This document shows positions 1 to 64,000 of a DNA stretch of 64,000 nucleotides, piece by piece. A program made the position numbers and the translations under genes. The notes below the pieces were generated by a model. The model saw only the letters and a program-made list of their open reading frames with translations, did no database searches and was not told where the DNA came from. Every line of letters begins with the position of its first letter. Position 1 is the first letter of the stretch. The DNA comes from a virus, in IMG/VR virus record IMGVR_UViG_3300029305_000264, positions 1-64,000 of that record. The stretch is one strand, 5' to 3'.

Positions 1-117
1 AAGATCGAAAGAACAGAGGTTGAAGAAGATATTAAGTTTTTGGAATCTTCAGAAAGAAAGTTTTGGAAGCAGGTTCAGGACCGGAAAAGGCCTGATCTGA
101 TTCTTCCGGGAATATAA
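1..117 (+). CDS. 3' end of a CDS truncated by the window edge (product unknown)
   Basis: Frame 1 open from nt 1 to TAA at 115-117 (…KFWKQVQDRKRPDLILPGI*); next gene has its RBS directly after it. Confidence 0.4.
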   Translation, partial: KIERTEVEEDIKFLESSERKFWKQVQDRKRPDLILPGI

Positions 118-134
118 GAAAGGAGTATATAGAA

Positions 135-983
135 ATGGAATTAAAAATGAATGATTATCAGCTTCCGGAACAGATTTTGTTCAATTATGAGGAGTTGAAG
201 AAGGAACTGACAGAAAAGGTCAGCATGTATGAAACTTTGGTCTATACGGATGCACAGATCAAGGAAGCAAAGGCAGACAAGGCCAATCTGAACAAGCTGA
301 AGAAGGCACTGAATGATGAAAGAATCCGCAGGGAAAAGGAGTATATGGAGCCTTTCAACGATTTCAAGGCGAAGATCAATGAGATCATCAGCATTATTGA
401 TCGGCCTGTTGCGGTGATTGACAGACAGGTGAAGGAGTATGAGGAAAAGCAGAAGCAGGACAAGATGGATGAAATCAAGAACTTTTGGAATTCATGTGAT
501 GTTCCGGAAGGCCTTGTATTTGAAAAGATCTTCGATTCAAAGTGGTTGAATGCAACTGTTTCAATGAAATCTATTCATGAAGCAATTGATGCTGCAATTG
601 AGAAGTTCAATCAGGACATGTCCACGCTTGCAAAGCTGCCTGAATTCGGCTTTGAAGCACAGCAGGTGTATATTTCTACCCTTGACATGAACAAGGCCAT
701 TGCTGAAGGCCACAGGATGTCAGAGATAGCAAGGGCGAAGGCTGAAAGAGAAGCAGCAATGCGGAAGATCGAAGAAGAACAGAAGGCAAAGGCACAGGCT
801 GCTGAAGCGGAACAGATTCCGGGGCAGGTGGGATTCACTGATTCACAGTCATTTGATGCTATTGCTGAAGAAGCAAAACCTGCAAGACAGTGGGTGAAGT
901 TTCAGGCATATATGACAACGGCAGATGCACTTGCATTGAAGGACTTCTTCAACGGCAGAAACATTGAATTCAAGGCAGTTTAG
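135..983 (+). CDS. DUF1351-family phage protein (commonly next to phage annealases)
   Basis: N-terminal pattern ILFNYEELKKEL…YETLVYTDAQIKEAKADKANLNKLKKALNDERI typical of DUF1351; sits just upstream of recT. Confidence 0.6.
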   Translation: MELKMNDYQLPEQILFNYEELKKELTEKVSMYETLVYTDAQIKEAKADKANLNKLKKALNDERIRREKEYMEPFNDFKAKINEIISIIDRPVAVIDRQVKEYEEKQKQDKMDEIKNFWNSCDVPEGLVFEKIFDSKWLNATVSMKSIHEAIDAAIEKFNQDMSTLAKLPEFGFEAQQVYISTLDMNKAIAEGHRMSEIARAKAEREAAMRKIEEEQKAKAQAAEAEQIPGQVGFTDSQSFDAIAEEAKPARQWVKFQAYMTTADALALKDFFNGRNIEFKAV

Positions 984-1002
984 AAAGGAATAGGTGAATA
1001 AT

Positions 1003-1119
1003 ATGGCAACTTCAGTACAGATCGTATTAATTATTTGCATTACGTTGATAGTAATTTGCGCTATGCCGAATAACAATGGCAAGAAAAATGACAAGAAAAA
1101 CAATAAGGAAGGTGAATAA
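1003..1119 (+). CDS. 38-aa small hydrophobic peptide (MATSVQIVLIICITLIVICAMPNNNGKKNDKKNNKEGE)
   Basis: Below ORF-track cutoff, translated by hand; RBS aaaggaataggtg; one TM plus Lys-rich tail; homologous peptide at 35351-35440 in prophage 2. Confidence 0.45.
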   Translation: MATSVQIVLIICITLIVICAMPNNNGKKNDKKNNKEGE

Positions 1120-1120
1120 T

Positions 1121-1981
1121 ATGGCAGTAAATAATAGTTTGGTAGCAAAGCAGAATCAGAGATTAGGCATCACAGCATATTTGACTGCGGATGCAGTGAA
1201 GAATCAGATCAACAGTGTCGTTGGCGGCAAGGATGGCACGAAGTTCATTTCTGCGGTGGTTTCCGCAGTGAATAACAATCCTGCACTTCAGGAATGCACA
1301 AATCAGTCAATTCTTTCGGCTGCACTTCTTGGACAGTCCTTGAACCTGTCACCTTCTCCGCAGTTGGGGCAGTATTACATGGTGCCGTTCAATGACAAGA
1401 ACAAGGGAAAGGTGGCACAGTTTCAGCTTGGATATAAGGGATATATTCAGCTTGCAATCCGGTCCGGGCAGTACAAGAAATTGAACGTGCTTGCAATCAA
1501 GGAAGGTGAATTGATCCGGTTCGATCCTTTGAATGAGGAAATCGAAGTGAAGCTGATTGATGATGAAGAAGCAAGAGAGCAGGCAGAAACCATTGGATAT
1601 TATGCAATGTTCGAATATACCAACGGATTCAAGAAGGCAATGTATTGGAGCAAAAAGAAGATGGAAGCACATGCCTTGAAGTATTCCAAGGGATATGCCG
1701 CAAAGAAGGGATTCACCTTTTGGGAAAAGGATTTTGATGGAATGGCCTTCAAAACAATGCTTCGTCAGCTGATCAGCAAATGGGGCATCATGTCCATTGA
1801 AATGCAGATGGCAATGGATGGTGACATGACGGTGATCAATGAGGATGGAACAAAGACCTATGTTGAAAACGATGATTCCATCATTGAAGCACAGGTGACT
1901 GAAGTTGATCAGGAAGAATCGGTTCCGGAAGCACCTTCTGAAGATGTAACGGATGCACAGATGGCATTGTTCGGCAATTAG
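1121..1981 (+). CDS. recT: RecT-family single-strand annealing protein
   Basis: LGYKGYIQLAIRSGQYKKLNV and YYMVPF motifs typical of RecT; start moved to ATG 1121 (RBS aaggaaggtg) from ORF-track 1076. Confidence 0.85.
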   Translation: MAVNNSLVAKQNQRLGITAYLTADAVKNQINSVVGGKDGTKFISAVVSAVNNNPALQECTNQSILSAALLGQSLNLSPSPQLGQYYMVPFNDKNKGKVAQFQLGYKGYIQLAIRSGQYKKLNVLAIKEGELIRFDPLNEEIEVKLIDDEEAREQAETIGYYAMFEYTNGFKKAMYWSKKKMEAHALKYSKGYAAKKGFTFWEKDFDGMAFKTMLRQLISKWGIMSIEMQMAMDGDMTVINEDGTKTYVENDDSIIEAQVTEVDQEESVPEAPSEDVTDAQMALFGN

Positions 1982-1996
1982 AAGGGGGGATGCGTT

Positions 1997-2329
1997 ATGA
2001 CCGGAAACGAATATCAGGCATTAGCGGCAAGAACTATCAATCATGACCTTATGGCATGGCAGAATGAACTTCATGCATTGCATGGGATGTCGGCTGAAGT
2101 CGGGGAGATCCACAGCATTTGTCAAAAGTTATATCAGGGGCATGATTTCAACGAAGAACACATGAAGAAAGAAGTTGGTGATCTGCTTTGGTTCGTGGCC
2201 GAATATTGCACAGCGCATGGATGGAGCCTTGAAGAAGTGATGCAGATGAACATCGACAAGCTGAAGGCAAGATTCCCGGAAGGATTTGATGCGGAACACA
2301 GCCTGCACAGAAGGGAAGGTGACATCTGA
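1997..2329 (+). CDS. MazG-like nucleotide pyrophosphohydrolase
   Basis: All-alpha NTP-PPase pattern: YQALAARTIN…GMSAEVGEI…EVGDLLWFVAEYC…NIDKLKARFPEGF. Confidence 0.75.
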   Translation: MTGNEYQALAARTINHDLMAWQNELHALHGMSAEVGEIHSICQKLYQGHDFNEEHMKKEVGDLLWFVAEYCTAHGWSLEEVMQMNIDKLKARFPEGFDAEHSLHRREGDI

Positions 2330-2541
2330 TGGTGAAAGTTGGTTCTGTAATTCAGGCAAACGAAAATTCCGGTGAATGGTGCGGTTGCCTGCTGATTGTT
2401 GATGAAGTCAAATCATGGGGGGTTCAGGCAGGAATGAAAATTCCATACAAGGGAACTGCATACATAAGATTGACAAACGAACAGTTTGACTATATTGGCG
2501 AAGCTGTTTTGGCTCCAAAGGAAGGTGAAGAAGATGAATAA
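2329..2541 (+). CDS. hypothetical protein (70 aa)
   Basis: ATGA start/stop overlap with the upstream gene; same-strand operon context only. Confidence 0.5.
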   Translation: MVKVGSVIQANENSGEWCGCLLIVDEVKSWGVQAGMKIPYKGTAYIRLTNEQFDYIGEAVLAPKEGEEDE

Positions 2542-2953
2542 ATGGATAGGCATAATCAGATTGACTGCTGATGCAGAAATCAAATATTCACAGGATGGCA
2601 AGGCTGAGGCTGTTGCAAGATTTAACGGTGCATGTAACAGAAGATTCAAGCAGGAAGGACAACCTGAAGCAGATTTTTTCAGCTTTGTGGCATTTGGGAA
2701 AATTGCTGAAACATTTGAAAAATGCAGTGTAGGCAAGGGAACAAAGCTTCTGATTGAAGGTGAAGTGAGAAATAACCACTATGAAAAGGATGGTGTCAAG
2801 CATTATTCGGAACAGATTGTGGTGAACACTTTTGAATTCTGCGAAAGCAAGGGAAGTGGATCGGCAAGCAATGCGGCATCTGCACCACAGGTTGATCAGG
2901 ATGGGTTCATGAACATCCCGGATGGCATTGATGAAGAATTGCCGTTCAATTAG
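2534..2953 (+). CDS. ssb: single-stranded DNA-binding protein
   Basis: OB-fold SSB pattern (MNKWIGIIRLTADAEIKY…FFSFVAFGKIAE…LIEGEVRNNHYEKDG) and acidic tail DEELPFN; start at ATG 2534 with RBS aaggaaggtg. Confidence 0.9.
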   Translation: MNKWIGIIRLTADAEIKYSQDGKAEAVARFNGACNRRFKQEGQPEADFFSFVAFGKIAETFEKCSVGKGTKLLIEGEVRNNHYEKDGVKHYSEQIVVNTFEFCESKGSGSASNAASAPQVDQDGFMNIPDGIDEELPFN

Positions 2954-2968
2954 GAAGTAGGTGCATGT

Positions 2969-3259
2969 ATGGGAAAAATTATGGTTCATGGATATATGGT
3001 ATATAAATGCGAAAAGTGCGGAAAAGAATTCAGGATGTGGTGTGAAAAAGGGATTGAAGATGGTGAAAAACCTTCACCTTTTGTGATTCGTCACACTTGC
3101 GGTGGCTTTGCAAAAGATATTAGCGGATTGTTCCGCATAAACAAGCCAAGACCAAATCCAATGCTTGATTATGATGCAGGATATATGGTTCTTCCTGAAG
3201 GTGAAAGCTATTTTGCGAACAAAAAGGATCATGATTGCGGTGTTGCAGTTATCAGCTAG
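2969..3259 (+). CDS. hypothetical Cys-containing protein (96 aa)
   Basis: CEKCG…HTCGG putative Zn-binding pairs; operon context. Confidence 0.5.
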   Translation: MGKIMVHGYMVYKCEKCGKEFRMWCEKGIEDGEKPSPFVIRHTCGGFAKDISGLFRINKPRPNPMLDYDAGYMVLPEGESYFANKKDHDCGVAVIS

Positions 3260-3270
3260 GGAGAAGGTGA

Positions 3271-3600
3271 TTGTGTATGATACATCAATTGAAAATTGGT
3301 TCAAAGTATTTTGAGGATGTTGTGTCAGGTAAAAAGACTTTTGAAGTCCGTAAGAATGACAGGAATTTCATGGTGGGTGATTTTATCGGTTTGAATGAAC
3401 TGACACCACATCCTTGCAATGGAAAAGGCGAACACATGTTAACAGGAAGATGCGCTGTTGTATACATCAATTATATTCTTGATGAACCCGGTGTTTGCAA
3501 GGAAGGTTATGTTGTGCTTGGCATTGAAGCATGCTCCATATGTATCAATGGTGTTGGCTGTGAATCAGAAGTATATGATTCTATAGCAATAACAGATTGA
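3271..3600 (+). CDS. DUF3850 / ASCH-like (PUA-fold) domain protein
   Basis: HQLKIGSKYFEDVVSGKKTFEVRKNDRNFMVGD matches the DUF3850 signature. Confidence 0.7.
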   Translation: MCMIHQLKIGSKYFEDVVSGKKTFEVRKNDRNFMVGDFIGLNELTPHPCNGKGEHMLTGRCAVVYINYILDEPGVCKEGYVVLGIEACSICINGVGCESEVYDSIAITD

Positions 3601-3613
3601 AAGTAGGTGCAGC

Positions 3614-4021
3614 ATGGCTTGGAAAAGATACAGTGGCAACAAATATGGCAGCAAGAAGGTTGAAATTGATGGCATTGTCTTTGATTCCAAGAAGGAAGCA
3701 AAAAGGTTTCAGGAATTGTCCTTGCTTGAAAAAGCAGGGGCAATCCAAGGCCTGCAAAGGCAAGTCAAATATGTTCTGATCCCTTCACAGTATGAAGTCA
3801 TTGAAAGATATTCAAAGACAGGGAAAAGGCTGAAGGATGGCCAAAGATGCATTGAAAAAGAATGTTCGTACATAGCTGATTTTGTTTATCAGCAAGATGG
3901 AAAGACAGTGGTTGAAGACACAAAGGGTTATAGAAATCCATCAACAGCAGGTTATGCATATTTTGTTCTTAAAAGGAAACTGATGCTGCATGTGCATGGG
4001 ATCCAAATCAAAGAGATTTAG
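3614..4021 (+). CDS. DUF1064-family protein (PD-(D/E)xK-like nuclease fold, possible resolvase)
   Basis: KYGSKKVEIDGIVFDSKKEAKRFQEL…ADFVY…VEDTKG pattern typical of DUF1064. Confidence 0.65.
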   Translation: MAWKRYSGNKYGSKKVEIDGIVFDSKKEAKRFQELSLLEKAGAIQGLQRQVKYVLIPSQYEVIERYSKTGKRLKDGQRCIEKECSYIADFVYQQDGKTVVEDTKGYRNPSTAGYAYFVLKRKLMLHVHGIQIKEI

Positions 4022-4036
4022 GAAGGAGTATTTGCA

Positions 4037-4360
4037 ATGGGAAAACTGAATGAATTGAAAACAACACAGGACATTGTTCTTGAAGTCCTGACGGAACAGC
4101 CGATGGCAAGAAGCAGTGACAATTATTTGTGTTATATGGTTTATAAGATTGTAGGAAAGAAGAATGGTATTGATATAGATTCCATGTCGATGCCGACATT
4201 CTTTCTTCACATGAAGGAATATGGGTTCCCATCAACGGAAACGATCAGAAGAACACGACAGAAGCTTCAGGCAGAGCATCCGGAACTGTGTGGAAGTAGC
4301 ACTGTTGAAGGACAAAGGCTTTTGAATGAAGAAGTCTTCCGGGAATACGCAAGGGGATGA
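4037..4360 (+). CDS. hypothetical phage protein (107 aa)
   Basis: RBS aggaaggag upstream; operon context. Confidence 0.5.
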   Translation: MGKLNELKTTQDIVLEVLTEQPMARSSDNYLCYMVYKIVGKKNGIDIDSMSMPTFFLHMKEYGFPSTETIRRTRQKLQAEHPELCGSSTVEGQRLLNEEVFREYARG

Positions 4361-4364
4361 TTTT

Positions 4365-5141
4365 ATGGCTGACAACAATGGATGGATAAAACTTCATAGG
4401 AAGCTGCTTGACAATCCAATTGTCATGAAGGATGCGGACCATCTTGCGGTATGGATGTATTTATTGCTGAATGCCACACATGCGGAATATCCTGCGTTGT
4501 TCAAAGGTAAGAAAATAATGTTGCAGCCGGGGCAGTTGATCACAGGTTGTATTTCCATAGGGAATCAGTTGTCTATTTCTGAAAGTAAAGTCAGGCGAAC
4601 ACTAAATGACTTCATAAGTGACGGACAGATTGACAGACAGACAAGTAATAAAAACTCACTGATTACAGTGCTTAAATGGGATTTGTATCAGACTTCTGAC
4701 GGACAAAACAGCATTCAAGTGACGGACAACCGACAGACAAGTGACGGACAAGTGACGACAAACAAGAAGATAAAGAATGTTAAGAAGGTAAAAGAATGTA
4801 AAGAAATAATATATTCTGATGTTCCCGAACTGAACAAAGCAATCATTGATTTTATTGATTATCGGAAAGGTATCAAGAAACCAATGACGGAAAATGCCGT
4901 TTCACTTCTTCTTAGCAAACTGAACAAACTGTCAGGATCCATTCCTGAACAGATTGAAATTCTGAATCAGTCGATTGTGAACGGTTGGCAGGGTATATTC
5001 CCATTGAAGAAAGCAACAACCGGAAGAACAGAACCTGTTCCTTCTTGGATCAAAAAGAACAGCTTCAACGACATTCCACAGCACAACTATGGTGACATGG
5101 ATGCATTAGAGAAACAGTTGCTTGGGAATGGTGATCCCTGA
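4365..5141 (+). CDS. phage replisome organizer / DnaD-like replication initiator
   Basis: NGWIKLHRKLLDNPI…HLAVWMYLLL N-terminal wHTH pattern, DnaD-like C-terminus (IDFIDYRKGIKKPMTENAV…NGWQGIFP); iterons inside the gene; start ATG 4365. Confidence 0.75.
   Translation: MADNNGWIKLHRKLLDNPIVMKDADHLAVWMYLLLNATHAEYPALFKGKKIMLQPGQLITGCISIGNQLSISESKVRRTLNDFISDGQIDRQTSNKNSLITVLKWDLYQTSDGQNSIQVTDNRQTSDGQVTTNKKIKNVKKVKECKEIIYSDVPELNKAIIDFIDYRKGIKKPMTENAVSLLLSKLNKLSGSIPEQIEILNQSIVNGWQGIFPLKKATTGRTEPVPSWIKKNSFNDIPQHNYGDMDALEKQLLGNGDP
4617..4760. repeat. Direct iterons (A)GTGACGGACA x5 plus GACAGACAAG repeats: putative origin of replication inside the initiator gene
   Basis: Copies at 4618-4627, 4697-4705, 4717-4728, 4738-4750 and 4751-4760 (degenerate); GACAGACA(G)ACAAG at 4632-4645 and 4731-4741. 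Confidence 0.6.
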
Positions 5142-5206
5142 CTTTGAAGAAAGAAGGGATCGACTGAAGGCAAGATTGGCGAAAAAATATGGAAAGGGGA
5201 AAAGCA

Positions 5207-5632
5207 ATGAAAGCAAAGGACTATCTTCAGCAGGTCAGCAAGCTTGACAAAATGATTCAAAACAAGCTGATAGAAAAAAGTCAGTGGAAATCAATTGCAC
5301 TGTCAACCGGATCCTGTTCTTCGGAACAGGAAAGGGTTCAGTCTTCCGGGAACAAAAGCAGGATGGAAGATGCAGTGATCAGATTGATTGAAATGGAAGA
5401 AGAAATTGATAGATACATAGATGAATTGATTGATACCAAGAAGGATGTCATCAGGACCATTGAAAAGCTTCCGGTTGCTGAATATGATGTGCTGCACAAG
5501 GTATACATACAGTTCAAAACGCTTGATGAAGCTGCTGCCATGATGGACAAATCATATTCATGGGCCACAACAGTTCATGGCCGGGCATTGAAGCATGTTC
5601 AGGAGATCTTGGAAAGGAAGGTGACGGAATGA
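5207..5632 (+). CDS. DUF1492 / sigma-70 region-4-like phage transcriptional regulator (candidate late-gene activator)
   Basis: MKAKDYLQQVSKLDKMIQNK…IEMEEEIDRYIDELIDTKKDV…AEYDVLHKVYIQ pattern; homolog at 39977-40432. Confidence 0.6.
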   Translation: MKAKDYLQQVSKLDKMIQNKLIEKSQWKSIALSTGSCSSEQERVQSSGNKSRMEDAVIRLIEMEEEIDRYIDELIDTKKDVIRTIEKLPVAEYDVLHKVYIQFKTLDEAAAMMDKSYSWATTVHGRALKHVQEILERKVTE

Positions 5633-5784
5633 AGTACAGCAGGGAAACCTTGAAGCAGAAGTACAAAGCAGGAGAAATCACCATAAAGGAGTTTAAGAAC
5701 GGACTTCGGGAGATCGAAGCAAAGGACAGAGAAATGCGAGAGCAACTATTGGAGAGATTAGAGGATCCGCAGGAAGGAGAGTGA
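5629..5784 (+). CDS. 51-aa conserved hypothetical (MKYSRETLKQKYKAGEITIKEF…)
   Basis: ATGA overlap with the upstream stop; homolog in prophage 2 at 42209-42382. Confidence 0.55.
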   Translation: MKYSRETLKQKYKAGEITIKEFKNGLREIEAKDREMREQLLERLEDPQEGE

Positions 5785-5788
5785 CAGA

Positions 5789-6022
5789 ATGAAGTTTATT
5801 TTGAATGGATGTGATATTTCTTTTATAGCAGAAGCACCGGAAGATATAACACTTAAACAGTTGCTGAAACAATGTGACAAGATCCGTCCGGATTGGTGCG
5901 CTTGTGGGATTTGTTCTTGTGATGAAAGCGAAAAAACGGAAATCATCATTGATTACAACGATATTAAAAAGGTTGATGATGATGTTCCTTGCAGGATAGT
6001 AGAGGAAGGCGGTGCAGAATGA
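5789..6022 (+). CDS. hypothetical Cys-rich protein (77 aa)
   Basis: Operon context; CACGICSC cluster. Confidence 0.45.
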   Translation: MKFILNGCDISFIAEAPEDITLKQLLKQCDKIRPDWCACGICSCDESEKTEIIIDYNDIKKVDDDVPCRIVEEGGAE

Positions 6023-6300
6023 CGAAGAAACCTAAAGTTCTAATTGTTGGCGGTGGCAGACATTATGGAAAAACGTTGGAAGCGCAGAAGGGACTTTTGG
6101 AAGAATTGGAATCGTACAGAGCAATCGGCACTGTTTCCGAGTTCCGAGAGTTGAAGGAAAAGGCAAAGCCGAATAAGCCATATTATGTGCCGTATGATTC
6201 AAATCCCAACATCGGGAATTGGCACTGTCCTACTTGCCACGGAATTGTTTTGTATTACCATCGTGTTTGCGGTTGTGGGAAGCATCTTGATTGGAGTTAA
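6019..6300 (+). CDS. hypothetical Zn-ribbon protein (93 aa)
   Basis: CPTCHG…CGCGKHLDW; shares YRAIGTVSEFRELKEKA (51 identical nt) with 42366-42665. Confidence 0.55.
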   Translation: MTKKPKVLIVGGGRHYGKTLEAQKGLLEELESYRAIGTVSEFRELKEKAKPNKPYYVPYDSNPNIGNWHCPTCHGIVLYYHRVCGCGKHLDWS

Positions 6301-6314
6301 GGAAAGGAGCAACC

Positions 6315-6467
6315 ATGATACGAAAAATTAAGCAGTATTTTAAACGTAAGGAGTTTGAAAAACGCTGTCTGCACATTCCATGCACAAAATGTCCGTACTT
6401 CCTTGATGACGGTTTGGATGGTAGGTGTATATTGGTGGCTAGTTTGGGTTTAGAGGGGGAGCAATGA
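6315..6467 (+). CDS. 50-aa Cys-rich small ORF
   Basis: Hand-translated (MIRKIKQYFKRKEFEKRCLHIPCTKCPYF…); RBS ggaaaggagc 6 nt upstream; fills a gap in the ORF track. Confidence 0.45.
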   Translation: MIRKIKQYFKRKEFEKRCLHIPCTKCPYFLDDGLDGRCILVASLGLEGEQ

Positions 6468-6613
6468 TGTTCAAATATTGCTTGGTACAATATTTTGACT
6501 ACATGGCACAGAAACGAAAGAAGAAAAAGTGGTTGAAGTGTGAGGATTGCATGTTTAAGGATAAGTGTGAAAGGTGTCAGAAAGGAGCGCAGGATGGAGA
6601 GAGAATGCGATAA
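6464..6613 (+). CDS. 49-aa Cys-rich small ORF
   Basis: Hand-translated (MMFKYCLVQYFDYMAQKRKKKKWLKCEDCMFKDKCERCQ…); overlaps neighbours by a few nt. Confidence 0.4.
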   Translation: MMFKYCLVQYFDYMAQKRKKKKWLKCEDCMFKDKCERCQKGAQDGERMR

Positions 6614-6836
6614 CTGCAAATACAAGATGAATGGTATTGAAGAACATCCATGTGTCAAGTGTATAAGAAATGCAACAGATATGTGGGAGCAGGAAACCAA
6701 CGCAGACCGCATCCGGACAATGAATGATGTAGAATTGGCAGAGTTTTTGACGAAGCAGTTTTGTCACGGAGTTGGAGAAAAATTGATTTTTGATTGGCTG
6801 AAATCCCCGATTGATAACAGAAAGGAGCAGGGATGA
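6594..6836 (+). CDS. hypothetical Cys-rich protein (80 aa)
   Basis: Start moved to ATG 6594 (RBS aaaggagcgcagg); MERECDNCKYK…CVKC; distant counterpart at 42670-42912. Confidence 0.5.
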   Translation: MERECDNCKYKMNGIEEHPCVKCIRNATDMWEQETNADRIRTMNDVELAEFLTKQFCHGVGEKLIFDWLKSPIDNRKEQG

Positions 6837-7294
6837 CAAAGAAAATATGTGCATACTGCGGCAGTGAATTTTGGGTGAACGAATACCAAAAAGGAGATCT
6901 GAACAAAAAGTATTGTTCCCCGGATTGTGCAATAACTGTGGAAAATAAGCGGAAGCGAGAGAGAAGAAAAAGGGAAAAGACCGGGGAAGTGGTTCGGCAT
7001 GAAAGACTTTGTTTGTGCTGTGGGAAGAAGTTCACGACAACCAAGGAAACGAAAGTGTATTGCAACGATGGATGCAGAATCAAGGCAAGTGCTGAAAGGC
7101 AAAAGGTGTATGGTGTGGAGTATAGGGAGAAGAAACGACAGGAAAAGCTTCAGGAAGAAAAGAAGCAGAAAGAGAAAGAGCAGCTGCACGAAGCGAACAG
7201 CAAGGCATTGGCAAGTGGCATGAGTTACGGTCAGTATTATGCAATGCTATATGCACAGGAACAAAGGCATGATGCAAAGAAGAAAAAGTGTTAA
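6833..7294 (+). CDS. double zinc-ribbon, Lys/Arg-rich protein with C-terminal GMSYGQY helix (unnamed family, 3 copies in window)
   Basis: CAYCG…CSPDC and CLCCG…CNDGC pairs, KRKRERRKREK linker, …ASGMSYGQYYAMLYAQ; paralogs at 38684-39139 and 40704-41126. Confidence 0.6.
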   Translation: MTKKICAYCGSEFWVNEYQKGDLNKKYCSPDCAITVENKRKRERRKREKTGEVVRHERLCLCCGKKFTTTKETKVYCNDGCRIKASAERQKVYGVEYREKKRQEKLQEEKKQKEKEQLHEANSKALASGMSYGQYYAMLYAQEQRHDAKKKKC

Positions 7295-7316
7295 AAAATG
7301 TATACGTTGTGACTTT

Positions 7317-7375
7317 TTTGCAAAATGTTGTATAACATGTGATTGAAAACCTGTGATATTATTAAAATGTAAAAT
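7317..7375 (+). promoter_or_regulatory. Conserved AT-rich motif pair upstream of the late-operon leader (putative late promoter or regulator site)
   Basis: TTTGCAAAATGTTGTATAACA and GATATTATTAAAATGTAAAATG resemble 43887-43906 and 43927-43947 in prophage 2; spacing does not fit a clean sigma-A -35/-10. Confidence 0.3.
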
Positions 7376-7383
7376 GATTCATG

Positions 7384-7421
7384 AAGGTGTTGTCTTCGGG
7401 TGAGGGCAGCACCTTTTCCTT
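7384..7421 (+). terminator. Leader hairpin 1 (intrinsic-terminator-like) upstream of terS
   Basis: 11-bp stem 7384-7394/7405-7415 (2 G-U pairs) then TTCCTT; structure conserved with compensatory changes at 44429-44468. Confidence 0.55.
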
Positions 7422-7469
7422 TGGCCTTGAATGATGCTCAATACTCCTGCATTCAAGGCCTTTTTGTTT
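7422..7469 (+). terminator. Leader hairpin 2: rho-independent terminator upstream of terS
   Basis: Perfect 11-bp stem GGCCTTGAATG/CATTCAAGGCC (7422-7432/7450-7460) followed by TTTTTGTTT. Confidence 0.7.
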
Positions 7470-7486
7470 CAAAGGTGGTGATTGTG

Positions 7487-7933
7487 ATGGCTAAATTAAC
7501 AGCCAAACAGCAAAGATTCTGTGATGAATATCTGATTGACTTAAATGCCACACAAGCAGCTATAAGAGCAGGATATTCTGTAAAGACAGCGGCAGTAATT
7601 GCAAATGAAAACCTAAAAAAACCTTATATCAGCGAATATATAGAAGAACGGATGGCAGAAAAGGAAAAAGCATTGATTGCTGATCAGGATGAAGTGCTGA
7701 AATACTTGACATCTGTTTTGCGTGGCAAAAGTAAATCCGCAGAAATTGTGGTGGAAGGAACCGGGGAAGGATGTTCTGAAGCAAGGACGATCATGAAGGA
7801 ACCTTCAGAGAAGGACAGATTGAAGGCGGCAGAACTTCTTGGCAAGCGTTATGGACTGTATACAGAAAAGGTTGAAGCTGATGTGGACATGAGCCTGAAC
7901 ATCAGTGTTGATTATGGGGATGAAGATGAATGA
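7487..7933 (+). CDS. terS: terminase small subunit (Terminase_2 / P27 family)
   Basis: MAKLTAKQQRFCDEYLIDLNATQAAIRAGYS signature; start ATG 7487 (RBS aaaggtggtg); the ORF-track N-terminal extension would read through the terminators. Confidence 0.9.
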   Translation: MAKLTAKQQRFCDEYLIDLNATQAAIRAGYSVKTAAVIANENLKKPYISEYIEERMAEKEKALIADQDEVLKYLTSVLRGKSKSAEIVVEGTGEGCSEARTIMKEPSEKDRLKAAELLGKRYGLYTEKVEADVDMSLNISVDYGDEDE

Positions 7934-9165
7934 ATATAAAAGTTCAGATGAATCCCGGATTCCGGGAAGTGGACCGAAGCAAAAAGCGGTATATTGTCAT
8001 GAAAGGATCAGCAGGATCCGGAAAATCCGTTGATACTGCACAGAATTACATACTGCGATTGATGCAGGATCCCGGAAGAAACCTTGTGGCAATGAGAAAA
8101 TCAGACATCAGCAACAGGGATTCAACCTTTGCTGAATTGACAGGTGCCTTATACAAGATGTTTGGTGATCAATATGATAAGTATTGGAGAGTAAACAAGT
8201 CACCAATGGCATTGACATTCATTCCGAATGGAAATCAGATCATATTCCGGGGAATGAATGATGATAGGCAAAGGGAGAAGCTGAAGTCAATCACATTCCC
8301 AAAAGGGAAGCTGACGGATGTTTGGTTGGAAGAAGCAACGGAATTCACGCAGGCAGACTTGGAAATCATTGATGACCGTTTGCGTGGTGAACTTCCGGAA
8401 GGGCAATTTTATCAGATCAGAATGACTTTCAATCCGGTGAACAAGAATCACTGGATCAAGAAAGTCTTTTTTGATATTCCGGATCCGAATGTGTTGTGTC
8501 ATCACAGCACATATCTTCAGAACCGTTTCATTGATGATGCATACAAGCAGCGCATGGAGCGAAGAAAGATTGTGGATCCGGAAGGGTATCAAATATATGG
8601 CCTTGGTGAATGGGGTGAAATCGGTGGATTGATCCTTCACAATTGGGAAGTGAAAGAGATCTCACAGAATCCTGCCGATTATGATGATTTTGCAATCGGT
8701 CAGGACTTTGGTTTCAACCATGCGAATGCGATCCTTCCATGCGGAATCAAGGATGATGACATCTATATCACGAAGGAAATATATGAGTTTGAAAAGGACA
8801 CTTCAGAACTGATTGAAATGGCAAAGGCTGCTGATATACCACGAAACAAGCAGATGTGGTGTGATTCGGCAGAACCAGACAGAATCAAGATGTGGCAGAA
8901 GGGTGGATATAACCGGGCAAAAGGTGTTGACAAGGGTGGTTCCGGTGGATCCGTGAAGGCACAGATTGATTATCTGAAGCAGCGGAAAATATATGTGCAT
9001 CCTTCTTGTGTGAATACCATCAAGGAATTGCAGCAATGGAAATGGAAAAAGGATGACCGAACAGGGGAATATTTAGATGAACCTGTGGCATTCCAAGATG
9101 ATGCAATGGCGGCCTTGCGTTATGTCATAGAAGGATGGAGAAAGCAGAAGAAATGGATGTATTAG
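7930..9165 (+). CDS. terL: terminase large subunit (PBSX / Terminase_3 family)
   Basis: Walker A MKGSAGSGKS, DVWLEEATE Walker B-like motif, C-terminal nuclease region; ATGA overlap with terS. Confidence 0.9.
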   Translation: MNIKVQMNPGFREVDRSKKRYIVMKGSAGSGKSVDTAQNYILRLMQDPGRNLVAMRKSDISNRDSTFAELTGALYKMFGDQYDKYWRVNKSPMALTFIPNGNQIIFRGMNDDRQREKLKSITFPKGKLTDVWLEEATEFTQADLEIIDDRLRGELPEGQFYQIRMTFNPVNKNHWIKKVFFDIPDPNVLCHHSTYLQNRFIDDAYKQRMERRKIVDPEGYQIYGLGEWGEIGGLILHNWEVKEISQNPADYDDFAIGQDFGFNHANAILPCGIKDDDIYITKEIYEFEKDTSELIEMAKAADIPRNKQMWCDSAEPDRIKMWQKGGYNRAKGVDKGGSGGSVKAQIDYLKQRKIYVHPSCVNTIKELQQWKWKKDDRTGEYLDEPVAFQDDAMAALRYVIEGWRKQKKWMY

Positions 9166-9488
9166 ATGTTTTAGGAACGGAATATACAATTTTATATGAT
9201 GTTCCGGAAGAAGATATGCCTGAAGATTCCGATGGTTGCATGGACCAAAGTATCAAGACAATCAAAATCAGGAAGTTTGAACCATGCAGAAATAGTCTTT
9301 CTGATTTGACGGAATATAGAAAGAAAGTGTTAAGGCATGAAATAATTCATGCTTTTTTCTATGAATCCGGTATATGGAACAACAGCGGAACTTCAGAAGC
9401 ATTCGGGCAGGATGAAACAATCACAGATTGGTTCGCAATACAAGGACCTAAAATTTTCAAGGCATTTTTGGATGCCGATTGTTTATAG
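9153..9488 (+). CDS. small HExxH motif protein (putative zinc metallopeptidase), present only in prophage 1
   Basis: KVLRHEIIHAFFYESG motif; wedged between terL and portal; alternative start 9135. Confidence 0.45.
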   Translation: MDVLDVLGTEYTILYDVPEEDMPEDSDGCMDQSIKTIKIRKFEPCRNSLSDLTEYRKKVLRHEIIHAFFYESGIWNNSGTSEAFGQDETITDWFAIQGPKIFKAFLDADCL

Positions 9489-9502
9489 AAAGGGGTGTAA
9501 AG

Positions 9503-10993
9503 ATGCTTTCGATTGATGAAATAAAGCAGTTTATTGACGAAGACAAGGGTGCAGACAATAAGAAGTTTGCAAGGATCGGTCAGAGATACTACGAAGGAGA
9601 ACACGACATCAAGCAATACCGGGTGTTCTATTATGATGCTGATGGAAAGATTCAGGAAGACACGACAAGGGCAAATGTCCGGAATTCACATCCGTTCTTT
9701 GCTGAATTGGTTGATCAGGTGGTGCAGTACATTCTTTCCGGGGATGATGGCCTGTTCAAGTCGGATGATCCGAAGCTTCAGGAAGAATTGGATATATACT
9801 TCAACAACAATGAAGATTTCGCTTCTGAAGTGGCTGAATTACTCACTGACAGCAGTGCAAAGGGATTCGGCTATTTGTACGCATATAAGAATGCGGAAGA
9901 CCGGATTGCCTTTCAGTGTGCTGACAGCCTTGGTGTGATTGAGGTCCGGGAGAAGGACACCGATGACGGATGCGAATATGTCATCTATCACTATATTGAT
10001 AGAATTGACAAGGGCAAGAAGGAAATCACAAGAATCCAAGTGTGGGATGATAAGCAGGCATATTTCTATGTCATGGGATCTGATGGGAAGATCATTGAAG
10101 ATGATTCCATGAAGATCAATCCAAGGCCGCACACCACATGGAAGAAGGAAAATGATGATTCCACCTATTTTGAAGGATTCGGGTTCATTCCGTTCTTCAG
10201 GTTGGATAACAACAAAAAGAGATTCAGTGACTTGAAACCGATCAAGGATCTGATTGATGACTATGATTTGATGGCAAGCAGCCTTTCAAACAATCTGATT
10301 GACTTTGACACACCGATTCATGTTGTGAAGGGATTCCAAGGTGACAACCTTGATGAATTGCAGACCAATTTGAAGACCAAGAAGATCATCGGCACTGATG
10401 AAAATGGTGGTGTTGAGGTCCACACAGTAGATGTTCCGTATCAGGCAAGGGAAGCAAAACTGAACTTGGATGAAAAGAATATTTACAGATTCGGATTCGG
10501 TTTGAACATGTCCGGACTGAAGGACACTGCTGCAACCACAAACATTGCAATCAAGGCAATGTATTCCCTTCTTGACCTGAAGGCAACCAAGAAGGAAATC
10601 AAGCTGAAGCAGATGTTCCGGAAGATCCTGAAGATCGTCCTTGATGAAATCAACAGCATCAATGGCACTGATTATCAGCAGAAGGATGTGTATTTCAACT
10701 TTGCACATGAAGTGATGTCCAATGCACAGGAGAATGCACAGATTGCATTATTGGAAGCACAGGAGCAGCAGGCAAGAATCACCACTTTGTTGAACCTTGC
10801 GGCAAAGCTTGACAATGAAACATTGATGCAGAATATCTGTGATGTGCTTGACATTGACTATGAAGAAATCAAAGGGAAGCTTCCGGATCCGGATGAAGCT
10901 GAAAATGAACTGAAGGCTGCACAGGGTGCTTTGAATGGGGTGATGACAGATGAACCGCAGACAGAAGGAAATGCTTCAAGTATCACTGAATAG
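9503..10993 (+). CDS. portal protein (SPP1 Gp6-like)
   Basis: Position after terL, ~496 aa, LSIDEIKQFIDED…QRYYEGEHDI N-terminus typical of Gp6-like portals; start ATG 9503. Confidence 0.85.
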   Translation: MLSIDEIKQFIDEDKGADNKKFARIGQRYYEGEHDIKQYRVFYYDADGKIQEDTTRANVRNSHPFFAELVDQVVQYILSGDDGLFKSDDPKLQEELDIYFNNNEDFASEVAELLTDSSAKGFGYLYAYKNAEDRIAFQCADSLGVIEVREKDTDDGCEYVIYHYIDRIDKGKKEITRIQVWDDKQAYFYVMGSDGKIIEDDSMKINPRPHTTWKKENDDSTYFEGFGFIPFFRLDNNKKRFSDLKPIKDLIDDYDLMASSLSNNLIDFDTPIHVVKGFQGDNLDELQTNLKTKKIIGTDENGGVEVHTVDVPYQAREAKLNLDEKNIYRFGFGLNMSGLKDTAATTNIAIKAMYSLLDLKATKKEIKLKQMFRKILKIVLDEINSINGTDYQQKDVYFNFAHEVMSNAQENAQIALLEAQEQQARITTLLNLAAKLDNETLMQNICDVLDIDYEEIKGKLPDPDEAENELKAAQGALNGVMTDEPQTEGNASSITE

Positions 10994-12002
10994 TGAAAAG
11001 GAGATCTTGAAAAAGCTGTCCGAAAACTATCAGGATGCATTGGCAGAGGTTGAAACAAGAATTGCAATCCTTCAGATGCGTGGGGATGCCGATCTTCAAC
11101 ATGTCATCTATCAAACAGAGTATCAGAAGCAATTGAAATCACAGATTGAAACAATCTTGGAGCAGCTGCACAACAACAACTTTGAATCTGTTTCCGAATA
11201 TCTCACAAAGTGCTATGAACAGGGATTCATCGGCACTTTGTATGATATACAAGGGCAGGGCATTCCATTGGTGTTCCCGATTGATCAGGAAATGGTTGTG
11301 GCAGCAATTCAGCATGAAACACAGCTGTCATCGTCACTGTATGTGGCACTTGGAAAGGACACCAAGGAACTTTCCAAGAAGATTGCTTCTGAAATCAGCA
11401 GAGGAATCACAAACAATGCAATGTATTCAGAGATTGCAAGAAACCTTTCCGGATATGCAGGCATCAGCAAGAACAATGCAATGCGTATTGCAAGGACTGA
11501 AGGCCACAGGATCCAAAATAAGGCCATTTCCAATGCACAGCACCATGCAAAGGACCGGGGAGCAGACATTGTGAAGATTTGGAGTGCTGCGCTTGATAGC
11601 AAAACAAGAGATACACACAGATTGCTTGATGGACAGGTCCGGGAACTTGATGAACCGTTTGAAATCTATGGCATGGAAGCAATGGAACCGGGTGGATTCG
11701 GGGAACCTTCTGAAGACATCAATTGCAGATGCCGTTGTGATTCAAGGGCAAGGTGGTTGCTTGGAGAGGAAGAAACAAAATATATCGGTGATACTGACAG
11801 GATGTCCGATGAAGACCTTGAACCGATTGCCGGGAAGCTTGGAATTTCCGTTGATGCATTGCGGCAATACAAGGATGAAATCATTCCGGTGAAGGCGAAG
11901 AACTATGATGATTTCAAAAGGCAGTATGACAAAATATATAATTATCGCAACACGGAAGAATACACGAAGGCACAGGAAAGGATTGCAGGGTTAGAAAAAT
12001 GA
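10950..12002 (+). CDS. MuF / SPP1 gp7-like minor head (head morphogenesis) protein, short form
   Basis: NAMRIARTEGHRIQN…WSAALDSKTRDTHRLLDGQ…NCRCRC core typical of Phage_Mu_F; directly after the portal. Confidence 0.85.
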   Translation: MNRRQKEMLQVSLNSEKEILKKLSENYQDALAEVETRIAILQMRGDADLQHVIYQTEYQKQLKSQIETILEQLHNNNFESVSEYLTKCYEQGFIGTLYDIQGQGIPLVFPIDQEMVVAAIQHETQLSSSLYVALGKDTKELSKKIASEISRGITNNAMYSEIARNLSGYAGISKNNAMRIARTEGHRIQNKAISNAQHHAKDRGADIVKIWSAALDSKTRDTHRLLDGQVRELDEPFEIYGMEAMEPGGFGEPSEDINCRCRCDSRARWLLGEEETKYIGDTDRMSDEDLEPIAGKLGISVDALRQYKDEIIPVKAKNYDDFKRQYDKIYNYRNTEEYTKAQERIAGLEK

Positions 12003-12148
12003 AATGTAAATACATGATTGAAAAGATACTGCATCCGACATCTTCTTCATGTGTGGCCCGGATGTGGTGCAAGATCAAACAGTGTTTTTGTATTGGGAAA
12101 TGTGATCAATACAAAGAAATGAAAGAGAAGAAAGGCAGTCGAAAATGA
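11999..12148 (+). CDS. 49-aa Cys-rich small ORF
   Basis: Hand-translated (MKCKYMIEKILHPTSSSCVARMWCKIKQCFCIGKCDQY…); ATGA overlap with the MuF stop; followed by a terminator. Confidence 0.4.
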   Translation: MKCKYMIEKILHPTSSSCVARMWCKIKQCFCIGKCDQYKEMKEKKGSRK

Positions 12149-12158
12149 CTGCTTTTTT
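12133..12158 (+). terminator. rho-independent terminator
   Basis: Stem GCAGTC/GACTGC (12135-12140/12147-12152) followed by TTTTTT. Confidence 0.55.
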
Positions 12159-12274
12159 ATATGCCAAGAAGGGGGCATTTATCCCTTCAAATTTGTCCTG
12201 TCGCATGACATTAAAACTAGGCTTTGCAGTGGTGACACCACGATTAAAAACAACGCAAAAGAAAGGAAAATGAT

Positions 12275-12895
12275 ATGGAATTTTTGAAAGAGATCTTGGG
12301 TGAAGAACTTTTCAAGCAGTTTGCTGAAAAAGTGAATGCCTACAATGGGGATGAAGCAAACAAGGACAAGCAAATCAAGCTTGCCAATCTGACATCCGGT
12401 GAATATGTAGGCAAGGGCAAGCATGATGCACTTCAGGCATTGTTCGATGGTCAGAAAACGGAACTGGAACAGGCAAATGGCCTGATTGCGGAACTGAAGA
12501 AGGGAACGAAGGGCAATGAGGAATTGCAGGGCAAGATCACAGGCTATGAAACGCAGGTGGCAGACTTGCAGAAGCAGCTTCAGGAAACGAAGAAGGCATC
12601 AGCAATCAAAGTGGCACTTCTTTCCGAAAAGGCCCTTGATGTTGGCTATCTCACTTATAAGCTGAACGAAAAGCTGAATGCAGAGGGCAAATCCCTTGAA
12701 CTTGACGAAAATGACAACATCAAAGATTGGAAGACTTACAGTGAGGGATTGAAGACACAGTTCCCGAACATGTTTGAATCATCTTCTACGAAGAAGATTG
12801 AGGAAAACAAGCTTCCGGGTTCGGATGCCGGGCATGGTAGTTCTGAACCGAAGTCACTTGCTGAAGCACTTCAGCAGCAATTTGAATCCAAATAA
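12275..12895 (+). CDS. scaffolding protein (GP20-like)
   Basis: MEFLKEILGEELFKQFAEKV…GEYVGKGKHDAL…coiled coil; upstream of capsid; homolog at 50724-51404. Confidence 0.8.
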   Translation: MEFLKEILGEELFKQFAEKVNAYNGDEANKDKQIKLANLTSGEYVGKGKHDALQALFDGQKTELEQANGLIAELKKGTKGNEELQGKITGYETQVADLQKQLQETKKASAIKVALLSEKALDVGYLTYKLNEKLNAEGKSLELDENDNIKDWKTYSEGLKTQFPNMFESSSTKKIEENKLPGSDAGHGSSEPKSLAEALQQQFESK

Positions 12896-12916
12896 GAAAG
12901 GTAAATGGTGATTATT

Positions 12917-13891
12917 ATGGCTATGACATTAGCAGAAATGAAAGTCGGTATGGCCGACAAGGTAAGTCAGCAGATCGTTGACATCTTTTTGAGAAAGTCT
13001 GAAATCCTTCAGATGCTTCCGTTTGATAACTGTGTTTCTCCGTCCGCAGGCGGTGGAAGCACCTTGACCTATTCCTATGTGCAGAAGAAGTTGCCGGCAA
13101 CTGCTGCATTCCGTGCGTTGAACAATGACTATACTGCAAATCAGGCAACCGTTGAAACGAAGACTGTTGCACTGAAGATCTTCGGTGGTTCCTTCGAGAT
13201 GGACCGTGTGTTGAAGCAGGCTGAAGGCAAGTTCAACAACATGGCATATCAGTTCGAGGAAAAGATTGCAGCAGCAATTTCCCTGTTCCACTACACCTTG
13301 ATCAATGGTAACAGCACCACTGCAACGGATGAATTCGATGGCCTTGACAAGATGCTTGCAGGCACCACTTCCGAATTCAATGCAGGTGAAGGCAAGACGA
13401 TTGATCTTTCCACGATGGCAAACCTGAAGACCAACATGGATCAGTTCTATGAAATGCTTCAGAACCTTATCAAGAAGACCAATGCAGATGCACTCCTGAT
13501 GAACACTGACATGATCAGCAAGGTTCAGACCATCGCAAGACTTCTTGGTTATAAGACCGAAACCGAGGAAGCATTCGGCAAGAGAGTGACTGTCATGGAT
13601 GGTGTTCGTTTCATGGATCTTGGCAATCATTACGCTGTTTCCGGTGGTGCTGTGACCGCAAATTCTTGCGTGAAGGTGAATTCCGGTGTTACTGACATCT
13701 ATGCAGCGAAGTTCGATGTAAACAACGGTTTCCATGCAGCTTCCTTGACCGGAAACGGTGCAATCACTTCCTATGTTCCGGACTTCAGTCAGCCGGGTGC
13801 AGTGAAGAAGGGTGAAGTTGAGATGGTAGCAGCAACCGTTCTGAAGAATACTGCAAATGCAGGTGTTCTCCGTAACATCAAGATTGCGTAA
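12917..13891 (+). CDS. major capsid protein (family not assigned)
   Basis: ~325 aa directly after the scaffold gene, before the connectors; not homologous to the prophage-2 capsid; alternative start 12905. Confidence 0.7.
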   Translation: MAMTLAEMKVGMADKVSQQIVDIFLRKSEILQMLPFDNCVSPSAGGGSTLTYSYVQKKLPATAAFRALNNDYTANQATVETKTVALKIFGGSFEMDRVLKQAEGKFNNMAYQFEEKIAAAISLFHYTLINGNSTTATDEFDGLDKMLAGTTSEFNAGEGKTIDLSTMANLKTNMDQFYEMLQNLIKKTNADALLMNTDMISKVQTIARLLGYKTETEEAFGKRVTVMDGVRFMDLGNHYAVSGGAVTANSCVKVNSGVTDIYAAKFDVNNGFHAASLTGNGAITSYVPDFSQPGAVKKGEVEMVAATVLKNTANAGVLRNIKIA

Positions 13892-13951
13892 TAATGTGAA
13901 TGGTGCGGTGGCATAGTCTGCCGCACCTTATAAAAGAAAGGATGGATCGAC

Positions 13952-14191
13952 ATGGCAAAGAAGGATGCAGAAGTAAATGCAGAAGTAGATGCAAAGAAGG
14001 ATGCAGCAGCAGATGCAAAGGCAGATGCAAAGGCAAAGAAGTGGTTGGTTAAGGTGGTAAGCAATCCGAATTTCTGCGGCATTGATGCAGGCGGTGTGCA
14101 GTTCGCACATGGTCAGGCAGTCATTTCTGATGCAAGAATGGCAGCATGGTTCCGCAGTCATGCAGGCTATGAAGTGACGGATGCTGAATAA
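13952..14191 (+). CDS. hypothetical head-module protein (79 aa, Ala/Lys/Asp-rich N-terminus)
   Basis: RBS aaaggatgg; no counterpart in prophage 2. Confidence 0.5.
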   Translation: MAKKDAEVNAEVDAKKDAAADAKADAKAKKWLVKVVSNPNFCGIDAGGVQFAHGQAVISDARMAAWFRSHAGYEVTDAE

Positions 14192-14209
14192 TGAAAGGGG
14201 GAATCCCTG

Positions 14210-14740
14210 ATGATTATGACAGCAGAAGAATTCAAGACATATGTGACAACCGATGTTGCGGATCCGGTGATTGAAGCAAAGCTTCAGGCCATCGAATTGC
14301 TGATCAGAAGACACACCAACAACAACTTTCAGCAAAGGGCAATCAGAACTGTTGGAACGATTGAGGATGGGAAACTGTATTGTGATGTTGCCATGTTCAA
14401 GGCAGGTGACACGATACAGATCACCGAATCGAACTTCAATGAAGGCCTGTATGTTGTTTCTAAGGTTGAAGAAGAAGGTGATGATGTCATCGCACTTCCG
14501 GATGCCTTGGATGAAACTGATGTCCTTGTGACGAAAGTTGTCTATCCGGTGGATGTGAAGATGGGTGTTGTGAACATGATGAAGTGGGATCTTGAAAACA
14601 GGGATAAGGTTGGCATACAGTCTGAAACCATTTCCCGGCATTCTGTGACCTATTTCAACATGGATGGGGATAATTCCTCACTTGGTTATCCGAAGTCCTT
14701 AATCGGCTTCCTACGGCCTTACATGAAGGCTAGATTTTAG
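14210..14740 (+). CDS. head-tail connector (gp6-like DNA-packaging/connector protein)
   Basis: MIMTAEEFKTYVTTD…IEAKLQAIELLIRRHTNNNF pattern; homolog at 52300-52821. Confidence 0.6.
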   Translation: MIMTAEEFKTYVTTDVADPVIEAKLQAIELLIRRHTNNNFQQRAIRTVGTIEDGKLYCDVAMFKAGDTIQITESNFNEGLYVVSKVEEEGDDVIALPDALDETDVLVTKVVYPVDVKMGVVNMMKWDLENRDKVGIQSETISRHSVTYFNMDGDNSSLGYPKSLIGFLRPYMKARF

Positions 14741-14751
14741 GGGGTGTTTGC

Positions 14752-15084
14752 ATGATTGGTGGCAATACAATTGCACAGCTTCAGATCAGCACCACAACCA
14801 AGAATGAAATCGGTGAATCCGTGAAGGAATGGAAAACCATTCACAACATTGCAGGATTCCTTGACCTTTCTTCCGGTGATTCCACCTATACGACATTCAA
14901 TGCAAAGATTCAGGAATCAACACATGTGTTTGTTTCTGATTGGAAGCAGCTTGATTCGGCTGTGAAGGCTGAAAATAGCAGAATGATTGTGAATGGTGGT
15001 GTGTATGATGTCAAGTTGATTGATGATCCAATGGGATTGCACAAACAGCTTGAAATCTATCTGAAGTATACAGGGGGGCAATGA
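14752..15084 (+). CDS. head closure / head-tail adaptor protein
   Basis: Size, position and …TTTKNEIGESVKEW… pattern of head-closure proteins; homolog at 52833-53192. Confidence 0.6.
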   Translation: MIGGNTIAQLQISTTTKNEIGESVKEWKTIHNIAGFLDLSSGDSTYTTFNAKIQESTHVFVSDWKQLDSAVKAENSRMIVNGGVYDVKLIDDPMGLHKQLEIYLKYTGGQ

Positions 15085-15085
15085 T

Positions 15086-15514
15086 ATGGCTGTTCATTTT
15101 GAAGATAATTCAATGAGAGTTAGGGAAGAAATGAATCAGGCTGCAATTGCCTATCTGTTTGAATCGGCAGAATCACTTGCTTCACAGACAGCAAACAATT
15201 CAAGGGTTGGAACCGGACAATTGAAGAATTCATGGACCTACAAAGTCGATGAATCGAAATTGGAAGCAGTGATCGGATCACCACTTCAGAATGCTATATG
15301 GGAAGAATTCGGAACAGGTGAATATGCCTTGAAGGGTGATGGTAGAAAAGGCGGTTGGGTGTACCGGGATGAAAAGACCGGGGAATTCCATCACACATAC
15401 GGTAAAACACCAAACCGGGCATTGCAGAATGCATTCAACACCTTGAAGAATGCAATCATCAGAAGGGCAATGGAAGTTCTGAAGGCACGAATGGAAGAAG
15501 GGAATGGTGAATGA
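15086..15514 (+). CDS. HK97 gp10-family tail-head joining protein
   Basis: SPLQNAIWEEFGTGEYALKGDGRKGGW motif typical of the HK97 gp10 family. Confidence 0.75.
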   Translation: MAVHFEDNSMRVREEMNQAAIAYLFESAESLASQTANNSRVGTGQLKNSWTYKVDESKLEAVIGSPLQNAIWEEFGTGEYALKGDGRKGGWVYRDEKTGEFHHTYGKTPNRALQNAFNTLKNAIIRRAMEVLKARMEEGNGE

Positions 15515-15903
15515 TGACAACGGCAGCTTTGGGATTCATAAAAGATGCAATGGATTCAGCCGGGATTCCGTATGAATTTATGGAATTCACTTCTGATGTT
15601 TCTTCCATTCCTGCATATTGGGTTGGATCTTATTCAGAAGTGACACCCGGTGCAGAAGATGGAAAGCAGGAAGCACAATTCATCCTGACCGGAACCGGAA
15701 AAGGATCATGGTTGGATCTTGAAAAGCAGAAAGCAACAATTGAACAATTATTCCCTGCAATTGGGGGCAGAACAGCAATCCTTCCGAATGGAAATGGGAT
15801 TGCTGTTTTTTATGGGAATGCATTCCCTGTTCCAACAGGTGAAGGTTCCCTGAAAAGAATCCAAATCAACTTAGATTTGAAAGAATGGAGCGTGAAAAAA
15901 TGA
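15511..15903 (+). CDS. tail completion/terminator-like protein
   Basis: Position between gp10-like protein and major tail protein; homolog at 53602-53994. Confidence 0.5.
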   Translation: MMTTAALGFIKDAMDSAGIPYEFMEFTSDVSSIPAYWVGSYSEVTPGAEDGKQEAQFILTGTGKGSWLDLEKQKATIEQLFPAIGGRTAILPNGNGIAVFYGNAFPVPTGEGSLKRIQINLDLKEWSVKK

Positions 15904-16652
15904 GAAAATCGGGAATTAACAGCAAGACTCCGGATGATTTCTTACTTGGAGCAGGCACGGTATTCAAGAATTTGAAGTATGTGTACAACAAAGTCACGGT
16001 GGAAGATGGTGGAGAGCAGCCGAAGGGTTCCCTGAAGGTTATCGCAGACACCGAGGAAGAAGGCACTGACACGATTCGGATCAGCAAGCTGACACCGGAT
16101 GTTTCCTTCATTGGAGTTGCCGCAGATTATGTGCCGAAGGCAGGTGATTTTGTCATCGGTGAATGGGATGATTCTGAAGAAAATGTCCTTGGTGCAACAT
16201 CCGGTGGCAACAAGTGTTCCATCGTTTCCGAATTTACGGATGTTGATGTCGATGGTGCGACTGTAAAGGTCAAGGGATTGACCTTGAAGATGGGTGAAGC
16301 AGGCAGCCTTGAAACGAACCTTGCACAGCATACTGTGGAGAGTTTCAAGAGGGCAATTGTCGGCAAGGAAGTGGATTCTCTTATCAAGGGATACACGCAG
16401 ATCATCACCAAACCGCTTCTTGAACTGTCCGACTATCTTGACAATATCGCATTTGTCGGAAACATGACGGACGGAACGGAAGTGATCATCATCATGGAAA
16501 ATGCACTTTGCACTTCCGGTTTTGAGGTTGAGCCGAAGAACAAGGAAACGGCAGTGTTGAAGGCAACCTTTGAATGTTCTGCTGACTTCAAGGGTGATGT
16601 ATTTGACACCTTACCGATCTATATTTTCTACCCGGAAAAGGCCACAGCGTAA
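15900..16652 (+). CDS. major tail protein
   Basis: Position before the chaperone pair; KTPDDFLLGAGTVFKNL N-terminus shared with 53994-54581; ATGA overlap start. Confidence 0.7.
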   Translation: MRKSGINSKTPDDFLLGAGTVFKNLKYVYNKVTVEDGGEQPKGSLKVIADTEEEGTDTIRISKLTPDVSFIGVAADYVPKAGDFVIGEWDDSEENVLGATSGGNKCSIVSEFTDVDVDGATVKVKGLTLKMGEAGSLETNLAQHTVESFKRAIVGKEVDSLIKGYTQIITKPLLELSDYLDNIAFVGNMTDGTEVIIIMENALCTSGFEVEPKNKETAVLKATFECSADFKGDVFDTLPIYIFYPEKATA

Positions 16653-16670
16653 AGAAAGGATTGAAACCTT

Positions 16671-17072
16671 ATGAGTAAAGCAATTATTGAAGATAATACG
16701 AAGCAGGAAGAAGCAGTGATTGAAAGACCGTATACATTGCGGAAGCTGAATGATGGTGATTTGATGCCGTTGTTGCAGCTTTTCCGCAAGCTTGGCCTGA
16801 AGGAGTTCAAGGACACCTTCAAGCAGGAAGCGAAGGGAATGACCATTGATGAAGTCGGGAAGATGGTTGTGCTTGACATTGCTGACATCGTGATTTCCAA
16901 GTTATGCGGTCCGGTGGGTGAGGACATCTATTCTTTTTGGTCGGATATGTCCGGGATCCCGGTTGACGAGATCAAGAAGATGGAGTTCGGCACACTGCCG
17001 TTGATGATCTATGATTCTTTCAATGAGGTGAAGAACACATCTTTTTTCAAGGTTGTCTTCAAATTGCTTTAA
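16671..17072 (+). CDS. tail assembly chaperone (gpG-like)
   Basis: Acidic ~130-aa protein between major tail protein and TMP; slippery site near its 3' end. Confidence 0.75.
   Translation: MSKAIIEDNTKQEEAVIERPYTLRKLNDGDLMPLLQLFRKLGLKEFKDTFKQEAKGMTIDEVGKMVVLDIADIVISKLCGPVGEDIYSFWSDMSGIPVDEIKKMEFGTLPLMIYDSFNEVKNTSFFKVVFKLL
17042..17048 (+). promoter_or_regulatory. -1 programmed ribosomal frameshift slippery heptamer T_TTT_TTC (G -> G-T fusion)
   Basis: X_XXY_YYZ in the ORF 16671 frame; -1 frame open from 17027 straight into ORF 17090-17410 (checked codon by codon). Confidence 0.7.
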
Positions 17073-17089
17073 TAGGTGAGATTGAGTTC

Positions 17090-17410
17090 ATGGACTTGCT
17101 GTTTTCAAGATACGCAAGTCCAATGGACTTCATGAGATTGTACATCGAACAAGGGCGGTTTGGGGAGTTTGTGAACCAAATAATCAATCTTGAAAATGAG
17201 CGCAAAAAAGAAGAAGCGGAAAAAGAGGATGACAACAAACTTTGGATTGCTTACGTTCACAGTATGTCTGACATGCCTTTCAGCGAATGGAAGGCCGGGT
17301 TGTGGCAGAAGCAGAAGGAACAACCGACAACCTTATCAATGACAGATGAACAGGTGGAAGAAACCAAACAGCAATCAAGGGGAATCTTGCAGAGATTTTC
17401 CCCAAAATAG
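17090..17410 (+). CDS. tail assembly chaperone T-part (probably also made as a G-T frameshift fusion)
   Basis: In the -1 frame relative to 16671-17072; directly precedes the TMP. Confidence 0.7.
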   Translation: MDLLFSRYASPMDFMRLYIEQGRFGEFVNQIINLENERKKEEAEKEDDNKLWIAYVHSMSDMPFSEWKAGLWQKQKEQPTTLSMTDEQVEETKQQSRGILQRFSPK

Positions 17411-17422
17411 AAAGGGAAATGC

Positions 17423-19330
17423 ATGGAACTGTTCAGATTGTTTGGCAGCATTGCCATTGACAACACTGAAGCGAACCATGCCATTGATGACACAGCAGAA
17501 AGGGCGAACAATTCACAGGGAACCATCAACAGTGCTTTCGGTGGAATTGGAAGGGCCGTTGTGTCAGCAGGCAAGTTGATTGCAGGTGCAGGATTGGCCA
17601 TTGGTGGATCCATCCTTGCAGTCACAGAAAGTACAAGAGAATATAGGCAGGAAATGGGATTGCTTGAATCTGCCTATAAGACAGCAGGCCACAGTTCTGA
17701 AGTGGCCAAAAACACCTATTCTGATCTGAATGCAGTCATGGGTGATTCCGGTGCGGCTGTTGAAGCTGCACAGCACCTTGCATTGGTTGCTGATAACGAA
17801 GAAGAACTGAATGACATGACAAACACCTTGACAGGAGTGTATTCGACTTTCGGGGCATCATTGCCGTTGGAGGGGTTGGCAGAAGCCATCAACCACAGCA
17901 GTTCTTTAGGAGAGGTGCAATCGTCCTTGGCCGATGCACTCGAATGGTCCGGAATAACCGTTGATGACTTCAATGCACAGCTTGCGGAGTGTTCAACAGA
18001 GGAAGAAAGACAGGACCTGATCATGAACACCTTGCGTGATACATACGGCAAAGCAGCGGATCAGTACAAGGAAACAAACAAGGATGTGATGGATGCAAGG
18101 AAGGCACAGGAAAAGCTTTCTGATGCCTTTGCAGAACTTGGTGCGGTATTTGAACCAATCGTGACTAAAATCAAAAATAAGATTGCGGACATGGTTGCGG
18201 CAGCAGCACCAAAGATCCAGGAACTTATTGACAAGTTCAAGGATGCAATCAATTGGATCAAAGAGAATGAAAACACAATTCATACATGGGTTGCAGTCAT
18301 TCTTGGTGCAGCAACATCCATCGGAATCTTTCTTTTGATTATGAATTGGGGAACCATTATGACAGCAGCTGCAAAAGCAATCAGCACGGTCAGAAATGCG
18401 ATCCTTTTATTCAATGCGGCACTTATGGCCAATCCAATCGGAATCATCGTGGCACTTCTTGCAGGCCTTGTGGTTGCCTTTATCTATTTATGGAACAATG
18501 TTGAACCATTCAGACAGTTTTGGATCAATCTATGGGAGAAGATACAAGATGCATGTTCAAAGGCTGCTTCCATACTGAAAACAAAATTCACTGAAATGTA
18601 CAACAGCATGAAAGAGAAATTCGAATCCATGAAACAGAAGGCAACGGATATTTTCAACAACATCCGGAACACAATTTCTGAAAAGGTGCAATCAGCAAAG
18701 GACAAGGCTGTTTCAGCTTTCCAATTGCTGAAATCGGGCCTGATTGATCCAATAGTTTCTGCAAAGAACAAGGTTGTTGAAGTCTTCGGATCAATCTATT
18801 CAACAATCAAAGAAAAAATCGAATCAGCACGGAACACAGTGGACAATGCCATCAAAAAGATAAAGGGATTCTTCAACATTGATCTGAAGTTCAAAGCAAT
18901 CAAAATGCCTTCAATCAGTGTGTCATGGTCAAAGAAGCCTGCAATTCTTGCAAAGGCTGCGGAACTTCTTGACATCCCCGGTGTTCCAAAGTTTTCTGTC
19001 AAGTGGAATGCAAAGGGTGGAATATTTGACAGGCCGACAGTGCTTCCAACACTTGCAGGATGGCAAGGGTTTGGCGAAGCAGGAGCAGAAGCAATCACAC
19101 CTATTGACACACTTCTTGTGTTCGTCAGGGAAGCTGTGAAAGCAGAGAATGAACCTGTCATCTATTACATGCAAAGGATCATGTCAATATTGGCAGAATA
19201 CATGCCACAGCTTGCAGAAAAGGATTCGAACATCGTTCTTGATGGGAATGCCTTGGTCAGCAGATTGGCACCAAGGATTGATCAGGAATTGGGTATATTA
19301 TCAAACAGAAAAATGCGTGGGAACGTATAA
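17423..19330 (+). CDS. tape measure protein A (TP901-type core)
   Basis: MELFRLFGSIAIDN N-terminus, TMP core, central TM helices, ~11-aa periodic region, C-terminal AKGG…GEAGAEAI motif. Confidence 0.85.
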   Translation: MELFRLFGSIAIDNTEANHAIDDTAERANNSQGTINSAFGGIGRAVVSAGKLIAGAGLAIGGSILAVTESTREYRQEMGLLESAYKTAGHSSEVAKNTYSDLNAVMGDSGAAVEAAQHLALVADNEEELNDMTNTLTGVYSTFGASLPLEGLAEAINHSSSLGEVQSSLADALEWSGITVDDFNAQLAECSTEEERQDLIMNTLRDTYGKAADQYKETNKDVMDARKAQEKLSDAFAELGAVFEPIVTKIKNKIADMVAAAAPKIQELIDKFKDAINWIKENENTIHTWVAVILGAATSIGIFLLIMNWGTIMTAAAKAISTVRNAILLFNAALMANPIGIIVALLAGLVVAFIYLWNNVEPFRQFWINLWEKIQDACSKAASILKTKFTEMYNSMKEKFESMKQKATDIFNNIRNTISEKVQSAKDKAVSAFQLLKSGLIDPIVSAKNKVVEVFGSIYSTIKEKIESARNTVDNAIKKIKGFFNIDLKFKAIKMPSISVSWSKKPAILAKAAELLDIPGVPKFSVKWNAKGGIFDRPTVLPTLAGWQGFGEAGAEAITPIDTLLVFVREAVKAENEPVIYYMQRIMSILAEYMPQLAEKDSNIVLDGNALVSRLAPRIDQELGILSNRKMRGNV

Positions 19331-19367
19331 ACCACGATAAAGAACAAAAGAAGGGGGTGAATCCCTT

Positions 19368-21482
19368 ATGGAACTTTTTAAGATCTTCGGAAAGATTGCT
19401 ATTGATAACGAAGAAGCAAACGAGAACATAGAAGCCACATCGAAAAAGGCAGGCAATTTTGCGGAATCCTTGAAGAAAGGGGCGGCAACGGCAGCGAAGT
19501 TTGGAACAGCGGTTGTCACCGGAACGGCAGCAGCAGGTGCGGCACTGATGGGTGTGGTTTCTTCGTCTGCATCAACAGCGGATGAAATCGACAAGATGTC
19601 TGCAAAGATCGGTATGTCAAAACAGGCATATCAGGAATGGTCCTATGTATTGGGGCAGAATGGAATGGATGTCAACAGTCTTCAGATGGGTATGAAAACG
19701 CTTGTTGCACAAATGGACGGAGCAGCAAGCGGAACTGAAAAGAGTGTTGAAATGTTCGAAGCGTTAGGTGTTAGCATCTACGATTCCACAGGAAAAATGA
19801 AGAATCAGGAAGATATGTTCAAGGAAGTGACAATGGCACTTGCTGCAATGGAAAATGGCACAGAAAAAGCAGCACTTGCAAATGGACTTCTTGGCCGATC
19901 CGGATCTGAAATGATGCCGATGTTGAACAACGGTGCAGAAGGCATTGTTGAATTGACAGACAGAGCACACGAATTGGGCCTGATCATGGGTGATGATGCA
20001 GTGAATGCAGGTGTTGTCCTTGGTGATACCTTGGACGATGTGAAGAAGTCTGTCGGGATGGTAGGAACAAAGCTTGGTGTCACACTGTTTCCCATCATTC
20101 AGAAAGTGCTTGACATGGTGCTGAAATTCATGCCGCAAATACAGAATGCTTTTGATAGTTTTGCACCTGTCGCAATCGGGTTGATGGATTCATTGATGCC
20201 GATGCTGTTCGATTTGGCAGAAAGCATTTTCCCGATGCTGATGGATATTTTGAACGGACTTTTACCTGCATTCACGCAGATCACAGAAGCAATCCTTCCG
20301 GTGGTGTTGCAAGCATTGCAGTTGTTGCTTCCACCGTTGATTCAGATTGTGAAATCTGTGCTTCCGGTGCTTACAACGCTATTGACAGGAGCAATGAAGA
20401 TTTTAAGTCCGATTTTAGACTTGCTTTCTCCGTTGTTATCGGCAATTTTAGCTGTGATTTCACCTTTGCTTGATTTACTGAACGTAATTTTGCAACCGTT
20501 GATTGACCTGTTCACATACCTTGCAGAAACCATTGGTTCTGTGCTTGGTCCGGTATTCGAAGGAATCGGCACTGTGCTTGGAAAAGTCGGTGAAGGATTC
20601 ACATGGATGAAAGAAAAGGCATCGGGTGCAATGTCCGACATGAAGGCGAAGATTGAAGAAAACGGTGGTGGAATCAAGGGATATTTCAAAACCATGACCG
20701 ATTCTGCAAAGCAGGCATGGGGAATGGCCTTTGATAAGATGGACGAAATCACAGGCGGCAAGATGTCCGCAATGAAGAAGAAGATCGAGGAAAACGGTGG
20801 CGGCATCAAAGGGTATTTCAAGACCATGACTGATTCCGCAAAACAGGTATGGTCCAAAGCATTCAACAAAATGGATGAAATCACCGGGGGCAAACTTACC
20901 GAGATCAAAGACAAGATGACCGAAAAACTCACTGCTGCGAAAGATGCGGTTGTGGGGATCTTCGAAAAAATCAAGTCCGGTATTACGGAAAAGATAGAAA
21001 TGGCGAAGGAAACAATCAGCGGAATCATTGAGAAAATCAAAGGATTTTTCGATTTTGATTTCAAGCTTCCGAAGATCAAGATGCCACATTTCAGTGTTAC
21101 TCCGTCCGGTTGGGAAATCGGGGATCTGTTGCAGGGTTCCATTCCGAAGCTTGGCATTGAATGGTATGCAAAGGGCGGTGTCATGGAGAAGCCGACAGTG
21201 TTCGGACGGAATGGCAACAATGCAATGGTAGGTGGTGAAGCAGGTGCGGAAGCTATTGCACCGATCAGCACACTGAAAACCTATATCCGGGAAGCTGTTG
21301 CGGAACAGAATGTTTCCAATTATAACATGATGCGTGAAGCATTCACAGATGCACTTCGTGATGTTCTTCCGGACATGCAGGAAGTAGTGAAGGTTGTACC
21401 GGATGAAAACGGAATCTTCCGTGTTGTGCGTGACAAGGCAAGAGAGTACACGCAGAAGACCGGGAATCCATCTTTTGCATAA
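19368..21482 (+). CDS. tape measure protein B (second, different-core TMP)
   Basis: Same N-terminal (MELFKIFGKIAIDN) and C-terminal (AKGG…GEAGAEAIAPI) modules as TMP-A but a different core (…FEALGVSIYDSTGKMK…LLGRSG…); Leu/Pro-rich hydrophobic centre. Confidence 0.8.
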   Translation: MELFKIFGKIAIDNEEANENIEATSKKAGNFAESLKKGAATAAKFGTAVVTGTAAAGAALMGVVSSSASTADEIDKMSAKIGMSKQAYQEWSYVLGQNGMDVNSLQMGMKTLVAQMDGAASGTEKSVEMFEALGVSIYDSTGKMKNQEDMFKEVTMALAAMENGTEKAALANGLLGRSGSEMMPMLNNGAEGIVELTDRAHELGLIMGDDAVNAGVVLGDTLDDVKKSVGMVGTKLGVTLFPIIQKVLDMVLKFMPQIQNAFDSFAPVAIGLMDSLMPMLFDLAESIFPMLMDILNGLLPAFTQITEAILPVVLQALQLLLPPLIQIVKSVLPVLTTLLTGAMKILSPILDLLSPLLSAILAVISPLLDLLNVILQPLIDLFTYLAETIGSVLGPVFEGIGTVLGKVGEGFTWMKEKASGAMSDMKAKIEENGGGIKGYFKTMTDSAKQAWGMAFDKMDEITGGKMSAMKKKIEENGGGIKGYFKTMTDSAKQVWSKAFNKMDEITGGKLTEIKDKMTEKLTAAKDAVVGIFEKIKSGITEKIEMAKETISGIIEKIKGFFDFDFKLPKIKMPHFSVTPSGWEIGDLLQGSIPKLGIEWYAKGGVMEKPTVFGRNGNNAMVGGEAGAEAIAPISTLKTYIREAVAEQNVSNYNMMREAFTDALRDVLPDMQEVVKVVPDENGIFRVVRDKAREYTQKTGNPSFA
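20631..20894 (+). repeat. 132-bp (44-aa) tandem duplication inside TMP-B
   Basis: MSDMKAKIEENGGGIKGYFKTMTDSAKQAWGMAFDKMDEITGGK / MSAMKKKIEENGGGIKGYFKTMTDSAKQVWSKAFNKMDEITGGK; units start at 20631 and 20763. Confidence 0.9.
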
Positions 21483-21494
21483 AGGGGGTGCAGC

Positions 21495-21875
21495 ATGTAT
21501 CAGGGTTATAGAATCAAAATCAATGGCACTGTCATCAGCGATCTGATGATCAAGAGGGGCAGTTATTATGCTACACCGACAACAAGGGTTGTTTCTTCAT
21601 ACTACGATGCAGCAGGTGGATTCCATGAAGAATTAAGTCCGGCCAAGAAAATGGAAATAGGTTTCACCATCCGGGAACACGACATGGAAGAACACACTGC
21701 ATTCATTTCTGCATTTTCTACCGGACGGAATGTGTCTGTGGAATATTGGAATGACACAACCGGGGAATACAAGATGGGAGTGTTCCGTGTGGATGACATG
21801 AAGAATCAGCACAAATACGCACTGCCGGGCAGAATCCGGTATGGTGAAATTCCTGTTAAGTTAAAGGAGAATTGA
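21495..21875 (+). CDS. small tail-tip protein in the Dit position (126 aa, fold unassigned)
   Basis: Immediately follows TMP-B; homolog at 59648-60022. Confidence 0.5.
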   Translation: MYQGYRIKINGTVISDLMIKRGSYYATPTTRVVSSYYDAAGGFHEELSPAKKMEIGFTIREHDMEEHTAFISAFSTGRNVSVEYWNDTTGEYKMGVFRVDDMKNQHKYALPGRIRYGEIPVKLKEN

Positions 21876-21877
21876 CG

Positions 21878-23926
21878 ATGGCAGACACAAAAGAATACAA
21901 GGACCTTTTCAAGCAGTCGGGAGTACCAAAGCGGCTGCTTGTGTCATTTCCTGATCTTTCTGTCACGCTTCAGAATGAAGATATTGTGTCGGAAAGCATG
22001 GAGATTTCCGAAAGTCTTTGTTCAGGATCTGAACTTCGTTTCGGATCCTGTGAAGCTTCGGTTTTTAAGCTGCGGATCATCGGGAATGTGATTCCGTTGA
22101 TCGGTGCAACCTGTGTTGTTTCGATGTATGCCGGGGATGCTGTGGATCCTTTCGTGCTTGGCACATACAAGGTGGCATCCGACAAACCGACAGCAGACAG
22201 AAAATATCGTGACATTGTTGCCTATGATGCCATGTATGACATTATCAATGCGGATGTGGCTGCATGGTATAACAGCATTCTTCCGACAAAGGACAGCACA
22301 ACCACCCTTCGGGCATTCCGTGATTCCTTCATGGAGCAGTTCGGCATGGAACAGGAAGAAATCACCCTGCCGCATGATGAAATGGTGGTGGAAAGGACCA
22401 TTGATCCGGAAGCAATCAGCGGAAAAGATGTGCTTTCTGCCATTTGTGAAATCAACGGATGCTTCGGGCATATCGGACGGAATGGGAAGATGCAGTATAT
22501 CTTCCTTCGGGAGATTGTAACAGGACTTTACCCTTCGGATGAATTATATCCTTCGGATGATTTATTCCCAAGGGATAACAGCGGAACAGAAAAGATTCCG
22601 CAACAGAACTATATATCTTGCAAGTATGAAGATTATACCACGAAGCGCATTGGGAAGTTGCAGATCAGGCAGGAAGAAAACGACATCGGATGCATAATCG
22701 GCAATGGTGAAAACGGATATATCATCGAAGGAAACTTCCTTGTGTTTGGCAAGGATGCAGCAGGCTTGGAAGCAATCGGGCAGAGGTTGTTTGACATTAT
22801 TGGCATTGTATGGTATAGGCCTGCAACCGTGAAGGCAATCGGCAATCCGTATTTGGAAGTCGGTGCCGGGATCCGCATGATAACGCAGCATGAGATTGTG
22901 GAAACATACATCCTTGAACGAACACTGAAGGGAATTCAGGGTTTGATTGATGATTATGAAGCGCAGGGTGCAGAAACCTATTCTGACAATGTGAATTCGG
23001 TGCAGAAGTCCATTGTGCAGTTGAAGGGCAAAATGAACATCTTGACACGGACAGCGGAAGAAACACGGTCACAGCTTATCGACTTAGACAAAGAACTTTC
23101 ATCCCAAATCTTGCAGACTGCTGAAGAAATATCCGCAGAGGTTAAGAGAGCGAAGGAAGCAGAAGCAAGCCTTTCTATTCGTGCGGATGAAATCAGCCTT
23201 TCTGTGTCAAATTTAGATAGCAATCTGTCATCTAGGATCACACAGACTGCGGAAAGCATCACTTCCGAAGTATCAAGAGCGCAGAGTGCGGAAAGCAGCT
23301 TGTCTTCTCGAATCACACAGAATGCCGACAGTATCACAGCGGAAGTCAGCAGAGCGCAGAGTGCGGAATCTTCCCTTTCATTGCGTGTTGATGGAATATC
23401 CCTTAGTGTGACGAACTTGGAAGAATCGGTGCAAAGTGATATTGAAGTCCTTGCAGGGGAAATCAACCTGCGGACCACGCAGGGGCAGGTTTCAAGCATG
23501 ATTTCTGTTGCATTGGAAGATATAACGATTTCTGCAAGTCAAATCAACCTTGAAGGTTATACAACAATCAATGGTGGTTTTTCGGTTGACAGTTCCGGAA
23601 GTGTGACGATCAGCAGTTCTTCCGCAAAAATATCTATGTACGGCAACACGCTTCAAATAGCATCAAAAAGTGGTGGTGGTGTTGCAAGAATCGGAAACTC
23701 ATTTATTACATTTTACGATTCCGGATATGTTGACACTTATGCAGTCGCATATTTAAGCGGTACAACATTGATTATCGGTGACGGTTCATGCACCGTTGAT
23801 TGCGGAAGCGTGAGTTGTTCCGGTGATATAGAGTGTTCTACCCTGAACGGTTATGTTCCGGTGACAAGGGCAGAATTCACTTCATTGCGTGAAAGAGTTG
23901 CGAAATTGGAAACGAAGGTCGGGTGA
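21878..23926 (+). CDS. tail-tip/fibre protein in the Tal position (N-terminal hub-like region + coiled-coil fibre)
   Basis: …FVLGTYKVASDKPTADRKYRDIVAYDAMYDI… N-terminus; repeated ITQTAESITSEVSRAQSAESSLS heptad-like units; homolog at 60025-61905. Confidence 0.6.
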   Translation: MADTKEYKDLFKQSGVPKRLLVSFPDLSVTLQNEDIVSESMEISESLCSGSELRFGSCEASVFKLRIIGNVIPLIGATCVVSMYAGDAVDPFVLGTYKVASDKPTADRKYRDIVAYDAMYDIINADVAAWYNSILPTKDSTTTLRAFRDSFMEQFGMEQEEITLPHDEMVVERTIDPEAISGKDVLSAICEINGCFGHIGRNGKMQYIFLREIVTGLYPSDELYPSDDLFPRDNSGTEKIPQQNYISCKYEDYTTKRIGKLQIRQEENDIGCIIGNGENGYIIEGNFLVFGKDAAGLEAIGQRLFDIIGIVWYRPATVKAIGNPYLEVGAGIRMITQHEIVETYILERTLKGIQGLIDDYEAQGAETYSDNVNSVQKSIVQLKGKMNILTRTAEETRSQLIDLDKELSSQILQTAEEISAEVKRAKEAEASLSIRADEISLSVSNLDSNLSSRITQTAESITSEVSRAQSAESSLSSRITQNADSITAEVSRAQSAESSLSLRVDGISLSVTNLEESVQSDIEVLAGEINLRTTQGQVSSMISVALEDITISASQINLEGYTTINGGFSVDSSGSVTISSSSAKISMYGNTLQIASKSGGGVARIGNSFITFYDSGYVDTYAVAYLSGTTLIIGDGSCTVDCGSVSCSGDIECSTLNGYVPVTRAEFTSLRERVAKLETKVG

Positions 23927-23930
23927 TAAC

Positions 23931-24134
23931 ATGGGAATAAACACAGCAACGAAGAAATTCAGGAATGATTTGGTGGATCTGATAAACAAAAGCGGCTTGC
24001 CTATATGCGTTGTCGAATTGGTACTGACTAGCACACTTGGAGCAGTGCAGCAAAAGTTGGCAATCGACTTGCAGGCAGAAGCGGAAAGTGAGGTGGCAAA
24101 AGATGCAGAAAGCGTACAACCGGATCCTGTATGA
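23931..24134 (+). CDS. hypothetical tail-module protein (67 aa)
   Basis: Homolog at 61909-62106; start ATG 23931. Confidence 0.5.
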   Translation: MGINTATKKFRNDLVDLINKSGLPICVVELVLTSTLGAVQQKLAIDLQAEAESEVAKDAESVQPDPV

Positions 24135-24492
24135 AAATTATCCATCCGAAGCAACACCCTTGAATGAAACGAACATGAACAAGATGGATGCTGCCTTGGA
24201 TGAACTTGACAATCGCATAATCAATATGAATTTGACTATGCAGGAGCCTGTTACAAAATCCGCAGAGAATGCAGCACAGGCGAAAGAATCAGCGGAAGCA
24301 GCGGCAGAAAGTGAGAGTGCAGCACAGGCAAGCGAATCGGCCTGCCTTGGAGCATTGGAAGAAGTCCGGCAGATAACACACAACACACAATTTGCTGTGA
24401 ACTTTGCAACCGGGAATTTGGAATACAATGCACCGAAGTATGTGTTCGCAGTAAATAACCAAAGCGGAAATCTCGAATGGGGGGTGCGATAA
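24103..24492 (+). CDS. tail fibre-associated protein (129 aa)
   Basis: ENYPSEATPLNETNMNKMDAALDELDNRI motif common at the N-termini of Firmicutes phage fibre proteins; Ala/Glu-rich coiled coil. Confidence 0.55.
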   Translation: MQKAYNRILYENYPSEATPLNETNMNKMDAALDELDNRIINMNLTMQEPVTKSAENAAQAKESAEAAAESESAAQASESACLGALEEVRQITHNTQFAVNFATGNLEYNAPKYVFAVNNQSGNLEWGVR

Positions 24493-24678
24493 TGGAAAAC
24501 GCAGGAAGAATTTTATTGATGCCGAAGGGTGACTATTCGGCATCCACTACATACGCAATGCTTGATATTGTAAACCATTCCGGGGCATCGTGGGTATGCA
24601 AGCAGGCTTGCACCGGGCAGACACCATCGGACAGCAACACTGCATATTGGCAGAGGTTAGGAACAGCGGTTGACCTTT
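24355..24678. repeat. 324-nt segment nearly identical to 62354-62677 (inter-prophage repeat)
   Basis: Aligned by eye at offset 37999: 3 mismatches (at 24406, 24641, 24664), whereas other homologous genes differ at many synonymous sites. Confidence 0.9.
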
Positions 24679-25136
24679 CGAAATATTTGCCTAAAAGCGG
24701 TGGGGTAGTGTCGGCAGAGTCTTATATCCCTATGGTACTTGAAAATAAAGTGGGCGATACTGTTTACTTGCAATTTGTAGGCATGGATTGGAATGTTTTA
24801 GGTTATCTTGGATTTGATGGTGCTGACGGATTAAAATTCTTGAATCATAGCGGAGGAACTAGCTATAACCTTCTCCACACTGGCAACAAGCCTACTGGCA
24901 CTTACACCGGAAATGGAAGTGCTACGGAGAGAATCATTGATGTTGGAAACTCTATTAGCACCTTATATGCGGTATTTTCTACAAAAGGAATTGTTTTTGT
25001 TACTGGCTTGGGATTTTATGATACAAATGGTAACAGACACGAAAATATGTCTGTTTATCAAGGAAAACTGCATATAACAACGATTAATGATTATGTAAAT
25101 GCTAATGGAGAAACATACTATTATGTTGGACTATAA
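24492..25136 (+). CDS. tail fibre / candidate receptor-binding protein (constant N-terminus, variable C-terminus)
   Basis: First ~60 aa identical to 62491-63165, C-terminus unrelated apart from the LLHTGNKPTGTYTGNGSAT island; variable part is AT-rich. Confidence 0.6.
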   Translation: MENAGRILLMPKGDYSASTTYAMLDIVNHSGASWVCKQACTGQTPSDSNTAYWQRLGTAVDLSKYLPKSGGVVSAESYIPMVLENKVGDTVYLQFVGMDWNVLGYLGFDGADGLKFLNHSGGTSYNLLHTGNKPTGTYTGNGSATERIIDVGNSISTLYAVFSTKGIVFVTGLGFYDTNGNRHENMSVYQGKLHITTINDYVNANGETYYYVGL

Positions 25137-25150
25137 GAAAGGAGCATACC

Positions 25151-25465
25151 ATGAGCGAAGAAATCTTAAAAAATCCGCAGAGGGCAAATCCTTTCTGCGT
25201 AATTTCCAAGGCAACCTTCGGGGAATATGCGGTGCGTGACATTCAGACAAATTCCGCATGGGGTGAAAATCCGTATTCCGATTATGCGATTGTTCCGGAT
25301 GAAATGGTTCCGGACATTATGGCAACCAAGGGATTCTGTGATATCAAACTTTCCAAGGATAAAACCACGGTTGCAAGTTTCACAGCAAGAGAGATTCCGG
25401 AGATTCCGACAGCGGAGCCGGAGCCGACAACCGATGATATTATCAATGTGCTTTTGGGGGTGTAG
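25151..25465 (+). CDS. hypothetical tail-fibre module protein (104 aa)
   Basis: Homolog at 63180-63557 (NPFCVISK…GEYAVRDIQTNSAW…KGFCDI). Confidence 0.5.
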   Translation: MSEEILKNPQRANPFCVISKATFGEYAVRDIQTNSAWGENPYSDYAIVPDEMVPDIMATKGFCDIKLSKDKTTVASFTAREIPEIPTAEPEPTTDDIINVLLGV

Positions 25466-25468
25466 ACT

Positions 25469-25891
25469 ATGAACAAATTACAAATGGCAGAACAGCTTAG
25501 AAGGGCATTGCAGATGTTCGCACAGTCCTTATCCGATGAAGATGCAATGGAAGTTGCAACGGTGTTCCCGAAGTACGAAGTAGGCAAGGCATACAAGCAG
25601 GGTGAAATGTTCACCTTCGGAGAAAACGAAGTCGGGGATGCGCAGCTTTACCGCGTGGCGCAGGCGCACACAAGCGCGGCAGAGTGGCTTCCGAATGAGA
25701 ATCCGGCACTTTATACGCCTATTGGCTTGAATGCGGAAGGGCATCCGGTATGGAGCAGACCGACAGGGGCGCATGATGCGTACAATATCGGGGATATCGT
25801 GGACTACAACGGCACCTTGTATAAGTCACTTATCAATGGCAACACCTATTCCCCGGAAGAATATCCGGCAGGATGGGAAGCAGTGCAGTAA
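25469..25891 (+). CDS. tail-module protein with C-terminal carbohydrate-binding-like (CBM5/12-type) aromatic motif
   Basis: GDIVDYNGTLYKSLINGNTYSPEEYPAGWEAV resembles CBM5/12 repeats; homolog at 63554-64000. Confidence 0.5.
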   Translation: MNKLQMAEQLRRALQMFAQSLSDEDAMEVATVFPKYEVGKAYKQGEMFTFGENEVGDAQLYRVAQAHTSAAEWLPNENPALYTPIGLNAEGHPVWSRPTGAHDAYNIGDIVDYNGTLYKSLINGNTYSPEEYPAGWEAVQ

Positions 25892-25906
25892 AGAAAGGCA
25901 GGTTTT

Positions 25907-26545
25907 ATGAAAGGAATCAGATTCGGAAACTATCATTCTTTCAATGATTTTTCCCTTATCCTTTCACAAAAGACAATCGGCACACCATCGCCAAAGACGG
26001 AAACCATCGACATTCCGGGCGGTGATGGTGTTCTTGATTTAACGGAGTTTTTCGGAGAAACGAAATATAATAATCGCAATCTATCATTTGAGTTTTCAAC
26101 CATTGTTCCGCAGGCGGAATTTATGGACCTGTTTTCGCATGTGCAGGATGCCTTGCACGGAGAGAAGATGCAGATTGTCCTTGATGAATCCCCGGAGTGG
26201 TATTACATCGGGCGAATCAGTGTATCGGAATGGAAGGCGGAAAAGGCGGTGGGGAAACTTACGATTGATTGCGATTGTGAACCGTACCGGGCGAAGCTGT
26301 CAAAAACGGTTATCACGGCGGCAGTGAGTGGAGAAACAAAGGTGATTCTTACGAACAGCAAAAAGCCTGTTATTCCGACAATAGATATCACCGGGGAAGT
26401 GTCCTTGACCTTCGGAGAGAATTTCTACACACTTTCCGCCGGGCGTTATGACCTGCCGGGGGTGCGGCTTGTAAATGGACCGAATACCATTCTATTAGGC
26501 GGAACCGGAACAGCAACCTTCACCTATTTGGAAAGGGGGCTGTAA
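25907..26545 (+). CDS. distal tail protein (Dit, siphovirus tail component family)
   Basis: IRFGNYHSFNDFSLILSQKTIGTPSPKTETIDIPGGDGVLDLTEFFG matches the canonical Dit N-terminal signature. Confidence 0.75.
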   Translation: MKGIRFGNYHSFNDFSLILSQKTIGTPSPKTETIDIPGGDGVLDLTEFFGETKYNNRNLSFEFSTIVPQAEFMDLFSHVQDALHGEKMQIVLDESPEWYYIGRISVSEWKAEKAVGKLTIDCDCEPYRAKLSKTVITAAVSGETKVILTNSKKPVIPTIDITGEVSLTFGENFYTLSAGRYDLPGVRLVNGPNTILLGGTGTATFTYLERGL

Positions 26546-26546
26546 G

Positions 26547-28136
26547 ATGTATCGTGTATACTGCGATTCTTTCCTGCTTTATGATGGCACGGAAGAATAC
26601 ATGATATTTTCCCCGAAGGTAGAATTGGAATTGAATCAGATCGGGAAGTTTGAATTTACCATTTACAACAATCATCCGAACTTTGACAGCCTGCGGCGGT
26701 TGAAATCCATCGTTACGGTGTACCAAGACGATTATTTGCTATTCCGTGGGCGCATCCTAAACGATGAACAGGGATTTTATAACGAGAAGCAAGTTTTCTG
26801 CGAAGGAGAACTTGCTTTTTTCGTTGATTCCATCCAAAGACCGTATGACTTCACCGGAACGCCTGCGGAACTGTTTGCGCAGCTTATCGCAAACCACAAT
26901 GCGCAGGTAGAAGAATCCCGGCGGTTCATTGTCGGCAATGTCACGGTGACGGATGCCAATGATTATATTTCCCGGAGTGATTCGGAATATCTGAATACAT
27001 GGGAAAGCATAAATAAGAAGCTGATAGAAACGCACGGCGGCTTCCTATGGGTGCGGCATGAACCGGACGGAAACTATATTGATTATCTTTCGGAATTGAA
27101 TTTGCTTGCGCCGCAGGCGGTGGAGTTTGGTAAAAACCTTCTCGATCTGAAAAGGGAAACGAAAGGGGAAGATATTGCAACAGCAATAATTCCCTTGGGT
27201 GCCAAACTGGAAGGAAGCGAAAGCAGGCTTTCCATTGTCGATGTGAATAACGGTGTGGACTATGTGTATAACCAAGAAGCCGTGGACCGTTACGGATGGA
27301 TTTTCCGGGTGCAGACTTGGGATGATGTTACGGAGCCGGGAAACCTGCTTACAAAGGCAAACGGAGCCCTTTTGGAGCAGGTGCAGATGCTTTATAGTAT
27401 CGAACTTACGGCGGCGGACCTTGCCACGATAAACAAGGAAATAGAATCGTTCCATTTGGGCGTGTGGGTGCAGGTGACAACGAATCCGCATTCCATCAAT
27501 CAGCGGTTCCTTGTCACGAAGCTATCCATTGACCTTTTGCAACCTGCGGCGAACAAGTTGACCTTGGGGGAAACTGTTTACACCATGACAGAACAGGCTG
27601 TAAGGGGGCAAATCGCGGCAGAAAATCGCACGGTGGAAATTACATCGGACCTGTCCGAAAAAGTCAATACAAGCCTATTAGAAACGGAAACAAAACTATC
27701 CGCACAAATCCTTGCTACTTCGGAAAGCATCACATCAACAATCATGGAAGAAGTGTATTTGAAGGAAGATACCGATGCAATCATTTCTTCGGTGACAAAC
27801 CAAATCACGCAGACTGCGGAAGATGTGGAAATCCGGTTCACGGAGTTTTCGCAGAACATCAATGATGTGGCAGCAGGCGCGGATGCACAGTTTGAGGAAA
27901 TAAGCAAATACATCCGCTTTGTCGATGGGAATATAGTCCTAGGCGAAGATGGAAACACTTTGACTTTGCGGATTGAGAATGACCGAATATCATTCCTTGA
28001 TTCCGGGTTGGAAGTGGCATATTTCAGCAACAGCAAACTGTATGTGATGGATGGCGAATTTCTGCATTCTTTACAGCTTGGAAACTTCGCGTTCATTCCG
28101 AGAGAGAACGGCAATCTATCATTTAAAAAATTGTAG
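26547..28136 (+). CDS. tail-associated lysin-like hub protein (Tal, prophage endopeptidase tail family N-terminus)
   Basis: …GKFEFTIYNNHPNFDSL…IVTVYQDDYLLFRGRIL…KQVFCEGELAFFVDS pattern; follows Dit. Confidence 0.7.
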   Translation: MYRVYCDSFLLYDGTEEYMIFSPKVELELNQIGKFEFTIYNNHPNFDSLRRLKSIVTVYQDDYLLFRGRILNDEQGFYNEKQVFCEGELAFFVDSIQRPYDFTGTPAELFAQLIANHNAQVEESRRFIVGNVTVTDANDYISRSDSEYLNTWESINKKLIETHGGFLWVRHEPDGNYIDYLSELNLLAPQAVEFGKNLLDLKRETKGEDIATAIIPLGAKLEGSESRLSIVDVNNGVDYVYNQEAVDRYGWIFRVQTWDDVTEPGNLLTKANGALLEQVQMLYSIELTAADLATINKEIESFHLGVWVQVTTNPHSINQRFLVTKLSIDLLQPAANKLTLGETVYTMTEQAVRGQIAAENRTVEITSDLSEKVNTSLLETETKLSAQILATSESITSTIMEEVYLKEDTDAIISSVTNQITQTAEDVEIRFTEFSQNINDVAAGADAQFEEISKYIRFVDGNIVLGEDGNTLTLRIENDRISFLDSGLEVAYFSNSKLYVMDGEFLHSLQLGNFAFIPRENGNLSFKKL

Positions 28137-28145
28137 GGGGCATAA

Positions 28146-30086
28146 ATGGCAACATCAAGTGCAATGTCTACTACAAATGATAAAATCAAGTACAAAATTA
28201 CCATAACGCAAAACAGCCAAAGCGTGGCGAATAATACTTCCAATGTGACAGTTTCGGTCCGGGTATACCGTACCAACACCGGATATACCACATACGGCAC
28301 CGGAACGGTGTATTGCACCATAAACGGCACGCAGTACACAGCGGCAATCACATCGGATGATAAAATCACATCTTCGGGAATCGTGCTATTCTCCCGGACA
28401 ATGAATATCACGCATAACGCGGACGGTACGAAAACACTTGCTACATCCGCCCGGATAACGCACGATCAGTTTTCTTCCAGTTCGCAGAGTTATTCGCAGG
28501 CGTTGACAACCATTCCGAGGGCAACCACGCCGACAGTATCGGCATCTTCGGTGAACATGGGTGCAAGCATCACGATAAATATGCCGAGAGCTTCGAGCAG
28601 TTTCGAACATACCTTGACATATAAATTCGGGAGCGCAACCGGAACCATCGGAAGCGAACTTGGAACATCCAAAGCATGGACGGTTCCTTTAAGCCTTGCA
28701 AGCCAAATTCCAAACGGAACATCCGGAACCTGCACCATCACCTGCAAGACATACAACGGAAGTACACTGATAGGCACCAAGACCGTTTCCTTTACCGCGA
28801 AGGTGCCTTCTTCGGTTGTGCCTAGCATTTCTACCCTTGCGGTGTCGGAAGGCGTTTCCGGGCTTTCTGCGAAGTTTGGGGGCTATGTGCAGAATAAATC
28901 CACGGCGAAGGTATCAATCACCGCCGCCGGGAGTTATTCTTCCACGATTAAGACCTACAAAACCACGGTTGCCGGGAAAAGCTACACCGGGAGCAGTTTT
29001 ACATCCGGGGTGCTTACTTCGTCCGGTACGGTGACGATATCAACCACAGTCACGGACAGCAGGGGCAGAACGGCATCCAAAAGTACCACAATCACGGTGC
29101 AGGCATACACGGCACCGAAAATCACGAAGTTTTCCGTATTCCGTGCGAATGCGGACGGTTCACAGAATTACGAAAGTACATCGGTAAGTTGCGCCTATGC
29201 TTGGAGCATTTCTGCGGTTGGGAATAAAAACAGCAATTCCTATTTGTTCGAGTATAAGGCAAAAGCGGCTTCGGAATGGACTGCGCTTGCATCCGGCAAT
29301 TCTTACAGCATCAACACCACCCGGATTTTTTCGGATATCGCACCGATTGATTCATCGTATGATATGCGGTTGACTATTACGGACTATTTCGGGAGCGTTG
29401 TTGCGTTTGCGGAAGTACCGACAGCGTTCACCCTGCTTGATTTCCATTCTTCCGGAAAGGGCATTGCCTTCGGTAAAGTATCGGAGCAGGAAAACCAAAT
29501 GGAAATTGATATGCCAGTCGATTTCTACCGTGATTTATTTATGGGCGGCTTAAAGCGTTCCAATGATGAAAAGAATATGTACTTCCAAACCACGGAAGAT
29601 TCTACGAATGTACATAATTGCAAACTGTACGGCGGCAATGGTGCTTCGGTAACATCCATCGGGTGTTGGGATTCTGCAAGAAATCACGGCATTTGGCGTT
29701 ATTTAAGCAGTACGCAGAATCTTGTATTTGATGCGAATGTAAAGGTTACAAGGGCAAACGGCGGTGATGAATTTGTCACATCCGATCCGGTGACACACGG
29801 AAGCAGGACCGGAAAGGTTTTCTTTTCAAATGGGCTTCTGATTCAATGGGGCGTTGAATCAATAACGCCTGTTGCGAATACACCGACAGCAAAGGCGGTG
29901 ACATTCTCCACAGCTTACACATCAATTCCGATGGTACTTACAACGGCAATCACCACGGTTCCGGGAACATCGGTTTCCGGCAATGCGGCGGCGAATATCA
30001 CAGTTTCGGGCTTCGATGCCTATGTGACACGAAACGGCGCAACGAATACTTCCGTAGGATGGATTGCGATAGGGTATAGAGCATAA
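28146..30086 (+). CDS. DUF859-like tail fibre / receptor-binding protein
   Basis: KYKITITQNSQSVANNTSNVTVSVRVYRTNTGYTTYGTGT… Ser/Thr-rich beta repeats typical of siphovirus DUF859 proteins. Confidence 0.6.
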   Translation: MATSSAMSTTNDKIKYKITITQNSQSVANNTSNVTVSVRVYRTNTGYTTYGTGTVYCTINGTQYTAAITSDDKITSSGIVLFSRTMNITHNADGTKTLATSARITHDQFSSSSQSYSQALTTIPRATTPTVSASSVNMGASITINMPRASSSFEHTLTYKFGSATGTIGSELGTSKAWTVPLSLASQIPNGTSGTCTITCKTYNGSTLIGTKTVSFTAKVPSSVVPSISTLAVSEGVSGLSAKFGGYVQNKSTAKVSITAAGSYSSTIKTYKTTVAGKSYTGSSFTSGVLTSSGTVTISTTVTDSRGRTASKSTTITVQAYTAPKITKFSVFRANADGSQNYESTSVSCAYAWSISAVGNKNSNSYLFEYKAKAASEWTALASGNSYSINTTRIFSDIAPIDSSYDMRLTITDYFGSVVAFAEVPTAFTLLDFHSSGKGIAFGKVSEQENQMEIDMPVDFYRDLFMGGLKRSNDEKNMYFQTTEDSTNVHNCKLYGGNGASVTSIGCWDSARNHGIWRYLSSTQNLVFDANVKVTRANGGDEFVTSDPVTHGSRTGKVFFSNGLLIQWGVESITPVANTPTAKAVTFSTAYTSIPMVLTTAITTVPGTSVSGNAAANITVSGFDAYVTRNGATNTSVGWIAIGYRA

Positions 30087-30112
30087 AACACAAAAGAAAG
30101 GATAAACAGGGC

Positions 30113-30361
30113 ATGGAAACAATAATTGCGGCAGGCATCGGGGGTGTAGTAACACTTATCGTGTGCATTGTAAACAATCACTTTCAGCAGCAGCAGACAA
30201 GGAATCTGATAGAATATAAGTTGGACGAACTTACAAAGCGCGTTGACAAACATAATAATGTTATAGAGCGCGTGTATCGGTTGGAACAACACGAAGCAGT
30301 TATTGATGAACAAATGAAAGTGGCGAATCATAGACTTTCAGACCTTGAAAAAGCGGAGTAA
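30113..30361 (+). CDS. small membrane protein (N-terminal TM + coiled coil), holin-like by position
   Basis: AAGIGGVVTLIVCIV TM then a heptad-rich tail; last gene of the tail operon, followed by a terminator. Confidence 0.4.
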   Translation: METIIAAGIGGVVTLIVCIVNNHFQQQQTRNLIEYKLDELTKRVDKHNNVIERVYRLEQHEAVIDEQMKVANHRLSDLEKAE

Positions 30362-30367
30362 AGAGAA

Positions 30368-30399
30368 AGGGCAGGGGTTATTCCTTGCCCTCTTTTTTT
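30368..30399 (+). terminator. rho-independent terminator ending the prophage-1 late operon
   Basis: Stem 30368-30376/30383-30391 (AGGGCAGGG/CCTTGCCCT) followed by CTTTTTTT. Confidence 0.75.
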
Positions 30400-30483
30400 G
30401 TCGAATAAATGTTCCGACTGTTTTTCTTGATATTATGGTAATATAATTAAATTACCAAAATATTCATGCAAAGGAGTGGTGCT

Positions 30484-31590
30484 ATGGGAGCGGTCAAGCA
30501 GAAAAAGAAGAAAAAATGGTGGATTGTTGTTTTGGTGATTTTGGTGTTAGGTATTATCGGTTCATTTGGTTCGGACGATGAAGAGGGCGAAGATACAAGG
30601 CAGATACCAACGCAGGCGGCAACAGAAGTTCCAACCGAAGCACCAACAGCCACGGAAGCACCGGAGCCAACAGAAGCGGTCCAAGAACCAACAGTGGAAC
30701 CGGAACCGACAGCCACGCCGAAGCCAACATCTACACCTACACCGAAACCGACAGCAACACCGGAACCGACAGCCACGCCAAAACCAACAGCTATTCCTAA
30801 AAAATTGAGCGTTTCTGATATACCGGAATACTCCTTGGAAGCATATATTTCCGTGTTTGATAATATTCCGCAGTTTGCGGATGACGAAATCACAACACAA
30901 TCCTTTGAGGAATACAGCCCATTGGATGCGCTTGGAAGATGCGGCGTTGCGTATGCCTGCATCTGGACGGATTTACTACCGGAAGGAGAGCGCGGCGAAA
31001 TCGGTCAAATAAAACCGGCAGGATGGCATACAGTAAAATATGAGGGGATTGACGGACTCTATTTGTATAACCGATGCCATTTGATAGGTTGGCAGTTGAC
31101 CGGAGAAAACGCGAACGAAAAGAATCTGATTACCGGAACACGATACATGAATATACAAGGAATGCAACCGTTTGAGAATAAAGTGTATGATTATGTTAGA
31201 AGTACGGGCAACCATGTTTTATACCGTGTAACGCCGATGTATAAGGGTAACAATCTAATTGCCGAAGGCTTGCAGATAGAAGCATTGTCGGTAGAGGATA
31301 ACGGAAAAGGAATATGTTTCAATGTGTTCTGTTATAATGTACAGCCGGGAATCGTGATTGATTATGCAACCGGAGATAGCTACGAAGAAGAAGTGGAAGT
31401 TCCGGACAGGTCTGTTATTACAGAGAATGAGGGAACGGCGTATGTAATGAATACGAATACAAAGAAGTTTCATTATCCATACTGTTCGAGTGTTGCAGAT
31501 ATAAAGGCGAAAAACTACGCAGAGTTTGTGGGGGATAGGCAGGAACTTATAGACGATGGATATTCAGCTTGTAAAAGGTGCAACCCATAA
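30484..31590 (+). CDS. membrane-anchored extracellular DNA/RNA non-specific endonuclease (EndA / Endonuclease_NS_2-like) with Pro/Thr linker and C-terminal Ada-type Zn-binding-like domain
   Basis: KKKKKKWWIVVLVILVLGIIGSFG anchor; (E/K)PT(A/S)TP repeats; LYNRCHLIGWQLTGENANEKNLITGTRYMN…MQPFENKV nuclease core; KKFHYPYC…GYSACKRCNP; start ATG 30484 (RBS aaaggag). Confidence 0.75.
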   Translation: MGAVKQKKKKKWWIVVLVILVLGIIGSFGSDDEEGEDTRQIPTQAATEVPTEAPTATEAPEPTEAVQEPTVEPEPTATPKPTSTPTPKPTATPEPTATPKPTAIPKKLSVSDIPEYSLEAYISVFDNIPQFADDEITTQSFEEYSPLDALGRCGVAYACIWTDLLPEGERGEIGQIKPAGWHTVKYEGIDGLYLYNRCHLIGWQLTGENANEKNLITGTRYMNIQGMQPFENKVYDYVRSTGNHVLYRVTPMYKGNNLIAEGLQIEALSVEDNGKGICFNVFCYNVQPGIVIDYATGDSYEEEVEVPDRSVITENEGTAYVMNTNTKKFHYPYCSSVADIKAKNYAEFVGDRQELIDDGYSACKRCNP

Positions 31591-31598
31591 GACAGACA

Positions 31599-31620
31599 AA
31601 AGGGCGGATTTCTCCGCCCA
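31599..31620. terminator. hairpin between convergent genes (best fits a terminator for the minus-strand gene)
   Basis: GGGCGGA-tttc-TCCGCCC (31602-31619); U-tract only on the minus-strand side (TTTTGT). Confidence 0.55.
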
Positions 31621-31941
31621 TCATAAATTATACTTTTCAAATTCGGCTTCCCAAAACGGCATGAATGCGAATGACCGTCCATGCGGCTTTGATTTATGCC
31701 ATTCCGGGAAGATGCCTTCTTCGACTTTGAATTGTGCAACGCGCCGCGCCTTCTTTGCGGTTTCTAAATCCTTGAAGGAGCCGATGGAAAACTTGTGGTA
31801 TTTGTACTGCATATCCACTTTGTAGCTTTTCGATTTTTCATACCATGATATGCCGTATTCACCATGCTTGTTAAAAGGCGTGATTCCTTCTGTTTGTCCT
31901 GTGGAAATAATCGTGATTCCATTACGAATTGTTCTTTGCAT
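31621..31941 (-). CDS. stand-alone AP2-like DNA-binding domain protein (106 aa)
   Basis: YGISWYEKSKSYKVDMQYKYHKFSIGSFKDLETAKKARRVA fits the AP2/integrase-type DNA-binding pattern; start moved to MQRTIRNG (31941). Confidence 0.55.
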   Translation of the reverse strand: MQRTIRNGITIISTGQTEGITPFNKHGEYGISWYEKSKSYKVDMQYKYHKFSIGSFKDLETAKKARRVAQFKVEEGIFPEWHKSKPHGRSFAFMPFWEAEFEKYNL

Positions 31942-32035
31942 CTTGCATCCATCCTTTGTATTGTATTTTAGATGCAAGTTTATATGGATGGATAAAGCCA
32001 AACATACAAACTTGCACATAATGCGATTTTTAAAT

Positions 32036-32077
32036 ACTGGCGGTGTTCTAGGGCTTTATAGCCTTAGAAACGCCAGT
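32036..32077. repeat. 42-bp imperfect palindrome spanning the integrase stop codon (terminator or att-type recombinase site)
   Basis: ACTGGCGgTgTTCTAGGGCT-TTAT-AGCCTTAGAAACGCCAGT; arms pair apart from two bulged G and one mismatch. Confidence 0.5.
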
Positions 32078-33497
32078 GTATTTGTATATCTTCCCCATCA
32101 ATAACGATGTGGTCTATCAGTTCAGATATTGCCGTGTGTGTCGCGTAGCAGTCACCCGATTCTACCACACTTTCGAAAGCATCAACAACCGAAACGATTT
32201 CTTCCTTTGTGATTGTCGGTGCGATTTCTTCGAGGTTTTCCAGTTCAGCTTCCAAGGACCGCTTTTCATCGTTCAGCGGATTCATTTTCGCTTTTACCAC
32301 GGATAAATCAATTCCATCCATCGTGTACAAGTCCATCAATTTAGAAACTTGGCTTTCGATTTGTTCAATACGCTTCCGAAGCATCTTTTGCTTCGCGGAT
32401 GTATCGACACTTTCCCGAAGTTCTTCGATGTATGCAGGTTCCGATTTCAAACGGCGGATTTCTCCGAAAATGATTTCTTCAAGTTCATAATCGCGGTAAG
32501 TCTTATTTTTGCAATTCGGATTTTTCACTAATTTCGGATCGCTTTTAGACCTGCTATAACAAATATAATATCCGCGTTTCTTTCCCCATTTATCCCTTCC
32601 GTTTGTTCTCCAATGGTATTTTGCCGTACAGCATCCGCACCATATCATGCCGCCGATGGGCGTTTTGTACCGTTTCCCCGGTTTGTACTTCTCGTTTTCC
32701 TTGTCGCGTTCTGCCATAAGAGCCACGGCGCGTTCATAAGTCTTTTCGTCAATAAATCCATCGTGCAAGCCTTCGTATACTTTGCCCTTGTGGACTATCT
32801 TTCCGATGTATATAGGATTCAGAATCAATTCCCGGATTGTTTGTCCTTGCCATTCTCCGTACTTGGTGCGATATCCTTTATCGTTCATAATCTTTGCGAT
32901 TGAGTTTACCGGGGTGCGGCGCAGGAATAGATTATAAACTTCCTTTACCTGTTCCGCTTCGTATTCGTTTATTATGAGTTCTTCCGTTTCCTTATCGTAC
33001 CGGAAGCCGATAGGCACATTTCCGCCGCCTTTGTATTTACCTTCCTTGGCGCGCCCTTCTTTACCGTCAATCATTCTTTCCTTGATTCGGGAGCGTTCTA
33101 ATTCCGCAAAAACTGCGAGGATGCCCACCATAGCTTTTCCGAATGCGCTTGATGTATCGAATGATTCTGCCCTTGAAACAAAAGCCACATTCTGCGGTTC
33201 GAAAATCTTTTGAATCATATATAGGGTGTCAAATTGGCTTCGGGAAAGTCGGTCCAATTTATCAACAAGAATCATATCCGGGTGCAGTTTTGCGATTTCT
33301 TTAAGCATTTGTTTTAATGCCGGACGGTCCATAGTTCCGCCGGAATGCCCATCTTCAATATATACTTTGATAACTTCATATCCCATAGCTTCACAGTATT
33401 TTTGTAACCGATCCACTTGTTGCGGTATGGAGTAGCCTTCTTCGACTTGCAAAAGCGTTGATACACGCACATATATAAATACTCTTTTTTTCTGCAT
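32064..33497 (-). CDS. int: large serine recombinase (phage integrase)
   Basis: N-terminal resolvase domain VFIYVRVSTLLQVEEGYSIPQQ (catalytic Ser), recombinase domain, Zn-ribbon CGCC…YYICYSRSK…CKNK, C-terminal coiled coil; 477 aa. Confidence 0.9.
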   Translation of the reverse strand: MQKKRVFIYVRVSTLLQVEEGYSIPQQVDRLQKYCEAMGYEVIKVYIEDGHSGGTMDRPALKQMLKEIAKLHPDMILVDKLDRLSRSQFDTLYMIQKIFEPQNVAFVSRAESFDTSSAFGKAMVGILAVFAELERSRIKERMIDGKEGRAKEGKYKGGGNVPIGFRYDKETEELIINEYEAEQVKEVYNLFLRRTPVNSIAKIMNDKGYRTKYGEWQGQTIRELILNPIYIGKIVHKGKVYEGLHDGFIDEKTYERAVALMAERDKENEKYKPGKRYKTPIGGMIWCGCCTAKYHWRTNGRDKWGKKRGYYICYSRSKSDPKLVKNPNCKNKTYRDYELEEIIFGEIRRLKSEPAYIEELRESVDTSAKQKMLRKRIEQIESQVSKLMDLYTMDGIDLSVVKAKMNPLNDEKRSLEAELENLEEIAPTITKEEIVSVVDAFESVVESGDCYATHTAISELIDHIVIDGEDIQIHWRF

Positions 33498-33565
33498 GAT
33501 TTTTTTCTCCCTTATGTTCTAATATGGTTCTATGGTGCATACATTTTTACTGTGAATTATTTCCA

Positions 33566-33594
33566 TTTACTTTTAAATATTTTGTGAATATAAT
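33566..33594 (+). promoter_or_regulatory. sigma-A-type promoter firing toward the 3' end of the repressor gene
   Basis: TTTACT (33566-33571) - 17 nt - TATAAT (33589-33594). Confidence 0.45.
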
Positions 33595-33646
33595 GTTTTT
33601 GATGATTTCAGAACATTCGTTCCGTCCCCGGCGAAAGGAGCCTGCC

Positions 33647-33745
33647 ATGAAAGAAGAATACATACAAAAAATTGTTGAATTACTTGAAAGGTGCAACGAC
33701 ATTCCGCTTCTTGATTTAATCCTCAAATTACTTCAAAAAAGCTGA
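33647..33745 (+). CDS. 32-aa small ORF convergent with and overlapping the repressor 3' end
   Basis: MKEEYIQKIVELLERCNDIPLLDLILKLLQKS; RBS aaaggag 7 nt upstream; overlaps 33728-34108(-) by 18 nt. Confidence 0.4.
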   Translation: MKEEYIQKIVELLERCNDIPLLDLILKLLQKS

Positions 33746-34108
33746 TAGCATTTGCCGGACTGCGGCGAACTTCGTTTCATCCAATGAATGCAAATCTTCC
33801 ACAACAGACATAAAATCCGAATCCATCCGCAGGCGAACCACGATATCCGCAAGGGCATTGTTTTCTGCCTGCATTTTTTTATGTTCTTCGCTTTTTTCTT
33901 CTATCAAATCCGATTTTAATATCCCGAAATAGTTTGCAAGTATTTCTATCTTATCTATCCGGGGATATTTCTTCGCTTTGATCCAATCGTTGAAAGTGGA
34001 TGCCGCAACACCTGCCACTTCCGCCACTTCCTTTTGTGTCTTTCCCGATATCCTCACATAATACGCGAGGTTCTTTGCCATTGTTTCTTTATTTCCTATG
34101 TTACTCAT
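33728..34108 (-). CDS. XRE-family HTH repressor (cI-like, no S24 peptidase domain)
   Basis: LAYYVRISGKTQKEVAEVAGVAASTFNDWIKAKKYPRIDKIEILANYFG HTH; divergent from the cro-like gene. Confidence 0.8.
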   Translation of the reverse strand: MSNIGNKETMAKNLAYYVRISGKTQKEVAEVAGVAASTFNDWIKAKKYPRIDKIEILANYFGILKSDLIEEKSEEHKKMQAENNALADIVVRLRMDSDFMSVVEDLHSLDETKFAAVRQMLSAFLK

Positions 34109-34153
34109 ATAATCACTCCCTTCTTTTGTGGGTAATTATATATTACACCAAAT

Positions 34154-34255
34154 TCGCCCTAAAGTAAATTATTTTTTGAAAAAAATTCGCTAAAAGTGTT
34201 GACAAAATTATTTTAATATAGTATTATCATTCTTGGAAATTCGCTTAAAGCGAAA
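34154..34255. promoter_or_regulatory. Lysis/lysogeny switch: repeated operators TTCGC(N)TAAAG(C/T)G and divergent promoters
   Basis: Sites 34154-34166, 34187-34199 and the perfect 7-1-7 palindrome TTCGCTTAAAGCGAA at 34241-34255; rightward promoter TTGACA(34200-34205)-17-TATTAT(34223-34228); more sites at 34476-34501. Confidence 0.7.
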
Positions 34256-34266
34256 AACGAAAGGGG

Positions 34267-34485
34267 GTGCATCATAGTATGCCGAAAATTACACTGAAAG
34301 CCGCAAGGGTAAACGCAGGACTTACACAAAAGGAAGCGGCAAAGAGAATCAATGTAAGCAATAAAACGCTTTGTAATTGGGAAAGCGGAGCATCAATGCC
34401 GAAGGTTGATAAGATTGATGCTATTTGCGATTTGTACAATATCGCATACGATAACATTATTTTTTTACCTAGCAATTCGCTTTAA
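34267..34485 (+). CDS. Cro-like XRE-family HTH regulator
   Basis: ARVNAGLTQKEAAKRINVSNKTLCNWESG HTH; alternative start ATG 34279. Confidence 0.8.
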   Translation: MHHSMPKITLKAARVNAGLTQKEAAKRINVSNKTLCNWESGASMPKVDKIDAICDLYNIAYDNIIFLPSNSL

Positions 34486-34520
34486 GCGGATTTAAAGCGA
34501 ATAAGGAAGGAGCAGGCGGC

Positions 34521-34685
34521 ATGGTTTATCACCACTTAAAGGATGGAACAATCACGAAAGACATTAGCGGAGTGACGGTGCCGCGAGAGATTACAGAAAG
34601 ACTTATTGACATTGCAAGGAATGCAAGAAAGGAGTGCAAAGATGGGAAAGGAAATGACACTTGCGGAAGCAGTAAGAAAGAATGA
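34521..34685 (+). CDS. 54-aa hypothetical small ORF
   Basis: Hand-translated; RBS ggaaggag 8 nt upstream; 3' end overlaps the next ORF by 44 nt, so uncertain. Confidence 0.35.
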   Translation: MVYHHLKDGTITKDISGVTVPREITERLIDIARNARKECKDGKGNDTCGSSKKE

Positions 34686-34791
34686 GGTTTTCGGTTATGA
34701 GTTTTTAATCGAGAACGGAGAAATCACCGGGGCGAATATTGAGGTTAAAGGAGAGGAAATATTCATCCCGGCGGAGTGGGGGTGCTTTTAA
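34642..34791 (+). CDS. hypothetical protein (49 aa)
   Basis: RBS aaaggag upstream of ATG 34642. Confidence 0.45.
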   Translation: MGKEMTLAEAVRKNEVFGYEFLIENGEITGANIEVKGEEIFIPAEWGCF

Positions 34792-34985
34792 TGGGAATCC
34801 CGGACAATTACAGCGAATGGGAGCGACACGATGCGGAGCAGGAAGCGGCATTGCACCTGCTTCCGGTATGCAGCGAATGTGGCGAACACATACAGGCGGA
34901 AACCTGCTTCGTGGTAAATGATGAGATTATCTGCGAAGAATGTATGGAACAATTCCGGAAGTATACGGATGATTTGATGCGATAG
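34791..34985 (+). CDS. hypothetical Zn-ribbon protein (64 aa)
   Basis: IPDNYSEWERHD…CSECG…CEEC. Confidence 0.5.
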   Translation: MGIPDNYSEWERHDAEQEAALHLLPVCSECGEHIQAETCFVVNDEIICEECMEQFRKYTDDLMR

Positions 34986-35102
34986 GGCATGAAAGGAGTA
35001 TATAAGGAATGATTCCCGACAATTACCGATGCGATGGGCAAATGAGCATTTTTGACTATTTACCGCAAAAGCAGCCAAGCGTTACGGAGAAAGGAGCAGA
35101 CG

Positions 35103-35339
35103 ATGAGCAAACAAACACAGACCGGGGATGTGCTTGCACATCTTATCAAACATGGAAGCATAACGAGCATCGAAGCAATTCAGAAATACGGATGCACCCG
35201 GTTGTCGGCAAGGATTTTCAATTACCGAAAGAAGGGGTATGAAATCGAAACCAAAAGAATCACGGTAAAAAACAGATATGAAAACGCGGCATCGGTTGCC
35301 GTGTACACGCTGATTTCAACGCCGGAAAAGGCAGGATAG
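35103..35339 (+). CDS. winged-helix DNA-binding protein (78 aa)
   Basis: GDVLAHLIKHGSITSIEAIQKYGCTRLSARIFNYRKKGYEI pattern; RBS gaaaggag. Confidence 0.6.
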   Translation: MSKQTQTGDVLAHLIKHGSITSIEAIQKYGCTRLSARIFNYRKKGYEIETKRITVKNRYENAASVAVYTLISTPEKAG

Positions 35340-35350
35340 GGGGTGAAGTG

Positions 35351-35440
35351 ATGGCGGTTCCGGTACAGATTACGGCGATTATATGTATCACCTTGGTTGC
35401 GCTTTGTATTTTAACCAAGGACAACAAAAAGGAAGATTAA
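35351..35440 (+). CDS. 29-aa small hydrophobic peptide (MAVPVQITAIICITLVALCILTKDNKKED)
   Basis: Hand-translated; homologous to the peptide at 1003-1119. Confidence 0.45.
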   Translation: MAVPVQITAIICITLVALCILTKDNKKED

Positions 35441-35466
35441 AAAAAGAGATAAGGAGTGTATGAGAA

Positions 35467-35673
35467 ATGGCAGGAACAACAATGACAATTAGTAATGGTG
35501 AGGGCGTATTGGTCCCGGTGTATGAATATGAGCAGTTGGTGCGCGACAGTGAAAGATTGTCGGTAGTGAAGAATTTGGTTGCAAATTCAAGTTATGTTGG
35601 CAAGGGTGATTTGCTTTTGGTCCTTGGTGTTGAGGAAGAACCGAAGGAGCAGGAAAAGGCAGGTGAGGAATAA
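35467..35673 (+). CDS. hypothetical protein (68 aa)
   Basis: RBS aaggag; operon context. Confidence 0.5.
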   Translation: MAGTTMTISNGEGVLVPVYEYEQLVRDSERLSVVKNLVANSSYVGKGDLLLVLGVEEEPKEQEKAGEE

Positions 35674-36134
35674 TGAATTTATTTGAGATTGATGCGGCAA
35701 TCCTTGATTGCGTGGATGTAGAAACCGGAGAGGTATTCGATGTGGACCGCTTCGAGGAACTGGAATTGACAAGGGAAGCGAAGATCGAGAATATCTGCCT
35801 TTGGATAAAGAACCTTAAAGCCGAAGCGGAAGCGTTAAAGGCGGAAAAGGATGCCTTTGCACAGCGGCAGAAGGCGGCGGAAAACAAGATGGAGAGTTTG
35901 AAGCGGTATATCTCCGGATATCTTGACGGAACGGCATTCGAGAGTGCGAAGGTAAAGGTTTCTTTTAGAAAGTCAGAATCTTTGGAAATTTCAGATGTAT
36001 ATAGAATCCCGGAAGATTTCTTGAAGTATCAAGAACCGTCCGTGGATAAGGCGGCATTGAAGAAGGCAATCAAGGATGGCGCAGCTATTGAGGGCGCGGA
36101 GATTGTCGAGAATTACAACATTCAGATTAAGTAA
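35673..36134 (+). CDS. Siphovirus Gp157-family protein
   Basis: MNLFEIDAAILDCVDVETGEV…ENICLWIKNLKAEAEALKAEKDAF… typical of Gp157. Confidence 0.7.
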   Translation: MNLFEIDAAILDCVDVETGEVFDVDRFEELELTREAKIENICLWIKNLKAEAEALKAEKDAFAQRQKAAENKMESLKRYISGYLDGTAFESAKVKVSFRKSESLEISDVYRIPEDFLKYQEPSVDKAALKKAIKDGAAIEGAEIVENYNIQIK

Positions 36135-36147
36135 AGGGGGCGGCATT

Positions 36148-36672
36148 ATGGATTTGAAGTTTAGAACACTGAATGCAAACGAGATTGATTGCCGGGTGGC
36201 AACCATCAATCAGAAGGGCTTATCACTTCTTTTGTATAAGGATGCGCGAGTAGATCAGAACATTCTTGATGAAACAGTCGGTCCTATGAACTGGCAACGG
36301 CACCACAGCCGCGACAATGCAAACTGCACCGTTGCCCTTTGGGATGAAGATAAGCGGCAGTGGATAGAGAAGGAAGATACCGGAAAGGAATCTTTCACCG
36401 AAGCTGAAAAGGGGCTTGCATCCGATTCCTTCAAGCGTGCCTGCTTTAATTGGGGCATCGGGCGTGAATTGTATTCCGCACCGTTTATATGGATTTCTGC
36501 CGAAAACGCGGATATCAAACAGGGCGGAAGCGGCAAGTACCAGTGCTACGACAAATTCGCGGTGGAGCAGATTCTTTATGACGAAAGCAGGAACATTGTT
36601 GCACTGTCTATCAAGAACACATCCAAAGGGAAAAGGGTGTTTTTGATGGATAACAGGAAGAAGGATGCGTGA
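36148..36672 (+). CDS. Rad52/22-family single-strand annealing protein (Sak-like)
   Basis: EKGLASDSFKRACFNWGIGRELY and LLLYKDARVDQNILDE patterns; start ATG 36148. Confidence 0.75.
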   Translation: MDLKFRTLNANEIDCRVATINQKGLSLLLYKDARVDQNILDETVGPMNWQRHHSRDNANCTVALWDEDKRQWIEKEDTGKESFTEAEKGLASDSFKRACFNWGIGRELYSAPFIWISAENADIKQGGSGKYQCYDKFAVEQILYDESRNIVALSIKNTSKGKRVFLMDNRKKDA

Positions 36673-37217
36673 TGGAGTTTACCGGAAAATTAGTCGGCAT
36701 CACGAAGAACTGGCAAACAGACAAGTTCCAAATCACCTTCACGGTGAACGAGCATTCTGCAATCCAAGCGGCAAATGATATCCAATCATGTGAACGGTTG
36801 AGTATCCGCGCTGTGAAGCACCGGGCGAAGCGGTCCTTGGATGCAAACGCTTTATTGTGGGTATGCCTTGGAAAGATTGCGGATGCAATGGAAACACCCA
36901 CGGACAAATGGGAAATATACCTGCGGATGCTTAAACGGTATGGGAAGTATACGCATATTTGCGTGAAACCGAATGTTGTTGATGCGGTAAAGGCGCAATG
37001 GCGCGAATGCGAAGTGATCGGGGAAGTGAACATAAACGGACAGAAAGCGGTTCAGATGCTTTGCTATTTCGGAAGCAGTACATACGATACAAAGGAGTTC
37101 AGCCGCCTTCTTGATGGCGTGATTTCCGAAATGCAGGAAATGAAACTTGAAACGCCTGCATCCGAGGATATGCGCCGGGCGTTGGAACAATGGGAGAAAA
37201 TGAGCAATGGAAATTAG
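36672..37217 (+). CDS. ninB: NinB/Orf-family recombination mediator
   Basis: HRAKRSLDANALLWVCLGKIA aligns with lambda NinB RSLDQNRKLWACLGDV. Confidence 0.7.
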   Translation: MEFTGKLVGITKNWQTDKFQITFTVNEHSAIQAANDIQSCERLSIRAVKHRAKRSLDANALLWVCLGKIADAMETPTDKWEIYLRMLKRYGKYTHICVKPNVVDAVKAQWRECEVIGEVNINGQKAVQMLCYFGSSTYDTKEFSRLLDGVISEMQEMKLETPASEDMRRALEQWEKMSNGN

Positions 37218-37656
37218 ACCAATTACATTTAGAGAAGCGTGCGATTTTATCAATAAGCACCATAGACACCATAAAGCAACGGTTGGATGCAAGTTTTCAT
37301 TAGGGCTGTATAAAGAAGAAAAATTAGTTGGTTGCGCTGTGTGCGGCAGACCTGTATCAAGGCACTTTGATAATGGAATCACTTGCGAGATTAACAGACT
37401 ATGCACGGACGGAACATATAATGCCTGTTCTATGCTGTATGGGGCTTGTTGCAGGGTTGCAAAAGAAATGGGTTACACGAAAATCATTACATATATTCTC
37501 GAAAGCGAGAATGGCGCAAGTTTGAAGGCAAGTGGCTTTATATGCGAAGGGAAAGCAGGCGGAACACACTGGACCGGAAAACGAAACAGAGGGCAAGAGA
37601 TACCAAGTGAATTTAAAACAAGATGGGTTCGCATTCTTAGAAAGGGCGAACAATGA
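37207..37656 (+). CDS. XF1762-type GNAT-fold protein (function unknown)
   Basis: FINKHHRHHKATVGCKFSLGLY…EINRLCTDG…GYTKIITYILESENGASLKASGF pattern; overlaps the ninB stop. Confidence 0.5.
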   Translation: MEIRPITFREACDFINKHHRHHKATVGCKFSLGLYKEEKLVGCAVCGRPVSRHFDNGITCEINRLCTDGTYNACSMLYGACCRVAKEMGYTKIITYILESENGASLKASGFICEGKAGGTHWTGKRNRGQEIPSEFKTRWVRILRKGEQ

Positions 37657-37940
37657 AAAGATTACATAGTGTATTTACCGATGATATGGACCATTGCATG
37701 TTTACCGGGAGCGCCCCGGTGGAACGGCATCACATTTTTGGTGGAAGCAACAGAAAGAAATGTGAGAAATACGGCTTTATTGCCCCATTAAGACCGGATT
37801 TGCACCCAAACGGAGTATTTGCCGGGAAGGATGCAAAAGGCGTTGATTTGGCACTAAAAACAAAGGCACAAGCCTATTATGAAGAACACTACGGAACGAG
37901 GGAAGATTTCATCCGTGAGTTTGGGAAATCGTATTTATAA
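37653..37940 (+). CDS. small protein with His-Me-finger (HNH)-like motif
   Basis: DHCMFTG…VERHHIFGGSNRKKCEKYGFIAPLRPDLH; assignment tentative. Confidence 0.35.
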   Translation: MKRLHSVFTDDMDHCMFTGSAPVERHHIFGGSNRKKCEKYGFIAPLRPDLHPNGVFAGKDAKGVDLALKTKAQAYYEEHYGTREDFIREFGKSYL

Positions 37941-38088
37941 GCCCACAACAGCTTGATACAAACCGTCTGCAAGCTGTTTGGAATATGCACCACTTCTGAT
38001 TTTGCATATCACATCCGGTGCATTTGGTTCTACAAAACTATTCAAATCTCCCTACGGCTGTCAACCGTGGGGAGAGAAAGGAGAAAAC

Positions 38089-38691
38089 ATGAATCCCAAC
38101 ATTGCAAGGGTTAAGGCAATAGAGAAAAAGAACAAGGAAAGATTGCGCGCGATCAATCCGGCACTGGATGAAGGAAGCGGAATATACTTCCTGCTTCGGA
38201 ATGACGAAAGCGGCATCCGGTACGCATATATCGGGCAGGCGAAGCATATTTTGACACGCCTTGCACAGCATCTTGTCGGATATCAGCATATCGACTTGTC
38301 ACTGAAAAAGCGCGGATTGTTTGCGGAAGGCAATCCCTGCGGTTGGAAAGTTTGTGCAATGCACTTCCCGGAATCACAGCTTGACGAAAAGGAACAGCAC
38401 TACATACAGAAATACGCTTTAAACGGTTATCAGCTTTTAAATAAGACCGCAGGCGGACAAGGGGAAGGGAAATCACAGATTCACGAATACAAGCCTTCTA
38501 AGGGGTATAGAGAGGGTTTAAAGCAGGGGTACAAAAACGCAAGCCGGGAGATTTCGAATCTATTTGAAAAACATTTGAATGTATCACGGAAAAGTGAGAA
38601 ACCGAACAAAACACAGGAAAAGGCACTTTTGAAATTCAATGATTTTTTGAATTTTCATAAGGTGGAAAGTGAGGAGCCGGAAAATGATTAA
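38089..38691 (+). CDS. GIY-YIG nuclease family protein
   Basis: GIYFLLRNDESGIRYAYIGQAKHILTRLAQH … EKEQHYIQKYALNGYQLLN; start ATG 38089 (RBS gaaaggag). Confidence 0.75.
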   Translation: MNPNIARVKAIEKKNKERLRAINPALDEGSGIYFLLRNDESGIRYAYIGQAKHILTRLAQHLVGYQHIDLSLKKRGLFAEGNPCGWKVCAMHFPESQLDEKEQHYIQKYALNGYQLLNKTAGGQGEGKSQIHEYKPSKGYREGLKQGYKNASREISNLFEKHLNVSRKSEKPNKTQEKALLKFNDFLNFHKVESEEPEND

Positions 38692-39139
38692 GGAGTGTGG
38701 ATTTTGCGGAAAGCCTTTCGAGGTTGACGAAAAAAACCATGACGAAGTAAGAAGAAAATATTGCAGTGAAACTTGCCGATGCGGTGCAAGAAACAAACAG
38801 AACGCGGAGCGAATCAAAATCGGAAAGAAACAGTATAATGTCGAATGCGAAATCTGCGGAAAAGTGTTCATGACAAACAAATCAATAAAGTATACTTGCA
38901 GTCCGGAATGTAAGCAGAAACGGCATAATCTCATGCTAAGGAAAAACAACCAAGCGCGCCGGGAAGCAATAAAGAACGGCACCATTCCGAAGCCAGTGCG
39001 GAAGAAGCAGAAGAAGGTTGAAACACTTGCCGAGGTACAGCGGAAGGCAAGGGAAGCCGGAATGAGTTACGGACAGTATGTGCAGGCGGAGTACATAAGA
39101 AGAATGCAGGAAGGGAGAATGAAGGATGGCGGAGCGTAG
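38684..39139 (+). CDS. double zinc-ribbon / GMSYGQY-helix protein (paralog of 6833-7294)
   Basis: CGFCG…CSETC, CEICG…CSPEC, Lys-rich linker, REAGMSYGQYVQAEYIRR. Confidence 0.6.
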   Translation: MIKECGFCGKPFEVDEKNHDEVRRKYCSETCRCGARNKQNAERIKIGKKQYNVECEICGKVFMTNKSIKYTCSPECKQKRHNLMLRKNNQARREAIKNGTIPKPVRKKQKKVETLAEVQRKAREAGMSYGQYVQAEYIRRMQEGRMKDGGA

Positions 39140-39980
39140 AATGTTTACAAAGAAGGTTACGGATGATGATAATTTCATGGCGTTATCTTCATCGGCGCAG
39201 GCATTATATCTCCATTTGTCAATGAGTGCGGATGATGATGGATTTTGCAATCAAGTATCAATATCCATGTTCAAAGCGCATGCAAGCGTGCAAGACTTAC
39301 AGGCACTTTTAGAGAAAAGATATATCTATCAATTCGAAAACGGTGTAATTGTTATAAAGCATTGGAGAATGGCAAACGCGCTAAGAAAAGACAGATATAC
39401 ACCAACAGCATTTCAAGAGGAATTGGCGCATTTGGATATCAAAGAAAACGGCGCTTACACTTGGTTGCCAAATGGTTGCCAAGTGGTTGCCGAACGGTTG
39501 CCACAGGATAGGATAGGTAAGGATAGTATAGGTAAAGATAGTTTAGTAGATATTATTCCGGATTCTGCCGAACCGGAACCACCTGCCCCGAAAAAGAAAC
39601 CTGTCAAGCATAAATACGGTGAATACAAAAATGTACTTCTTACCGATGAGGAAATGGAAAAGCTGAAAGCAGAATATCCGGACCTTCCGGATCGTATCGA
39701 AAGACTTTCTTCCTATGTGGCATCAACCGGAAAGAGTTATAAAAGCCACTATGCAACCATCCGGAATTGGGCGCGTAAGGATGCAGAGAAACCGGGCAGA
39801 AAAGAAATCGTTCCTTCGTGGATGAACAAAAAGAATCAGTTTAATAATTTCCCGGAAAGACCTTCGGAAGATATAGGAGATTTGGAAGCGGCATTGTTGG
39901 GAGCCCCAAAAACAGCGGCGAATGATGAAGAAATCCGCAGAAGGGCGCAGGCATTAAAAGAACAATTTGGGGGTGCATGA
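39126..39980 (+). CDS. phage replisome organizer (N-terminal domain family) / DnaD-like
   Basis: RRMFTKKVTDDDNFMALSSSAQALYLHLSMSADDDGFCN signature; iterons inside the gene. Confidence 0.75.
   Translation: MAERRMFTKKVTDDDNFMALSSSAQALYLHLSMSADDDGFCNQVSISMFKAHASVQDLQALLEKRYIYQFENGVIVIKHWRMANALRKDRYTPTAFQEELAHLDIKENGAYTWLPNGCQVVAERLPQDRIGKDSIGKDSLVDIIPDSAEPEPPAPKKKPVKHKYGEYKNVLLTDEEMEKLKAEYPDLPDRIERLSSYVASTGKSYKSHYATIRNWARKDAEKPGRKEIVPSWMNKKNQFNNFPERPSEDIGDLEAALLGAPKTAANDEEIRRRAQALKEQFGGA
39463..39541. repeat. Iterons: GGTTGCC x4 at exact 11-bp spacing, then GGATAG / ATAGGTAA repeats (putative ori of prophage 2)
   Basis: GGTTGCC at 39463, 39474, 39485, 39496; GGATAG at 39506, 39511, 39521; ATAGGTAA at 39513 and 39528. 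Confidence 0.6.
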
Positions 39981-40432
39981 TGAAGGCTATTGATTACTTA
40001 GAACAGATCGAGAAGATGGATGCCAAAATCGAAACCAAGATGGAAGAATTGGAACGCCTGCAAGCATTGGCGGAGAAAACCACAGCTTCCCTTGGTGGTG
40101 AGAGGGTACAGGCATCCGGGAGCCAAACCAAACTGGAAGATTGCGTGATTAAGATTGTGAAGGTACAGAGTGAGATAAACGCAAGCATTGATAGGTTGGT
40201 AGATTACAAGAAAGAAGCAATGGAACTTATAGACCGTGCCTGCGATGCAGACTGCATCCGGTTATTGTACAAGCGGTATTTTTCGCGCATGAAGTGGGAA
40301 GAAATCGCGGTGGATATGAACTATACATATCAATGGATTTCCGGCGGACTGCATCAAAGGGCATTATCGCAGGTGCAAAAGGCACTGGATGAAAGGAGCA
40401 GAAATGACAGAGGAACAGAAAAGGAAGGTTAA
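39977..40432 (+). CDS. DUF1492 / sigma-70 region-4-like transcriptional regulator
   Basis: MMKAIDYLEQIEKMDAKIETK… homolog of 5207-5632. Confidence 0.6.
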   Translation: MMKAIDYLEQIEKMDAKIETKMEELERLQALAEKTTASLGGERVQASGSQTKLEDCVIKIVKVQSEINASIDRLVDYKKEAMELIDRACDADCIRLLYKRYFSRMKWEEIAVDMNYTYQWISGGLHQRALSQVQKALDERSRNDRGTEKEG

Positions 40433-40703
40433 GGGGATTGCGGTATATTACGGAATAAAGTCGCAGGAGCAGGTTGCAATCGAGGAATGCGCGGAACTGA
40501 TACAGGCAATCACCAAGAGCAACCGGAGAAAGGACAGTGCAAAGGAATTTGTTGCAAGTATATCGGATATTGCCGAGGAGATTGCCGATGTGCTGATTAT
40601 GTGCGAGCAGCTTGCCTATTTGTACGGAATCGAAGCTGTAGTAAATGAGCAGATAGATTTCAAGATTGCCCGGCAGTTGGACCGGATGGAGAAAGGACAA
40701 TAA
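40404..40703 (+). CDS. MazG-like small all-alpha NTP pyrophosphohydrolase-type protein
   Basis: IEECAELIQAITK…EEIADVLIMCEQL pattern; start ATG 40404. Confidence 0.5.
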   Translation: MTEEQKRKVKGIAVYYGIKSQEQVAIEECAELIQAITKSNRRKDSAKEFVASISDIAEEIADVLIMCEQLAYLYGIEAVVNEQIDFKIARQLDRMEKGQ

Positions 40704-41126
40704 ATGATTAAACAATGCAGGCATTGCGGCGGAAATTTTGAAGTGGATGCAAGCAATCAACACGAAAGAAGAATGGAGTATTGTTCCCAAAGATGCAGGA
40801 ACCGGGCGCACAAAGAGAGGAAGAAATTAGGTCCGGTGGAATTTGATAAAATCTGCCTTGAATGCGGCAAGGCGTACAAGGCGAAAAGATGCGACAGCGT
40901 TACTTGTAGTCCGGAATGCAATACCGAGAGAAACAAAAGGCGATCAAGGGAACAGGGTGCTGTATACCGTGAAAAAATGAGGGCGGAACGGTTGATGCTA
41001 AAAGCGCAACCGAAACCGAAGCCCATCGAAACCATTGACGAGATACAAGCCAAGGCAAAGGCAATGGGAATGAGTTACGGAAAATACCTTGCCTATGTGC
41101 AGATGCAGAAAGGAGCGTTGAAATGA
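40704..41126 (+). CDS. double zinc-ribbon / GMSYG helix protein (paralog)
   Basis: CRHCGG…CSQRC, CLECG…CSPEC, AKAMGMSYGKYLAYVQMQ. Confidence 0.6.
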   Translation: MIKQCRHCGGNFEVDASNQHERRMEYCSQRCRNRAHKERKKLGPVEFDKICLECGKAYKAKRCDSVTCSPECNTERNKRRSREQGAVYREKMRAERLMLKAQPKPKPIETIDEIQAKAKAMGMSYGKYLAYVQMQKGALK

Positions 41127-41686
41127 TAGTAAGCAATGTAAATGTATACGGATTCGACAGTGCCGTGCGAGGCAGCAAGTTCCCAATGGCAACCACGGTA
41201 GAAGAATTAAACAGCAAAATTGTACCTACTACATATAAACTTGCGGTTTGCGAGAAGGGAAGCGGACACGATCAGTTTTTGACAGGTATTATCGTGCAGT
41301 TTGATTTGACATTCACTGTTAAGGCATGGACGGAAGCGGAACGATACCATTTTCTTGATTTTATTTCAAGTCAATCTACTATGCACCGGATAGCGAAGTT
41401 CGATTTAGACAATCAGTACAGCGAATATACGGATAAGCGTATGATTGCCATTATGAACGAGTTAAAGGATAGGTACAATGAAACGCAGGATTCGGAAGAT
41501 TATTTGCGACTTTTGTATTCTAATCCGTGCGGCTTTAAACTTACGGCGGCAATGACTACAAATTATCGGCAGTTAAAGACGATTTATTCGCAGAGGAAGA
41601 ACCACAGATTGCCGGAGTGGAGAGAGTTCTGTGCATGGGTGGAAACCTTGCCGTATGCAGAATTTATCACCGGGAAAGGAGAGTAA
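41123..41686 (+). CDS. divergent ThyX-fold (FAD-dependent thymidylate synthase-like) protein with a degenerate signature
   Basis: SGHDQFLTGIIVQFDLTFTVKAWTEAERYHFLDFISSQSTMHR and TTNYRQLKTIYSQRKNHRLPEWREF align by eye with ThyX HGHETPFEH…RHRxxSxxxxSxR and NARSLMNF…AQWEI. Confidence 0.45.
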   Translation: MIVSNVNVYGFDSAVRGSKFPMATTVEELNSKIVPTTYKLAVCEKGSGHDQFLTGIIVQFDLTFTVKAWTEAERYHFLDFISSQSTMHRIAKFDLDNQYSEYTDKRMIAIMNELKDRYNETQDSEDYLRLLYSNPCGFKLTAAMTTNYRQLKTIYSQRKNHRLPEWREFCAWVETLPYAEFITGKGE

Positions 41687-41688
41687 GT

Positions 41689-42204
41689 ATGTTTAAAGTT
41701 GGTGAAGAAGTTTTAATCAGATCAAAGGTATTAGAAGTAAATCCGGCAAACTTGACCTATGATTGCGAAATTGGAATCGGAGGAAGAAGATATGGCTACG
41801 AAATTCCGGCAGAGTGCATTGTTTTTACAGACAAAACCTATTCTGACGGTTTGAACGATGCGTGGGAGTTGGCGAAGAAGATTTACGACACAACACACGC
41901 AGATAGAAACAAAATATTCGGTATGGATAATTCTTGTAACGGAATAAAGAATGTGTTCGATATGTTCAAACCGGAAGAAGCCCTTGCCAAAATCGAAGCC
42001 TATGAGAAGGAAAAGGAAATCAAGGTGGGGGATGTGGTAGAGGATGAAGAAGGAACAAAGGCACTTGTCATTGACGAAGCCACAGAAAACACTTGCTTTG
42101 TTTTTACGGAAAACGGATGTGTTGAGGATTGGTACAAAATGGATTTGAAAAAGACCGGAAATAAAATTTCGATTGAATCATTGCTTCGGCAGATTGGAGA
42201 GTGA
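41689..42204 (+). CDS. hypothetical protein (171 aa)
   Basis: Start ATG 41689 (RBS ggaaaggag). Confidence 0.5.
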   Translation: MFKVGEEVLIRSKVLEVNPANLTYDCEIGIGGRRYGYEIPAECIVFTDKTYSDGLNDAWELAKKIYDTTHADRNKIFGMDNSCNGIKNVFDMFKPEEALAKIEAYEKEKEIKVGDVVEDEEGTKALVIDEATENTCFVFTENGCVEDWYKMDLKKTGNKISIESLLRQIGE

Positions 42205-42208
42205 CGGA

Positions 42209-42382
42209 ATGAAGGACACTAGAGAATCACTAAAGCGGAAGTACAGAGCCGGGGAGATTACCGTAATTGAATTTCGGGATGGTTTGCAGGAAATCGAAGC
42301 CAAAGACCGAGAGCAACGAGAAAAACTGATAGAACGGTTAGAGCAGGAAAGCGAGGTAAGCGGAAATGAGTATGATTTTTAA
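42209..42382 (+). CDS. conserved hypothetical (57 aa), homolog of 5629-5784
   Basis: MKDTRESLKRKYRAGEITVIEFRDGLQEIEAKDRE. Confidence 0.55.
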   Translation: MKDTRESLKRKYRAGEITVIEFRDGLQEIEAKDREQREKLIERLEQESEVSGNEYDF

Positions 42383-42665
42383 TGATTTGAAAGAAAATGA
42401 AGATAATTTTTGTTTTGGTGGTTACATGAACGCATTGCCAGTTCAAAAGAAAAATACGGACATTGAAGAATTAAAGGCATACAGAGCAATCGGCACTGTT
42501 TCCGAGTTCCGAGAGTTGAAGGAAAAGGCAACGGCAAAGAGGCCGAAAACGAAAAAGTATGTTTGTCCAAACTGCAAAAGAACACTGAATGTAACGAGGT
42601 ATGATACTTATTGTGAGATTTGTTGCGGAAGGCTGTATGTTGATTGGAGCGAAGGAAAGGAGTGA
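42366..42665 (+). CDS. hypothetical Zn-ribbon protein, homolog of 6019-6300
   Basis: YRAIGTVSEFRELKEKA…CPNCK…CEICCG. Confidence 0.55.
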   Translation: MSMIFNDLKENEDNFCFGGYMNALPVQKKNTDIEELKAYRAIGTVSEFRELKEKATAKRPKTKKYVCPNCKRTLNVTRYDTYCEICCGRLYVDWSEGKE

Positions 42666-42669
42666 TAGC

Positions 42670-42912
42670 ATGGACAGAAATTGTGATAAGTGCATCCACC
42701 ACACAAGCGGAACGTGCGATTCTTGGAATTGCAAGATGCAGACGGTGGAAGGATTGGTAAAGGAAACGAGAGCAAAGGCAATCGAGGAATTTTCGGAACA
42801 GATAAAGGCAAGAGCGCATTCCACGGAGAGAAACGATTGGAGCGCAGATTACATGATTAGCATTTGGGAAAGCGTGATTGATGAAATCACAAATGAACTG
42901 AAAGGAGAGTGA
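42670..42912 (+). CDS. hypothetical Cys-rich protein (80 aa)
   Basis: MDRNCDKCIHHTSGTCDSWNC; start ATG 42670. Confidence 0.5.
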   Translation: MDRNCDKCIHHTSGTCDSWNCKMQTVEGLVKETRAKAIEEFSEQIKARAHSTERNDWSADYMISIWESVIDEITNELKGE

Positions 42913-42916
42913 TACC

Positions 42917-43273
42917 ATGCGTATAGAGATTGAGATACCGAAGGAGTTTGAGGGAGATTACGATGCGGATAGGTTTAGTGATTTCTTTTCAAGAGCCGTG
43001 ATTGACATTGAAACCATGCAAGGAATGTGTGGTAGATATGAAGTGGAAACCGCAGAAATGCTCCGAAAGGCTTTTGTGGAGAGTAAACTTGCCTACGATG
43101 TGGAAGCGGTGGTTGCGGAACTGGAAGTAGAAAAAGAACGACACGAAAAGGATAGAACATATTGGTCTGAACACTCATGGAAAGATTCACTTATGTATAA
43201 CGAGTGCGATATGAGCGACAGAAAGGCGGATTGTTTTGATGCGGCAATCTCGATTGTCCGAGGAAAGGAGTAA
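42917..43273 (+). CDS. hypothetical protein (118 aa)
   Basis: Operon context, RBS ggagag. Confidence 0.5.
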   Translation: MRIEIEIPKEFEGDYDADRFSDFFSRAVIDIETMQGMCGRYEVETAEMLRKAFVESKLAYDVEAVVAELEVEKERHEKDRTYWSEHSWKDSLMYNECDMSDRKADCFDAAISIVRGKE

Positions 43274-43276
43274 GGG

Positions 43277-43447
43277 ATGAAGAAAACAATTTGCATTTGC
43301 GACCATTGCGGAGAAGAATTTAATCCCATGAATGGTTATGAAGATACTGAAATTAGTGATTTTGATTTCGTGAAAAGAGTTGATTTATGTACGGATTGTT
43401 ACAATGAATTGTGCGAAATAGTAAGAGAGTTCGTCCATGTGGATTAG
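43277..43447 (+). CDS. 56-aa Zn-ribbon small ORF
   Basis: Hand-translated MKKTICICDHCGEEF…CTDCYNELC; RBS aggaaaggag. Confidence 0.45.
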   Translation: MKKTICICDHCGEEFNPMNGYEDTEISDFDFVKRVDLCTDCYNELCEIVREFVHVD

Positions 43448-43459
43448 AAAGGAGCAACC

Positions 43460-43636
43460 ATGACCGGAGAACGGAAAAGAGTGTGTTGTAATTGCGGCAA
43501 TAACATCCGAAAACAAGAAGATGATGCACACGTTAAATGCGAATGTGCCATAGACGGACACCGTATAGGATATGTAGAGTGTTTCGAGCATTGGTGCAGA
43601 CGATGGAAGAAGGAAAGGAAGTGGGAGCAACCATGA
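43460..43636 (+). CDS. 58-aa Cys/His-rich small ORF
   Basis: Hand-translated MTGERKRVCCNCGNNIRK…KCECAIDGH…CFEHWC; RBS aaaggagc. Confidence 0.45.
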   Translation: MTGERKRVCCNCGNNIRKQEDDAHVKCECAIDGHRIGYVECFEHWCRRWKKERKWEQP

Positions 43637-43728
43637 AAGATAAAATCAAAGAATATTTACCGTTGCTACTCTTGAAAGGTACGGTTTTCCTTGCGATTGC
43701 TGGATTTATGTTGATGTTGTGTGAATAG
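43633..43728 (+). CDS. 31-aa single-TM small ORF
   Basis: MKDKIKEYLPLLLLKGTVFLAIAGFMLMLCE; ATGA overlap with the previous ORF. Confidence 0.35.
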   Translation: MKDKIKEYLPLLLLKGTVFLAIAGFMLMLCE

Positions 43729-43739
43729 GGGGTGTAAAA

Positions 43740-43859
43740 ATGGATCAGAAACCGAAATGCGGATTTGATGAAAAGGAACCATGTACAAAGAAGTGTATAT
43801 ATTTCGACACCTGCACCCGGAATCCGAATAAAAAGCGGAAAAAGAAACCGGAAACCTAG
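43740..43859 (+). CDS. 39-aa Cys-rich, Lys-tailed small ORF
   Basis: Hand-translated MDQKPKCGFDEKEPCTKKCIYFDTCTRNPNKKRKKKPET. Confidence 0.35.
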   Translation: MDQKPKCGFDEKEPCTKKCIYFDTCTRNPNKKRKKKPET

Positions 43860-43886
43860 CAAAAAATGAAAAAAAGTTGAAAAGAG

Positions 43887-43947
43887 TTTGCAAAACTTTA
43901 TAAAACTTTGTGGTAATTTCATGACCGGGATATTATAATGTATAATG
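43887..43947 (+). promoter_or_regulatory. Conserved AT-rich motif pair (counterpart of 7317-7375), here upstream of the GIY-YIG gene
   Basis: TTTGCAAAACTTTATAAAAC and GGGATATTATAATGTATAATG (contains TATAAT twice). Confidence 0.35.
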
Positions 43948-43967
43948 TAAGAAAGGTAAACAAAATA

Positions 43968-44417
43968 ATGTATAGCATATACAAAATTACAAACGATGTG
44001 AACGGAAAGGTTTACATCGGAAAAACGATGAAGCCGATTGATGCAAGGTGGAAGCAACATTGCTACAATGTGAAAACGATTCACAGATTCAAATTGCAAG
44101 AAGCAATAGAGAAGTACGGCGAAATGAATTTCACCATTGAAAAGATTGACGAAGCGGCAACGAACGAAGAAGCCTGCGAAAAGGAAATCTTTTGGATAAA
44201 GCACTACGACAGTATATATCCAAACGGATATAATTGCACAAAGGGCGGCACACACAGCGGCGGATGCCGGAAAGTAAAGAATGTTGAAACCGGAGAGGTT
44301 TTCGACACAATGACAGAAGCCGCAAAAAAGTACAATCGGCGCATACGCGCCATTGAACAGGTTCTTGATAAACCGCACCGAACAAGTGCAGGTTGTCATT
44401 GGATAACAATTACATAA
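43968..44417 (+). CDS. free-standing GIY-YIG homing endonuclease (I-TevI-like, with C-terminal NUMOD/IENR-type DNA-binding region)
   Basis: MYSIYKITNDVNGKVYIGKT…RWKQH…EIFWIKHYDSIYPNGYNCTKGG; C-terminal VKNVETGEVFDTMTEAAKKYN; absent from the equivalent site in prophage 1. Confidence 0.8.
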   Translation: MYSIYKITNDVNGKVYIGKTMKPIDARWKQHCYNVKTIHRFKLQEAIEKYGEMNFTIEKIDEAATNEEACEKEIFWIKHYDSIYPNGYNCTKGGTHSGGCRKVKNVETGEVFDTMTEAAKKYNRRIRAIEQVLDKPHRTSAGCHWITIT

Positions 44418-44428
44418 GCGATTCATAA

Positions 44429-44468
44429 AAGGCACTGTCTACCATTTCGGACGGTGCCTTTTGTATTT
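44429..44468 (+). terminator. Leader hairpin 1 upstream of terS (prophage 2)
   Basis: 11-bp stem 44429-44439/44450-44460 then TTGTATTT; three consecutive compensatory base-pair changes relative to 7384-7415. Confidence 0.6.
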
Positions 44469-44513
44469 AGCCTGCCGATATTCCCACTCCTTATATCGGT
44501 GGGCTTTTTGTTT
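44469..44513 (+). terminator. Leader hairpin 2: rho-independent terminator upstream of terS (prophage 2)
   Basis: 13-bp stem AGCCTGCCGATAT/ATATCGGTGGGCT (2 G-U pairs) followed by TTTTTGTTT. Confidence 0.65.
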
Positions 44514-44543
44514 GGAGAAAAACAGAAAGGGCGGTGTTGCAGG

Positions 44544-44963
44544 ATGGCGAAGCTAACAGCAAAACAGCAGCGGTTCTGTGATGAGTATTTAATTGACTTG
44601 AATGCAACACAGGCGGCAATAAGAGCAGGATATTCGGAAAAGACAGCAAAACAGATTGCAAATGAGAACATGACAAAACCTTACTTGCGAGAATACATTG
44701 ACAAAAGGCTTGCAGAGAAGGACAAGGAACTGATTGCGGACCAAGACGAAATACTGAAATACCTTACCGCAGTTATGCGAGGAACCGAAACGGACGAACA
44801 GTGTGTTGTCGATCTGGAAGGCGGAGTGTCAAAGATTCCGGTGCGAAAGCAGGTAAACCAATTAAAGGCGGCAGAAATGCTTGCGAAACGATACGGATTG
44901 TTGGTTGACAAAATGGAAGTGGATGCGGATATGGAAATGACAATCAATGTCCGCCGGGTGTAG
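44544..44963 (+). CDS. terS: terminase small subunit (Terminase_2 / P27 family)
   Basis: MAKLTAKQQRFCDEYLIDLNATQAAIRAGYS identical to the prophage-1 TerS N-terminus; start ATG 44544. Confidence 0.9.
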   Translation: MAKLTAKQQRFCDEYLIDLNATQAAIRAGYSEKTAKQIANENMTKPYLREYIDKRLAEKDKELIADQDEILKYLTAVMRGTETDEQCVVDLEGGVSKIPVRKQVNQLKAAEMLAKRYGLLVDKMEVDADMEMTINVRRV

Positions 44964-44966
44964 CTT

Positions 44967-46199
44967 ATGGATATTGATATCAACATGAACGCCTGCTTCG
45001 AGGAAGTGGATGATAGCAAGAAGCGGTATATAGTGATGAAGGGCAGTGCAGGTTCCGGGAAATCGGTTGATACTGCCATGAATTATATTTTGAGAATGAT
45101 GCAGGACAAGGGCAGGAACCTTGTGTGCATCCGTAAATCAGATATTACAAACCGTGACAGCACCTATGCAGAGTTGACAGGTGCTGTTTATCGGATGTTT
45201 GGAGCGCAGGCGGATAAATATTGGGATATAAAGCAAAGCCCATTGCAGCTTACTTGCAAGGCGAACGGAAACAAGATAATCTTCCGGGGCGTGAACGATG
45301 AGAAGCAACGAGAGAAGCTGAAATCTATCACCTTCCAAAAGGGCAAACTTACAGATGTATGGATAGAGGAAGCAACGGAAATCACGCAGGCAGACTTCGA
45401 AATAATAGACGATAGATTGCGTGGCGAACTTCCGCCGGGGCAGTTCTATCAAATACGATTGACTTTCAATCCGGTAAACAAGAATCACTGGATAAAGAAA
45501 GTCTTTTTTGATATTCCGGACGAAAATGTGCTTACACACCACAGCACATATCTAACAAATAGATTCATAGACGATGCGTACCGGGCGCGAATGGAACGAA
45601 GAAAGGTTGTCGATCCGGAAGGATATCAAATCTATGGATTGGGAGAATGGGGCGAAATTGGCGGTTTGATACTCCATAATTGGGAAGTCAAAGAGATTTC
45701 GCAGAATCCGGCAGATTACGATGATTTCGCAATCGGGCAGGACTTCGGATTCAACCATGCAAACGCAATTCTCCCGGTTGGATGGAAAGACGGTGATTTG
45801 TACATCACCAAAGAAATCTATGAGTTTGAAAAGGACACTTCGGAACTGATTGCCATTGCGGAGCAGATGGAGATACCGAAGAACCGGGAAATGTGGTGCG
45901 ATAGCGCGGAGCCGGACAGAATCAAGATGTGGAAGAAAGCAGGCTTCCGGGCAAAGGGCGTTGATAAGGGCGGTTCCGCAGGTTCCGTCAAGGCGCAAAT
46001 TGATTGGCTTAAACAGCGGAAAATATATGTGCATCCTTCCTGCACGAATACCATTAAGGAATTGCAACAGTGGAAATGGAAGAAGGATGAAAAGACCGGG
46101 GAATATTACGATGAGCCAGTATCGTTCCAAGACGATGCAATGGCGGCGTTGCGATATGTTCCGGAACGATGGAGAAAGCAAAAAGGTTGGCTTGTATAG
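44967..46199 (+). CDS. terL: terminase large subunit (PBSX / Terminase_3 family)
   Basis: Walker A MKGSAGSGKS; long peptide runs identical to 7930-9165 but with many synonymous nt differences. Confidence 0.9.
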   Translation: MDIDINMNACFEEVDDSKKRYIVMKGSAGSGKSVDTAMNYILRMMQDKGRNLVCIRKSDITNRDSTYAELTGAVYRMFGAQADKYWDIKQSPLQLTCKANGNKIIFRGVNDEKQREKLKSITFQKGKLTDVWIEEATEITQADFEIIDDRLRGELPPGQFYQIRLTFNPVNKNHWIKKVFFDIPDENVLTHHSTYLTNRFIDDAYRARMERRKVVDPEGYQIYGLGEWGEIGGLILHNWEVKEISQNPADYDDFAIGQDFGFNHANAILPVGWKDGDLYITKEIYEFEKDTSELIAIAEQMEIPKNREMWCDSAEPDRIKMWKKAGFRAKGVDKGGSAGSVKAQIDWLKQRKIYVHPSCTNTIKELQQWKWKKDEKTGEYYDEPVSFQDDAMAALRYVPERWRKQKGWLV

Positions 46200-46214
46200 A
46201 AAGGCGGTGCAAAA

Positions 46215-47687
46215 GTGCTTAGAATTGAAGAAATAAAGCAGTTTATGGATGAAGATGCGGCATCCGCAAAAAAGAGGTTGGCGCGGCAGGGCGAAGCCTA
46301 TTACAACGGTGAGCATGACATACTGAACACGCGGTTATTTTATTACAATGCGGATGGAAATCTTGTAGAAGATAAGACAAGAAGCAATGTAAAGATTCCG
46401 CATCCGTTCTTCACGGAATTAGTAGACCAAGCAACACAGTATATCCTTTCCGGTGAAGGCGGCTTTATCCGGTCCGACAAACCGGAGTTACAAACGGAAC
46501 TGGATGCCTATTTCAACGAGAACGAAGATTTTGTTTCGGAACTGTCCGAGGTATTGACCGGATGCCAAACAAAGGGATTCGATTATATGCACGCATATAA
46601 GAACGCGGACAACAGAACGGCGTTTGCCTGCGCTGATTCAATCGGCGTTATTGAGGTAGAAGCAAGATTTGCGAGTGATGAAAAAGAGCATATCATTTAT
46701 TGGTATATTGACCGGGTAGATCGTGAAGGAAAGAGAATCAAGCGCATTATGGATTGGGATGCGGAGCAGGTTGCATATTATGTGCAGGCGGACAACGGAG
46801 AAATCGAGGTTGATACGATGGAACCGATAAATCCGAAGCCGCACACACTGTATGCAGAGGAAGGCAAGGAAAAGACCTACTATGATTCCTTCGGATATAT
46901 TCCTTTCTTCCGGTTGGATGGATGCAAGAAGCAGACTTCCGCATTAAAGCCGATTAAGCCGCTTATTGACGATTACGATGTAATGGCAAGCAGTCTTTCC
47001 AATAACCTTGCAGATTTCGATACTCCGATTCATGTTGTAAGAGGATTCGAGGGTGATAATCTTGATGTATTACAGCAGAACTTGAAAACGAAGAAACTTA
47101 TCGGGGTAAGTGAGGAAGGCGGCGTTGAGGTTCACACGGTAGACATTCCGTATCAAGCGCGGCAGGCGAAGTTGGAATTGGACGAAAAGAATATTTACCG
47201 TTTCGGCTTCGGCTTGAATCTGTCCGGTATGAAGGACACGGCGGCAACAACCAACATTGCAATCAAGGCGGCATATTCCCTGCTTGATTTGAAGTGTTCC
47301 AAGTTGGAAATCCGGTTGAAGCAGTTCCTGCGGAAGATTATCAAGGTTGTTATTGATGAAATCAACAAACAGCAGGGCACCGATTACCAAATGAAGGATG
47401 TATATTTCAGCTTTGAACATGAAATTATGTCAAACGAGCAGGAGAACGCACAGAACCGATTGACCGAAGCACAGAAGCGGCAGACGGAAATCACAACGCT
47501 TTTAAATATTGCGGCGCAGCTTGACAATGAAACCTTGATGCAGTTGATTTGCGAGCAGTTGGACCTTGATTACGATGATATCAAAGACAAACTTCCGAAT
47601 CCGGATGAAGCGGAGCAGGAAGTGAACGCGGCGCAGGCGGCATTGAACAATGCCCCGGTGGAAGAAGTAGGTGTTGCGGTTGAATAA
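46215..47687 (+). CDS. portal protein (SPP1 Gp6-like)
   Basis: Homolog of 9503-10993; GTG start with RBS gaaaggcggtg. Confidence 0.85.
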   Translation: MLRIEEIKQFMDEDAASAKKRLARQGEAYYNGEHDILNTRLFYYNADGNLVEDKTRSNVKIPHPFFTELVDQATQYILSGEGGFIRSDKPELQTELDAYFNENEDFVSELSEVLTGCQTKGFDYMHAYKNADNRTAFACADSIGVIEVEARFASDEKEHIIYWYIDRVDREGKRIKRIMDWDAEQVAYYVQADNGEIEVDTMEPINPKPHTLYAEEGKEKTYYDSFGYIPFFRLDGCKKQTSALKPIKPLIDDYDVMASSLSNNLADFDTPIHVVRGFEGDNLDVLQQNLKTKKLIGVSEEGGVEVHTVDIPYQARQAKLELDEKNIYRFGFGLNLSGMKDTAATTNIAIKAAYSLLDLKCSKLEIRLKQFLRKIIKVVIDEINKQQGTDYQMKDVYFSFEHEIMSNEQENAQNRLTEAQKRQTEITTLLNIAAQLDNETLMQLICEQLDLDYDDIKDKLPNPDEAEQEVNAAQAALNNAPVEEVGVAVE

Positions 47688-49290
47688 ACGGCAGAAGGAA
47701 ATCATGCAGGTACAACTTGACAACGAAAAAGCGGTATTAAAGCAGTTGGAAAGCAATTATGAAGATGCACTTGGGGAAATCAACAGCAAGATTGAATTGT
47801 TGCTATCCCGGCAGGATGCCGATATGCAACATGTTATATACCAAGTAGAGTATCAGAAGGCATTGAAAACGCAGGTGCAGGCTATTCTTGAAACCTTGCA
47901 AACGAACGAATTTGAAACCATATCGGAGTACCTTACAAAGTCCTATGAAGATGGTTTTATTGGCACCATGTACGACTTGCAGGGGCAGGGAATACCGCTT
48001 ATCTTCCCGATAGACCAAGCGCAGGTTGTGGCGGCAGTAATGCACGAAACAAAGCTATCTGAAAGCCTTTATACTGCACTTGGAAAAGATGTTGTGGACC
48101 TGCGGAAGAAGATTGCCGGGGAAATTAGTCGCGGAATATCAACAGGCATGATGTATTCCGAGATTTCCCGGAATATTTCTTCATGGGCGCGTATTCCTAA
48201 GAATAACGCAATGCGGATTGCAAGAACCGAAGGGCATCGCATACAGGAAAGAGCAACGATGGATGCGCATATAAAGGCAAAGGATAAGGGCGCAGATATC
48301 GTGAAAGTATGGAGTGCCGCACTTGATAGCAGGACACGCGACACGCACAGGGAAGTTGACGGAGAAATCCGAGAGGTTGAAGAAGTATTCTCCAATGGTT
48401 TGTTATATCCCGGCGATCCGAGCGGCAGGGCGGAAGAAGTAGTGAACTGCCGTTGCCGATGCAATTCAAAGGCGCGGTGGTTATTGGGCGGAAGCTATAC
48501 CAAATGGAGCGAAGATGCCCCGGTGCTGATTGATGATGAAGGCACAACGCAATTTGCCATTGTGGATGATAGGAATTACGAAGGGTTCAAGAAACAGTAC
48601 AAGCAGGCATCCGAGCGTGTCCGAAGCGGCGTACAAAAGATAAATGATGCTGAAATTAGTATTCCTTTGAAAAAACTACAAAAAAGCGGAATTGAATACA
48701 ATGATGTAAAAGACCTTAAGAAATCACTAACAGATGCCGAAATAATAAGTAGATTGGGCGGCGGTGATATGACAAATGGTTCATGTTCATCGCTTGGGTT
48801 TGCATATATAGGCAATAAGTGCGGATATGATGTCTTGGATTTCAGAGGTGGAGAAAGCCGAAGTTTCTTTGGAAGAAATGGCAACATAAAAGAGATTGCA
48901 GAAATGCCGAATGTTAGAAGTACGATATTAAAAGAATACAATGATTTAAAAGCCGCATCTTCCTTGTTACAATCAATGGAACCAAACAAAGAATATTATT
49001 TATCGACAGGAAACCATGCTTCGATTGTAAAAAGAACAGAATCGGGATATATGTATTTGGAACTGCAATCGGCAACCGGAAACGGATTCAAGGAACTAAC
49101 AACAGATGTTTTGAAAAGAAGATTTGGATGTAAAAAAACTCATACGATTGCAGGCACGAAATATGAATCAACAAATGTATTGATCGAAGCTGAATCACTG
49201 CAAGAAAATGAGGAGTTCAGAAAAATTTTGGGCTATTTAAACACATCAGAAACAGGGCAAAAGAAAGGACTGAAAGGGCATGTTAAGTGA
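47671..49290 (+). CDS. MuF / SPP1 gp7-like head protein fused to an unassigned ~220-aa C-terminal Cys/His domain (candidate polymorphic toxin)
   Basis: MuF core (NAMRIARTEGHRIQE…NCRCRC) to about aa 310, then an extension absent from 10950-12002 with GSC(372)SSLGFAY and GNH(449)ASIV. Confidence 0.8.
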   Translation: MLRLNKRQKEIMQVQLDNEKAVLKQLESNYEDALGEINSKIELLLSRQDADMQHVIYQVEYQKALKTQVQAILETLQTNEFETISEYLTKSYEDGFIGTMYDLQGQGIPLIFPIDQAQVVAAVMHETKLSESLYTALGKDVVDLRKKIAGEISRGISTGMMYSEISRNISSWARIPKNNAMRIARTEGHRIQERATMDAHIKAKDKGADIVKVWSAALDSRTRDTHREVDGEIREVEEVFSNGLLYPGDPSGRAEEVVNCRCRCNSKARWLLGGSYTKWSEDAPVLIDDEGTTQFAIVDDRNYEGFKKQYKQASERVRSGVQKINDAEISIPLKKLQKSGIEYNDVKDLKKSLTDAEIISRLGGGDMTNGSCSSLGFAYIGNKCGYDVLDFRGGESRSFFGRNGNIKEIAEMPNVRSTILKEYNDLKAASSLLQSMEPNKEYYLSTGNHASIVKRTESGYMYLELQSATGNGFKELTTDVLKRRFGCKKTHTIAGTKYESTNVLIEAESLQENEEFRKILGYLNTSETGQKKGLKGHVK

Positions 49291-49489
49291 TTTCTATAAA
49301 ATCAATGACAATGACAAGATATGGTGGATAGATGACCTTGAACAAGTCGGGCAGTTCTTGTTTAGCTTTGACAAAAAGAAAATCTATAATCTATTTGCGG
49401 ACTATCCGCACAATATGACGAAGGAAGAAAAAGAAATCTTTGACAAAGAAAATCCATATTGGAAAGAATTTTTCAAAGACAGAAAGTAA
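49280..49489 (+). CDS. 69-aa cytoplasmic protein, candidate immunity partner of the MuF C-terminal domain
   Basis: Overlaps the MuF stop by 11 nt; no TM; MLSDFYKINDNDKIWWIDDLEQVGQFLFSF…; followed by a terminator. Confidence 0.5.
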   Translation: MLSDFYKINDNDKIWWIDDLEQVGQFLFSFDKKKIYNLFADYPHNMTKEEKEIFDKENPYWKEFFKDRK

Positions 49490-49496
49490 GGTATTA

Positions 49497-49523
49497 AGGG
49501 CAGTCAATCGGCTGTCCTTTTTG
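49497..49523 (+). terminator. rho-independent terminator
   Basis: Stem AGGGCAGTC/GGCTGTCCT (2 G-U pairs), loop AATC, then TTTTT. Confidence 0.6.
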
Positions 49524-49556
49524 TATGCAAAAAAATAAGAAAGTGAGGTAGAAAAG

Positions 49557-49829
49557 ATGGATTTTACGAATGTAGGAACGGTTGTTGCAATCGTGGTTAT
49601 TTGCTATTTGGTAGGATTGCTTTGCAAGCAGCTTCCGAAGGTAAAGGACAATTTCATTCCGTCCATTGTCGGCATTTTAGGCGGTGTTTTGGGCGTTGTT
49701 GGAATGTTTGTTATCCCGGACTTTCCGGCGAACAATGTACTGGATGCAATCGCAGTCGGTATTGTTTCCGGTTTGGCATCCACAGGAGCAAACCAAGCTG
49801 TAAAACAGATTAAAGAGGGGATGAAGTGA
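49557..49829 (+). CDS. phage holin (Phage_holin_4_1-like, 3 TM)
   Basis: VGTVVAIVVICYLVGLLC, FIPSIVGILGGVLGVVGMFVI, AIAVGIVSGLASTGANQAVKQ; directly upstream of a wall hydrolase. Confidence 0.65.
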   Translation: MDFTNVGTVVAIVVICYLVGLLCKQLPKVKDNFIPSIVGILGGVLGVVGMFVIPDFPANNVLDAIAVGIVSGLASTGANQAVKQIKEGMK

Positions 49830-49830
49830 T

Positions 49831-50544
49831 ATGTCTATTAAGATCGGACATGCAGTAATGGACGAAAACGGAAAAGCAGGTTATGGCGGAGAGAAAGCCG
49901 GGGACCAAACCGGGAAAGAGATATGCACCCGGAAATGGTACAACGGCGGATGGAATGTATACCTTGAATGCACAAGCGAAAGACTTGCAAAGAAAGCCGC
50001 ACAGATTATGGAGCAGATTTGCAAGGATTCATCATACGGATATTCACAGCCGCGCAGATGGTTCGGATATAAGTCCATCGTAAAGAATGGCGGTGACATT
50101 TCCAAAGGTTCCGGCGGATTCGATTGTTCTTCCCTTGTTATTTCCTGCTATAAACTTGCCGGATTGAACATTGCGGCGGATGGATATACCGGGAACATGA
50201 GAGCGAAACTTCTTGCAACCGGGAAATTCCGTTTATACCAAGACGAAGAACATCTTGCAAGTGATAAGTTGGCAAAGGTTGGCGGAATCTTCTTGAAGGA
50301 AGGAAGCCATGTTGTAATGGCACTTGAGGACGGAAGCGGAACAAGCAAGATAGACTATTATCCGAAGTACACAGGCAAATCCGGAAGCCTTGTAGATGCG
50401 TTAAACAGCATCGGTGTTGACAGTTCCAAAGGACACCGGGCGCGCATTGCGGAAGTGAATGGAATTGTTGGGTACAGTTACACGGCAGCACAGAACAATA
50501 AAATGCTGAATCTGCTTAAAGCAGGAAAACTTATTAAGATTTAA
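49831..50544 (+). CDS. putative endolysin: NlpC/P60-like cysteine peptidase with C-terminal wall-binding-type domain
   Basis: MSIKIGHAVMDENGKAGYGGEKAGDQTGKE N-terminus common in Clostridia phage lysins; GGFDCSSLV (Cys) and GSHVVMAL (His). Confidence 0.6.
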   Translation: MSIKIGHAVMDENGKAGYGGEKAGDQTGKEICTRKWYNGGWNVYLECTSERLAKKAAQIMEQICKDSSYGYSQPRRWFGYKSIVKNGGDISKGSGGFDCSSLVISCYKLAGLNIAADGYTGNMRAKLLATGKFRLYQDEEHLASDKLAKVGGIFLKEGSHVVMALEDGSGTSKIDYYPKYTGKSGSLVDALNSIGVDSSKGHRARIAEVNGIVGYSYTAAQNNKMLNLLKAGKLIKI

Positions 50545-50570
50545 AAGCATCCTTCGGGGTGCTTTTATTA
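50544..50570 (+). terminator. rho-independent terminator (UUCG tetraloop)
   Basis: AAAGCATCC-ttcg-GGGTGCTTT followed by TATTATTAT. Confidence 0.6.
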
Positions 50571-50723
50571 TTATCGTTTTGTTGGCATCAACAGAACGAT
50601 TGACCGAAGCCCGAAGTCGATTAAAAGCACGGCAAAATTGCCCCGGATGCAGGGCACATATAAAAGGCATCTTGCCTGCGGCGGCACCGCAAATAAAAAC
50701 AGCGGCAAAGAAAGGAAGAAGAT

Positions 50724-51404
50724 ATGGAGTTTTTAAAAGAGTTGTTAGGTGCAGAACTTTTCGCACAGATTGAAAGCAAAATCAACGAACACAACGGCAA
50801 CGAAGCGAACAAGGATAAGCTGATTAAGATTGCAAACCTTGCTTCCGGCGAATATGTCGGCAAGGGAAAGTATGATGCCTTGAATGAATCGTTGAAAGGT
50901 AAGGAAGCGGAACTTTTATCCGCAAACGAGTTGATCGCAGAATTGAAGAAAGGGACCAAGGGAAACGAGGAATTGCAGGGCAAGATTACTGGCTACGAAT
51001 CGCAGGTGGCAGACTTGCAGGCACAGTTGCAGGAAACGAAAATCAAATCCGCAATCAAGGTTGCTTTGCTTTCGGAAAAGGCGGTTGATGTTGATTACTT
51101 GACATTCAAATTGAATGAAAAGCTGAAAGAGAAGGGCGAAACCTTATCACTTGATGAAAACGACAATATCAAGGGTTGGGATGCGTTAAAGGACGGACTG
51201 AAAACGCAGTTCCCGACAATGTTCGAATCTGCGAGTGGTAACAATATGCGCGTTCTTGGTGATAACAGATTACCTTCCGGGGATAACTCCACAGGCGGCA
51301 TCACGCAGGAGCAGTTCGCAAAGATGGGATATCAGAGCAGATTGAAATTGAAGCAGGAACAGCCGGATGTGTACGCACAAATGACTGGCAAAACAAATAA
51401 TTAA
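50724..51404 (+). CDS. scaffolding protein (GP20-like)
   Basis: Homolog of 12275-12895 (MEFLKELLGAELFAQIESKI…GEYVGKGKYDAL). Confidence 0.8.
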   Translation: MEFLKELLGAELFAQIESKINEHNGNEANKDKLIKIANLASGEYVGKGKYDALNESLKGKEAELLSANELIAELKKGTKGNEELQGKITGYESQVADLQAQLQETKIKSAIKVALLSEKAVDVDYLTFKLNEKLKEKGETLSLDENDNIKGWDALKDGLKTQFPTMFESASGNNMRVLGDNRLPSGDNSTGGITQEQFAKMGYQSRLKLKQEQPDVYAQMTGKTNN

Positions 51405-51426
51405 ACGAAAAGAGAGGTAAAAAATT

Positions 51427-52281
51427 ATGGCTACTACTATGTTAGAGAACCTTATCAATGCAGAAGTTATGGCGGATATCATTTCCGCGAAGATTGATTC
51501 CAAGATTGTTGTTACTCCGTTCGCGAAGATTGACACCACCCTTGAAGCAAAGAACGCAGGTGACACTATCACCGTTCCGCAGTTCGCTTACATCGGTGAT
51601 GCAGAGGATGTTGCAGAGGGTATCGAGTGCGGCACCGTACTTCTTACCGCTACTACCACCAATGCAAAGGTTAAGAAGGCAATGAAGGCTGTTGAGTTGA
51701 CCGATGAAGCAGTTCTTTCCGGTTACGGCGATCCGGTAGGCGAAGCAAACGGACAGCTTGCAAAGTCCATCGCATCCAAGGTTGATGCAGATGCAATGGC
51801 AGCATTACAGACTGCACAGCTTAAGTATGACGGAATCGCATCCGCTATTTCTTACTCCGGCATCGTTGATGCGGTTGATATCTTCGAGGAAGAAGTAAAT
51901 TCTCCGAAGGTTATTTTCGTACATCCGAAGCAGGTTACGAAGTTAAGAAAGGATGCAGATTTCCTTGCCGCTGATAAGTTGGCAGAAACCGTTCGTGTAA
52001 GCGGTGCAATCGGTAAGATTTGCGGTTGTGAAGTTGTTCCGTCCAAGAAGGTTCCGGAGAACGAGGGCGGCACCGGATATGTTTGTCCGATTGTTAAGTT
52101 AAACGGTGACAATGAAACCGAGGATGAGAGCCCGGCATTGACCGTTTACAGAAAGCGCAATGTCAATGTTGAAACCGAGCGTTTCAGCCTTGCAAGAAAG
52201 ACTGCGGTTTCCGTTGATGAGATTTACACCGTTGCACTTTCCAATGCTTCCAAGGTAGTTCTTGCAACCTTCAAGAAGTAA
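51427..52281 (+). CDS. major capsid protein (N4-gp56-type family as recalled from sequence pattern)
   Basis: MATTMLENLINAEVMADIISAKI…TITVPQFAYIGDAEDVAEG pattern; after the scaffold; unrelated to 12917-13891. Confidence 0.7.
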   Translation: MATTMLENLINAEVMADIISAKIDSKIVVTPFAKIDTTLEAKNAGDTITVPQFAYIGDAEDVAEGIECGTVLLTATTTNAKVKKAMKAVELTDEAVLSGYGDPVGEANGQLAKSIASKVDADAMAALQTAQLKYDGIASAISYSGIVDAVDIFEEEVNSPKVIFVHPKQVTKLRKDADFLAADKLAETVRVSGAIGKICGCEVVPSKKVPENEGGTGYVCPIVKLNGDNETEDESPALTVYRKRNVNVETERFSLARKTAVSVDEIYTVALSNASKVVLATFKK

Positions 52282-52299
52282 TGAAAGGGGGCAATCCCT

Positions 52300-52821
52300 A
52301 TGATTATGACCGTTGAGGAATTAAAGCAACGCATAACCACAGACAAGCCGGATGATGTGCTGAAAGGAATGCTTGATGGTATCGAAATGTTTATTCGGAA
52401 CTATACAAACAATAACTTTCAGCACCGGGGCTTCCGGACCGTTGGAACAATCGAGGATGGCAAGTTATATTTGGATGCCGCAATGTTCAAGGTGGGTGAT
52501 ACCATACAGATTTCCGAATCGCATTTCAACGAGGGCTTGTATGTCGTTTCTGAAATCGAAGGGGATGTTGTCACGCTTCCGGGAGCATTGGACGAAACAG
52601 ATGTGCTTGTGACAAAGGTTGTCTATCCGCCGGATGTGAAGATGGGCGTTGCAAATATGATTCAGTGGGATTTGCAATACCGTCCGAAAGTAGGCGTGCA
52701 GTCCGAAACGATTTCCCGGCATACTGTGATGTATTTCAATATGGCGAACGAATGCGCCGCGGACGGATATCCGAAAGCGGTATTGGGTTTTTTGAAGCAA
52801 TACCACAAAGCGCGTTTTTAG
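52300..52821 (+). CDS. head-tail connector (gp6-like)
   Basis: Homolog of 14210-14740. Confidence 0.6.
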   Translation: MIMTVEELKQRITTDKPDDVLKGMLDGIEMFIRNYTNNNFQHRGFRTVGTIEDGKLYLDAAMFKVGDTIQISESHFNEGLYVVSEIEGDVVTLPGALDETDVLVTKVVYPPDVKMGVANMIQWDLQYRPKVGVQSETISRHTVMYFNMANECAADGYPKAVLGFLKQYHKARF

Positions 52822-52832
52822 GGGGTGTTTAC

Positions 52833-53192
52833 ATGATAGGCGGCAACATTAAAGCAGTTTTGCAGGTAAGCACCACCACAAAGAACGAGATAGGCGAAAA
52901 GGTTCCGGCATGGCATGATGTGGTGGAATTGTTCGGTTGGCTTGACTTTAAGGGCGGCGAAGCGAAATACACCACATACAATGCCAAAGTAGACGAATCA
53001 ACGCACCTGTTTATTTGCGATTATTTGCCGATTCCTGCAACTTTAGAAATCGAAGGTAAAACGGTAAGGGTAAGCGCAGAAAATGCGCGTATGGTGGCAA
53101 ATTCGCAGAGATACGATGTAATGCTGATTGACAATCCTATGGGCTTGAATGCACAGTGGGAAATCTATCTGAAGCATACCGGGGGGCAGTGA
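52833..53192 (+). CDS. head closure / head-tail adaptor protein
   Basis: Homolog of 14752-15084; start ATG 52833 (MIGGNIKAVLQVSTTTKNEIGE). Confidence 0.6.
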   Translation: MIGGNIKAVLQVSTTTKNEIGEKVPAWHDVVELFGWLDFKGGEAKYTTYNAKVDESTHLFICDYLPIPATLEIEGKTVRVSAENARMVANSQRYDVMLIDNPMGLNAQWEIYLKHTGGQ

Positions 53193-53194
53193 TT

Positions 53195-53605
53195 ATGGCG
53201 GTGCAATTTACGGACAACAGCGCACATGTAAAAGCGGTATTGAACGATGCTGCGATTGCCTATCTGTACGAAGCCGGAGAATCTTTATCTTCGCAGGTAG
53301 CGGACAATTCGCGCGTTGGTAGCGGACAGCTTAAAGGTTCATGGAATTACAGAGTTGATGAAGGCGAAGGTGTTTGCACCATCGGAAGCCCATTGCAGAA
53401 TGCAATATGGGAAGAATTTGGTACAGGTGATTTCGCACTTCACGGCAACGGCAGAAAAGGCGGTTGGTACTACCAAGACGAGAAGGGCAAGTGGCATCAT
53501 ACCTATGGTAAAAAGCCGCACCGGGCATTCCATCGTGCCTTTATCAGTTTGAAACCTGCCTTGATAAGAAGGGCAAAAGAGGTGCTGAAAGTGAGGATGA
53601 AATGA
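53195..53605 (+). CDS. HK97 gp10-family protein
   Basis: SPLQNAIWEEFGTGDFALHGNGRKGGW; start ATG 53195. Confidence 0.75.
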   Translation: MAVQFTDNSAHVKAVLNDAAIAYLYEAGESLSSQVADNSRVGSGQLKGSWNYRVDEGEGVCTIGSPLQNAIWEEFGTGDFALHGNGRKGGWYYQDEKGKWHHTYGKKPHRAFHRAFISLKPALIRRAKEVLKVRMK

Positions 53606-53994
53606 GCAAAGCAGGATTGAAAATCATATCCGATGCAATGGATTCCTTGGGGCTTGCCTATTCCTTTATGCGTTACGATGTAGCAGAGGATGAAGATGCC
53701 CCGGAAACCTACTTTGTAGGTGAATACCAAGAAATCGAATCAACCGATGAATCCGGCTTGCAGGAAGCATCCTTCCTTCTGTCCGGGTTCACGCGCGGAT
53801 CGTGGCTTGCATTGGAAGATGCGAAAGAAGCAATATCCGCCTATTTTAACAAAGTGGGCGGAAATACAGTCATTGCGGACAATGGTTCCGCAGTGGCTAT
53901 TTTTTATGCAAACAGTTTGGTTGTTCCGACAGAGGATGCCGAACTTAAAAGAATCCAAATCAATTTAGATGTAAAAGAATGGAGCGTGAAATAA
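53602..53994 (+). CDS. tail completion/terminator-like protein
   Basis: Homolog of 15511-15903. Confidence 0.5.
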   Translation: MSKAGLKIISDAMDSLGLAYSFMRYDVAEDEDAPETYFVGEYQEIESTDESGLQEASFLLSGFTRGSWLALEDAKEAISAYFNKVGGNTVIADNGSAVAIFYANSLVVPTEDAELKRIQINLDVKEWSVK

Positions 53995-54581
53995 TGTACG
54001 AAGAATTAAAGTCTAGCGGTATTACCGCAAAAACTCCGGAGAACATCATGCTTGGTGCAGGCACCATCCATAAGGGCTTGACATTGGCGGATGGCAAGTG
54101 GAATTTTGAAGAATCTCTTATCGGTGCTACTTCCGGCGGTTCCAAGGTAAGCATTGTTCCGGAGTTTATGGATATCGAAGTAGACGGTGCGCTTGTAGCT
54201 GTTAAGGGCTTAAAGCACAAAGTCGGTGAAACGGCAACGATGGAAGTGAACTTTGTTGAAATGACACCGGATATCTTGAAGATGTGCGTTGTTGGTGATG
54301 TTGCGGATTCCACGGTTTACGAAGGCTTTTCCGAAATCACTTCTCGCGCAAGAATCACCGAGGGTGATTACATCGAGAATCTTGCTTATGTAGGCAAAAA
54401 GACCAATGGAACGCCGATCATTATTATCTTCGAGCAGGCAATTTGTACTTCCGGCTTCGAGGTAGAGGGCAAGAACAAGGAAGCAGGCGTATTCACCGGA
54501 ACATTCCAGTGTGTAGCAGATGTTTCCCCGGAAGCAGACACCCTTCCGTGGCGCATTCTTTATCCGAAGCAGACTGCCTAG
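53994..54581 (+). CDS. major tail protein
   Basis: Homolog of 15900-16652 (shorter); TAATG overlap start. Confidence 0.7.
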   Translation: MYEELKSSGITAKTPENIMLGAGTIHKGLTLADGKWNFEESLIGATSGGSKVSIVPEFMDIEVDGALVAVKGLKHKVGETATMEVNFVEMTPDILKMCVVGDVADSTVYEGFSEITSRARITEGDYIENLAYVGKKTNGTPIIIIFEQAICTSGFEVEGKNKEAGVFTGTFQCVADVSPEADTLPWRILYPKQTA

Positions 54582-54606
54582 GATATAAAGTAAAGGAGAT
54601 TGAACA

Positions 54607-54969
54607 ATGGAGAATTACGAATTAAGACCGTTGGTTGCATCCGATATGGGCGCAATCTGTAAGATTATTTCCGCAATCGGAATCCGGGAGTTCAAGGAAT
54701 GCTTCAATGTTGAGGATTTCAAGGGCGAAGCAAAAGATGTTGAGAAAGTCGGTTTGAATGTTTTATTTGACATTGCAGGAATCGTGATTTCTAACATCCC
54801 GAAGGCGGAAAAAGAAATTCAGATGTTCGTTGCAAGTCTTACCGGGATGAAGCAGACGGATATTGCAAAGATGCCGTTTGCAGATTACGGCGAACTTATT
54901 GTTGAGATTGTAATGAAAGAGGATTTCCGCGATTTTTTCGGACGAGTTACGAAGTTGTTCAATCGGTAG
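54607..54969 (+). CDS. tail assembly chaperone (gpG-like)
   Basis: Homolog of 16671-17072. Confidence 0.75.
   Translation: MENYELRPLVASDMGAICKIISAIGIREFKECFNVEDFKGEAKDVEKVGLNVLFDIAGIVISNIPKAEKEIQMFVASLTGMKQTDIAKMPFADYGELIVEIVMKEDFRDFFGRVTKLFNR
54933..54939 (+). promoter_or_regulatory. -1 programmed frameshift slippery heptamer T_TTT_TTC
   Basis: Same heptamer and phase as 17042-17048; -1 frame open from 54933 into ORF 54984-55277. Confidence 0.7.
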
Positions 54970-54983
54970 GATATATCAAATTG

Positions 54984-55277
54984 ATGGACTTGCTATCACA
55001 GAGATATGCAAGTCCATTTTTGATTATGGATGAATTTATCAGATTGCAACAGTTTCACGAATTTGTCTGTGAGATACTGAAAACCATTGCCGATGAAAAG
55101 GTGCATGAAGCGCGGTGGCAGTATTACTTGCATAAAGTTTGGGGGGATATGTCCTTCGATGATTATGTGAGGGAATGCGAAAAGCCGAAGCACGGCGAAC
55201 AGTACATGACAAACGAGGAAATCAGCAATGCGATAAGTGAATCAAGGGATATGTTGAAAGGCTTCGTGCCGGAATAG
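54984..55277 (+). CDS. tail assembly chaperone T-part
   Basis: -1 frame relative to 54607-54969; homolog of 17090-17410. Confidence 0.7.
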   Translation: MDLLSQRYASPFLIMDEFIRLQQFHEFVCEILKTIADEKVHEARWQYYLHKVWGDMSFDDYVRECEKPKHGEQYMTNEEISNAISESRDMLKGFVPE

Positions 55278-55287
55278 GAAAATGCTT

Positions 55288-57291
55288 ATGGAATTGTTTA
55301 AGTTATTGGGAACAATAGCAATAGACAATACAGAAGCGAACAACGCACTGGAAGGCACCACACAAAAGGCGCATGAATCCGCAAACGAAACCGAATCCGC
55401 CTTTTCAAAAATCGGCGGTGTTGCGAAGAATATTGCAATCGGCATCGGGGCGGCAGGGCTTGCCATTGGCGGTGCATTTGTCGGTGCGGTAGAAAGTACA
55501 AGAGAGTACAGGGCGGAAATGAACCTGCTTGATGCGGCATTTCAGACAGCAGGACACAGTTCCAAAGCCGCAAAGGACACCTATTCAGAACTTAACGCCG
55601 TGCTTGGAGATTCCGGGCAGGCGGTGGAAGCATCACAGCATCTTGCATTGATTGCGGACAACGAAAAGGAACTGTCCGATCTAACAGGTATTTTGACCGG
55701 AGTATATGCCACTTTCGGAGAATCGTTGCCGTTGGAAGGACTTGCAGAGGGCATCAATCATTCTGCATCCCTTGGAGAAGTGCAAGGAAGCCTTGCGGAT
55801 GCCTTGGAATGGTCCGGAATCACGGTTGAGGATTTCAACGATAAGTTGGCGAAGCTGAAAACCGAGGAAGAACGGCAGGATTTGATTGTAAAGACCTTAA
55901 AAGGCACTTACAGCGAAGCATCCGTGCAGTACAAAGAAACCAACAAGGATATCATGGAATCCCGGAAGGCGCAGGAACGCTTATCGGATGCAATGGCGAA
56001 GGTTGGTGAAATCGGGGAACCGATAATGACAGCACTTCGGAATGCGATTGCATCACTTGCAGAAAAGGCAATCCCGGTCCTTGAAGATATGGTGAATTGG
56101 TTCCGTGATGCTATCACATGGATAAAGCAGAACGAAGAAACCGTGCAAACATGGGTTGGCGTTATTATAGGCGCAACAACGGCAATCGGTGCCTTCGTTT
56201 TAATTATTTCATGGGGAAAGATAATGACCGCAGCGGCAAACGCCGTGAAGGTTGTTAGAACTGCCATGATTGCCTTTAATGCGGTATTGATGGCAAATCC
56301 TATTGGCTTGGTTGTGGCGGCTGTTGTGGGGCTTGTGGCGGCGTTTATTTACCTTTGGAACAATGTCGATGGCTTCCGGAACTTTTGGAAATCCGCATGG
56401 AACACGATAAAATCCCTTGCAAATTCCGCATGGAAGGCAATCCGGAAATACTTTTCGGATGCGTGGGCGGCTATTAAGAAAACATGGTCCGCGGTGACAG
56501 GGTACTTCCGGGGGATATGGAACGGAATCAAGTCTACTTTTAATTCTGTGAAATCGTGGTTTTCCCAAATTTTCCGGAACGCATGGAACGGTGTCAAGTC
56601 TATATGGAATGGAGCGCGTTCTTTCTTCTCCGGAATATGGTCCGGCATCCGTGGCGTTTTTGGTTCGGTTGCATCGTGGTTCCGCAATACCTTCCGGAAC
56701 GCATGGAACAATATCAAATCCGCTTTCAGCAGTTGGGGTTCCTTCTTCTCCGGGCTTTGGGGCAAGGTGAAAAGCAAATTCGGTTCAATCGGAACTTCCA
56801 TCGGAAACGCAATGGGAAATGCCGTGAAAAAAGGAATGAATGGTGCCTTATCCTTGGTGGAAGGTGCTATCAATAAGGGAATTGGACTGATAAACAGTGC
56901 AATCCGCCTTGCAAACAAACTTCCGGGAATCAATGTCGGAACCGTGTCGAAAATCTCCCTTCCGCGCCTTGCAAAAGGTGGTGTACTGGAGAAAGGGCAA
57001 GTCGGCATCTTAGAGGGTTCCGGTGCGGAAGCTGTTGTGCCGTTGGAAAACAACCGGGCATGGCTTTCCAATGTTGCGGAAGATTTGAACGAGTTACAAA
57101 GAACAGAAACAAAGCCGGGAAATGATGCGGATATCATTACCCGGATGAACAGAATAATTGCTTTGCTTGAAAATCTATTCGGTATGCAAATCCGGCTTGA
57201 TAGCGGCGCATTGGTTGGCGAATTGGCACCTGCGGTTGATGCAAGGCTTGGAAGGATGTACCGGACAGCAAGCAGAGGAAACGCACGATAA
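55288..57291 (+). CDS. tape measure protein A (TP901-type core)
   Basis: Homolog of 17423-19330; twelve 11-aa Trp/Phe-periodic repeats at 56371-56790. Confidence 0.85.
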   Translation: MELFKLLGTIAIDNTEANNALEGTTQKAHESANETESAFSKIGGVAKNIAIGIGAAGLAIGGAFVGAVESTREYRAEMNLLDAAFQTAGHSSKAAKDTYSELNAVLGDSGQAVEASQHLALIADNEKELSDLTGILTGVYATFGESLPLEGLAEGINHSASLGEVQGSLADALEWSGITVEDFNDKLAKLKTEEERQDLIVKTLKGTYSEASVQYKETNKDIMESRKAQERLSDAMAKVGEIGEPIMTALRNAIASLAEKAIPVLEDMVNWFRDAITWIKQNEETVQTWVGVIIGATTAIGAFVLIISWGKIMTAAANAVKVVRTAMIAFNAVLMANPIGLVVAAVVGLVAAFIYLWNNVDGFRNFWKSAWNTIKSLANSAWKAIRKYFSDAWAAIKKTWSAVTGYFRGIWNGIKSTFNSVKSWFSQIFRNAWNGVKSIWNGARSFFSGIWSGIRGVFGSVASWFRNTFRNAWNNIKSAFSSWGSFFSGLWGKVKSKFGSIGTSIGNAMGNAVKKGMNGALSLVEGAINKGIGLINSAIRLANKLPGINVGTVSKISLPRLAKGGVLEKGQVGILEGSGAEAVVPLENNRAWLSNVAEDLNELQRTETKPGNDADIITRMNRIIALLENLFGMQIRLDSGALVGELAPAVDARLGRMYRTASRGNAR

Positions 57292-57350
57292 ACGCACGGA
57301 AACACACGCCGTGTGTTTTTTAATGAACAAAAGAAGGGGGTGAATCCCTT

Positions 57351-59636
57351 ATGGAACTTTTTAGGCTACTTGGAACGGTAGCTATTGACAACAGCGGAGC
57401 GAATGCAGCTATTGATGAAACTGTCGATAAGGCAGAAAAATCGCATGGGAAAATCGGATCGGCATTTGGCAAAGTCGGTTCAGCGGCGGTGAAAGTCGGA
57501 AAGACCGTTGCCGCAGGGCTTGCGGCAGGTGGCGCGGCGGTTGTGGCACTTACCAAAAGTGCATTGGATGGATATGCAGACTATGAACAGCTTGTAGGCG
57601 GTGTAGAAACGCTTTTCAAGAACAGCGGAGAAACGGTACTAAAATATGCGGAAAACGCATATAAAACAGCCGGAATGTCCGCGAATGAGTACATGGAAAC
57701 CGTCACATCCTTTTCTGCATCCTTGATTCAGAGTTTGGACGGTGACACAGCAAAGGCGGCAGAAAAGGCGAATTTGGCAATCACGGATATGTCCGACAAT
57801 GCAAACAAGATGGGAACGAGCATGGAAAGCATCCAAAATGCTTATCAAGGCTTCGCAAAGCAGAACTACACCATGCTTGACAATTTAAAGTTGGGCTACG
57901 GCGGAACCAAGGAAGAAATGCAACGCCTTCTTCGGGATGCGCAGGCAATCTCCGGGATTGAATACGACATTTCCAGTTATGCGGATGTAGTAGATGCAAT
58001 CCATGTAATACAAACGGAAATTGGTATCACAGGAACCACGGCGAAGGAAGCAAGTTCCACAATCTCCGGTTCTATTTCGTCCATGAAATCCGCATGGAAA
58101 AACCTTGTCGCAGGATTGGGAAATGAAAATGCCGATATTGGCGGATTGCTTGACCTATTCAGCGAAAGTGCAATCACCGTGGCAGGCAATGTGATTCCGA
58201 GGGTAGAAATAATCTTGAAAAAGATTGTCGAATTGATACCGAAATTGGCACCGAAAATCGCAAAAGCTATCCCGAAATTGATTTCTTCGTTATTGCCCAC
58301 GGTTATTTCTGCGGCGGTGTCCTTGATAGGAAGCCTTGCAGATGCGCTTCCGGATATTCTTGGAGCATTGATTGATGTTCTTCCGCTTTTTATTGATGGG
58401 GCAATGAAGATATTTGAAGCAATCGTTGGTGCGCTTCCGCAGTTGATGGAAATGCTATGCGATGCCCTGCCGGGACTGATTGAGGGCATAGTCGATTCCG
58501 GAATTATTACTTCCTTGATTGATTGTGCAGTGCAGTTGACATTGGCACTGATTGAAGCATTGCCGGATATTATTCAGCTTATTGTCGAGCAGCTTCCGAA
58601 GATTTTATCACAGATTGCCGAAGGGCTTGCGGCGGCGTTCCCGGTATTACTGGAAGCCGTGACCGGGCTTTTTGCGCAAATTTGGAACATGATTGCAGGC
58701 GGATTGCTTGGAACGGAAGCCACCTTCGAAGAATCCTTCGTTAACATCGAAGGGCTTTTCACCGGGCTTTGGGATGTGCTTTCCACAACATGGGAAACAT
58801 TAGGTGCGCCGATTTGGGAACTGATTCAATCCTGCGTTGGCACCGTGCGTGATGTATTTTCCGAGAAGATGCCGGAAATCAAGGAATTTGTTTCGGGCTG
58901 TTTTTCTGATATCGGTGTAATTTGGGAAGAACACTTGAAGCCGTGCTTTGAAGCAATCGGCAAATTCATTGATGAAGTCTTGGCACCTGTATTCGAAGAA
59001 GTGTTTACAAACTTCATCGGTCCGGCGGTTGATACTTGTTTCGAACATATCAAGAATATGTGGGAAAACACCTTAAAGCCTTGTCTTACCGGAATTATTG
59101 ACTTTATCACCGCAGTTTTCACCGGAGATTGGGAGAAGGCTTGGCAGGCGTTGGTTGACTTTGTGACAGGCATTTTTGAAGGCTTGGTAACGGCAGTAAA
59201 AACGCCTATCAATCTCATTATTGATGCGGTGAATGCGCTGATTGGCGGATTGAACAAATTACAGATTCCGGATTGGGTTCCGGAAATAGGCGGCAAGGGC
59301 ATCAACATTCCGCTGATTCCGAAACTGGAGCGCGGCGGCATCCTTGAAAAAGGGCAGGTTGGATTCCTTGAAGGAAACGGCGCAGAAGCGGTTGTTCCGT
59401 TAGATCAGAACGAAAAGTGGATTGGCAGGGTTGCGCAGGATATGGCAATGCAGGGCATCGGCGGCGGAATTGATTATGACCGTCTTTCCTATGCGGTTGT
59501 TGAAGCTATCCGCGAGGTAATACCGGAATTGCAGAATACACAGAGAATCGAAACGGACGAAAGCGGCATTTTCCGTGTAGTGCGTGACAGAGCGCGTGAA
59601 TACACACAGAAAACCGGGAATCCGGCGTTTGCGTAA
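57351..59636 (+). CDS. tape measure protein B (second TMP)
   Basis: Homolog of 19368-21482; conserved leader acaaaagaagggggtgaatcccttATGgaac shared with 19343-19373. Confidence 0.8.
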   Translation: MELFRLLGTVAIDNSGANAAIDETVDKAEKSHGKIGSAFGKVGSAAVKVGKTVAAGLAAGGAAVVALTKSALDGYADYEQLVGGVETLFKNSGETVLKYAENAYKTAGMSANEYMETVTSFSASLIQSLDGDTAKAAEKANLAITDMSDNANKMGTSMESIQNAYQGFAKQNYTMLDNLKLGYGGTKEEMQRLLRDAQAISGIEYDISSYADVVDAIHVIQTEIGITGTTAKEASSTISGSISSMKSAWKNLVAGLGNENADIGGLLDLFSESAITVAGNVIPRVEIILKKIVELIPKLAPKIAKAIPKLISSLLPTVISAAVSLIGSLADALPDILGALIDVLPLFIDGAMKIFEAIVGALPQLMEMLCDALPGLIEGIVDSGIITSLIDCAVQLTLALIEALPDIIQLIVEQLPKILSQIAEGLAAAFPVLLEAVTGLFAQIWNMIAGGLLGTEATFEESFVNIEGLFTGLWDVLSTTWETLGAPIWELIQSCVGTVRDVFSEKMPEIKEFVSGCFSDIGVIWEEHLKPCFEAIGKFIDEVLAPVFEEVFTNFIGPAVDTCFEHIKNMWENTLKPCLTGIIDFITAVFTGDWEKAWQALVDFVTGIFEGLVTAVKTPINLIIDAVNALIGGLNKLQIPDWVPEIGGKGINIPLIPKLERGGILEKGQVGFLEGNGAEAVVPLDQNEKWIGRVAQDMAMQGIGGGIDYDRLSYAVVEAIREVIPELQNTQRIETDESGIFRVVRDRAREYTQKTGNPAFA

Positions 59637-59647
59637 GGGGGTTCAGT

Positions 59648-60022
59648 ATGTATCAAGGTTATAGAATCAAAGTCAATGGAACCATCATTAGTGATTTTAT
59701 GATTAAGCGCGGAAGCTATAATTCCATGCCGAAAAGCCGCGTACTTGCATCCTATTACGATGCCGCAGGCAATCCGCATGAGGAATTAAGCCCGGTAAAG
59801 AAGATGGAAATAAATTTCACCATCCGGGAACATGACATGGAAGAACATCTTGCGATTATGTCTGCATTTCCGGAACGCAATGTATTTGTGGAATATTGGA
59901 ACGACACAACCGGAGCATATGCAACAGGTGTTTTCCGTGTGGAAGATATGAAAACACCACACAAGCACGCCGCAGGCGGAATCCGGTATGGTGAAATCCT
60001 TGTTAAGTTAAAGGAGAATTGA
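59648..60022 (+). CDS. small tail-tip protein in the Dit position
   Basis: Homolog of 21495-21875. Confidence 0.5.
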   Translation: MYQGYRIKVNGTIISDFMIKRGSYNSMPKSRVLASYYDAAGNPHEELSPVKKMEINFTIREHDMEEHLAIMSAFPERNVFVEYWNDTTGAYATGVFRVEDMKTPHKHAAGGIRYGEILVKLKEN

Positions 60023-60024
60023 CG

Positions 60025-61905
60025 ATGGCAGATACAAAAGAATTTAAGGAACTTTTCAATCAGTCGGGCATTGCCAAAAGACTGATTATCCATTTCCCGA
60101 ATCTTTCTGTCACGCTTCGCAACGAAGATATTGTATCGGAAAGCATGGAAATCTCCGAAAGCCTTTGTTCGGAACCGGAACTTCGTTTCGGTTCCTGCGA
60201 AGCATCGGTATTTAAGCTGCGCATCATTGGCAATGTGATTCCGCTTATCGGGGAAACCTTTACGGTGTCAATGTATGTCGGGGATATTGTGGAACCTTTT
60301 GTGCTTGGCACCTATAAGGTAACATCCGACAAACCGACAGCAGACAGACGATTCCGGGATATTGTGGCGCATGATGCCATGTACGATATCATCAAAGCGG
60401 ATGTGGCGGCATGGTATAACAGCATTCTTCCGAAAGAGGACAGCACAATCACCCTTCGGGAGTTCCGCGATTCCTTCATGGAGCATTTTGGCGTGGAGCA
60501 GGAAGAAATCACCCTGCCAAATGATGAAATGGTTGTGGAGCGTACTATTGATCCGAAAGTGTTAAGTGGAAAAGATGTGCTTTCGGCTATTTGCGAAATC
60601 AACGGATGCTTCGGGCATATCGGGCGGAGTGGAAAGATGCAGTATGTCGTGCTTGAAGAATTTGTGGCAGGGCTTTTCCCTTCGAACGAATTATTCCCGG
60701 CGGAAGATTTGTTTCCTTCCGGTACCGAAACCATATCCGCGCATTACTACAAGGAATGCAAGTACGAAGATTACACCACAAAGCGAATCGGGAAACTGCA
60801 AATCCGGCAGGAAGAAAACGATATCGGGTGCATCATCGGCAATGGTGAGAATTGCTATATCGTTGAAGATAATTTCCTTGTGTATGGCAAGGATGCGGCG
60901 GCACTGGAAGCAATCGGGCAGAAGCTATTTGACATTATCAGTGTTTTATGGTATCGCCCGGCAAGAGTAACAGCAATCGGCAATCCGTGCATGGAAGTCG
61001 GAAGCGGAATCCGCATAGTGACACAGCGGCAAATCGTGGAAACCTACATTTTGGAGCGCACATTGAAGGGCATACAGGCGTTGTTTGACACCTACGATGC
61101 AAACGGCGAAGAAACCTATTCCGACAATGTAAATTCGGTGCAACAGTCCATTTTGCAGTTGAAGGGAAAGACCAACATCCTTTCCCGGACGGTGGAAGAA
61201 ACGAAATCCCGGATTGAGGATGTAAACAAAGGGTTGAGTTCTGAAATAAAGCAGACTGCGGATGCCATAAATCTATCTGTGGAAGATTTGGCGAATAATA
61301 CTGCATCGAGCATCACGGAACTTTCGGATCAGATTTCCCTTCGCGTTACCGCAGGCGAAGTAGATACCATGATTGACATTGCGTTGAATGAAATTACTAT
61401 CACAGCAGGGCAAATCAATCTTGATGGCTATGTTTCGGCAGGCGGCGGAAATTTCTCCATTGATGCAAACGGAAATCTTAAAATCAAAAACTCTTATCAT
61501 ACTGTTGAGATAGGGGATTCCGGTATTGAGGTTACTGCAAGCAATGGAAATGAAATTATTTACGGTTCCCATGCTGTTTGGTTTAGAAGTGGCGGAAATA
61601 CCGTTTCTCGAATTGAACTATACAACAATCAGCTTCGAGTTGTAACGCCGGGAACAGGCGGTTTTTATGTGGATGGGTACCGTGTTTTGACAACCAATGA
61701 TTCTATTTCCGCATCGGTTTCGTTGAATAGCGCAAATACAACCATTTCATATACCACTATCGGAAACATCAATATTATGTCCGCGAATGGTTATCAAGCG
61801 GAAAGTGGTTATAAGTACGGCAATATTGCAAGTACAGGTTGGGTGCAGGGAAAGATTGCGGTAATCAATGAAAGATTGGAAGCACTTGAAGCAAAGGTGG
61901 TGTAA
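60025..61905 (+). CDS. tail-tip/fibre protein in the Tal position
   Basis: N-terminal ~400 aa homologous to 21878-23926; C-terminal fibre part diverged. Confidence 0.6.
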   Translation: MADTKEFKELFNQSGIAKRLIIHFPNLSVTLRNEDIVSESMEISESLCSEPELRFGSCEASVFKLRIIGNVIPLIGETFTVSMYVGDIVEPFVLGTYKVTSDKPTADRRFRDIVAHDAMYDIIKADVAAWYNSILPKEDSTITLREFRDSFMEHFGVEQEEITLPNDEMVVERTIDPKVLSGKDVLSAICEINGCFGHIGRSGKMQYVVLEEFVAGLFPSNELFPAEDLFPSGTETISAHYYKECKYEDYTTKRIGKLQIRQEENDIGCIIGNGENCYIVEDNFLVYGKDAAALEAIGQKLFDIISVLWYRPARVTAIGNPCMEVGSGIRIVTQRQIVETYILERTLKGIQALFDTYDANGEETYSDNVNSVQQSILQLKGKTNILSRTVEETKSRIEDVNKGLSSEIKQTADAINLSVEDLANNTASSITELSDQISLRVTAGEVDTMIDIALNEITITAGQINLDGYVSAGGGNFSIDANGNLKIKNSYHTVEIGDSGIEVTASNGNEIIYGSHAVWFRSGGNTVSRIELYNNQLRVVTPGTGGFYVDGYRVLTTNDSISASVSLNSANTTISYTTIGNINIMSANGYQAESGYKYGNIASTGWVQGKIAVINERLEALEAKVV

Positions 61906-61908
61906 GGC

Positions 61909-62106
61909 ATGGGAATCAACACAGCAACGAAGAAGTTTCAAGAGGATTTGGTGAACACGATAAATAAAAGCGGCTTGCCGCCCTGTATAGTCGAAATGGT
62001 AGTGGAAAACACCCTTGCGGCAGTGCGGCGGCAGGTTGCAATAGCTTTGCAGACGGAAGCGGAAAGCGAGGTGGCAAAAGATGCAGAAAGCGTACAGGCG
62101 GATTGA
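61909..62106 (+). CDS. hypothetical tail-module protein (65 aa)
   Basis: Homolog of 23931-24134. Confidence 0.5.
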   Translation: MGINTATKKFQEDLVNTINKSGLPPCIVEMVVENTLAAVRRQVAIALQTEAESEVAKDAESVQAD

Positions 62107-62491
62107 ATGGGAAAACTATCCTTCCGGGAAAACGCCATTGAACGAAACAAACATGAACAAGATGGATGCCGCGATTGATGAACTGGATAATCGCATAATC
62201 GAACTTGATTTGAATATGCAGGCACCCATCACGGAAGCGGCGGCAAGTGCGGCAAATGCGCAGGCATCGGCAAATGCCGCGGCAGGAAGTGCAAGCGCGG
62301 CGGCGGCAAGTGAAAACAAGGCAAAGGCAAGTGAAGAAGTGTGTGTGGATGCCTTGGAAGAAGTCCGGCAGATAACACACAACACACAATTTGCTGTGAA
62401 CTTTACAACCGGGAATTTGGAATACAATGCACCGAAGTATGTGTTCGCAGTAAATAACCAAAGCGGAAATCTCGAATGGGGGGTGCGATAA
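62081..62491 (+). CDS. tail fibre-associated protein
   Basis: Homolog of 24103-24492 (ENYPSGKTPLNETNMNKMDAAIDELDNRI). Confidence 0.55.
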   Translation: MQKAYRRIEWENYPSGKTPLNETNMNKMDAAIDELDNRIIELDLNMQAPITEAAASAANAQASANAAAGSASAAAASENKAKASEEVCVDALEEVRQITHNTQFAVNFTTGNLEYNAPKYVFAVNNQSGNLEWGVR

Positions 62492-62677
62492 TGGAAAACG
62501 CAGGAAGAATTTTATTGATGCCGAAGGGTGACTATTCGGCATCCACTACATACGCAATGCTTGATATTGTAAACCATTCCGGGGCATCGTGGGTATGCAA
62601 GCAGGCTTGCACCGGGCAGACACCATCGGACAGCAACACAGCATATTGGCAGAGGTTAGGAATAGCGGTTGACCTTG
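62354..62677. repeat. 324-nt segment nearly identical to 24355-24678
   Basis: 3 mismatches counted by eye; spans the gene junction 62081-62491 / 62491-63165. Confidence 0.9.
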
Positions 62678-63165
62678 CGAACTACTTACCGCTTGTTAAT
62701 AGTGCGACAATGGAAGTCAAGACTGCACAAGCGGCAACATTAACCTTAAACAATACAAATCCAACACATGGAGTAAATTACGTTCAGTATAAGAGTACGG
62801 TTGGCGATATGGGTTATTTGGGCTTTTCTGCAATCAACAACCCTGCATTTATGAGTACAGGTGGTGTAGTAAGTGACCTTCTCCACACTGGCAACAAGCC
62901 TACTGGCACTTACACTGGAAATGGTAGTGCTACGGCAAGAACTGTAAAAGTCGGTGGAGTTGGTAACTGTATCATGGTTAGAAGGGTTAGTTCGGAAGAT
63001 TTTGCAATCGTAACAGAAAGCGGATATATCGGAAGAAAGGGTGGTGTGGTAGTTACTGGCTCAGATGCGTATTGGACGAGAGATGGTGGAGGAAATTTGT
63101 ATATGGCTACAACATCGGAACTGTTTAATGCTAGTGGCGGAAGCTATTATTATGAGCTGTTATAA
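62491..63165 (+). CDS. tail fibre / candidate receptor-binding protein (variable C-terminus)
   Basis: N-terminal ~60 aa identical to 24492-25136, then divergent. Confidence 0.6.
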   Translation: MENAGRILLMPKGDYSASTTYAMLDIVNHSGASWVCKQACTGQTPSDSNTAYWQRLGIAVDLANYLPLVNSATMEVKTAQAATLTLNNTNPTHGVNYVQYKSTVGDMGYLGFSAINNPAFMSTGGVVSDLLHTGNKPTGTYTGNGSATARTVKVGGVGNCIMVRRVSSEDFAIVTESGYIGRKGGVVVTGSDAYWTRDGGGNLYMATTSELFNASGGSYYYELL

Positions 63166-63179
63166 GAAAGGAGCATACC

Positions 63180-63557
63180 ATGAGCGAAATCTTAGAAAAT
63201 ATCGAAACTCCGATTGAGGAAGAAATCGTTGAAATTCCGCAGAGGGTAAATCCTTTCTGTGTTATTTCCAAGGGAACTACGGGAGAGTATGCGGTGAGGG
63301 ACATTCAGACTAATTCCGCATGGAGTGAAAATCCGTATGAAGATTATGCGGTTGTTCCCGATGATATGGTTGCAGATATTCTTGAAACGAAAGGGTTCTG
63401 TGACATTGTACTGAATGAGGACGGAACTGAGGTTGTGGAGTTTACTCCGAGAGAGATTCCGGAGATTCCGACACCGGAACCCGAAACACCGTCTTCCGAC
63501 AGTAACGTGTGGGATGAAATGGCACTCGCAATCGAGGAAGGGGTGAATGAGGTATGA
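63180..63557 (+). CDS. hypothetical tail-fibre module protein
   Basis: Homolog of 25151-25465. Confidence 0.5.
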   Translation: MSEILENIETPIEEEIVEIPQRVNPFCVISKGTTGEYAVRDIQTNSAWSENPYEDYAVVPDDMVADILETKGFCDIVLNEDGTEVVEFTPREIPEIPTPEPETPSSDSNVWDEMALAIEEGVNEV

Positions 63558-64000
63558 CAAGCAAAGATTTTGTGTTAGACACCATGCGAAAGTATGGAAG
63601 AAAAGTTGCAGAGGAATTGCAGGAGAAAGCAGAGAGTATGACCGGAACCGAACTGTATGAAGAATATGGTTTCATTCCTTCTTTCTATGCAGCATGTGCA
63701 AAGTGCAATATGCTTGATCGTCCGGTGGGTTTTGTGTGTCGTTCTCCGCAGGGCAGAGTTGTGAAGCTGTTGCAGCCGTATGACAGCACTGTATTCACAG
63801 CGGAACCGGAAGATTTGCCTGCACAGTGGGGATTCAAGTGGTCACAGGATCCGAAACACGCACTTCCGTATGTGGCAATTTCCACAAGTCCTTATGGCAC
63901 AGGGGATTGTTGCACCGAAGATGATGTTGTATATCGTTCCTTGATTGACAACAATGTTTGGAAGCCTTCTGAATATCCGCAGGGATGGGAAGCAGTAACG
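63554..64000 (+). CDS. tail-module protein with CBM5/12-like C-terminal motif (3' end cut by window)
   Basis: Hand-translated from ATG 63554 (ATGA overlap), open to nt 64000; …VYRSLIDNNVWKPSEYPQGWEAVT parallels the end of 25469-25891. Confidence 0.55.
   Translation, partial: MTSKDFVLDTMRKYGRKVAEELQEKAESMTGTELYEEYGFIPSFYAACAKCNMLDRPVGFVCRSPQGRVVKLLQPYDSTVFTAEPEDLPAQWGFKWSQDPKHALPYVAISTSPYGTGDCCTEDDVVYRSLIDNNVWKPSEYPQGWEAVT

Follow-up and report, generated by a model that had tools for sequence, protein, structure and literature searches.

A MuF-family phage head protein with a predicted papain-fold toxin domain and DUF7675 as its predicted immunity protein

Two prophages lie in the window, the stretch of 64,000 nucleotides of the IMG/VR virus record IMGVR_UViG_3300029305_000264 that was analysed here, and both carry a homologous MuF gene. 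The MuF protein of prophage 2 is much longer than that of prophage 1, and the question raised by this locus is what its C-terminal extension does and why a small ORF overlaps the end of its gene. An initial annotation, made from the sequence alone, proposed that the extension is a papain/transglutaminase-like thiol enzyme and that it forms a capsid-delivered toxin/immunity pair with the product of the overlapping ORF. Our analysis supports this interpretation, which was favoured by every computable check that the annotation had suggested and in which toxicity, neutralization and packaging in the capsid are the parts that we infer. We consider it fairly probable that the locus encodes a MuF-family polymorphic toxin with a papain-fold cargo and with a DUF7675 protein as the predicted immunity protein.

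MuF toxins are considered widespread among Bacillota of the gut and the mouth, and SPP1 gp7 is packaged in the capsid and exits together with the DNA. About two thirds of MuF C-terminal extensions were found to be without a recognised domain (Jamet et al. 2017, PMC5576092), and a 2024 paper (PMC11699363) names Apk2 and Bxa as the only ones among the MuF toxins to have been characterised. Fusions of MuF with a papain-like toxin, Tox-PL1, had been described earlier (Zhang et al. 2012, PMC3482391). Unlike Apk2 and Bxa, the cargo in the window is neither a (p)ppApp synthetase nor an ADP-ribosyltransferase, and it falls in the class of C-terminal extensions with an unknown domain of Jamet et al. 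(PMC5576092).

The features of the locus are listed in Table 1. The fusion gene was located directly downstream of the portal gene in the DNA-packaging and head module, and the gene order was Terminase_2, Terminase_3, SPP1_portal, MuF fusion, Phage_scaffold and Phage_capsid_4. It is part of the late structural operon. A megablast search of cultured phage genomes with this module found no close relative. Apart from the GTG in Table 1, the fusion gene has alternative starts at TTG 47680 and ATG 47704, and the identical public protein P0123 was called from the ATG, which gives 528 aa. The N-terminal 310 aa of the fusion correspond to the SPP1-gp7/MuF head protein (Phage_Mu_F score 70.4 bits against a cutoff of 29.6). 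As described in the initial annotation, the start of the 69-aa ORF overlaps the stop of the fusion gene by 11 nt, its product is rich in charged residues and lacks a hydrophobic stretch that could serve as a TM segment, and an intrinsic terminator follows, whose 10-bp stem contains 5 GC pairs and encloses a loop of 4 nt. Homologue searches gave 244 matches for the fusion ORF and 1,376 for the 69-aa ORF, and the overlapping two-gene arrangement was seen again in dozens of unrelated loci. The hundreds of homologues and the recurring overlap indicate that both ORFs are real beyond chance.

Table 1. Coordinates of the MuF fusion gene, its predicted functional parts and the adjoining features in the window.
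Feature	Coordinates	Strand	Basis
MuF-predicted toxin fusion gene	47671..49290	+	539 aa from GTG 47671; ORF list
MuF core (PF04233), aa 146-263	48106..48459	+	Pfam E 2.7e-19; TIGR01641 phageSPP1_gp7 E 7e-9
Pre-toxin linker NYEGFKKQY-KQASERVRSGVQKIND, aa 302-326	48574..48648	+	Alignment of close MuF homologues
C-terminal papain-fold domain, aa 327-539, predicted toxin	48649..49287	+	phrog_7104 E 3.5e-57; AF2; Foldseek
C372 codon TGT, predicted nucleophile, motif GGDxTxGSCSS	48784..48786	+	Sequence read
H449 codon CAT, predicted general base, first residue of beta-strand	49015..49017	+	Sequence read
E464-L-Q466 codons (YLELQ), predicted third triad residue and partner	49060..49068	+	Sequence read
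DUF7675 gene, 69 aa, predicted cognate immunity protein	49280..49489	+	Pfam PF24723; adjacency
Intrinsic terminator closing the cassette	49496..49526	+	Stem 49496-49519, then TTTTGT
AT-rich cassette, predicted toxin domain and immunity gene	48550..49600		GC 0.35-0.36; flanks 0.45-0.52

The MuF protein of prophage 1 (10950-12002, 350 aa) and the prophage-2 protein were 57% identical over aa 4-310, and the alignment stopped at NYEGFKKQY, beyond which prophage 1 has no counterpart of the extension. Both the shared MuF part up to about aa 310 and the unmatched extension had been read correctly from the sequence. To define the junction, the prophage-2 protein was aligned with 14 close MuF homologues. 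The sequences were conserved up to QK(I/M)ND and diverged beyond it. Homologues that were 70-93% identical in their MuF part carried CdiA_C, ART-PolyVal, DUF6883, Ntox50, Gln_amidase (Tox-PL1), ADPrib_exo_Tox or ART domains after the linker, or no extension at all, so that the alternative C-termini for which the initial annotation proposed a survey do occur at this junction. The point of divergence coincides with a drop in GC content from about 0.47 to about 0.35; the extension is more AT-rich, as had been noted, and the whole cassette lies about 10 points under the remainder of the fusion gene. Judging by these alignments, the linker is the point at which cargo cassettes appear to be exchanged, and the low GC content of the cassette may be counted as a sign of horizontal origin. 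The locus shares several features with the MuF polymorphic toxins described earlier (PMC3482391, PMC5576092): a MuF N-terminus encoded after the portal gene in the head module, an exchangeable cassette after a conserved junction, an adjacent small immunity gene (here predicted), a cargo domain that is also found in other delivery systems, and an occurrence in Bacillota prophages. It differs from them in its single, non-enzymatic predicted immunity gene.

The C-terminal domain had no match in Pfam, NCBIfam, PADLOC or the PDB sequences, whether a single sequence or a profile was used, and a Pfam search with 31 domain members at a threshold of E 10 returned only scattered noise. It corresponds to phrog_7104/phrog_4728 and forms a family of about 1,065 representative clusters at 50% identity. 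The literature on DUF7675, on MuF with papain-like toxins and on PF15644 was searched, and no description of this domain family was found; one hitherto unknown MuF cargo family is thereby defined. The initial annotation had placed neither the domain nor the small ORF in a named family, which stands for the domain, unnamed in Pfam and NCBIfam, but not for the small ORF, which is a DUF7675 protein. Its suggestion that the cargo may be new holds at the level of the family, but the family is not rare and its type is known from Tox-PL1.

The domain was located at the C-terminus of the protein in 247 of 250 homologues and was usually the sole catalytic domain of its carrier. An iterative classification of the N-termini left the majority of the carriers unassigned, and the proportions given here therefore come from Pfam. 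Pfam searches of 85 representatives found MuF in 24 and Phage_min_cap2 (MuF2) in 8, an additional ADP-ribosyltransferase domain in 2 and an XkdF-type protease domain in 1. Four streptococci, Streptococcus pneumoniae, S. mitis, S. equi and S. suis, had family members in their phages or prophages, and further members were present in assembled genomes of Fusobacterium, Prevotella, Megasphaera and rumen Butyrivibrio.

The codons of C372 and H449 were found where the initial annotation had placed them (Table 1), and C372, H449, E464 and Q466 were invariant in all 378 unique homologues, which bears out the conservation that it had proposed to check for the first two residues. The C-terminal domain was modelled by AF2 with a pLDDT of 90.2. 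In the model, a helix begins at C53 (domain numbering), so that the Cys stands at the helix N-terminus, a strand formed by domain residues 130-137 begins at H130, and the Glu follows 15 residues past the His, with the next strand ending at E145. From these secondary-structure positions we infer that C372, H449 and E464 are close in space. Foldseek against the PDB returned UfSP, a Josephin-type clippase, the PaTox protease-like domain, OspI, staphopain and Cif; nearly all top matches were papain-fold enzymes, and they were weak (E 3e-3 to 0.1, TM about 0.3). Against BFVD, the match was a Tox-PL1 protein, 'Papain fold toxin 1, glutamine deamidase' (E 3e-4, TM 0.46). The predicted fold and the order of Cys, His and Glu agree with the proposal of a papain-like thiol enzyme, and the domain is probably such an enzyme, with the signature SC-H-ExQ.

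The nearest described toxin is Tox-PL1 (PF15644, Gln_amidase), which is grouped with Shigella OspI. Both domains have a papain-like fold and a C-terminal toxin position, and Tox-PL1 is likewise fused to MuF and to WXG (T7SS) carriers (PMC3482391). The signature NC-H-DxQ of Tox-PL1 (Zhang et al. 2012, PMC3482391) is close to SC-H-ExQ of the window family, though not the same: the order agrees, and Tox-PL1 has Asp in place of Glu as the acid residue. In pairwise profile alignments with Tox-PL1, the Cys, GYDV, the His and YL(D/E)xQS were in register, and YLELQ was aligned in register with YLDPQS/IYDAQS of Tox-PL1 proteins, so that E464-L-Q466 would be the counterpart of DxQ. The domain is probably related, remotely and in the manner of Tox-PL1, to glutamine deamidases and peptidases such as OspI. 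The domain was considered for Tox-PL1 itself, and this assignment was rejected. Neither the window domain nor the 31 members matched PF15644 even at E 10, although the positive controls P0440 and P0483 both did, and hhalign of the domain against two Tox-PL1-bearing MuF proteins was not significant (probability 2.1-2.4%, with a shallow Tox-PL1 profile of 1-2 sequences). Moreover, the Tox-PL1 profile covers about 114 positions and the window domain about 210 aa, which include an extra N-terminal helical part and the invariant tail NT..Q.KG..G, and the partner is DUF7675 instead of Imm35. Since it resembles Tox-PL1, a domain already known on MuF, the cargo is best described as a new family of a known type and not as a new type.

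The product of the 69-aa ORF matched the Pfam family PF24723 (DUF7675) over the whole profile (positions 1-65 of 65; E 3.1e-35; 120.3 bits against a cutoff of 27) and also phrog_6473, and neither entry assigns a function. DUF7675 is a very small protein with many aromatic residues, and its model is a mixed sheet/helix fold for which Foldseek found no meaningful neighbour in the PDB (best E 5). It adjoined the toxin domain in all 86 genome loci, whatever the carrier, and this genomic coupling supports the pairing made in the initial annotation. The two genes were co-directional and overlapping in 74 of these loci and convergent in 12. When IMG/VR was searched from DUF7675, 80 loci were obtained, in which the toxin was adjacent in 72, the contig ended in 6 and DUF7675 was an orphan in 2; the toxin was thus adjacent in 72 of the 74 viral loci that could be assessed. 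The convergent arrangement occurred in 20 loci of the genome and viral sets combined and is the one seen in Bacteroidota.

In a comparison of 136 natural pairs, the pairwise identities of the domain and of DUF7675 were correlated (r = 0.71). DUF7675 was the more conserved of the two in 94% of locus pairs (mean identity 62%, against 49% for the toxin domain), which is atypical for an immunity protein and could point to another role. It goes with the C-terminal domain whichever N-terminal carrier is used, as expected of an immunity protein. Within the toxin gene, promoter-like sites occurred no more often than in shuffled sequence, so that protection of the lysogen by a co-directional DUF7675 gene would be tentative. 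From the genomic association, DUF7675 is predicted to be the cognate immunity protein of the domain, the first functional hypothesis for this Pfam family.

In 13 of the 86 genome loci, the carrier of the domain was a WXG100-like N-terminus, with an FtsK/SpoIIIE ATPase encoded alongside. The WXG100 matches were slightly under the Pfam cutoff (26.4 against 27.3 bits). In these loci we detected no relative of the window phage's portal or terminase, and no other Ess components were identified. The sister proteins ended in WHH/Colicin-DNase or Peptidase_C39_2 domains. The loci resemble those of the T7SS WXG100/LXG toxins of Bacillota in the WXG100-like N-termini, the adjacent FtsK/SpoIIIE ATPase, the downstream immunity genes and the nuclease-ended sister toxins, whereas the window copy rides on a phage head protein and not on a signal domain of a secretion system. 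The domain thus appears to behave as a portable toxin head, and the same cassette seems to move between phage capsids and T7SS-like loci.

In the proposed mechanism, DUF7675 would be translationally coupled to the toxin gene and would act as a cytoplasmic inhibitor, which binds the enzyme and protects the producing cell from it. The capsid would take up a few copies of the fusion through the interaction of MuF with the portal, and these would leave with the DNA, as SPP1 gp7 does. Ejected in this way, the enzyme would act in the cytoplasm of the cell infected next, provided that this cell does not itself make DUF7675. The chemistry may be a hydrolysis via a thioester on C372, and the reaction may be glutamine deamidation or peptide-bond cleavage in a conserved cytoplasmic target; either reaction is conjecture, because the sequence and profile tests for Tox-PL1 failed and the fold matches were weak. 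The cultured phage Butyrivibrio virus Ceridwen, which has the MuF fusion QHJ73732.1 together with QHJ73733.1, and pneumococcal prophages such as IPP67 or phage 23782 offer tractable systems in which to study the injection of head-packaged enzymes and their action.

The domain was 45-59% identical and DUF7675 70-85% identical across phyla, and such strong conservation suggests a fixed universal target and not a strain arms race. It therefore favours a different use of the injected enzyme, namely that of a host-takeover or anti-defence effector, which modifies or cleaves a host protein early in infection for the benefit of the phage, with DUF7675 as a stoichiometric inhibitor during assembly. 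The position of the gene in a late structural operon fits such an effector, and Jamet et al. proposed that MuF cargo of mild toxicity could influence whether lysis or lysogeny follows (PMC5576092). We regard the effector as unlikely, since the domain and its partner also occur in the 13 FtsK/WXG100-type loci, where no portal or terminase of the window type was detected and where the nuclease-tipped neighbours are the signature of interbacterial toxin arrays, and no link to defence emerged from PADLOC or otherwise. For the phage-borne copies, however, an effector and a toxin are not mutually exclusive. A second possibility, to which we would likewise give only a minor chance, is an enzyme family with its own chemistry, deamidation or cleavage for example, that acts on one universal cytoplasmic factor and is delivered by phages and T7SS-like systems in at least 5 phyla. 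DUF7675 would then be a substrate-mimicking inhibitor, the tail NT..Q.KG..G would take part in activation or delivery, and the pair would be no ordinary fast-evolving toxin/immunity couple.

The higher conservation of DUF7675 in 94% of locus pairs, together with its tiny, aromatic-rich sequence and the lack of a fold neighbour in the PDB, could also be expected of a folding or export chaperone or of an activating cofactor needed by the enzyme instead of an inhibitor. Known export chaperones follow the N-terminal module, whereas DUF7675 accompanies the C-terminal domain on each of three unrelated delivery modules. In the 20 convergent loci DUF7675 is transcribed independently, which would be more fitting for a protective factor than for a chaperone that acts co-translationally, and the two orphan copies are as expected for immunity genes. 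A chaperone or cofactor is very improbable.

The staphopain-staphostatin pair also combines a papain-fold thiol enzyme with a small cytoplasmic protein presumed to block the enzyme in the producer, but staphostatin is a beta-barrel of about 110 aa and DUF7675 a 69-aa protein with a mixed sheet/helix fold, and they have no sequence relationship. A peptidase that processes or releases MuF, scaffold or co-packaged proteins at head assembly or ejection, with DUF7675 as a temporary, staphostatin-like inhibitor, is the least credible explanation: such a role was raised for MuF-fused Tox-PL1 (Zhang et al. 2012, PMC3482391), staphopain-staphostatin complexes were among the fold matches, and the few representatives with an added ADP-ribosyltransferase (2/85) or XkdF-type protease domain (1/85) would suit it, but the domain is terminal and usually the only catalytic one, there is nothing for the WXG100-type carriers to release, heads of the same type are built by prophage 1 and by many close relatives with a short MuF that lacks the domain, and the cassette is interchangeable with nucleases and ADP-ribosyltransferases.

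The K-G..G part of the invariant tail was also considered as a mere ribosome-binding site of the overlapping immunity gene. This was rejected, since loci with a convergent immunity gene conserve the tail just as well.

The MuF gene of prophage 2 had been proposed in the initial annotation to encode a head protein with a toxin-like C-terminal extension, followed by an overlapping immunity gene. Both reading frames were present in the ORF list and overlapped as described. The MuF fusion could start at GTG 47671, TTG 47680 or ATG 47704, an uncertainty of up to 11 codons. Public assemblies contain an identical protein, P0123, annotated with the ATG start (528 aa); we kept the original numbering from GTG 47671. 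The PF04233 MuF domain occupies aa 146-263 (Pfam, E 2.7e-19). The MuF homologue of prophage 1 (10950-12002, 350 aa) was 57% identical over aa 4-310 and did not align beyond, which agrees with the earlier observation that the extension has no counterpart there. Its AT richness was also confirmed, with GC of 0.35-0.36 at about 48550 to 49600 versus 0.45-0.52 across the MuF part. The codons of the two proposed catalytic residues and the intrinsic terminator 3' of the 69-aa gene were likewise found.

Features of the MuF fusion gene and its 3' neighbors in the window
Feature	Position	Strand	Source or match
MuF fusion ORF, 539 aa	47671-49290	+	ORF list
C372 codon, TGT	48784-48786		Sequence read
H449 codon, CAT	49015-49017		Sequence read
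69-aa ORF, 11-nt overlap with MuF fusion ORF	49280-49489		ORF list
10-bp hairpin and T-run	49496-49526		
Holin	49557-49829		PF16079, E 1e-24
Endolysin-like protein	49831-50544		PF25309 ELLD, E 2e-53; NlpC/P60 match weak

A search with the MuF part (aa 12-320) gave 4,403 matches at E ≤ 1e-20, the closest being 70-93% identical and 319-541 aa long. Conservation extended through NY(E/D)xFKKQY-KQASERVR..QK(I/M)ND and ended abruptly near aa 326 (nt ~48648), which is consistent with where GC falls. Short MuF proteins stopped a few residues past the end of the linker in the alignment. The alternative C-termini that the initial annotation suggested looking for at this junction do occur in close homologues: ten scanned proteins yielded CdiA_C tRNase, ART-PolyVal, DUF6883, Ntox50, Gln_amidase, ADPrib_exo_Tox and ART, and three of the ten had a C-terminus without a Pfam match.

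Single-sequence and profile searches of Pfam, NCBIfam, PADLOC and PDB sequences gave no match for the C-terminal domain of the window protein (aa 327-539, the predicted toxin domain). The initial annotation could place neither this domain nor the 69-aa product in a named toxin or immunity family; the 69-aa product is a full-length match to Pfam DUF7675 (E 3.1e-35) and also matches phrog_6473. In PHROG the toxin domain matched phrog_7104 (E 3.5e-57), a family of unknown function, and the C-terminal portion of phrog_4728. A word-indexed search found 244 homologues at 45-59% identity, and an exhaustive profile search over 1.84 billion cluster representatives found 1,065 matches at E ≤ 1e-3, of which 840 reached E ≤ 1e-30; the matching proteins were 224-1,016 aa long. 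Of 250 retrieved proteins, 247 had the domain ending exactly at the C-terminus. In a set of 85 representatives, the N-terminal part was Phage_Mu_F in 24, Phage_min_cap2 (MuF2 of Jamet et al.) in eight, VG15 in two and an XkdF-type protease in one; two had an ADP-ribosyltransferase as an additional domain, and most of the remainder had no Pfam domain in the N-terminal part. Among cultured and deposited phages, tblastn detected the domain, annotated as hypothetical throughout, in Butyrivibrio virus Ceridwen and 16 Streptococcus (pro)phages (hosts S. pneumoniae, S. equi, S. gordonii, S. intermedius and S. equinus). Species-representative genomes with the domain belonged to Bacillota, Bacteroidota, Fusobacteriota, Spirochaetota and Fibrobacterota, and included an Eggerthella MAG. 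Many further homologues were 'stand-alone' proteins of 200-300 aa. On the phage contig L003 (4962-6669), a 324-aa MuF protein and a 223-aa toxin domain were encoded by separate ORFs in different frames overlapping by ~40-55 nt. Either the gene is split, or a programmed frameshift yields a small number of fusion copies, or the assembly is wrong.

An AlphaFold2 model of the toxin domain, computed from a 31-sequence alignment, had a mean pLDDT of 90.2 and a pTM of 0.89. C372 (domain residue 53) opens a helix, H449 (130) opens a beta-strand, and E464 (145), 15 residues after the His, closes the next strand. As modeled, this placement is the classic papain arrangement and would bring the three residues close in space. 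In a set of 379 unique domain sequences, C372, H449, E464 and Q466 occurred in all 378 covering the column, and D366, T368, D390, R392, S396, R484, F485, N524 and T525 were equally present in all. Foldseek against PDB gave weak matches only (best E 3e-3, TM about 0.3), the top ones nearly all papain-fold thiol enzymes: UfSP, a Josephin-type ubiquitin clippase and the PaTox protease-like domain, with OspI deamidase, staphopain, herpesvirus M48 deubiquitinase, Cif and RavD as further papain-fold matches. The initial reading of a papain/transglutaminase-like thiol enzyme is consistent with these results. Among predicted viral structures the best match was a true homologue, followed by a 'Papain fold toxin 1, glutamine deamidase' (E 3e-4, TM 0.46) and an Arthrobacter phage MuF/protease fusion. 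The extreme C-terminus carries an invariant tail, N-T-x4-Q-x-K-G-x-x-G-x-[VA]-[KR]; a mere ribosome-binding-site constraint was ruled out because the tail is kept at loci without partner-gene overlap.

The nearest named relative is Tox-PL1, currently Gln_amidase (PF15644) in Pfam, which has the signature NC-H-DxQ and is carried by WXG (T7SS) and MuF proteins (Zhang et al. 2012, PMC3482391); a 2023 classification grouped it with OspI (PMC10318531). The window family has the signature SC-H-ExQ and about twice the length of Tox-PL1. In alignments with P0440 and P0483, MuF proteins with a bona fide PF15644 domain, its C, GYDV, H and YL(D/E)xQS motifs were in register. The hhalign probability against these two proteins was about 2%, and no toxin-domain member matched PF15644 even at E 10. 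We therefore kept the domain outside the demonstrated Tox-PL1 members and treated it as Tox-PL1-like in fold, signature and deployment.

At 90% identity, DUF7675 homologues fell into at least 1,376 clusters, which typically shared 70-85% identity with the window protein. Fusobacterium, Eubacteriales and Saccharibacteria were among the named sources; no mention of the family was found in the literature searched. Its model (pLDDT 82) showed a small sheet followed by two helices and had no fold neighbor in PDB. DUF7675 lay beside the toxin domain in all 86 loci (85 fetched toxin-domain loci and the window). It was directly 3' on the same strand in 74, its ATG usually 11 nt ahead of the toxin stop, and convergent, abutting the toxin stop, in 12, mostly of Bacteroidota and Fibrobacter; given this orientation, the convergent copies are presumably expressed independently of the late operon. 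The convergent set, from Bacteroidota, Fibrobacter and some others, comprised loci L012, L017, L020, L023, L026, L034, L046, L059, L062, L063, L068 and L085, and also L122-L125, L137, L139, L142, L149 and L151. Starting from DUF7675, the toxin domain was adjacent in 72 of 80 IMG/VR loci (64 co-directional, 8 convergent); six were cut by a contig end and two were orphans. On the viral contigs L140 and L150, DUF7675 had room on either side and the toxin domain was undetected; these copies may be orphan immunity genes.

Pairwise identities of toxin core and DUF7675 were correlated (r = 0.71, 136 loci with both partners complete). Mean identity was 62% for DUF7675 versus 49% for the enzyme, and in 94% of 9,180 locus pairs DUF7675 was the more conserved partner; immunity proteins usually show the opposite pattern. 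In combination with the enzyme's many invariant polar residues, this suggests an interface including a rigid active site, and it leaves room for a pair other than an ordinary fast-evolving toxin/immunity couple.

In 13 of the 86 loci, a toxin of ~330-400 aa lay directly 3' of a 909-1,460-aa FtsK/SpoIIIE ATPase, and no portal or terminase related to that of the window phage was detected. The best WXG100 score of their N-termini was 26.4 bits (E 8e-6), under the Pfam cutoff of 27.3; WXG100 was found at E ≤ 0.1 in 5 of 11 such toxins and WXG100_2 in one. Small helical proteins adjoined them, and sister proteins ended in WHH/Colicin-DNase or Peptidase_C39_2. This is the organization of T7SS-type polymorphic toxin arrays. 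One such locus, L066 (3777-6781), held two tandem toxin/DUF7675 pairs. In L001 and L042 the FtsK/toxin genes were flanked by a vWA protein gene and a PP2C phosphatase gene, with an additional ORF resembling a Ser/Thr kinase by eye in L042 and additional TerY_C, AIM24, transglutaminase-core and ATP-grasp genes in L001; we take these flanks to recall the 'TerY-P triad' and Ter-associated conflict systems.

The MuF fusion matches MuF polymorphic toxins in its architecture, its position, its polymorphism at the junction and its shared cargo, and this cargo combines an invariant papain-type signature with an obligate small neighbor. We consider it likely that the fusion and DUF7675 are a toxin/immunity pair; any particular substrate is a far less secure proposal. 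SPP1 gp7 is a capsid-packaged protein that exits together with the DNA. By analogy, the MuF fusion would travel in the capsid and reach the next cell with the DNA, following published models (PMC5576092, PMC3482391). The cargo would be harmful in the cytoplasm, perhaps by deamidation or peptide cleavage via a C372 thioester, and DUF7675 would neutralize it by binding. The domain might instead be an injected takeover or anti-defense effector, or a processing peptidase; against both stand the FtsK/WXG100 loci, the strictly terminal domain position, and the convergent and orphan DUF7675 copies. The same three observations argue against DUF7675 as a chaperone or cofactor, and the gene tracks the C-terminal domain regardless of the N-terminal carrier, as expected of an immunity protein and not of an export chaperone. 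MuF toxins and MuF/papain-like toxin fusions have been described since 2012 and 2017 (PMC3482391, PMC5576092), and Jamet et al. left cargo of this kind as an 'unknown C-terminal extension' (PMC5576092). New here are the particular cargo family and the predicted function of DUF7675. The pair would be useful and testable for polymorphic-toxin and prophage researchers, to whom its logic would be unsurprising.

The gene order in prophage 2 was Terminase_2 (small terminase subunit), Terminase_3 and Terminase_3C (large subunit), SPP1-type portal, MuF fusion, 69-aa gene, holin, endolysin-like protein, Phage_scaffold and Phage_capsid_4, and the public metagenomic contig L166 had an order identical to this head module. 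In both, the holin and endolysin-like genes were embedded in the head-morphogenesis module and separated the scaffold gene from the toxin/DUF7675 pair; at the equivalent site, prophage 1 had only a 270-nt gap. Between its large terminase and portal genes, prophage 1 contained an extra 117-aa ORF (9135-9488) with a HEIIH (HExxH-like) motif; this ORF had no Pfam match, and no counterpart was seen at the same place in prophage 2. In prophage 2, the small terminase gene was directly preceded by an ORF with a GIY-YIG nuclease domain (43938-44417, 159 aa, E 2.6e-10), which may be a homing endonuclease.
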